32,000 nucleotides of DNA from Candidatus Saccharimonadota bacterium (GCA_020632335.1 JACKFV010000001.1:60001-92000), one strand, 5' to 3'; positions 1 through 32,000 are shown, counted from the first letter of the stretch. The notes: generated by a model not told the origin, from the sequence alone. A program made the numbers and translations.

Positions 1-74
1 AGGTGCTGGATACCGCGCCAGAGAGCCTCACTACCGAGGAGCTGGTGCGCTACTTCCTCACCCACCCCGCATGA
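1..74 (+). CDS. 3' end of an upstream gene (partial; product not identifiable)
   Basis: The frame starting at nt 3 is open to TGA 72-74 (..LDTAPESLTTEELVRYFLTHPA*). Its stop overlaps the yidD ATG as ATGA, which indicates translational coupling. rnpA often precedes yidD, but 23 codons are too few to decide. Confidence 0.3.
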   Translation, partial: VLDTAPESLTTEELVRYFLTHPA

Positions 75-307
75 TGCAGCGTCTACTCCTGGGGCTTGTG
101 GCCCTCTATCAGCGTACCGTGAGCCCGCTGCTCAGCCTCACGCGCCACCCGCAGGACATCCCGCACTGCTGCAAATTCTACCCCAGCTGCAGTGAGTACG
201 CCCGCCAGTGTCTGCAGAGGTATCCTTGGTATAGCGCTGTGGGGAGGAGTATCTGGCGCGTGGTGCGCTGTCACCCCTGGAGCAAGGGGGGCGTAGACCT
301 GCCATAA
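71..307 (+). CDS. yidD: Membrane protein insertion efficiency factor YidD
   Basis: 78-aa ORF with the YidD signature CKFYPSCSEYARQC...RCHPWSKGGVDLP and the typical size. Confidence 0.85.
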   Translation: MMQRLLLGLVALYQRTVSPLLSLTRHPQDIPHCCKFYPSCSEYARQCLQRYPWYSAVGRSIWRVVRCHPWSKGGVDLP

Positions 308-314
308 GGCACTC

Positions 315-342
315 TTGCCAGTTGCCGCGGCGCGACTACACT
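315..342 (+). promoter_or_regulatory. Sigma70-like promoter of the PBP gene, leaderless geometry
   Basis: TTGCCA (315-320), a 16-nt spacer, TACACT (337-342), then 6 nt (gccccc), then ATG 349. Confidence 0.5.
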
Positions 343-348
343 GCCCCC

Positions 349-3300
349 ATGCTGCAGCAACGGCGTCGCCCTCGCAAGATAGTAGAGCCAGAAGTCTATG
401 ACTTTGATACCCCTTCCCGCAGGGGCTGGACGCGTATCTTTACGCTGCGGTTCTGGTGGTGGGTGGCCACACGGATTGGCCTGCCGCTCCTCGTCATCTT
501 CCTCGTGGGCAGCTACCTCTACGCACAGTACGGCCTGCCGAGCATCGAAGAAACCGAGGAGTTTCTCTTCCCGCAGGCGTCGGTTATCTACGCGCGCCAG
601 GCACTGGAGGAGCCCGAAAAGAAGGATCAGTACGCGCTGTACCGGCTGCACGGGGGCGAGAACCGCGCCTATGTGCCGCTGAGCGAGATCTCTCAACATA
701 TGATAGACGCCACCCTGGCGGCGGAGGACGACCAGTTTTTCTCGCATCATGGGGTAGATTTCCCCGCGCTGATCAAGGCAGTGGCGGCGCAACTGGGCAT
801 CGGGCCACCACGGGGCGGCTCTACCATCACCCAGCAGCTGATGAAAAATGTCTTCCTCGACTCCCGCCAGCAGCTCACACGGAAGTACAAAGAGGCGCTC
901 CTGGCCTTCAAGACCGAGGCCTACTACACCAAGGAGCAGATCCTCGAGCTCTACCTCAATAAGATTTTTATGGGTTCTAATGCCTATGGGGTAGAGGCCG
1001 CTGCGCAGACCTTCTTTGCCAAGAAGGCCGCCGACCTCAGCATCTGTGAGAGTAGTGTGCTGGCCGCACTGCTCAAGCTCCCCACGCGTCTGAACCCCTA
1101 CGGTCCGGGGGTCGGGGAGCTCATGGGCGTCTACGAGACCGATGAGGAGGGCAACCCCACAGGCGCCTTCACCCCTGGGCGGAAGGATATGGTGCTGCGG
1201 CGTATGCTCGAGGAGGGCTTCATCACCCAGGCCGAGCACGACCAGGCCGTGGAGGAATGCCGTACGCTGGAGTTCCAGCAGACCAAGAGCGACATCCGCG
1301 CGGCGCATTTTGTCTTCCTCGTGCAGCAGCAGGTGGCCGAGAAATACGGTGAAGACATCCTCACCGCGGGGGGGCTGCAGATCTACACCACGCTCGACTG
1401 GGACCTCCAGCAGATCGCCGAGGATACCATCGCTGAGAAAACCACCGACTACAAAACCAAGTACAACGCTAGCAATGCAGCGCTGGCTACCATCAACCCC
1501 GAGAATGGGGAGATCCTGGCCTATGTGGGGGGGCGAGATTACTTCGACGATGAGGCCGACGGCAAGGTGGACGTGCTGCAGAGCAAACGCCAGCCGGGGA
1601 GTAGCTTCAAGCCGCTGGTCTATGCTACTGCCTTCACAGAGGCCGGGCTGGGAGCGGGTACGGTGCTCTGGGACGTCCCCACGGACTTCGGCGCGGGGTA
1701 TACTCCCCAGAACTTCTCGGGGAACTTTACCGGCCCGGTGACGGTACGCCGCGCGCTGAATGAGTCGCTGAACATCCCCGCCATCAAGGCCGCTACCCTC
1801 GCCGGCCCGGAGAACATCCTACAGATGGCCACCACGCTGGGCATCGACTATGCCGGAGACGCGGACATCCACGGTGTGGCACTAGGGGTAGGGGTAGCGG
1901 AGGTGAATATCCTCGGGCATATTAATAGCTTTTCGGCCTTTGCGGGTGATGGTAGCTGGTACACCCCCAGCAGCCTGCTGGAGATACACGATAGCGACGA
2001 CATGGTACTAGACACCTATGACACTGCGGCTAATAAGCACGAGGGCCTGGACCCAGAAGTCGCCGCGCTGGTGCGCAATATCCTCACTGACGAGAACAGC
2101 CGCCCCGTCACGGACGGCTTTGCGTGGAATAAGCTCCTGCAGCTGGAGCAATTCAACAATGGTGTCAAGACCGGCACCAGTAATAAACGCGTGCCCAATC
2201 CTCGGTTCAACGCGTCAGAGCCCGCAGGTGAGGGCAATCCGAAAGAAGTCATCGTACCGGGTGACAGCTGGACCATCGGCTTTACCCCTTACTTGGTTAC
2301 GGGGGTCTGGGTGGGAAATAACGATGGCAGTGGCATGGAGGGCGGCGCTACGGGGCTGACGGTGGCCGCGCCCATCTGGAAGCGCTATATGGAGGACGCT
2401 CACCAGAATCTCCTCAGCCGCGGCACCGACCCACAAAAAACCTATAAAGAGCCCACGCTCCTCACCCCCGTGGTGATCGACAAATACACCGGCAAGCGCG
2501 CCAATGAGCTCACCCCCGAGGGCTGGGGCATCACCGAGTACTTCACGAGCTTCGGTACCCCCAGCAGCGCTGATGACCTCACCTTCACCGAGGAAGAGTA
2601 CGATATGGTGCTGCTGCAACCGGTCAGCGACTTTACCCCAGCGTGGGCCAAGGGAATGGTCAAGAAGGCGCAGCTGCATAGTTATCGCCCAGACTGGCCC
2701 ACGTGGGAGGCCCCCGTGCAGACCTACCTGGCCAAGAGCGACCAGTTCATCGACTATGGCCTAACGCCCGAGGAGCTGGAGGCCCGCCGCGCCATGACCG
2801 AAGAAGAACGTCTCGCGCTGTATGCCACGCTGATGGACGCCTGGCAGGCCACGCAGGAGGAGATCCCTAGTACCCAGGCCCCCGCGACCGTGCCTACGCT
2901 GGACCCCAGCCGCATCCGTAACCAGCAGTACCTGGAGCGCCTGCGCCAGAGTCAGCCCAGCACCACCGCCCCCAGCAGGCCCGACACCGAGAAATTCCGA
3001 GACGAGCTGGAGACGCAGACGTCTGCTGCCGGTGATGCCCTGGAAATCCTGAACCCCAAGGACGGCGCGCTCATTGCCCCGGGGTCGCTGACGATTCAGC
3101 CCAAGATACAGTCCTACCGCAGCCCGGAAAAAGTAGAGTACTACTGGAATAACGAGCTGCTCCATGTGAAGCAGTTTGCCCCGTGGAGCCTGCAGCTGGA
3201 GCTGGATAACCGCATTCTCGCTCGGCCAACGCACACCATACGGGTGGTGGTAACGGACCGCAGTGGCACTAGCCGAGAAGCTACCGTCACCGTCCGCACC

Positions 3301-3384
3301 AGTGATGCCCTGCCAGACGCGGTTTCTGCTCCTCCTATTACCCGGCCACCGGCGCTCATCCCCGAGGAAAGTGCTACAGAGTAG
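349..3384 (+). CDS. mrcA: Class A penicillin-binding protein (bifunctional glycosyltransferase/transpeptidase) with a long C-terminal extension
   Basis: GT51 motifs EDDQFFSHHGVD, GGSTITQQL and RKYKEALLAFKTE. Transpeptidase motifs SSFK, SLN and KTGTS. N-terminal TM helix. The ORF track starts at TTG 322, but I prefer ATG 349 because a -10 hexamer sits 6 nt upstream of it. Confidence 0.9.
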   Translation: MLQQRRRPRKIVEPEVYDFDTPSRRGWTRIFTLRFWWWVATRIGLPLLVIFLVGSYLYAQYGLPSIEETEEFLFPQASVIYARQALEEPEKKDQYALYRLHGGENRAYVPLSEISQHMIDATLAAEDDQFFSHHGVDFPALIKAVAAQLGIGPPRGGSTITQQLMKNVFLDSRQQLTRKYKEALLAFKTEAYYTKEQILELYLNKIFMGSNAYGVEAAAQTFFAKKAADLSICESSVLAALLKLPTRLNPYGPGVGELMGVYETDEEGNPTGAFTPGRKDMVLRRMLEEGFITQAEHDQAVEECRTLEFQQTKSDIRAAHFVFLVQQQVAEKYGEDILTAGGLQIYTTLDWDLQQIAEDTIAEKTTDYKTKYNASNAALATINPENGEILAYVGGRDYFDDEADGKVDVLQSKRQPGSSFKPLVYATAFTEAGLGAGTVLWDVPTDFGAGYTPQNFSGNFTGPVTVRRALNESLNIPAIKAATLAGPENILQMATTLGIDYAGDADIHGVALGVGVAEVNILGHINSFSAFAGDGSWYTPSSLLEIHDSDDMVLDTYDTAANKHEGLDPEVAALVRNILTDENSRPVTDGFAWNKLLQLEQFNNGVKTGTSNKRVPNPRFNASEPAGEGNPKEVIVPGDSWTIGFTPYLVTGVWVGNNDGSGMEGGATGLTVAAPIWKRYMEDAHQNLLSRGTDPQKTYKEPTLLTPVVIDKYTGKRANELTPEGWGITEYFTSFGTPSSADDLTFTEEEYDMVLLQPVSDFTPAWAKGMVKKAQLHSYRPDWPTWEAPVQTYLAKSDQFIDYGLTPEELEARRAMTEEERLALYATLMDAWQATQEEIPSTQAPATVPTLDPSRIRNQQYLERLRQSQPSTTAPSRPDTEKFRDELETQTSAAGDALEILNPKDGALIAPGSLTIQPKIQSYRSPEKVEYYWNNELLHVKQFAPWSLQLELDNRILARPTHTIRVVVTDRSGTSREATVTVRTSDALPDAVSAPPITRPPALIPEESATE

Positions 3385-3412
3385 TTAAACTCTAGAAGGA
3401 CTCCCACACCAG

Positions 3413-3448
3413 AGCGGTTTCCATAAGAAACCGCTTTTCCCCTTTTTC
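3413..3448 (+). terminator. Rho-independent terminator after the PBP gene
   Basis: Hairpin AGCGGTTTC-cataa-GAAACCGCT (3413-3435) followed by the T-rich run TTTTCCCCTTTTTCCC. Confidence 0.6.
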
Positions 3449-3468
3449 CCTATGCTGTGTTATTCCCG

Positions 3469-3544
3469 TGGTCGGGATGACTGGACTCGAACCAGCGACC
3501 TCACGACCCCCAGCCGTGAACTCTACCAACTGAGCTACATCCCG
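3469..3544 (-). tRNA. tRNA-Pro (anticodon GGG)
   Basis: The reverse complement folds as a cloverleaf. Acceptor CGGGATG/CATCCCG, D arm GCTC-AGTTGGTA-GAGT, anticodon arm CACGG-CTGGGGG-TCGTG (anticodon GGG), T arm GCTGG-TTCGAGT-CCAGT, discriminator A and an encoded CCA. Length 76 nt. Confidence 0.9.
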
Positions 3545-3554
3545 ACTCGCCAGC

Positions 3555-3582
3555 ACTATAGAGGCTCCACGGACTTGGTCAA
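3555..3582 (-). promoter_or_regulatory. Promoter of tRNA-Pro
   Basis: On the minus strand: TTGACC, a 16-nt spacer, TATAGT, then 10 nt to the tRNA 5' end. Confidence 0.5.
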
Positions 3583-3584
3583 GC

Positions 3585-3612
3585 TAGACCGTGACAAGAG
3601 AATCACTAGCAT
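3585..3612 (+). promoter_or_regulatory. Promoter of the photolyase gene, leaderless geometry
   Basis: TAGACC (3585-3590), a 16-nt spacer, TAGCAT (3607-3612), 6 nt (atcggc), then ATG 3619. Confidence 0.4.
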
Positions 3613-3618
3613 ATCGGC

Positions 3619-5010
3619 ATGGATTCTCACGCGCTGGTGCTGCTCCACCGTTCCCTCCGGCTGGAGGATAATACCGCGCTGCTGGCGGCGCTGGAGGCTC
3701 ATGAGCGGGTGAGCGTTGGGTTCCTCTTTGACCCGCGGCAGCTGGAGCCTCACCCCTACCGGAGCCTTAATGGGCTGCAGTATCTGCTGCAGGCATTGGA
3801 AGCGCTGGAGGTGGCTGTGGCAGCGCAGGGGGGCACGCTGCACCTGTGGCAGGGGCCGCTGGAGGAGGTGTTTTCCACCGTGATTTCCACACACGGTATT
3901 ACACCTGTGTACATTCATCGTGACTATACCCCCTTTGCACGCTGTCGAGAAAAGGCTCTACAGCATATGGCGAGTACAAAAAATGTACAGCTGTATAGCT
4001 ATGCTGACGTCCTCCTTACCGAGCCAGAACAGGTGAACACCCACACCGGCACCCCGTATAAGGTGTTCTCGGCATTTCATCGTGCGGCAGCAGTGCACCC
4101 CGTGCGTCCCCCCAGACCCTTCCCACATGGGAGAAGGCTTGAGGCGCTCCCCCCAGACCCGCACCGCACCACGATAGCAGCGGTTCGTCGAGCCTTCCTC
4201 CCCACGCTGAATCCGCATATTACCGCTATGGGAGCGCGCAAAGAGGCCCTCAGCCAGCTACAGCACCTGCCCGAGAACTATGCGCAGCGGCGCGACACCC
4301 CGGCAGATACCACTGGCACTAGCCACCTCAGCGCGGCGCACAAGTACGGTACTATCAGCATCCGGGAGAGTTACCAGTCGCTCCGGGAGCAGTTGGGGGT
4401 AGAGAGTCCCCTGCTGCGGCAGCTCTACTGGCGGGATTTCTTCACCCATGTGGCGTGGCACTGGCCGGAGGTCTTCACGCACCAGAGCTGGCAGGGCGCC
4501 TATGAGGGGGTCATCTGGGACCAGAACCCTGTGGCGCTGGAGCGGTGGAAAGCGGGCATGACTGGCTTCCCGATCATCGACGCGGGGATGCGGCAGCTAC
4601 GCGCTACTGGCTGGATGCACAACCGGGTACGTATGCTCACCGCGTCCTTCCTCACCAAGCAGCTGCACCTCCACTGGCGAGAGGGCGAGCGGCACTTTGC
4701 AACGCATCTGGTGGACTATGACCCCTGTGTGAATAACGGCTCGTGGCAATGGGCAGCCAGCACGGGGACGGACGCGCAGCCTTATTTTCGGGTATTCAAC
4801 CCCTGGTTGCAACAGCGGCGCTATGACCCTGAGGCGCGCTACATCTACCACTGGGTGCCGGAACTGCGCGCCTTTACCCCGCAGCAGGTGCACACCTGGT
4901 ATGCGCAGGCTCCCCTTCATGAACTCTACCCACCGCCAATGTGTGACCACCGGCAAGAGGCCAATATTGCCATAGGGCGGTTCAGAGCGGCTAGAGGTGC
5001 ATCATCATGA
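3619..5010 (+). CDS. phr: Deoxyribodipyrimidine photolyase (class I CPD photolyase / cryptochrome family)
   Basis: 463 aa. The FAD-binding C-terminal signature is TGFPIIDAGMRQL..TGWMHNRVRM..ASFL...DYDPCVNNGSWQWAASTGTDAQPYFRVFNP. Confidence 0.9.
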   Translation: MDSHALVLLHRSLRLEDNTALLAALEAHERVSVGFLFDPRQLEPHPYRSLNGLQYLLQALEALEVAVAAQGGTLHLWQGPLEEVFSTVISTHGITPVYIHRDYTPFARCREKALQHMASTKNVQLYSYADVLLTEPEQVNTHTGTPYKVFSAFHRAAAVHPVRPPRPFPHGRRLEALPPDPHRTTIAAVRRAFLPTLNPHITAMGARKEALSQLQHLPENYAQRRDTPADTTGTSHLSAAHKYGTISIRESYQSLREQLGVESPLLRQLYWRDFFTHVAWHWPEVFTHQSWQGAYEGVIWDQNPVALERWKAGMTGFPIIDAGMRQLRATGWMHNRVRMLTASFLTKQLHLHWREGERHFATHLVDYDPCVNNGSWQWAASTGTDAQPYFRVFNPWLQQRRYDPEARYIYHWVPELRAFTPQQVHTWYAQAPLHELYPPPMCDHRQEANIAIGRFRAARGASS

Positions 5011-5072
5011 AGTAATGATGAAGATCACTATAAAATAGTCTGTACAAAGCCTTTACATTCTGTATAGAGGAA

Positions 5073-5735
5073 GTGTTAGTTATACGCATAAACACTCTAC
5101 AAGCCGCTGAGCGGGTCTGGGAGTACCTCTGCAGTGCTGATGCGCTGCCAGAGCCTCTCCAGACGGACGCCATTATTGGTATTGGTTCGCATGATATCCG
5201 CACGGCAGAGACCTGTATACGCCTGCAGAAGGAGACCGGGGCGCCGCTGTACTTCAGTGGTGGATATGGGCGGATAACGCAGTTCACCCAGCAGCTGAGC
5301 GAGGCAGAGACCTTTGCGCAGTATGCCGTGCAGCTGGGGGTGGCGCCCGAAAGCATCCGCACGCGCACTACGGGTATGACCACCGAAGAGAATATCGCGC
5401 ACCTGGTGCCGCTGCTACAGGTGGAGGATTACCAGCACCTTACCCTGGTGCACAAGCCCTACATGCTCCGCATCACCCGGGCCTATGCGGAGCGCTACCT
5501 GCCCCAGTATGCCAAGACCTACACCTGCTGCACGCAGGACCTCGCGCTCTACACCCGGTATGAGAGCTCGCTCATTGCCGACTACACGCAAAGCACCTAT
5601 GACCTGCTGGTCGATGACCTCTACCGCTACCGCCAGTACGCTATAGCGCAAGGGCTAGCCGTACCCCCCGCGGAGGTAGAAACCGCCTGGCAGCACCTGG
5701 TAGATGCGGGCTATACGCGTATGGTGGCGTTCTAG
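5073..5735 (+). CDS. YdcF/ElyC-like DUF218 family protein
   Basis: 220-aa ORF with a GTG start. The pattern AIIGIGSHD...LYFSGGYG...SEAETFAQYAVQLGVAPESI....T..TTEEN resembles DUF218 proteins. The family call is from memory of that pattern. Confidence 0.55.
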   Translation: MLVIRINTLQAAERVWEYLCSADALPEPLQTDAIIGIGSHDIRTAETCIRLQKETGAPLYFSGGYGRITQFTQQLSEAETFAQYAVQLGVAPESIRTRTTGMTTEENIAHLVPLLQVEDYQHLTLVHKPYMLRITRAYAERYLPQYAKTYTCCTQDLALYTRYESSLIADYTQSTYDLLVDDLYRYRQYAIAQGLAVPPAEVETAWQHLVDAGYTRMVAF

Positions 5736-6355
5736 TGTGGGGGGAGAGGCTGGAGGGCACTCATGGGTATCTGCCGCTGGAGTAGCTGCTGGGCCCTGTG
5801 GTGCGTCCACTTGGGGCTGAGGGTGGTGTGTAGAGTGAGCGGCCCTGATGACCGCGTCTGCTGCGCGGCCCACTGCTCCAGCGCTGGGCCGAGGGTCACT
5901 ACCCGCAGCTGCGTGCCGGCCACCCGCTGGAGGACACGCTCGGTACGCGCGTCTGCGAAGATGCCGTGGAGGCAGAGCACCGTAGTAGCTCCCTGCTGGC
6001 GTATGCGGCGGAGCACCGGGCGCAAGAGCCTGGTGAAGCTCACCGTAGTGCTGAGCCCCTCCTCGGCCAGGTGAGTGATGCCCCGCGTAGGAGCCAGCTG
6101 CACTGCGGGAGAGAGCGTCTCTTGCAGAGCAGCGATACCGTCTGTACGGTGGTGGTCATAGAGCAGCGCTATATGCCCAGAGCGGTCAGTGGTGAGGGCT
6201 GCGGCTATGGCTGCAGGCCAAAAGGACTGCTCGGTGAGGGCCCCTGGCAGGCTGCAGCCAATGCCTACCTCCAGCGCAAGGGAGAGATCGTGCTGGGTGG
6301 CGCGTCTCCCGAGTGCCAGCGCGCCAACGCTCTGAGGGTCTGTAAGGCGTATCAT
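5732..6355 (-). CDS. Hypothetical protein (207 aa), translationally coupled to miaA
   Basis: Long ORF on the operon strand. Its ATG overlaps the miaA stop as ATGA (6352-6355). No motif recognised. Confidence 0.5.
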   Translation of the reverse strand: MIRLTDPQSVGALALGRRATQHDLSLALEVGIGCSLPGALTEQSFWPAAIAAALTTDRSGHIALLYDHHRTDGIAALQETLSPAVQLAPTRGITHLAEEGLSTTVSFTRLLRPVLRRIRQQGATTVLCLHGIFADARTERVLQRVAGTQLRVVTLGPALEQWAAQQTRSSGPLTLHTTLSPKWTHHRAQQLLQRQIPMSALQPLPPH

Positions 6356-7119
6356 ACTTTCTCCTTAGCCGAAAAACCGCGCATGTCCACCCACTCGAGG
6401 TCGCTACGACCCCGCCACCAGGTGAGCTGTCGCTTGGCATAGTGGCGGCTACGCTGCTGGAATCGCTCTCTGGCCTCATGCTCGGTGCTCAGGCCGCGCA
6501 GGTAGGCCATGCCCTCCGCGTAGCCGATGCTGGTGATGACGGCCTTATCGACCACGGGCTGCGTCATCAGCCAGGCGCATTCGCTCAGCATTCCCCCCGC
6601 CCACATCTGCTGGCAGCGCTCATTTATCCGCTCATAGAGCTGCTCCCTGGGCCACCAGGTGATGAGCTTCCGCACGGGGAAGGGAGGCACCTGGCGCTCG
6701 AGCGATTTCTCTCCCCGCTCAGCAAAGACGTAGCCCTCGGTCACCGCGTCGCTCCAGAGCATGGTGCCGCCACAGAGGACCGGCGTGGTACCCGCCTGCT
6801 GTAGCGCACTGATGCGCTCCAGCACATACTGCTGCGCGGTGTAGGCATTCCAGCGCTTGGTAACGGGGAGGAGGCTCAGCCCATAGTGTGGGAGGCCTCT
6901 CTGCTCCTCGGGGAGGATCTTCCCGGTGCCCACGTCCAGCTGCTGGTAGATCTGCCGGCTGTCGATGCTGATAACCGCCGCACTCCTCAGCGCCTGCCCA
7001 ACCGCAATGCTGAGCGCGGTCTTGCCACTGCCCGTAGGCCCCACGATGCTGATGACCCCCTGCGGGTGTGCCGCGATGAAGGCCTCAGTCCGCTCTATAG
7101 CCTCTGCAGGAGTGTGCAT
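6352..7119 (-). CDS. miaA: tRNA dimethylallyltransferase
   Basis: P-loop IVGPTGSGKT, followed by SIDSRQIYQQLDVGTGK and the C-terminal YAKRQLTWWR. Start set at ATG 7119 (MHTPAEA..), which overlaps the upstream stop as TAATG. The ORF-track extension to 7290 overlaps the upstream gene. Confidence 0.85.
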   Translation of the reverse strand: MHTPAEAIERTEAFIAAHPQGVISIVGPTGSGKTALSIAVGQALRSAAVISIDSRQIYQQLDVGTGKILPEEQRGLPHYGLSLLPVTKRWNAYTAQQYVLERISALQQAGTTPVLCGGTMLWSDAVTEGYVFAERGEKSLERQVPPFPVRKLITWWPREQLYERINERCQQMWAGGMLSECAWLMTQPVVDKAVITSIGYAEGMAYLRGLSTEHEARERFQQRSRHYAKRQLTWWRGRSDLEWVDMRGFSAKEKV

Positions 7120-7310
7120 TACTCCTGGGGTGGGGTGCGGTCGTCTTGCAGCCAGTGGAGTAGCTTGCCCTTGAAATACGCCCACGCATTGCCAAAGACC
7201 CCCGTGACCTGGTTGCGGGTTTCCTCCTTCCGCAGCATGGTGCCCACCACACTGGCGATGGCGCCGCCGATGACGAATCCGGCGATCCAATTACGTTTAT
7301 GCTTGCTCAT
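7119..7310 (-). CDS. Small YtxH-like membrane-anchored protein
   Basis: 63 aa. One Gly/Ala-rich helix (WIAGFVIGGAIASVVG) followed by a charged tail, as in YtxH-family proteins. Confidence 0.45.
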   Translation of the reverse strand: MSKHKRNWIAGFVIGGAIASVVGTMLRKEETRNQVTGVFGNAWAYFKGKLLHWLQDDRTPPQE

Positions 7311-7338
7311 CAGCAGGGGGCTAACAGGGGCAGTCTAG

Positions 7339-8799
7339 CTAGAGCGGGAGAAATGGCAAGGGGTCCACGCTCTCGGTACCCTGGTAGAGCTCGATATGCA
7401 GGTGTGGCCCGGTGGTATATACCCCCGCGCCGCGTGTGCCGGGCGTCCCTCCGCTGCGGCCGAGAGCCTGCCCAGCGGTGAGGGAATCCCCCACCGTGGC
7501 CCCCAGCACGCTCAGGTGGCCGTAGACACTATAGAATCCGTTATCATGCGCCAGCGTTATGTAGCTGTACCCCAGGCCACCGTCGTGTACCTCTATCACC
7601 TCGCCATCGGCTATGGCCATCACGGGCGTCCCCTGAGGCGCGGCAAGGTCTAGCCCCTCATGCACCAGGCCAAAACTCTGCTGGTAGGCGGCGTCGTGGT
7701 AGGGAGCCGTCACGCGCAGTGGCACCGGCAGTGGCGACTGGAATACCGTCCCCGTGATGGCCTCCAGTGGTTCTTCGGGCATAAAGCGCTCGGTGAGGTC
7801 GTCCTGGCTGGCGGTGGTACTGGTGGCCGAAAGCTGCGACTCCAGCTCAGCGATGCGCTCCTCTAGAGGGAGCTGCGCCGCGATGACCTGCGCCTGGGCT
7901 GTAGCCTCATAGCGCTGCTGATCTCGTAGCTCGGCTATATGGCTGCGGATGGCGCGCTCTGCCTGGCTATTACTGCTGGCCTCTGCTACCAGCCGTTCCC
8001 GTTCCTCAGCCGTGCGCTGCTGCAGCGTCACCTTGGCCTCGGCCATTTCTCGGAGCACCTGGCGCTGCACGGCGGCCTCTTGCTGGCGGTTACTAGCGGC
8101 GTCTAGCATGCTGAGGGCCACGATCTGCCGGTCCTCCACGGTGTCGTACTGCGTGCGCGCGAGGGTGAGCACGTCGGTATACGCGGCGATGGCGAGGGTC
8201 TGTACGCGCTGCTGCTCGAGGATATCCCCGAGGTTCTCGCCCCCCAGCAGCCAGTCATAGAGGAGCGGATCGGCCCCGATGCCACTGCCCTGGCGCATAA
8301 GGTACTGGGTGAGCCGGCGATTTTTCTCCTCCTCGGCAGTGCGGTAGATAGCCCGCAGCGTGTCTTTGCGGCTGGTGAGTTCGTCCAGATTTGCCTGCCA
8401 GTACGCCGCCTGCTCGTCTATCTCGCGGATGCGCTTCTCCATCACCCCCAGCTGGATGTCGATCTGCTGCAGCTGCCCACTCAGGCTCTGGCTGGTGGAC
8501 TGGGCCTGCCGCGCCCCGCTCAGCAACCGGAACTCCTCCTCCGCCAGAGCTGCCAGGCGCGACTCTTGACTAGCGATAGCACGGCTGATAGCGGGATTCT
8601 GCGTACTGAAGGTAGCGGGGAGCGACGCTGTGCTGGCTGATGGGGGGGTTATCTGCCCGGTGTAGAAGAGGCTCAGTAACGCGTCCATATCGCTATCTGT
8701 CTCGGGCGTGTTGCCCAGTGCCCAGGCGCTCGTGCCACCCACCAGCAAGAGCAGACCATTGACCAGATACCACCGCCAGTTACGCTGCGAGTATGTCAC
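7339..8799 (-). CDS. M23/LytM-family metallopeptidase with N-terminal TM anchor and long coiled coil
   Basis: C-terminal HEGLDLAA (HxxxD) and GPHLHIELY (HxH) catalytic motifs. About 300 aa of Q/E/A/L-rich heptad-like sequence. N-terminal hydrophobic helix. GTG start. Confidence 0.85.
   Translation of the reverse strand: MTYSQRNWRWYLVNGLLLLVGGTSAWALGNTPETDSDMDALLSLFYTGQITPPSASTASLPATFSTQNPAISRAIASQESRLAALAEEEFRLLSGARQAQSTSQSLSGQLQQIDIQLGVMEKRIREIDEQAAYWQANLDELTSRKDTLRAIYRTAEEEKNRRLTQYLMRQGSGIGADPLLYDWLLGGENLGDILEQQRVQTLAIAAYTDVLTLARTQYDTVEDRQIVALSMLDAASNRQQEAAVQRQVLREMAEAKVTLQQRTAEERERLVAEASSNSQAERAIRSHIAELRDQQRYEATAQAQVIAAQLPLEERIAELESQLSATSTTASQDDLTERFMPEEPLEAITGTVFQSPLPVPLRVTAPYHDAAYQQSFGLVHEGLDLAAPQGTPVMAIADGEVIEVHDGGLGYSYITLAHDNGFYSVYGHLSVLGATVGDSLTAGQALGRSGGTPGTRGAGVYTTGPHLHIELYQGTESVDPLPFLPL
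8759..8786 (+). promoter_or_regulatory. Promoter of nth, leaderless geometry, embedded in the M23 gene
   Basis: TTGACC (8759-8764), a 16-nt spacer, TACGCT (8781-8786), 6 nt (gcgagt), then ATG 8793. Confidence 0.5.
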
Positions 8800-9449
8800 G
8801 CCGCCATGCTATAGATCCCGCTCTGTTTGTCGAGCAGATTACGGCCCACTACCCGCACGAGAGGTGCCACCTGGACTGGGACACTACTCGCCCGTGGACC
8901 CTCCTCTTTGCGGTGATGCTCTCGGCCCAGTGTACTGACGCCCGGGTGAATAGGGTCACGCCGGTGCTCTTCCGGCAGTTTCCGGACCTCGAGGCTTATA
9001 TAGCCCAGCCACGGGAGCTGCTGGAACAGTGCATCCACAGTACGGGATTCTACCGGATGAAGGCCAGAAATATCCACCTGACTGCCGAGCAGCTGCTCAC
9101 CCAGCATAGGGGCACGGTGCCCGACACCATGGAGGAGCTGACCGCGCTGCCGGGGGTAGGGCGCAAGACGGCCAATGTGATCCTCTGGAACCTCTACGGG
9201 AAGAATGTGGGGTTTGTGGTAGATACCCACGTGAGCCGCATCGCCCAGCGCACCGGGCTGACGGAGCAGCACTCGCCCGAGAAGATAGAGCAAGACCTCA
9301 TGCGCCAGCTGCCACAAGAGGCCTGGGGAGAAATGAGCCACCGCCTGGTGCAGTTTGGCCGAGACACCTGCAAGGCGCCAGTGCCCCGGTGCAGTACGTG
9401 CTTCCTGGCTAGTAGCTGCCCGAAACGAAGCGTAGAGAAATCACGGTGA
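8793..9449 (+). CDS. nth: Endonuclease III (DNA glycosylase/AP lyase)
   Basis: HhH-GPD motif LTALPGVGRKTANVIL, VDTHVSRIAQR, and the C-terminal 4Fe-4S ligand pattern C-x6-C-x2-C-x5-C (CKAPVPRCSTCFLASSC). Confidence 0.9.
   Translation: MSRRHAIDPALFVEQITAHYPHERCHLDWDTTRPWTLLFAVMLSAQCTDARVNRVTPVLFRQFPDLEAYIAQPRELLEQCIHSTGFYRMKARNIHLTAEQLLTQHRGTVPDTMEELTALPGVGRKTANVILWNLYGKNVGFVVDTHVSRIAQRTGLTEQHSPEKIEQDLMRQLPQEAWGEMSHRLVQFGRDTCKAPVPRCSTCFLASSCPKRSVEKSR
8806..8833 (-). promoter_or_regulatory. Promoter of the M23 peptidase gene, leaderless geometry, embedded in nth
   Basis: On the minus strand: TCGACA, a 16-nt spacer, TAGCAT, 6 nt (ggcggc), then GTG 8799. Confidence 0.45.
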
Positions 9450-9486
9450 GGCTTCAGCAGCAGGCTTATTGCTCCACCGGGATGAA

Positions 9487-10609
9487 CTACACTCCCTCAA
9501 AGCGCTGGAGCACGGTAGGTGTATACACATCTCCGTTGGCGTCAAAGGAGATCACTCCCTGCAGCCCCGGGTAGTCCTGCAGCGCATAGAGCGCATCTCG
9601 TACCGCGTCGGCATCCGTGGTGCCCGCTACCGCAATAGCGTGATAGAGCATATCGACCGAGTCCCCAAATATAGCAATCTGGTCTGGCATAGAGGGTTCC
9701 GCTCCATAGCGTGCCCTATAGCGCTCTAAGAGTGCATTGCCCTGAGGTGTGGGCACTACATCAGCGCTATACACCCCCGGGAGTGAGGCCAGGTAGGAGA
9801 GATAGGTGTCCTCTGCTGTGATGGCACTCTTAGAGATATAGTCCATCACCAGAGGAAGCTGCAGCTGCTGCTCTTCCATCTGCTTCATGATCAGGTCAAA
9901 TTTCTTGGCTGTCTGCACTATGATGAAGATGGCTTCTGCGTCGGTATTTTTGATCCGGGTGAGGCGTGTGCGGAAGTCTGACTCCGACGAGAGGAAGGTC
10001 TCGGTATCCACCACCGTACCGGTATAGGCGCCCAGGATGGAGGCTCCCATACCAATCGCATAGTCGGTCTGCTCCTGTAGTACGGCTATCTTGCTATATT
10101 GCTGGTTCATAAAGCCGCTCAGTGCAGGAGCCTGAGAGGCCGCAACCCCATTAGTACGGAAGATATAGTCGCCCGCATGGGTAATCTCCGGACTGGCGGA
10201 AACCCCCATCATCACCACCCCGGCTCTCTCGGCTATGGGGGCTGCTGCCAAAGTCTCTCCGCTACACACCCCCCGAGGATCAGCGGCACTTTATCCACAT
10301 TAATGAGCTTCTGCGCGGCCATGCTGGCTTCTTTCGGGCTGCACTTTCCGTCCTCCCAGAGGAGCTCCACAGGGCGCCCGGCTATACCTCCTGCCGCATT
10401 CACCTCCTCGGTCATTAGGTTCCAGAGGTTAAATATCATCGTCCCATAGCTACCAGCCGCATCCCCCGTAAGGGGTCCTATGGCTCCGATGCGTATGGCG
10501 TCAGTGCCAGGCCCCACGGGGCTAGGGCTACTACCACAGCCAGCCAGAGTAGCCACTCCTATGAGGAGACATAACCGATATATATATATATATATATATG
10601 AGATTTCAT
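9487..10609 (-). pseudogene. LivJ/LivK-type (type I periplasmic binding protein) solute-binding lipoprotein, frame-disrupted at two simple repeats
   Basis: ORFs 10233-10763 and 9487-10269 join into one colinear binding protein (..VDKVPLILGG/VCSGETLAAAPIAERAGVVMMGVSASPEIT..). The lipobox LAGC follows a hydrophobic stretch. The only nearby ATG (10609) is out of frame because of (AT)11. A second shift occurs at a G6 run (plus-strand C 10269-10274). Confidence 0.7.
10578..10599. repeat. (AT)11 dinucleotide microsatellite
   Basis: Direct reading gives 22 nt of uninterrupted alternating A/T. It is the only such tract in the window. Confidence 0.95.
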
Positions 10610-10615
10610 CTGCAG

Positions 10616-10621
10616 AGAGTA
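10616..10621 (-). promoter_or_regulatory. -10-like hexamer upstream of the binding-protein ATG (leaderless geometry)
   Basis: On the minus strand: TACTCT, then 6 nt (ctgcag), then ATG 10609. A weak -35 candidate TTTACG lies 15 nt upstream. Confidence 0.35.
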
Positions 10622-10698
10622 CAAATACATACACAGCGTAAACGACAGCAATATTATTGCAAGTCCGTATCACGCAAAATACCAAGGATCCGGAGAGT

Positions 10699-13910
<3,212 letters not shown>

Positions 13911-13947
13911 CAGCAGTACAGGGTGAGGGGCACGGCGCTACTGGTCT

Positions 13948-13977
13948 ATTCTAGCACGATTCGGGGCACCGCGGCAA
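13948..13977 (-). promoter_or_regulatory. Candidate promoter of the pilB-like gene
   Basis: On the minus strand: TTGCCG, an 18-nt spacer, TAGAAT, then about a 30-nt leader to ATG 13910. Confidence 0.35.
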
Positions 13978-13994
13978 CCTCTCTGGCGGAAAAT

Positions 13995-15248
13995 CTAATG
14001 GCCCGTGGGGAGCGGAAACCGGGCACAGAGCGCCATCACCTCCGCCCGGAGCGACGCCTGCAGTGCGGTATCTGCGGGGCTTCTCAGCGCCAGAGTAATC
14101 ATCTCCGCTATGCGTGCCGCCGCTGCCTCGCCCATGCCACGGGTGGTCATCGCGGGCGTCCCCAGCCGTATCCCCGAGGGATCTAGCGGCCCACGGGGGT
14201 CATAGGGGGTTATGTTCTTATTCACCGTCAGGCCAATGCCCTCCAGTGCCTGCTCTGCCTGGCCGCCCGTCAGGCCTATACCGTGCTGGGTGACGTCGAT
14301 GAGCAGCATATGGTTATCCGTGCCACCATTCACGAGGCTCACCCCTGCGGTGTGGAAGGCACGCTCCATGGCCTTGGCATTGGCCAGTACCTGGTGCGCG
14401 TAGTCGCTAAACTCGGGCTGGAGTGCCTCCCCCAGTGCTACTGCCAGCGCCGCAATGCTGTGCATATGGGGTCCCCCCTGAAGCCCAGGGAAGACCGCTT
14501 TGTTCACCTGCTTAGCCAGCGCAGCATCACGGGTGAGGATCATCGCGCCTCGTGGCCCCCGGAGTGACTTGTGCGTGGTGGTGGTAAGGAGGGCAAACCC
14601 CGCGTCCAGAGGGTTGGGGAGCGCTCCCCCGGCTATCAGCCCCCCCAGGTGGCTCACATCCGCCAGCGTAAGGGCCCCCACCTGCTGCGCAATAGCCACA
14701 AACCGCGCGTAGTCCAGCGGCCGCGTGTAGCTGCTATACCCCGCGATGATCAGCCGCGGACGGTGCTCCTGGGCCAGGCGCTCCAGCGCGTCATAGTCTA
14801 TCTCCCCGGTAGTCACGTCCGCAATGCCATACCGCACAAAGTGGTATATCTGCGCCGAGAGCGTGACCGGGTGCCCGTGGGTCAGGTGCCCCCCACAGCT
14901 GAGGTCCATGCCCAGCACCGTATCTCCCGGACGGAGCACAGCGCTATACGCCGCCAGGTTAGCATTGGCGCCACTGAGCGGCTGGACATTAGCATACTCG
15001 CAGCGGAAAAGCTCACAGGCACGTTCCTGCGCCAGCGCCTCGATGGCATCGGTATACGCTTGCCCCCCATAGTAGCGCCGGCCGGGGTAGCCCTCCGCGT
15101 ACTTATTGATAAACGGCCCCGCCAGCGCCTCCAGCACCGCAGGGCTCACGTAGTTCTCTGACGGAATGAGCTCCAGCCCCTCCTGCTGGCGTTTAGCCTC
15201 GCTGAAGAGGATCTGTGCCGCGGTGGAGTCTTGGCTGATAAGCGTCAT
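13995..15248 (-). CDS. glyA: Serine hydroxymethyltransferase
   Basis: 417 aa with GGHLTHGH and the PLP-lysine motif TTTTHKSLRGPRG. Colinear with GlyA throughout. Confidence 0.95.
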   Translation of the reverse strand: MTLISQDSTAAQILFSEAKRQQEGLELIPSENYVSPAVLEALAGPFINKYAEGYPGRRYYGGQAYTDAIEALAQERACELFRCEYANVQPLSGANANLAAYSAVLRPGDTVLGMDLSCGGHLTHGHPVTLSAQIYHFVRYGIADVTTGEIDYDALERLAQEHRPRLIIAGYSSYTRPLDYARFVAIAQQVGALTLADVSHLGGLIAGGALPNPLDAGFALLTTTTHKSLRGPRGAMILTRDAALAKQVNKAVFPGLQGGPHMHSIAALAVALGEALQPEFSDYAHQVLANAKAMERAFHTAGVSLVNGGTDNHMLLIDVTQHGIGLTGGQAEQALEGIGLTVNKNITPYDPRGPLDPSGIRLGTPAMTTRGMGEAAAARIAEMITLALRSPADTALQASLRAEVMALCARFPLPTGH

Positions 15249-15254
15249 GTTGCC

Positions 15255-15282
15255 ACTCTAGCGCCTCCGCAGAACCTGACAA
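15255..15282 (-). promoter_or_regulatory. Promoter of glyA, leaderless geometry
   Basis: On the minus strand: TTGTCA, a 16-nt spacer, TAGAGT, 6 nt (ggcaac), then ATG 15248. Confidence 0.45.
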
Positions 15283-15288
15283 GGGAGG

Positions 15289-15316
15289 TTGACACCATGC
15301 CACAGCTGCCTAGGGT
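15289..15316 (+). promoter_or_regulatory. Promoter of tRNA-Ser
   Basis: TTGACA (15289-15294), a 16-nt spacer, TAGGGT (15311-15316), about 21 nt before the tRNA 5' end. It lies back-to-back with the glyA promoter. Confidence 0.5.
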
Positions 15317-15337
15317 GCGTGCGTTCTTTCTCTTTAC

Positions 15338-15427
15338 GGACAGGTGACAGAGTGGCCGAATGTGCTTCCCTGCTAAGGAAGTGTGCCCGTAAGGGTACCG
15401 AGGGTTCGAATCCCTCCCTGTCCGCCA
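15338..15427 (+). tRNA. tRNA-Ser (anticodon GCU), class II with long variable arm
   Basis: Acceptor GGACAGG/CCTGTCC, D arm ACA-GAGTGGCCGAA-TGT, anticodon arm CTTCC-CTGCTAA-GGAAG (anticodon GCT), variable arm TGTGCCCGTAAGGGTACC, T arm GAGGG-TTCGAAT-CCCTC, and G plus an encoded CCA. Length 90 nt. Confidence 0.9.
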
Positions 15428-15505
15428 CACCCAGGTTATTGGAAGACGAATAATAAACAGCACTTTGAAGGAGTTCCCGTCTCTCCAGCAGAACACATAC
15501 TCTCA

Positions 15506-15541
15506 CACCGAGGAGACGCATTTGTCTCCTCGGTGTTTTCT
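15506..15541 (+). terminator. Rho-independent terminator after tRNA-Ser
   Basis: Perfect 12-bp stem CACCGAGGAGAC-gcattt-GTCTCCTCGGTG followed by TTTTCT. It lies just beyond the stop of the convergent oxidase gene. Confidence 0.7.
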
Positions 15542-15547
15542 CTAGCG

Positions 15548-17281
15548 CTAATGGCCCCGCAGCGCCTCGGGGACGGTATACTCCCCCACCGTGAAGGGGA
15601 ACATCATGCCGCTGTGCAGGTGCTCGGCTATGTGGCAGTGGGCCATCCAGACTCCTGGGGTGGTGTTCTCGAGCAGAAGCCGGACGCGTTGCCCGGCCGG
15701 TATGAGCACCGTATCCTTCCACTGGAGGCTGCTATTAGGCTCTCCATCACGACTGAGCACCACAAACCGCTGCCCGTGGAAGTGTAGCGGGTGCTGCATG
15801 GGGTGCATGCTCTGGGGGTCGTTGTAGACCTCGATGACCACCCTCTCCCCTTCGGCAAAGCGCCAGTCTATCGCCTCATTTACCGCGCCGGTGTCTGTAT
15901 CTATCAGCTGCCAGGTAGTATTCTCACTCGTCGACATTCGGTTCATGGCCTCCATGGGGTCACTCCACTCTATGCCGTCTGTCTCTGTTGCCGCCTGCCC
16001 ATGCATCCTATGGCTCCCCATACCCTGCCCCATGCCAGGCATATCTATGCTCATGCGCAGGTGCTTCTCAGCCGGCTGTCCCTCCAGCGTAGCGATGTAC
16101 TGGCGCAACTCTGCGTAGTCGGCGCTGTTGTCTCGTAGGGTGTCAAAGAGGACGCGAGCGTCACTCTCCGCCGTACTACTCACCGTCACTGTGCCCAGCG
16201 TGACCGTGCCCTCTGGGGTGTTATTCCGGATGCTATAGCTGCCCGTCTCGGGGTAGTAGACCTCTAGTATCCACCGCTCAGCCGGGGCTATGGTGATCCC
16301 CTCGGGCCCCACCAGCTGCTCATGCTCTGCCCGCCCCAGGTCTCCACCGACCACCTTCATCTGCGCACCGTCTACTTGTAGTCGGAATGGTCGCGCGTTG
16401 GCGGTATTCGTCACGAAGTAGCGTACCGTCTCTCCCGCCTGCGCCGTTGCCTGGAAGGCCTGCTCATTATTCAGCAACTGCACACTGCCGTAGCGGCCCA
16501 TCATGGCGTGGTCTATGGTGTCGGTGCGGTAGGGCTCAAGGCTGAGATCATCGAGGATCCAGCTCTCCTCACGGACTCCCGCCGTCCAGTAGTCGGGCAT
16601 GCTCGGCTCTACGAGGTAGTTGCCATACAGGCCGCCGTCCTGCTGGCGGTCCTCCCGTACGTGGGGGTGGTACCAGAAGACCCCCGCATCCGGGAACTCC
16701 AGCGTATAACTGAAGGTCTGACCCGGCTGCACCGCGGGGGAGGGGTTGCCTGGTACGCCGTCCATGGTGTAGTCGCCGCGCAGTCCGTGGCTGTGGATGG
16801 TGGTTTCTTCGTCGATAGTATTGGTGAAGTGCAGGGTAATCTGGGCTCCCTGAGGCACCTGGAGTATCGGCCCGGGGATCATCTCGTTATACGCTAGCCG
16901 CCGGAGCGTCCGTCCGCCCACCTGCTGCTGTACAAATCCTGCGGTCAGGCCATAGCTGTCGCCATCACGCAGCGGTACCACTATGGGTTGCGTAGCATGA
17001 GGGAGGCCATCAGTACTGGTGTCATAGTGCTCTGGCAGCACAGACGAGGAAGCCTCATGCGGCGCTGCGTCCTTTAGTATCGGCTGCCCGTACTCGTCAA
17101 AGGTACAATCACCCATCCACATCCCCCCCATCTGGTGGCAGGGGAAGCCCCGCATAGCGTCCATCATGGCCGTCATGCTGGGGTCATCAGTACTGGTGGA
17201 GGGGGCTGGAGCTGGTGAAGTTCCCTGACCACAGCCGGTGAGAGCCGTAGCCAGAGCGAGAATAGAAGCGATTTTTCTCAT
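15548..17281 (-). CDS. Multicopper oxidase lipoprotein (CueO/CopA-like)
   Basis: All four copper-ligand motifs are present: HSHG, WYHPH, HPLHFHG and HCHIAEHLHSGMM. Lipoprotein signal MRKIASILALATALTGC, with start set at ATG 17281. Met/His-rich segments are also present. Confidence 0.9.
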   Translation of the reverse strand: MRKIASILALATALTGCGQGTSPAPAPSTSTDDPSMTAMMDAMRGFPCHQMGGMWMGDCTFDEYGQPILKDAAPHEASSSVLPEHYDTSTDGLPHATQPIVVPLRDGDSYGLTAGFVQQQVGGRTLRRLAYNEMIPGPILQVPQGAQITLHFTNTIDEETTIHSHGLRGDYTMDGVPGNPSPAVQPGQTFSYTLEFPDAGVFWYHPHVREDRQQDGGLYGNYLVEPSMPDYWTAGVREESWILDDLSLEPYRTDTIDHAMMGRYGSVQLLNNEQAFQATAQAGETVRYFVTNTANARPFRLQVDGAQMKVVGGDLGRAEHEQLVGPEGITIAPAERWILEVYYPETGSYSIRNNTPEGTVTLGTVTVSSTAESDARVLFDTLRDNSADYAELRQYIATLEGQPAEKHLRMSIDMPGMGQGMGSHRMHGQAATETDGIEWSDPMEAMNRMSTSENTTWQLIDTDTGAVNEAIDWRFAEGERVVIEVYNDPQSMHPMQHPLHFHGQRFVVLSRDGEPNSSLQWKDTVLIPAGQRVRLLLENTTPGVWMAHCHIAEHLHSGMMFPFTVGEYTVPEALRGH

Positions 17282-17347
17282 GGTAGAAGGGGAAAAAGAA
17301 AGCCTGGTGAAGAGAAAGCCCACCACGCAGAGGCCTGTGCCTCCCCT

Positions 17348-17776
17348 CTAGAGCAGCAACTGGGTGCTATCCCGCTCGGATTCTCGGCGGCTGGTAGCAT
17401 CTGGCGGAGAGAGCGAACACCGTCGCCACTGCGCCTGGCAGAGCGTTTCAGCGTCTTGTGGGGGAGTGATCTCTCGCCAAGTGGGCACTGCTAGAGCCAC
17501 CACTCCATGACGGGGCATCGGCATCGGCTCAGCGGTCATGATGGCGCTCCGTCCGTGGCCGTCTCGGCAGCAGAGAGGGGGCTCTGTGGGGATATCCCTC
17601 CCCGGGCAGCAGGGGGAGAGTGCTTCGCCCCCCGTATGTAGCAAGGCCATAACGTGTTGCTGGTGCGTACCAGTAGCTGCTGTGGGAGCGCTCACCGCCA
17701 AGACACTGCATATACTCCCCATGGTGAGCCACAGGGTAAGCAGCGTTCCCAGTGATTTTTTCAGCCAGTAGCCCAT
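17348..17776 (-). CDS. Hypothetical secreted Cys-pair/His/Met-rich protein (candidate metal-binding partner of the oxidase)
   Basis: 142-aa ORF on the oxidase strand, 66 nt upstream of it. It has an N-terminal signal-like segment (KKSLGTLLTLWLTMGSICSVLAVSA), then HQQH, CCPG, CCRDGH and MPMPRH. A -10-like TATACT sits 6 nt upstream of its ATG. No family recognised. Confidence 0.55.
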   Translation of the reverse strand: MGYWLKKSLGTLLTLWLTMGSICSVLAVSAPTAATGTHQQHVMALLHTGGEALSPCCPGRDIPTEPPLCCRDGHGRSAIMTAEPMPMPRHGVVALAVPTWREITPPQDAETLCQAQWRRCSLSPPDATSRRESERDSTQLLL

Positions 17777-17782
17777 ACTATA

Positions 17783-17788
17783 AGTATA
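17783..17788 (-). promoter_or_regulatory. -10-like hexamer of the Cys-pair protein gene (leaderless geometry)
   Basis: On the minus strand: TATACT, then 6 nt (tatagt), then ATG 17776. Confidence 0.4.
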
Positions 17789-17834
17789 GACGGCACTCTC
17801 AGGAGGGGAAGTTTTTCATGAGCAAAAGCAGGTG

Positions 17835-17863
17835 TTGACACCCGCCCACCGTGCCACTAGGGT
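17835..17863 (+). promoter_or_regulatory. Promoter of the HMA-MauE-like gene
   Basis: TTGACA (17835-17840), a 17-nt spacer, TAGGGT (17858-17863), 8 nt, then ATG 17872. The -10 hexamer is the same as in the tRNA-Ser promoter. Confidence 0.5.
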
Positions 17864-17871
17864 AATGGAGC

Positions 17872-18582
17872 ATGCACCACACCTACGCTGTCCATGGTAT
17901 GACCTGCTCCAGCTGCGCCCAGAGCGTCCGCGCGGCCCTGGAGTCCAGCCTGAACATCACCGCTGCCGTGGTGGACCTCAGCGCCAAGACCGTCACCATC
18001 ACCATGCAGGCGCCCATGGAGGTCGCCGCGCTGAATGCCCTCCTCCCCCCGAAGTACACCCTAACGCCCTTACCCGTGCCTACGGAGGCGCTGCCCGAGA
18101 AGTCTCTCAGGACCTACTGGCCACTGGTGCTGGTGGTGTTGTATATCATTGGTGGTACGCTGCACCTGAGCTGGCTGCGGGGCGCATTCCTCCCCTCTGC
18201 CATGATGATGGACTTCATGGGGCTCTTCTTTGTGGGGTTTGCGTTCTTCAAACTTCTGGACCTCAAAGGCTTTGCCATGAGCTACCGCAGCTATGATATC
18301 CTCACCCGGCGCTGGCCCGTGTGGGGCTACATCTACCCCTTTGTGGAGCTAGCGCTGGGGCTACTCTACCTGCGCCAGATAGCCCCCCTGTGGACGAGCG
18401 CTGCCACTGTGGTGGTCATGGGGTTCAGTATCATCGGGGTCATCCAGAGCGTACGGCAAAGGCGTGCCATCAAGTGCGCCTGCCTGGGCACCGGGTTTAA
18501 CCTGCCTATGAGCACCATCACCATCATTGAGGACGCCCTCATGATCCTCATGGCGCTGTGGATGGGGTTCTCTAGCCTCTAG
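17872..18582 (+). CDS. Heavy-metal-associated (HMA) domain fused to a MauE/DoxX-like multi-pass membrane domain
   Basis: N-terminal ferredoxin-like HMA motif YAVHGMTCSSCAQSV (CxxC). The C-terminal half has about 4 predicted TM helices ending with the KCACLGTGFNLP Cys pair, as I recall for MauE-family proteins. Confidence 0.7.
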   Translation: MHHTYAVHGMTCSSCAQSVRAALESSLNITAAVVDLSAKTVTITMQAPMEVAALNALLPPKYTLTPLPVPTEALPEKSLRTYWPLVLVVLYIIGGTLHLSWLRGAFLPSAMMMDFMGLFFVGFAFFKLLDLKGFAMSYRSYDILTRRWPVWGYIYPFVELALGLLYLRQIAPLWTSAATVVVMGFSIIGVIQSVRQRRAIKCACLGTGFNLPMSTITIIEDALMILMALWMGFSSL

Positions 18583-18604
18583 CAGCGGGTGGGGGTATTT
18601 TAGA

Positions 18605-18632
18605 TTGCAGTGCAGCTGCGCCTCCCTACACT
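18605..18632 (+). promoter_or_regulatory. Candidate promoter of the helicase gene
   Basis: TTGCAG (18605-18610), a 16-nt spacer, TACACT (18627-18632), 10 nt, then ATG 18643. Confidence 0.4.
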
Positions 18633-18642
18633 GGGGCTAGCA

Positions 18643-20238
18643 ATGCAGCAATCCACCGCCATCGCTCTGCTGAAGTCTGGGAGGAATATTCTCCTCACCG
18701 GGAGTGCCGGTACGGGCAAGACTTACGTGCTCCAGCGCTTCATCCAGAGCCTGCGCGAGCACCATATCCCCGTAGCCATCACCGCCACCACGGGCATCGC
18801 GGCTACGCACATCGGCGGGCAGACCATTCACTCCTGGTCTGGTATGGGCATACGGGAGCACGTGAATGCTGCTTTTTTTGAGAAAATACTCCAGAAGAAA
18901 AAAACCAGCCAGCCCATACAGCACGCGCAGGTGCTCATCATCGACGAGATCAGCATGATGCACCGCCGCATGCTGCAGAACCTCGACCAGCTGTTGCGCT
19001 ATGTACGGAGTAATTTTGAGCCCTTTGGCGGGTTGCAGGTGGTGCTCTGCGGAGATTTCTTCCAGCTGCCCCCGATTGCTACATTCCCCGAACCCTCTGA
19101 GCAGAAGTACTGCTTTATGGCGCCGGCCTTTGCGGAGGGGCAGTTCACCGTCTGCTTCCTCACCCAGCAGTACCGGCAGGACGACCACAGCCTGGCTGGT
19201 TTCCTCAATGAAATCCGCAGCGGCACGCTCCACGGTAGTTCCTCTGAGGCCCTGAACGCCTGCATGGTGCGTACGCAGCAGACCCCTCGGGAGGACGTCC
19301 ACACGCGCCTCTACACTCATAATGCTGACGTGGATGAGATCAACGCCCGTGAGCTGGCCAAACTCCCCACCGAGGAGCAGCACTACACTGGCCGTGGCCA
19401 TGGCCCTCGTCATCTGGTAGAGGCACTGCAGAAGAGCGTACTGGCGCCCAAGCTCCTCTGCTTGAAGATCGGCGCCCGGGTCATGTGCGTGAAAAATAAC
19501 CCCGATGAAGGCTACTACAACGGCACGCTGGGGGTGGTAGAGGCCTATGATGCGGAGACCGGCTACCCCGATGTACGGCTGCATGACGGGACCCTGGTGA
19601 CGATGAAGCCGGCCGAGTGGAGCATCACCGGGGATGATGGCAAGCGTGCGGCGTCCTTTACGCAGATACCGCTGCGGCTGGCCTGGGCCATCACCGTGCA
19701 CAAGAGCCAGGGCATGACGCTGGAGAGCGCGGAGATGGACCTCAGCCATGTCTTTGAACCGGGGCAGGGCTATGTAGCCCTCAGCCGAGTAAAGCGCTGG
19801 GAGGGCCTCTACCTATTAGGCATCAACGAGCAAACACTGGCCATAGACCCCCTGGTACTTCGGGCAGACAGGCGATTCCAGGAGCTGTCTGCCACAGCGG
19901 AGACCTTCGCGCAGGAGCACGCACGGGAGCTGGAGTCCCTCTGGGAGGCCCGCATAGCAGCGCCCCCACCAGTAGCCACCCCTCCCCCAGAAGCCGACCC
20001 CACCGCCTACCTCGAGGCACTGCCTGAGCTCCACCAGCGGGTCTACCACCTGCAGCAGGAGCGCATCACGCCTAAGGGAATCCAGAAGGTACTCGGGCTG
20101 ACCGAGCAGGCCTACGCGTCTGCGGAGCGGGTCATCAGCGCTGCAGAGGAGCTGCAGAGGAGCTCCAGAGCCTCTCCCTCCATGGGCAGAACACCTACCT
20201 CAAGACCCTCCACCTCCTACAGCAAGGCCTCTCCATAG
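18643..20238 (+). CDS. Pif1/RecD-family SF1 helicase, truncated by a frameshift from its C-terminal domain
   Basis: Walker A GSAGTGKTY, Walker B LIIDEISMM, CGDFFQLPPI, and motif VI AITVHKSQGMTL. The last 26 codons (RSSRASPSMGRTPTS..) follow an 11-bp duplication and look like out-of-frame sequence. An alternative GTG start lies at 18610. Confidence 0.85.
   Translation: MQQSTAIALLKSGRNILLTGSAGTGKTYVLQRFIQSLREHHIPVAITATTGIAATHIGGQTIHSWSGMGIREHVNAAFFEKILQKKKTSQPIQHAQVLIIDEISMMHRRMLQNLDQLLRYVRSNFEPFGGLQVVLCGDFFQLPPIATFPEPSEQKYCFMAPAFAEGQFTVCFLTQQYRQDDHSLAGFLNEIRSGTLHGSSSEALNACMVRTQQTPREDVHTRLYTHNADVDEINARELAKLPTEEQHYTGRGHGPRHLVEALQKSVLAPKLLCLKIGARVMCVKNNPDEGYYNGTLGVVEAYDAETGYPDVRLHDGTLVTMKPAEWSITGDDGKRAASFTQIPLRLAWAITVHKSQGMTLESAEMDLSHVFEPGQGYVALSRVKRWEGLYLLGINEQTLAIDPLVLRADRRFQELSATAETFAQEHARELESLWEARIAAPPPVATPPPEADPTAYLEALPELHQRVYHLQQERITPKGIQKVLGLTEQAYASAERVISAAEELQRSSRASPSMGRTPTSRPSTSYSKASP
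20140..20161. repeat. Perfect 11-bp tandem duplication GCTGCAGAGGA x2, followed by the diverged copy GCTCCAGAGCC
   Basis: Direct reading of 20140-20150 and 20151-20161. Removing one copy fuses ORF 18643-20238 in frame to ORF 20244-20522. Confidence 0.95.
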
Positions 20239-20243
20239 CCGAG

Positions 20244-20522
20244 ATGAGCGCAGTGCGTGGCCTGGCACCTACTACCATCGTGCGGCACGTGAGCTACTAC
20301 CGGGGCACCCCAGAGCTCATCGCTTACCTCCGGCCGGCTGCAGAGCGCCTCACCGCTGTAGCGGCGGCCATAGCGCAGCTCCAGAGGACCAGCGGGCCCG
20401 ATGCCACCCCTGCAGAGATTTCTCAGCGCGCCCTCTATGAGGCTCTTGGGGGTCAGGTACCCTATACCGATATTCGCCTCTGTATGCTCTTCCTCCCGAC
20501 CCCAGAGGCACAGGAGACCTAA
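20244..20522 (+). CDS. Detached C-terminal helix-turn-helix fragment of the helicase
   Basis: This frame is open from 20076 and reads ..NTYLKTLHLLQQGLSIAEMSAVRGLAPTTIVRHVSYY...VPYTDIRLCML. That matches the HTH tail commonly fused to bacterial Pif1-like helicases (recalled pattern). The listed ATG is probably incidental. Confidence 0.6.
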   Translation: MSAVRGLAPTTIVRHVSYYRGTPELIAYLRPAAERLTAVAAAIAQLQRTSGPDATPAEISQRALYEALGGQVPYTDIRLCMLFLPTPEAQET

Positions 20523-23500
20523 GCTGCCGAAGCAGACACCGCACGCTGCTCTGGGGAGGGCAAGAGGTACTGGATGTCCTGCAGTAGGGCATCATACCAC
20601 GTCAGCGGCAGGGTAGTAAACTGCAGCTTCAGCGCGGTGGCACTCACCACCCATGGGCTCTTGGAGTGCTGCAGCAGCTGGAGAATCTGCCCGGGGTTAA
20701 AGCGACTGCCCATACGCAGCGTCAGCTCATGAGACTTACTACTCAGCGCGCGTATCCGCACCCCAGAGAGGTTGGCGTCGCGCATGGTCAGCTTCAGCGC
20801 TACCACCTTACACAGGTTCTCTACCTCCGCCGGGAGCCGCCCGTAGTCTTCCCGCAGCTCGGCTTTAAGCTCGCTCAGGTGTTGTAGACTCTCGGCACCA
20901 GCGAGCTCCTGGTACACCTGTATTTTCTCGTTCGCGTCCGGGATGAACTCCGCAGGGATGTAAGCGCTCAGCGGCACCTCCACCGTGATGGTCTGGTCCT
21001 GCTCCAGTGACTGCTCGGTGATCTCCCCGCTCTGCATTTTCTCCATTGTGCGCTGCAGCATCCGCATAAAGTGACTGACCCCCACCGTCTGCATAGCGCC
21101 GCTCTGGTTCGCCCCGAGGATCTCTCCTGCGCCGCGTATCTCTAGATCACGCATGGCTATCTGGAAGCCACTCCCCAGCTCACTCGCCTCCACAATCGCC
21201 CGCAGGCGTTTACGCGCCTCTATCTCCAGCCGCTGCCCGTGGTAGAGGAAGTAAGAGTAGGCCTGCGTACGGCCACGCCCCACCCGGCCACGCAGCTGGT
21301 AGAGCTGACTGAGGCCAAACTGCTCAGCGCGGTTGACGATGAGTGTATTGGCGTTGTCTAGGTCTATACCGTTCTCGATGATGGTACTGGCGATGAGTAC
21401 CTGCGCTTCTTTGTTCTTGAAGGATTTGATACGCTCTTCCAGCAGCTGGGGGCTCATCTGCCCGTGCGCGGTGAGGAAGCTCACCTCCGGGCACAGCGCC
21501 CGCAGCTGCTCGCTCAGCGCCTCTATCGTCCTCACCTCATTATGGAGGAAGTACACCTGCCCCCCACGCTCTACCTCAAAGAGAATGCGCTCCCGGATGA
21601 GATGCAGGTTAAAGCGCCGGACTTCGGTCACTACCGGCAGGCGCCCCGGCGGCGGGGTGGTGATGGTACTGATGTCCTTGAGCTTACTCAGGCTCATATT
21701 CAGCGTACGGGGGATGGGGGTAGCCGTCAGCGTGAGGAGGTCTACGTTATTGCGGTAGTGCTTCAGGTGCTCCTTTTGCTTCACGCCAAAGCGCTGTTCT
21801 TCGTCGATGATCAGCAGCCCTAGGTCATGGAATTGGATATCTTTACTCAGCAGGCGATGCGTCCCGATGACGATATCCACCATACCCAGCTTCAGCCGCC
21901 GGAGGATCTCCTGCTGCTCAGCCGCGGTCTGGAATCTACTCAGCAGTGCTATCTCCACCCCATAGCTCTTGCCCGTGATGCGCTTGAGGAAGTTCTCGTA
22001 GTGCTGCTCGGCCAAGATGGTAATGGGCGCCAGTATCGCGCACTGTCGGCCAGCGGTAAAGCACTTGAAGGCCGCGCGCATCGCCATCTCGGTCTTGCCG
22101 AAGCCTACGTCTCCACACACCAGGCGGTCCATGGGGCGCTGCCCTTGCATATCGCGCTCTATCTCATACCAGGTCTGAGCCTGGCCCGGGGTGAGCTCGT
22201 ACCGGAAGCTCTCGCAGAACTCCCGCAGCTTCTCGTCCCCCTCGCTAAAGGGCCTGCGAGTGCTCATCTCCCGCGCGGCGTAGAGCTTGAGCAGTTCACC
22301 CGCGATCTTCTCGGTCTCGGCGTTGATCTTCTTCTGGATCTTCTGCCACTCGCTACTGTTGAGTTTGGTGAGTTTGGGGTGCTCATCACCGATGAATTTC
22401 GTGAGTTTTTCGGCGCTCTCCACGGGCACAAAGAGCTTGTCGCTCCCCGCGTATTCCAGCTTGAGGTACTCCCGCACGCCCATGTCGGCCACCTCGCGTC
22501 GCACAATACCGTCAAAATGCGCCACCCCGTGCGCCACATGGATGACATAGTCCCCGGGCTTGAGCTTGCTCAGCATCTCGGTATTCATGCCCTTGATGGC
22601 CTTCTTGGCCTTAGACGAGCGGTGGAACTGGAAGATCTCCCGGTCTGTCAGCAGCAGCTGCCTGGCAGAAGCATTCTGGAAGGAGTGGGGCATAAAGGCC
22701 TCCTCAGCGAGCTTGATAAGCGTGACCGTACTGGGCACCCCATGCGCGGTATCCTCGCTGTACATGATCTGATTTTCCCGCAGGAGGTGCTCTATTTCCT
22801 CGTGTTTTTTCGTCATGATGACGATGGCAAACTCGCGGTGGAAGCGCTCCTTGATATCCACAATGAAGTCTGGGAGCGTGTAATAGGGCAGCACGCTGAA
22901 GTAATTGAGGTGGAAAAAGACGCTGTCCTCCGGCGGAAAGCTGGTGAAAGTCACCCGCTCTAGCCCCTCCGGCAGGGGTAATTCCTCAGTGTCGTCGGCA
23001 ATATCATCAGCGATGAAGAGGCTGCGGCGCCCCCCCGTAGCCTGCTGCTCGCGGTTTTCCCGCCCCAGTACATCCAGCAGCGTACTGCTCGTGGTGCTCA
23101 CTCGCCCTGGGTAGAGGTCCACCTCCGTGCGTGCCCGCAGGTCGGTCAGCTGCGCGAGGTCCACCTCGGTTATCGACTCTACCTCCTCGCCGAAGAGATC
23201 CACGCGCACCGTCACCTCACTCTGCAGTGGCGCCAGGAAGAGGCTGTCTCCGCGCCGCACGTACTCCCCGGGCTGCAGCACGCGCTCCACTGCCGGGCGG
23301 TAGCCATAGCGCTCCAGCGTGTCAAAGAGCTTATAGGGCCGCACCGTCTGGCCCACACGCAGGGTCTGCGTCCCGGCCAGTATCTCGGCCTGGCTGGGCA
23401 GCGGCTGGGCACTCACAGAAGCAAAATCCTCAAAGAGGAAGAGCGATGGCGCCTCCTCCGCAAAGGCCATGAGGACCTGGTAGTAGTCGCGCAGGGTTAG

Positions 23501-23755
23501 CTGGGGTTTGATAAGGTGCACCCGCAGCGGTAGCAGCAGCCCCGCCACGTGCTGCAGGCTGCCGGCATCAGCGTCGTTACTGGCCCAGAAGACATGCCCC
23601 ACCGGTGCCGACCGGAGGATCTGCCCCACCACAAAGCACTTGGCCGCAGCATTACCCATGTGTACCAGCGTCAGGCTGCCCGTCGTCTGCAGGTGCTCGA
23701 GCGGAGCGCTGAGGTCAAGCGAGAACGGGAGTGAGAGCGGCGAAGAGTCCGGCAT
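20519..23755 (-). CDS. mfd: Transcription-repair coupling factor
   Basis: 1078 aa. CarD/RNAP-interaction segment [19 protein letters not shown]2 motifs [19 protein letters not shown] and QLRGRVGR. C-terminal TRCF-like domain. Confidence 0.95.
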
Positions 23756-23795
23756 AGCAGAAAGCGTGCTAAGAGGTAGAAGAGGTAGAGGAATA

Positions 23796-24254
23796 TTACG
23801 TACGAGAGACGTGCATCTCCGGCCCGTGGCTCGTCAGGCTCTGGCGGAGAGAAGGGATGACAAAGCTCGGCAGCAGACGGTGCTGCGGGTTCTGGAGGGA
23901 GATCCACTGCGCGTCGTGCACCTCATACGCGTGGCTGGCGGCGGCCCAGTCTATAGCACGGTAGGCCGCCCCATTCTCTATGAGGTAGAAGAACTCCAGC
24001 AGGTGGCACTGCCCACGCGAGTCATCTATGCATAGCTGGTGCACAAACCGCAGCCCCCCGACTACCGGCGTGATACCCGTTTCCTCCTCCATCTCTCGTA
24101 CCATGGCCTCCTCCAGCGTCTCGAGGTAATCCACCCCACCCCCTGGTAGCGCGTAGTAGTCTGCCGTAGGACGGTGCTGAAACCCCAAGATCTCGCCCTG
24201 GTCTATGATGAGCCCCCGGACGGTAACGCGAGGCGTAGCAGTAATGTGCGTCAT
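23796..24254 (-). CDS. NUDIX hydrolase
   Basis: Nudix box GGGVDYLETLEEAMVREMEEETGI (GX5EX7REUXEEXGU). Its start overlaps the upstream stop as ATGA. Confidence 0.85.
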   Translation of the reverse strand: MTHITATPRVTVRGLIIDQGEILGFQHRPTADYYALPGGGVDYLETLEEAMVREMEEETGITPVVGGLRFVHQLCIDDSRGQCHLLEFFYLIENGAAYRAIDWAAASHAYEVHDAQWISLQNPQHRLLPSFVIPSLRQSLTSHGPEMHVSRT

Positions 24255-25048
24255 GATGAAGAGGATGAGAGATGAAAGAGAGACGCGGCCATAGCCGGCT
24301 GCTTTATGCGTTCGGTGGGCATGCCCTCGGTGTCTTGGCGGCAGGCCTCCCGCAGGAGCTCTCGGTCTCGGCTCCAGCCCTCACCCGTGTACCACTCCAC
24401 GGCGTTGAAGTCTCGTACCTTGTACCGCGCGCTCTCCCCATAGCAGGTGCCCAAGTAGGCATACTGCCCCCCCGCAGCGGCCGCCCAGGCGATGCAGTGC
24501 CCCATACACCACTTGCCCAGGGAGTAGTCGTCATAGTAGCGCAGGTCATAGAAGCTAAACCAGTGGTAGAACGACACCCCCGTCCAGCAGCTCAGTACAT
24601 AGCCAATAGGCTGGCCGTCAGAGGTATAGGTGAGGATATGCGTGGCCACCGGAGTTGCGATGAGCCGCTCCAGATGCGCCCGATCAAACCGCCTGCCCGT
24701 CAGCCAGCGCTGCTCACTGTAGTGTTCGCAGAATCTCCAGAACGCCTCCGTGAAGGCAAATTCCTCCAGCGGAATGAGCGCTGCGGTGATGCTGAGGGGC
24801 GCTACCTTCCCCTCCAGCCGACGATTCTCCGACGTCTCCGTCCAGTCACGCAGGGCTATCCGTACGCTCCGGTTCAGGCGGAAGACCGTCTTTCCCTCCA
24901 CCCAGGGCGTCATGGTGTGCGGGCTATACCCGGCGGCAAAGGCGCTATCCCACGCAGCGGGGTTCTCTTCCTCCGCCAGGGCATAGACCCCGTACCCAAA
25001 GGTCATGGTGGCGTAGTCAGGGCGGCACTCCGAGTAGATAAGACGCAT
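24251..25048 (-). CDS. ATE/Bpt-family aminoacyl-tRNA-protein transferase-like protein (divergent)
   Basis: The C-terminal half has the ATE_C-like pattern ..SFYHWFSFYD....YSLGKWCMGHCIAWAAAAGGQYAYLGTCYGESARYKVRDFNAVEW. The N-terminal part (SVRIALRDWTETSENRRL) resembles the ATE_N end but lacks an obvious Cys cluster. The family call is from recalled motifs. Confidence 0.6.
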   Translation of the reverse strand: MRLIYSECRPDYATMTFGYGVYALAEEENPAAWDSAFAAGYSPHTMTPWVEGKTVFRLNRSVRIALRDWTETSENRRLEGKVAPLSITAALIPLEEFAFTEAFWRFCEHYSEQRWLTGRRFDRAHLERLIATPVATHILTYTSDGQPIGYVLSCWTGVSFYHWFSFYDLRYYDDYSLGKWCMGHCIAWAAAAGGQYAYLGTCYGESARYKVRDFNAVEWYTGEGWSRDRELLREACRQDTEGMPTERIKQPAMAASLFHLSSSSS

Positions 25049-25085
25049 ACCAAAACGATCAAATAGCGACCAACTGTATAGCGTC

Positions 25086-25113
25086 TATATAGGGAGATCT
25101 CAGCGCTTGGCAA
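25086..25113 (-). promoter_or_regulatory. Candidate promoter of the transferase-NUDIX(-mfd) unit
   Basis: On the minus strand: TTGCCA, a 16-nt spacer, TATATA, then about a 37-nt leader to ATG 25048. Confidence 0.4.
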
Positions 25114-25118
25114 GTGAT

Positions 25119-25970
25119 TTACCACGCCCGCAGCGTCCGCATACCCCGCAGCTGCAGGGTGGGGCGAGCCTCTCCCGTCAGTCCCAGGTTGCGGTGCTCA
25201 GGGGTGTCTGGCAGCTGGAGCCCCATGCGATAGGTAATAAAGGGCTGGGTCTGCGGCAGGCTATACGCGCGGGTAGTGTCGGCATTGGGGTGCAGCACTA
25301 TAGCGAGAGAAGCTACCTCCACCGTGGGGAGTGGCAGTGGCGTCCAGGGTTCGGTCTCCGTCCAGGTGTCGCTCAGGCCATCGCCGTCAGTGTCCTCCCC
25401 CGTGAGGTGCGTCTCCTCCAGCACCCCCGCCGTCACACGCCAGCCCTTACGCTCCGTACCACTCAGGCTCCTCAGCAGCAGCTGCGCTAGCTCCTCTCCC
25501 CCATCGCCTATGCGTATACAGGGGTCAGGCATGCCCTCAGGCGTCATGCCGCCCAGGGTCACGTTGCTGAGGCCATCGCCCGTGGTGTCCCACGCGAAGA
25601 GCCGCCCATACGGCACCTGCGCGCGAGCCTCTGGGGTGTTCTCTGTTGGGGTCTCTGGGGGGAGCTGCCGCGGGTCAAACGCCCTGCACCCGGGCGAGCC
25701 ATAGGCGTCGTGGTACCAGTCGTAGTCGATGGTGTAGCCGTCCGTGAAGGCCTGGAGCCGCTGCTGCATCAGCAGGCTCTCCGCCGCAAAGCCCTCCTCC
25801 ACCCGAGCACGCTCAAACCGCTGGTAGAGCTGCATCACCGCGCCGGTCGCCGTCAGCATCACCAGCGCTCCCACCCCCATCGCCACCAGGAGTTCCAGGA
25901 GGGTAAACCCACGAGTATGCAGTGCACCAGGAGTATTAGTCGCCATAGTGCTCGCGGTTATAGAGGTCAT
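25119..25970 (-). CDS. Prepilin-type N-terminal cleavage/methylation domain protein (large minor-pilin/pseudopilin-like)
   Basis: Class III signal HTRG|FTLLELLVAMGVGALV with Glu at +5. The body carries DTDGDGLSD and TTGDGLSN Asp-Gly motifs. The start may be ATG 25946 (MATNT..). Confidence 0.7.
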   Translation of the reverse strand: MTSITASTMATNTPGALHTRGFTLLELLVAMGVGALVMLTATGAVMQLYQRFERARVEEGFAAESLLMQQRLQAFTDGYTIDYDWYHDAYGSPGCRAFDPRQLPPETPTENTPEARAQVPYGRLFAWDTTGDGLSNVTLGGMTPEGMPDPCIRIGDGGEELAQLLLRSLSGTERKGWRVTAGVLEETHLTGEDTDGDGLSDTWTETEPWTPLPLPTVEVASLAIVLHPNADTTRAYSLPQTQPFITYRMGLQLPDTPEHRNLGLTGEARPTLQLRGMRTLRAW

Positions 25971-26568
25971 AGAGCACTGCGCTCACCGTCAGCCGTTCGC
26001 GGTCACTGGGGCCCCATGCCACGGTAGAATGGGCGGTTATCCGTTGCTCGGTGCAGGTTTCTCGTACTATGGCTCCTCTGCCACACTGCGGAGAGGGATC
26101 ATAACTGAGCGTCAGCCAATGAAAATAAGGCATAGGCTCAGCAGTCACGGTATAGCCCCACAGGCCATCGTCTTGCTCATAGAGCCTATAGGGGCGCGAG
26201 AAGATATCCAGCCCAGGGGTCTCGGTAAGCCATACACGGTCACCCTCTATCATCGCCCTATACTGAGAACCAAACAGTGGCACCTGCGCGCTACAGTCCT
26301 GCACTGGGGTATCTACACATCGCCAGTAGTCGCGCAGCTCGGCCCCATAGCGCAGCGCATTGGTATCCCTCCACTGGTACACCGCCTCGATGCTGCTACT
26401 GGCTATGAGGAGCGCCTCGGTACGCTGCGCAAGGAAACTATCGGTGCGCAGTACCTGCCCAAAAAGCATATAAATACTACTCAGCACCGTGGCGAGAATA
26501 CTCACGGCCAAGAGCACCTCTATGAGGGACTCTCCTGCAGCGCGAGTACGAAGGGCGGGCACGGCCAT
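25936..26568 (-). CDS. Prepilin-type N-terminal domain protein (pseudopilin-like)
   Basis: RAAG|ESLIEVLLAVSILATVL has Gly at -1, Glu at +5 and a hydrophobic helix. It overlaps the downstream pilin-like gene. Confidence 0.6.
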   Translation of the reverse strand: MAVPALRTRAAGESLIEVLLAVSILATVLSSIYMLFGQVLRTDSFLAQRTEALLIASSSIEAVYQWRDTNALRYGAELRDYWRCVDTPVQDCSAQVPLFGSQYRAMIEGDRVWLTETPGLDIFSRPYRLYEQDDGLWGYTVTAEPMPYFHWLTLSYDPSPQCGRGAIVRETCTEQRITAHSTVAWGPSDRERLTVSAVLYDLYNREHYGD

Positions 26569-26619
26569 CTGAGCAGTCTAGCACAGGCCTGCTATGCTGT
26601 CTAGTGCGCACCGGGCTCC

Positions 26620-27000
26620 CTATTTCTTCTCGGTACGCTGCGCCACCGTACGCACGTTGTGTTCTATCTGCAGCATGACCTCGATGAACTCTGCCAAGAA
26701 GTAACAAAACACCAGCAGCAAGAACGCCCCCCCAATGCACAGCAGGAAGTACAGTAGCCCCTGGCCGAAGGTCTCCGAGGTAAAGAGGAGGATAATGCCC
26801 ACCACCAGGTACACCAGCGCAAACACCACCCCCAGTACCTTAAGGAAGCTACGCATCGTCACCAGTGCCGGGTAGCGCTTGGCGGCCTGCTGCAGGTCAG
26901 CCAGTTGCTCGGTCTGCACGGCTCTCATACTCTGCTGGAACTGCTCTGGCGTCTCCTCTACCACTTCTTCGATGATGTCAGTGCTCGGTGCTTTGGCCAT
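26620..27000 (-). CDS. Hypothetical two-TM membrane protein, first gene of the pilin-like cluster
   Basis: 126-aa ORF with an acidic N-terminus and two hydrophobic helices (VLGVVFALVYLVVGIILLF and LLYFLLCIGGAFLLLVFCYFL). No family recognised. Confidence 0.45.
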   Translation of the reverse strand: MAKAPSTDIIEEVVEETPEQFQQSMRAVQTEQLADLQQAAKRYPALVTMRSFLKVLGVVFALVYLVVGIILLFTSETFGQGLLYFLLCIGGAFLLLVFCYFLAEFIEVMLQIEHNVRTVAQRTEKK

Positions 27001-27073
27001 ACGGTGCGTCAGTTATGCCCCCAGTCTAGGCGATGCAGTGCCCCCTGGCAATGCGAAGAACGCTGAGTTCCTC

Positions 27074-27102
27074 TTGACGAATTACTGTCATCATGGTAAT
27101 AT
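27074..27102 (+). promoter_or_regulatory. Sigma70-like promoter of the RRM gene
   Basis: TTGACG (27074-27079), a 17-nt spacer, TAATAT (27097-27102). This implies a 5' UTR of about 140 nt before ATG 27251. Confidence 0.55.
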
Positions 27103-27250
27103 GTGGGAGATTTTGCTTGCCAACTCTAGAATACCGTGTAATGATGGAGGTGCAATTGCGAGCATATTGGCGAGTAGCACTGGCGAGGAATACGCACAGG
27201 ATACGGTCAGACCGATGGCAAGGATTGTGTATTTCTCTCATTTCCTCCTT

Positions 27251-27583
27251 ATGGATAATGCAAAACTTTTCGTAGGAAACCTCAGCTGGGGTGTCCGCGA
27301 TGAAACGCTCCGCGAAGCGTTCGAACAAGCCGGTACCGTTGTTTCTGCCTCTGTCATGCTCGAGCGTGACACCGGGCGCTCTCGAGGCTTTGCCTTTGTA
27401 GAAATGGCCAGCCCTGAAGAGGCGCAGGCCGCTATAGAGATGTGGAACGAAAAAGAGCTCGATGGTCGAGCCCTGGCGGTCAACATCGCGAAGCCAAAGG
27501 CCCCACGGTCTGAAGGATTCGGTGGTGGTAGCCGTGGTGGCTACGGTGGCGGACGCCAAAGCGGTGGTTATCGCCCTTACTAG
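27251..27583 (+). CDS. RRM-type RNA-binding protein with Gly/Arg-rich tail
   Basis: RNP2 LFVGNLSW and RNP1 RGFAFVEM. C-terminal GFGGGSRGGYGGGRQSGGYRPY. Start set at ATG 27251, because the ORF-track extension to 26879 runs through the promoter and into the 5' end of the opposite-strand gene. Confidence 0.9.
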   Translation: MDNAKLFVGNLSWGVRDETLREAFEQAGTVVSASVMLERDTGRSRGFAFVEMASPEEAQAAIEMWNEKELDGRALAVNIAKPKAPRSEGFGGGSRGGYGGGRQSGGYRPY

Positions 27584-27608
27584 TACCGCGTACTACGATA
27601 TACAATGG

Positions 27609-27640
27609 CGCCCTGTCTGATAAAGATGGGGCGTTTTTGT
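27609..27640 (+). terminator. Rho-independent terminator after the RRM gene
   Basis: Hairpin CGCCCTGTCT-gataa-AGATGGGGCG, with a 2-nt internal mismatch, followed by TTTTTGT. Confidence 0.55.
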
Positions 27641-27657
27641 CTATCTATTTTGTATGC

Positions 27658-27999
27658 CTAGGGTCGCCGCTTCGGAGCCTGAGGGTTATAACGCAGGCAC
27701 TCGCCTACCCAGTACGCCAGCGTCTGGTCATCCTCAGCCTCGCCCCCCTCTAGGAGGAACCACCCCCGCATACGCCTGCCCGTCAGGTCCATCACCCGGC
27801 AGCCAGGCCTCTCGAGGGGCGTATCGCCCAGCGCTGGGTCCAGCCGCACGAGGATTTCCTCCCCCACCACGCCCATGCGGAGCTTCCCCGCGACCATATA
27901 CCCAAGGCCACCAAAGAGCCGCTGCGCTATCGGCACCGCTCCCTGCGCCCGCAGCGCCTCCTCTACCCGCTCGGCCAGGTACTCACTATAGGCCATCAC
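27658..27999 (-). CDS. TfoX/Sxy N-terminal-domain-only protein
   Basis: 113 aa with the recalled TfoX_N pattern ..QRLFGGLGYMVAGKLRMGVVGEEILVRLD...RRMRGWFLLE......LAYWVGECL. The start (GTG 27999 or ATG 27996) overlaps the regulator stop codon. Confidence 0.6.
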   Translation of the reverse strand: MMAYSEYLAERVEEALRAQGAVPIAQRLFGGLGYMVAGKLRMGVVGEEILVRLDPALGDTPLERPGCRVMDLTGRRMRGWFLLEGGEAEDDQTLAYWVGECLRYNPQAPKRRP

Positions 28000-28673
28000 C
28001 GGCCCTGCATAATGAGCTCCACGACCTCAAAGGGGGTATAGTCTGACTTCCGGAGAAATTTATCAGCCCCCAGTCGTAGTGCTTTTTCCATATCCTCCTG
28101 CAGTTCTAGGTTCGAGCAGATGTAGATGCGGCACTGATGCGAGGAGTTTTGCTTCAGTGCTGTGAGCGTCTCAAAGCCGTCCATCTGCGGCATCATGATG
28201 TCCAGGAGGATACAGTCCGGCTTCACCGCAATGGCCTGCGTGATGCCCTCTATGCCATTAGCAGCCGTGGAGACCTCCACCCCAGATTGCTCAAATGCCA
28301 GTCGGTACATCATGCTAATTTCCGCATTATCCTCGATGATGAGCACCTTCCTCGGCCCGCTAGCCTTGCCCGAGAGCTTCTCCCCTATTACTTCTACCTC
28401 CCTCAGCAGCTGCTCCGGTGTGTAGGCCGATGGCGAGAAATGATAGGCCACCCCCGGTGCCTCCCGCATGCCGTAGTGAACCAGCGTGGTCTTCTCCCCC
28501 AGTAGCTGCACGGCGTCGGCCATAGCGTGCGCGTCTTGTGTGTCGTCGAGGATCACCGCGTCATACGACCGCTGCTGCAGCCTATGCAGCGCCTGGGCCA
28601 CCGTGGGGCTGACGACACTAAACACCCCGCTGTAACGCATGGGCTGGGTCGTAATAAGGAGGAGTTTCATCAC
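27996..28673 (-). CDS. Stand-alone response regulator: degenerate N-terminal receiver plus canonical receiver, no output domain
   Basis: The second half, VLIIEDN...ILLDIMMPQMDG...ICSN...ADKFLRKS, carries the acidic pocket, the phospho-Asp, and the Ser and Lys positions. The first ~100 aa are REC-like but lack the N-terminal acidic pair. Confidence 0.8.
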   Translation of the reverse strand: MMKLLLITTQPMRYSGVFSVVSPTVAQALHRLQQRSYDAVILDDTQDAHAMADAVQLLGEKTTLVHYGMREAPGVAYHFSPSAYTPEQLLREVEVIGEKLSGKASGPRKVLIIEDNAEISMMYRLAFEQSGVEVSTAANGIEGITQAIAVKPDCILLDIMMPQMDGFETLTALKQNSSHQCRIYICSNLELQEDMEKALRLGADKFLRKSDYTPFEVVELIMQGR

Positions 28674-28714
28674 AGAGGGGTATGGCGAGTATACCGAGTA
28701 GCACGTCTACTTCT

Positions 28715-30820
28715 TCACCGTTTCTTCACCACATCTTCATTATAAGGGATATGGCAGGTAAATGTCGAGCCTTTTCCTTCGATACTGGTGGCGGTGATGT
28801 CCCCGTGCATGCTCCGGAGGATTTTTTGTACAATACTCAGCCCCAGTCCAGAGCCCTTATGTTCCTTCTGCAGGTAGTTCCTCACCTGCCGGAATTTTTC
28901 AAAGAGCCGCGGGACCTCCTCCGGCGGGATGCCGATGCCCGTATCCTCCACCACCCAGTGTAGCTGCTCCTGCTCGGCGTAGACCTCCAGCGTTATCTGC
29001 CCTCCAGCGGGCGTGAATTTCATCGCATTCCCGATGAGATTGCGGAGCACCAGCTCTATCTTCTCTGCGTCGGTATAGACCGTCAGTGGCAGCCCCTCAC
29101 TCCGCACGAGCGTAAACCCTATCCCCCGCTGCTCACACGCCAGGGCATAGTCGCCCTCTATACGGCTGAGAAAGGGCTCCAGCGGGAAGCGCGTGTACGA
29201 GAACTCCATCTTCCCGGCCTCTATCTTCGAGATGTCGAGAATATTATTCACGAGCTTGATCAGCGAGTCAGTAGAGCCGTAGATCTTCTGGAGGAAATCG
29301 CGCTGCTGGTCACTCAGCTGGCCGAACTTCCCACTGAGAAGGAAATCCGAGTAGCCCTTAATGATGGTCATGGGCGTGCGCAGCTCATGCGATGCCACCG
29401 AGAGGAACGAGCTCTTGGCCGCGTCTATCTCCTTCAGGCGCTCATTGGCGCGCTGCAGTTCCTCGGTCTTGACCTTCACCTGATGGCGCAAATCCTCGTT
29501 ATAGAGCAGCACCGAGAGACTCAGCCCCAGGTGCAGCGAGAGGGACTCCAGCAGGTCGATTTCCTCCTTGGTGTAGGCTCCCTGGTGCGGTTTGTCCCCC
29601 ATCACCAGTACCCCTATGAGCTGCTCGCCCCGGTAGAGCGGCAGCACCGCCTCTCCCAGCCGCCCCACCCCCTCGGTGTAGGGGTAGACCGTCTGCTGGT
29701 CGGCCTGCTTATGCAGCAGCTCCGAGTACACAAGTGTCTCCCGGTGGTGCGTTAGTTCCTCCCGCAGCGCCGCATAGGGCTGCAGGGGCAGGGCGCTCAA
29801 CGGCACAATGCGCGCGTCGCTATAGTAAAGCTCTCCCACAAAGACGCTCTTCAGCTCGTGCTGCAGCTCCTCCAGCGAGTGGTAGAAATCATCACGATTC
29901 TTGATGCGCTCTACCCCACGCTTGAGGTTGGTGAAGGACATCAGCCGGAACACCCGGTCAAAGGGAATCAGCCGGCTGCCTTCCTGCACCAGGTGACTCG
30001 CAAAAAAGAGCCCTGTAATATACACCCACACCCAGCCCTCCACCGCCCACCCGTGCCAGTAGATGAGATACCACGCCCCCAGCAGCGCCACCCCCAGCGC
30101 CCCGAAGATACTCACCGCGTTCTTGATGCTGGAGAGAAACGCCACTTCCAGATTCCCCAGACGGTAGGCGCCAATGGCAGCACTATAAATGAGTACTTGT
30201 AGAGAAGCAAATGTATTCACCACCGGAGGGATATTAATATCGTAGAAGTGGAAGAAATTAGTCGCCCCAAAAATAGAGGTAATAATCTCCCCTACCAACA
30301 AAGTGTTAATAAACGGTAGATCTTTTCCCCGATTACTTTGTCGCGCCTCTAGCAGTAAATAAAAACTATAACAGAAGTACAACGCATAAAATGCCAACCA
30401 TACAGGGTAGAGCATGCCTGGCTCTGCCCAATATCGGAAGCTCTCCACAGATTTTAACCCTTCAATAAAGTAGGGGGAAAAAGAAAAACATGCAAAAAAA
30501 ATACTCAAGAGATACCCCAGAATAAGTATCTTTTTGTGGCATTCAATACCTCCTAATAATGCCAGGACAAAATGGAGATTCGCTACTGGTATAAATACCG
30601 CCCCGATATGTAATAACCGGAAAGAGAGTAGCGAATTACTAGCGGAGTCCTGTACAAATGGGAAGAAATACCCCGCACTCCAGAGAGCAATGGTGAAACA
30701 AAAAAGGAGAAATGTTCTATTTACCTGACTCTGGGTATTCTGAAAATACACCACTATACCACTCACCAGTGAGACCACCAGATTTATAAGGCCGCTAATA
30801 CCTATCCAAAGGTAGAGCAT
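28715..30820 (-). CDS. Sensor histidine kinase: N-terminal multi-TM sensor, GAF-like domain, HisKA, HATPase_c
   Basis: H box SHELRTPMT, N box LRNLIGNAMKFTP, G1 VEDTGIGIP, G2 GSGLGLSIV. GAF-like LPLYRGEQLIGVLVMGD. The first ~280 aa contain about 7 hydrophobic helices. Confidence 0.9.
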   Translation of the reverse strand: MLYLWIGISGLINLVVSLVSGIVVYFQNTQSQVNRTFLLFCFTIALWSAGYFFPFVQDSASNSLLSFRLLHIGAVFIPVANLHFVLALLGGIECHKKILILGYLLSIFFACFSFSPYFIEGLKSVESFRYWAEPGMLYPVWLAFYALYFCYSFYLLLEARQSNRGKDLPFINTLLVGEIITSIFGATNFFHFYDINIPPVVNTFASLQVLIYSAAIGAYRLGNLEVAFLSSIKNAVSIFGALGVALLGAWYLIYWHGWAVEGWVWVYITGLFFASHLVQEGSRLIPFDRVFRLMSFTNLKRGVERIKNRDDFYHSLEELQHELKSVFVGELYYSDARIVPLSALPLQPYAALREELTHHRETLVYSELLHKQADQQTVYPYTEGVGRLGEAVLPLYRGEQLIGVLVMGDKPHQGAYTKEEIDLLESLSLHLGLSLSVLLYNEDLRHQVKVKTEELQRANERLKEIDAAKSSFLSVASHELRTPMTIIKGYSDFLLSGKFGQLSDQQRDFLQKIYGSTDSLIKLVNNILDISKIEAGKMEFSYTRFPLEPFLSRIEGDYALACEQRGIGFTLVRSEGLPLTVYTDAEKIELVLRNLIGNAMKFTPAGGQITLEVYAEQEQLHWVVEDTGIGIPPEEVPRLFEKFRQVRNYLQKEHKGSGLGLSIVQKILRSMHGDITATSIEGKGSTFTCHIPYNEDVVKKR

Positions 30821-30826
30821 CCTCCC

Positions 30827-30832
30827 ATACTA
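30827..30832 (-). promoter_or_regulatory. -10-like hexamer of the kinase operon (leaderless geometry)
   Basis: On the minus strand: TAGTAT, then 6 nt (gggagg), then ATG 30820. Confidence 0.4.
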
Positions 30833-30890
30833 CCACAACACCTAAAAAAAGGAAGCTTCGATATGCTATATACCGTTGCTTCCTGTAGAG

Positions 30891-32000
30891 TCAGGACAGT
30901 CGCCTGACCAAGAGAATATTTTGACTTGGGTGCACTGGATGCACCCCCACTTCAAACCGTTTTCCTTCTTTTCCAAACTCCCTTAGTGCCTTCTCTGCTA
31001 ATTGCAGAAGCTGCTCAGTAGTGCGTTCGTGAAGGAACCAATTGTAGAGAATCCTCAAGAATTTACCCTGAGGATTATAGGCATAATTGCCAGAGGCGTA
31101 TACCCCCCCCACTTCTAGATTTCCGCACCCGGCAACTATATGACGACAGTAGTACTCATCAGAGAAGTAGTCATCTACTCCGTCAGAAAACTCTCTAAAC
31201 ACTGACTGCCCGCGGGGAAGTCGCACATCAGCGCTCCTCCCTGTCTTGATCACGTATTCTATCGGCAATCTCTTTAGAATATGCCTCGCGATTATCTCAG
31301 CCTCCGGGTCGGTATCAAGTAAAACCCATCGAACCTTTTCAATGAGTAAACGACCAGCAGGATCGCGTACATTCTCGAAAACCTGATAGAAAGCAAAGGG
31401 TTTTATCCCCGGACCAGAAGGCCCATCCACTACCACCTTTCTTTCTCCTTCAGGGAGCTCTATAGCATACAGTGCCTCTGCCAACGCGCAAATCCCATAC
31501 CACTGCCGAGCCCAAAGTGGTTCTGCATCTTGCCCTGCATACGCATAGCGGTTGCAGTTGATCTCCCCTTGGTACAGAAGATACATGCGGAGCATCAACA
31601 TAAGATGCCCCGGATATGCCGAGTATGGCGTATCCGATGGCTGCTTCTGCTGCCACAACATAGACCCAAAGTAAAACCGTGGAGCCACAGTGGCATGAAA
31701 CATGATAAGCTGCTCTTTGCTGAGCCGCCTTTGTTGTATCAACCACAGAAGTCCTTGAAGGAGGCCATTAACCTTCGCATCCTGTGCTGGCGTCGGTCCT
31801 GTCGTTTCTTTAATACTATCCAGGAACGATAGTATCTCCGACCAGATTGTGTCCGGGCGCTGTGGAACCGGAAGTTCCATTGTAGACACTTCACGCTGTA
31901 ACCGTTCCCAAAACTGGTTATATCCCTGTTCCGCTTCTTTAGACCCCTTTATGTAGTTTGCTGCAGAGGTGAATACGACAGGATTTTTTCCTACCCAGCA
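30891..32000 (-). CDS. Hypothetical protein, probably 5'-truncated by the window edge
   Basis: The ORF track starts it at GTG 31889, but the same frame stays open with no stop through nt 32000 (..NYIKGSKEAEQGYNQFWERLQREVSTMELP..). The weak Rossmann/methyltransferase-like pattern VVVDGPSGPG ... VLLDTDPEAEIIAR is suggestive only. GC is lower than in the rest of the window. Confidence 0.45.
   Translation of the reverse strand, partial: CWVGKNPVVFTSAANYIKGSKEAEQGYNQFWERLQREVSTMELPVPQRPDTIWSEILSFLDSIKETTGPTPAQDAKVNGLLQGLLWLIQQRRLSKEQLIMFHATVAPRFYFGSMLWQQKQPSDTPYSAYPGHLMLMLRMYLLYQGEINCNRYAYAGQDAEPLWARQWYGICALAEALYAIELPEGERKVVVDGPSGPGIKPFAFYQVFENVRDPAGRLLIEKVRWVLLDTDPEAEIIARHILKRLPIEYVIKTGRSADVRLPRGQSVFREFSDGVDDYFSDEYYCRHIVAGCGNLEVGGVYASGNYAYNPQGKFLRILYNWFLHERTTEQLLQLAEKALREFGKEGKRFEVGVHPVHPSQNILLVRRLS

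Follow-up and report, generated by a model that had tools for sequence, protein, structure and literature searches.

An orphan LivK-type lipoprotein gene of a Peribacteria bacterium with a hypermutable AT tract in its signal peptide: probably a recent pseudogene, possibly a former contingency locus

Does a perfect AT repeat behind the start codon of a solute-binding lipoprotein gene still switch that gene on and off, or is the gene already lost? The question arises from a stretch of 32,000 bp (called the window here, meaning the whole of the DNA that was analyzed), in which a preliminary description had seen a candidate translational phase-variation switch, currently OFF, on the minus strand. 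That description had read the strand as TACTCT-ctgcag-ATG(10609..10607) AAA TCT C(AT)11 CGG TTA TGT CTC CTC ATA GGA GTG GCT ACT CTG GCT GGC TGT, and this reading is correct. The repeat lies at positions 10578..10599 (minus strand) and was returned by Tandem Repeats Finder as 11.0 copies with a 100% match. It spans codons 4–11 in the frame of the ATG at 10607..10609, the part that encodes the n-region of the lipoprotein signal peptide, and in this placing of the tract after an ATG the preliminary description was right as well. The tract had also been called conspicuous for a locus of about 60% GC. The window has a GC content of 59.8%, and a regular-expression scan of its 32 kb for dinucleotide runs of at least four units found (AT)11 alone; in 947 kb of other, unrelated bacterial loci the longest AT run has 6 units. 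The (AT)11 tract is real and far above chance expectation. Slippage-proneness is inherent to a perfect dinucleotide repeat of 11 units, and the tract is a real hypermutable site that is still able to change its length.

Translation from the ATG at 10607..10609 runs for 16 codons (MKSHIYIYIYIGYVSS) and ends at a TAG (10559..10561, minus strand), as had been stated for 11 units. One base over from this frame, the lipobox frame reads RLCLLIGVATLAGC and continues into a Peripla_BP_6 domain. The segment at 10536..10577 (minus strand) encodes the rest of the signal peptide, R-LCLLIGVAT-LAGC, and aligns with the lipoboxes of homologues; the L-A-G-C itself occupies 10536..10547 and has LAGC, LVGC and LFGC as its counterparts. 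The signal peptide thus has what is typical of a lipoprotein precursor, an n-region with positive charge, a hydrophobic h-region and a lipobox of the [LVI][ASTVI][GAS]C pattern. In silico translation also bore out the phase arithmetic of the preliminary description, with the lipobox out of frame at n = 11 and in frame at 7, 10 or 13 units.

The native, ancestral start of the gene is probably the ATG at 10607..10609 (minus strand). A −10-like hexamer of the TANNNT type, TACTCT (10616..10621, minus strand), lies 6 nt upstream of it in a leaderless-type promoter layout. The same layout recurs across the window, where 9 of the 23 genes have a TANNNT box 4–9 nt before the start codon against a background of 5.7% for all ATG and GTG codons (binomial p = 2.5e-6). 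Seven of these nine boxes stand at exactly 6 nt, which makes the spacing of TACTCT the modal one, and an SD-like motif is present at a single start among the 23. It is because TANNNT-type starts are so frequent and SD-like ones so rare in the window that the ATG at 10609 is probably native. The scarcity of SD motifs and the TANNNT layout agree with a published survey that counts Candidatus Peribacter riflensis among 'SD-scarce' organisms (PMC10783764). The N-termini of homologues point to the same codon. They begin with MKK..., MKY... or MKQ..., and in 41 of the 68 homologues with a lipobox-like motif the lipobox Cys is residue 17–19, the family mode. The window gene has the same MK start, and when its tract is reduced to one AT unit it reads MKSHRLCLLIGVATLAGC, with the Cys at residue 18.

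The tract would be no frame switch if translation started elsewhere, for example at the GTG at 10634, which is in the lipobox frame at 11 units (MYVFVLSADEISYIYIYIYRLCLL...), or if the repeat acted as an AT-rich promoter or DNA-structure element. No stop codon interrupts the lipobox frame in the tract or further upstream as far as an ATG at 10763 inside gyrB, and GTG 10634 lies in this frame; the earlier statement that no other in-frame ATG precedes the lipobox thus needs correction. A second ATG, at 10630, is in frame with ATG 10609. However, a TANNNT box and an SD-like motif are both missing at GTG 10634, which would give a signal of 33 residues against a family mode of 17–19. The longer leader would contain D and E, the acidic residues that the preliminary description had expected from the nearest GTG. 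ATG 10609, on the other hand, combines the modal promoter spacing with the family-typical MK. No start in the lipobox frame lies at a normal distance, ATG 10609 being out of frame at 11 units, and the product would end at the G-run frameshift described below whichever start was used. A start elsewhere, or a purely structural part for the repeat, is in our judgment very improbable.

Scans of the region around the start gave little that would suggest another function for it. An 89-nt spacer on the minus strand separates the gyrB stop from the TACTCT/ATG region. A generic sigma-70 scan of positions 10400..10800 left TACTCT uncalled, found nothing on the strand of the gene and returned one promoter-like site on the plus strand, at chance level. 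A terminator scan of the same interval found none, and the palindrome GCAATAATATTGC after gyrB was rejected as a terminator because it is too weak. Folded as RNA, neither the spacer nor the 5′ coding region exceeded shuffled controls in stability (z = +0.54 and −0.61), and the (AU)11 hairpin is a trivial one, in which the repeat pairs with itself. With no Rfam match at E ≤ 1 and these unremarkable z-scores, a riboswitch or other RNA element in the spacer between gyrB and the lipoprotein gene was discarded, and the folds at chance level likewise speak against a DNA-structure element. A promoter-spacer mechanism like that of the Haemophilus influenzae hif (TA)n tract is excluded by the position of the window tract, which comes after the −10-like box and after the start codon. 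Its action would consequently be on the reading frame only.

Behind the lipobox, the preliminary description had placed a LivJ/K-type body. The type is right: two fragments match the Peripla_BP_6 domain (PF13458), which assigns the gene to the LivJ/LivK-type binding proteins, and both exceed the curated threshold of 31.7 bits. Fragment A (10236..10535, minus strand) continues the lipobox frame, comprises the N-terminal part of lobe 1 and covers profile positions 2–77 of 343 with 68.9 bits. Fragment B (9490..10268, minus strand) is in a different frame and covers positions 78–331 with 80.3 bits. The domain is thus split at profile position 77/78, and the junction of the two fragments is a run of six G on the coding strand (plus-strand C6; 10269..10274; atcctcGGGGGGtgtgtagc), past which the lipobox frame ends after 13 codons at a TAG (10233..10235). 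One added G (G7) restores ...LILGGVCSGETLAAAPIAE... / ...KVPLILGGVCSGETLAAAPIAE..., and the sequence repaired in this way aligns without gaps to VILGGVCSGETL / ...KVSVILGGVCSGETLGGAPIAE... of the closest homologue, P0002. The repaired stretch LILGGVCSGETL likewise aligns to homologues without a gap. At NCBI, 254 aa of fragment B are recorded as MCB9809419.1, 'ABC transporter substrate-binding protein [Candidatus Peribacteria bacterium]' (P0001 in our set, 100% identical), on a contig of 630,865 bp, and annotated as an ordinary protein with no pseudogene flag.

The 3′ end of the gene contains a further lesion. It reads TTT GAG GGA GTG TAG TTC ATC CCG GTG GAG CAA TAA, that is, F-E-G-V-stop-F-I-P-V-E-Q-stop, and the C-termini of the closest homologues follow the pattern F-[DN]-G-x-[EKD]-F-[IV]-P-x-x. 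In homologue alignments the TAG at 9487..9489 (minus strand) takes the place of an E or K codon before the conserved F-I-P, and it appears to have arisen by a point substitution, for example from GAG. The ancestral C-terminus is still recognizable behind the TAG. The remnant at 9466..9486 (minus strand), now untranslated, consists of FIPVEQ and the ancestral stop TAA (9466..9468), and corresponds to the FIPLKE, FIPVS, FVPAE and FIPLE of the closest homologues. From the TAG column onward, 107 of 118 homologues have at least 6 residues; in the window gene the premature TAG costs the last 7, a loss that might be tolerable. We rejected an alternative genetic code in which TAG would be a sense codon, because gyrB, like other genes, terminates at TAG directly after a C-terminus that is typical of its family. 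The gyrB gene itself (10699..12645, minus strand) is the intact upstream neighbor, with four gyrB domains in Pfam and a complete C-terminal domain; it stops at TAG 10699..10701 as ...ELDI-TAG, like the ...NLDI* of the Peribacteria loci L001 and L013. The body is therefore not intact: its frame shifts at 10269..10274, and a premature TAG stands at 9487..9489. No single uninterrupted ORF extends over both lobes, two frames being split at the G6 run and the TAG standing 7 codons before the ancestral stop.

Versions of the gene with 7 to 14 AT units, each combined with G6 or G7, were constructed and translated in silico. With the actual G6, the in-frame numbers n = 7, 10 and 13 gave products of 122–126 aa, 126 aa being the longest over n = 7–14. 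Such a product is a lipoprotein stub that contains under one quarter of the binding domain. A nearly full-length protein of 371–375 aa results only when n = 1 mod 3 is combined with G7, and the full 380 aa needs reversion of the TAG besides. No repeat number from 7 to 14 yields a full-length protein with G6, and the number of AT units is by itself unable to turn the protein on, because the downstream lesions persist. The claim of a switch that is currently OFF and would be ON at one length in three cannot be upheld for this genome, as every in-frame n ends in a fragment of 122–126 aa. What stands of the proposed contingency-locus design is the likeness in the type and position of the tract; a functioning switch in this genome is the part that falls. 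The possibility that the two frameshifts compensate each other was also dismissed, since the ATG frame stops 16 codons in, ahead of the G run.

Might the gene nevertheless be a live contingency switch, in which (AT)n toggles translation of the lipoprotein, the G lesion is either a mistake of consensus or assembly or another, slower and reversible slippage site, and the truncation is tolerated? The tract is a perfect repeat of switching length near the 5′ end of the coding sequence, and its unit length is no multiple of 3. It follows the native leaderless start and occupies the n-region, where changes in length are tolerated. Its 11 perfect units compare with the 5–11 CT units of Helicobacter pylori oipA (PMC10564699). 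An AT run of this length is very rare in high-GC DNA, which suggests selection, the conserved residues are kept, and slippage-prone repeats occur at both frameshifts. Yet with the sequence as given the product has at most 126 aa at any repeat number, a nonsense substitution is present besides, and the design is absent from homologues (0 of 118). Homopolymer error is uncommon here, as the 28 other G or C runs of at least 6 bases break no large ORF. As a second slippage site, G6 or G7 would be short for a practical switch; the switching tracts of Campylobacter and Neisseria typically have at least 8 bases. On balance, we hold a live switch to be unlikely.

Consensus errors cluster at simple repeats, as does true heterogeneity, and both frameshifts sit at such repeats. 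One could suppose, then, that both frame problems are assembly or sequencing errors and that the real gene is intact and constitutive, for example with 10 AT units and G7. Low-complexity runs lie exactly at the two frameshifts, AT dinucleotide runs are prone to polymerase stutter and to coverage loss, and the contig of 630,865 bp could stem from long reads. The remainder of the window argues against this reading. It contains 43 homopolymers of at least 6 bases, 29 of them G or C, and the other 42, in about 30 kb of neighboring coding sequence, leave every large gene unbroken. All other large genes of the window have complete single-frame Pfam coverage: the PBP1A-like protein, photolyase, M23 peptidase, miaA, gyrB and PilT-like ATPase are intact, as are SHMT, multicopper oxidase, the Pif1-like helicase, Mfd and the histidine kinase. 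The harmlessness of the other G and C runs indicates that homopolymer indel errors are uncommon in this assembly. Moreover, the TAG is a substitution and not an error of the repeat-length type, and it would be left unexplained. Finally, an AT tract of 10 or 11 units would be hypermutable anyway, and the supposition then collapses into that of a live switch. An intact, constitutive gene hidden by errors is in our view quite improbable. Assembly error is an unlikely cause of the lesions, and we infer that they are real mutations.

Relative to its intact homologues, the gene has three frame-disrupting lesions, namely the AT phase, the G-run frameshift and the TAG. All three fall within one gene of 1.1 kb, while about 30 kb of neighboring genes showed none, and this points to a real pseudogene. 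The amino acid sequence, on the other hand, is without measurable decay. The repaired protein deviates at 4 of the 51 columns that are conserved at 90% or more, with a mean of 1.9 and a standard deviation of 2.5 among homologues, and 18 of the 118 homologues deviate as much or more; a live gene would look equally so.

The neighborhood of the gene holds gyrB, an HhH-GPD glycosylase gene, an M23 peptidase gene and miaA. No ABC permease or ATPase genes were found near it, and the gene is an orphan. An association with ABC permease and ATPase genes is usual for LivJ/LivK proteins, although not obligatory. The search for homologues returned 1557, the best of them other than the protein itself being P0002 at 44% identity, and no protein above 44% identity was found among 5.8 billion clusters. 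P0002 belongs to a complete operon, in which its gene is followed by two for permeases and two for ATPases. The contig of the window gene also carries an intact paralogue, P0004 (MCB9809576.1, 391 aa, MKYTAFSAFAVLLLAGCG...), at a distance of about 157 accession numbers. The orphan state and the intact paralogue fit a dispensable copy that is being lost from a small genome.

The preliminary description had proposed to look for the tract in orthologues. None of 118 homologues, the same-contig paralogue P0004 included, has a dipeptide repeat of the dinucleotide type within its first 45 residues, and the DNA of the closest homologue contains no such repeat. Judged from these sequences, the tract design is not a family trait. 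Searches for close relatives of the locus gave the following picture. Exact-protein look-ups with the PilT protein, SHMT, fragment B, P0001 and P0004 found none on record in other assemblies, and a pattern of the tract flanks with a variable gap had 0 matches in metagenome contigs. Among GTDB representative genomes, the best gyrB match was 59% identical (Peribacteria L001), and in L001 as in L013 gyrB is not followed by a gene for a binding protein. The HhH-GPD glycosylase found its best match in metagenome contigs at 68% identity (L084), with no binding-protein gene adjacent.

Taken together, we consider it probable, at roughly 60%, that the locus is a recently pseudogenized orphan LivK-type lipoprotein gene of an uncultured Candidatus Peribacteria bacterium, with a hypermutable AT tract, possibly a former contingency locus that is now locked off. 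Its ancestral signal peptide would have been close to MKSH-RLCLLIGVATLAGC, with a single CAT codon in the n-region. Replication slippage would have expanded this codon by about 20 nt into C(AT)11, so that the native leaderless ATG and the lipobox no longer shared a frame. The tract looks derived because no homologue out of 118 has a repeat and because exactly one AT unit recovers the modal position of the Cys. Two lesions independent of the tract would have struck the body: a G7 run would have lost one base to become G6, shifting the frame inside lobe 1, and a point substitution would have created the TAG seven codons before the ancestral stop. These downstream lesions would remain whatever the tract length, and the gene would be locked OFF.

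Since conserved residues are largely retained, the inactivation should be recent, or the gene may still be alive. The tract was probably already long while the gene functioned, because neutral growth to 11 perfect units is unlikely in so short a time. An AT run of 11 units in a genome of 60% GC hints at past or present selection for mutability. A contingency gene in its OFF phase would be invisible to selection and free to collect secondary lesions, and decay during such a phase would account for all three lesions. In a gene that is being lost, the AT microsatellite would be the lesion that came first or what is left of a former switch.

Among known systems, the layout closest by mechanism is that of H. 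pylori oipA and its relatives. In oipA, the number of CT repeats in the signal-peptide coding region sets the frame ON or OFF by slipped-strand mispairing (PMC10564699). The window gene shares with oipA, and also with hopZ, sabA and babB, a dinucleotide repeat in the signal-peptide coding region of a surface protein. It differs in that the repeat is AT and the product a lipoprotein, whereas H. pylori oipA has CT and the H. pylori genes encode outer-membrane proteins. Polymorphism and ON states are documented in hundreds of H. pylori strains, whereas the window gene could be ON only after repair of a second lesion. A second parallel is p78 of Mycoplasma fermentans, whose tract Theiss and Wise reportedly placed within the coding region in 1997. 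As it is summarized in a later paper, p78 is a lipoprotein gene of an ABC-transporter operon that is switched by a poly-A frameshift (cited in PMC3711429). To the extent of that summary, both genes encode a surface lipoprotein of an ABC transporter and have a frameshift in a short repeat; the p78 tract, however, is poly-A, lies inside a transporter operon and was shown experimentally to switch, whereas the window gene is an orphan with (AT)n.

Less close are the loci with longer repeat units. Neisseria opa genes have CTCTT pentamers in the signal-peptide coding region, and H. influenzae has contingency loci with tetranucleotide repeats. Like the window gene, these loci place the repeat inside the leader, tolerate a variable leader length and have one frame in three ON. 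Unlike it, they use other repeat units, belong to multi-copy families of host-adapted pathogens, have intact bodies and conserve the tract across paralogues or strains. The (TA)n tract of H. influenzae hifA/hifB, with some 9–11 units, changes the spacing between −35 and −10. It resembles the window tract in its TA/AT motif and its number of units; it differs in acting on transcription, where the window tract would act on the reading frame only. Ordinary slippage pseudogenes resemble the window gene in having several independent lesions, intact homologues, a lost operon context and an intact paralogue elsewhere. Such pseudogenes, however, rarely contain a perfect dinucleotide microsatellite of 11 units, least of all one of AT at 60% GC.

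The locus also carries a lesson for the reading of repeats, in that a repeat-phase argument should be checked against the whole ORF; here two downstream lesions alter the conclusion. Peribacteria are part of the Candidate Phyla Radiation (CPR), and a full-text search of the literature found no paper joining phase variation, simple sequence repeats and CPR. It is unlikely that the locus is a true repeat-driven phase-variable gene for a surface lipoprotein in a CPR lineage, the Peribacteria, or was one until very recently, with mixed tract lengths and both G6 and G7 in the population. If true, this would be the first contingency locus reported in CPR, which are ultra-small and probably host-attached bacteria, and it would place an AT tract directly behind a leaderless start. 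The more ordinary story, an orphan binding-protein gene that is being lost from a small genome, is the most likely one. Should the tract vary in a living population and the gene be otherwise intact, repeat-driven bet-hedging would be extended from host-adapted pathogens to environmental CPR bacteria, and to a leaderless setting.

The gene of the LivK-type (Peripla_BP_6) binding lipoprotein (window 9466..10609, minus strand) is an orphan, with gyrB on one side and a convergent HhH-GPD glycosylase gene on the other. Its closest homologue, with 44% identity, heads a complete operon that also holds two permease and two ATPase genes (L081, 6001..13134). An intact paralogue of the binding protein, MCB9809576.1, is encoded at a different place on the same contig. 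In the spacer on the gyrB side, a 13-nucleotide palindrome, GCAATAATATTGC, lies at 10648..10660 on the minus strand, about 40 nucleotides past the gyrB stop codon, and is followed by TGTCGTTT. This palindrome may be a weak terminator; a terminator scan made no call at 10648..10660, and the fold there was not better than that of shuffled sequence.

Runs of at least five bases on the plus strand are much more often C than G across the window (82 against 34). Since the minus strand carries the majority of the genes, coding strands are enriched in G runs. The broken G6 run of the binding-protein gene (plus-strand C6, 10269..10274) is a member of this coding-strand class, and none of the 28 other G/C runs of at least six bases in the window breaks a large ORF. 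Elsewhere, an 11-nucleotide tandem repeat, GCTGCAGAGGA, is present in 2.8 copies with a 95% match at 20140..20170, at the 3' end of a Pif1-like helicase ORF (18610..20238); its unit length is no multiple of three.

A three-domain multicopper oxidase gene (15548..17326, minus strand) adjoins, in divergent orientation, a gene whose product joins a heavy-metal-associated domain to a MauE-type membrane domain (17872..18582, plus strand). The two form a small copper-handling cluster, somewhat unexpected for a reduced CPR genome. A 154-residue ORF with no family match (15258..15722, minus strand) overlaps the 3' end of the oxidase ORF by 175 nucleotides, probably through an over-extended GTG start. 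Directly upstream of gyrB is a PilT/T2SSE-type ATPase gene (12675..13910, minus strand) that, together with two proteins bearing the N-terminal methylation motif of type IV pilins (25119..25970 and 25936..26568, both minus strand), looks like type IV pilus machinery.

Only 1 of the 23 gene starts in the window has a Shine-Dalgarno (SD)-like motif, whereas 9 of the 23 carry a TANNNT box ending 4–9 nucleotides 5' of the start codon, mostly at a spacing of exactly 6; examples lie at 15249..15264 (SHMT), 26569..26584 (a pilin-like gene), 30821..30836 (a histidine kinase), and 3603..3618 (a photolyase). The background frequency of the box is 5.7% of all ATG and GTG triplets, giving an enrichment at gene starts of p = 2.5e-6. 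Candidatus Peribacter riflensis was classed as "SD-scarce" in a published survey (PMC10783764). The near absence of SD-like motifs, taken together with the common TANNNT box, suggests that genes of this Peribacteria genome are normally transcribed into leaderless mRNAs.
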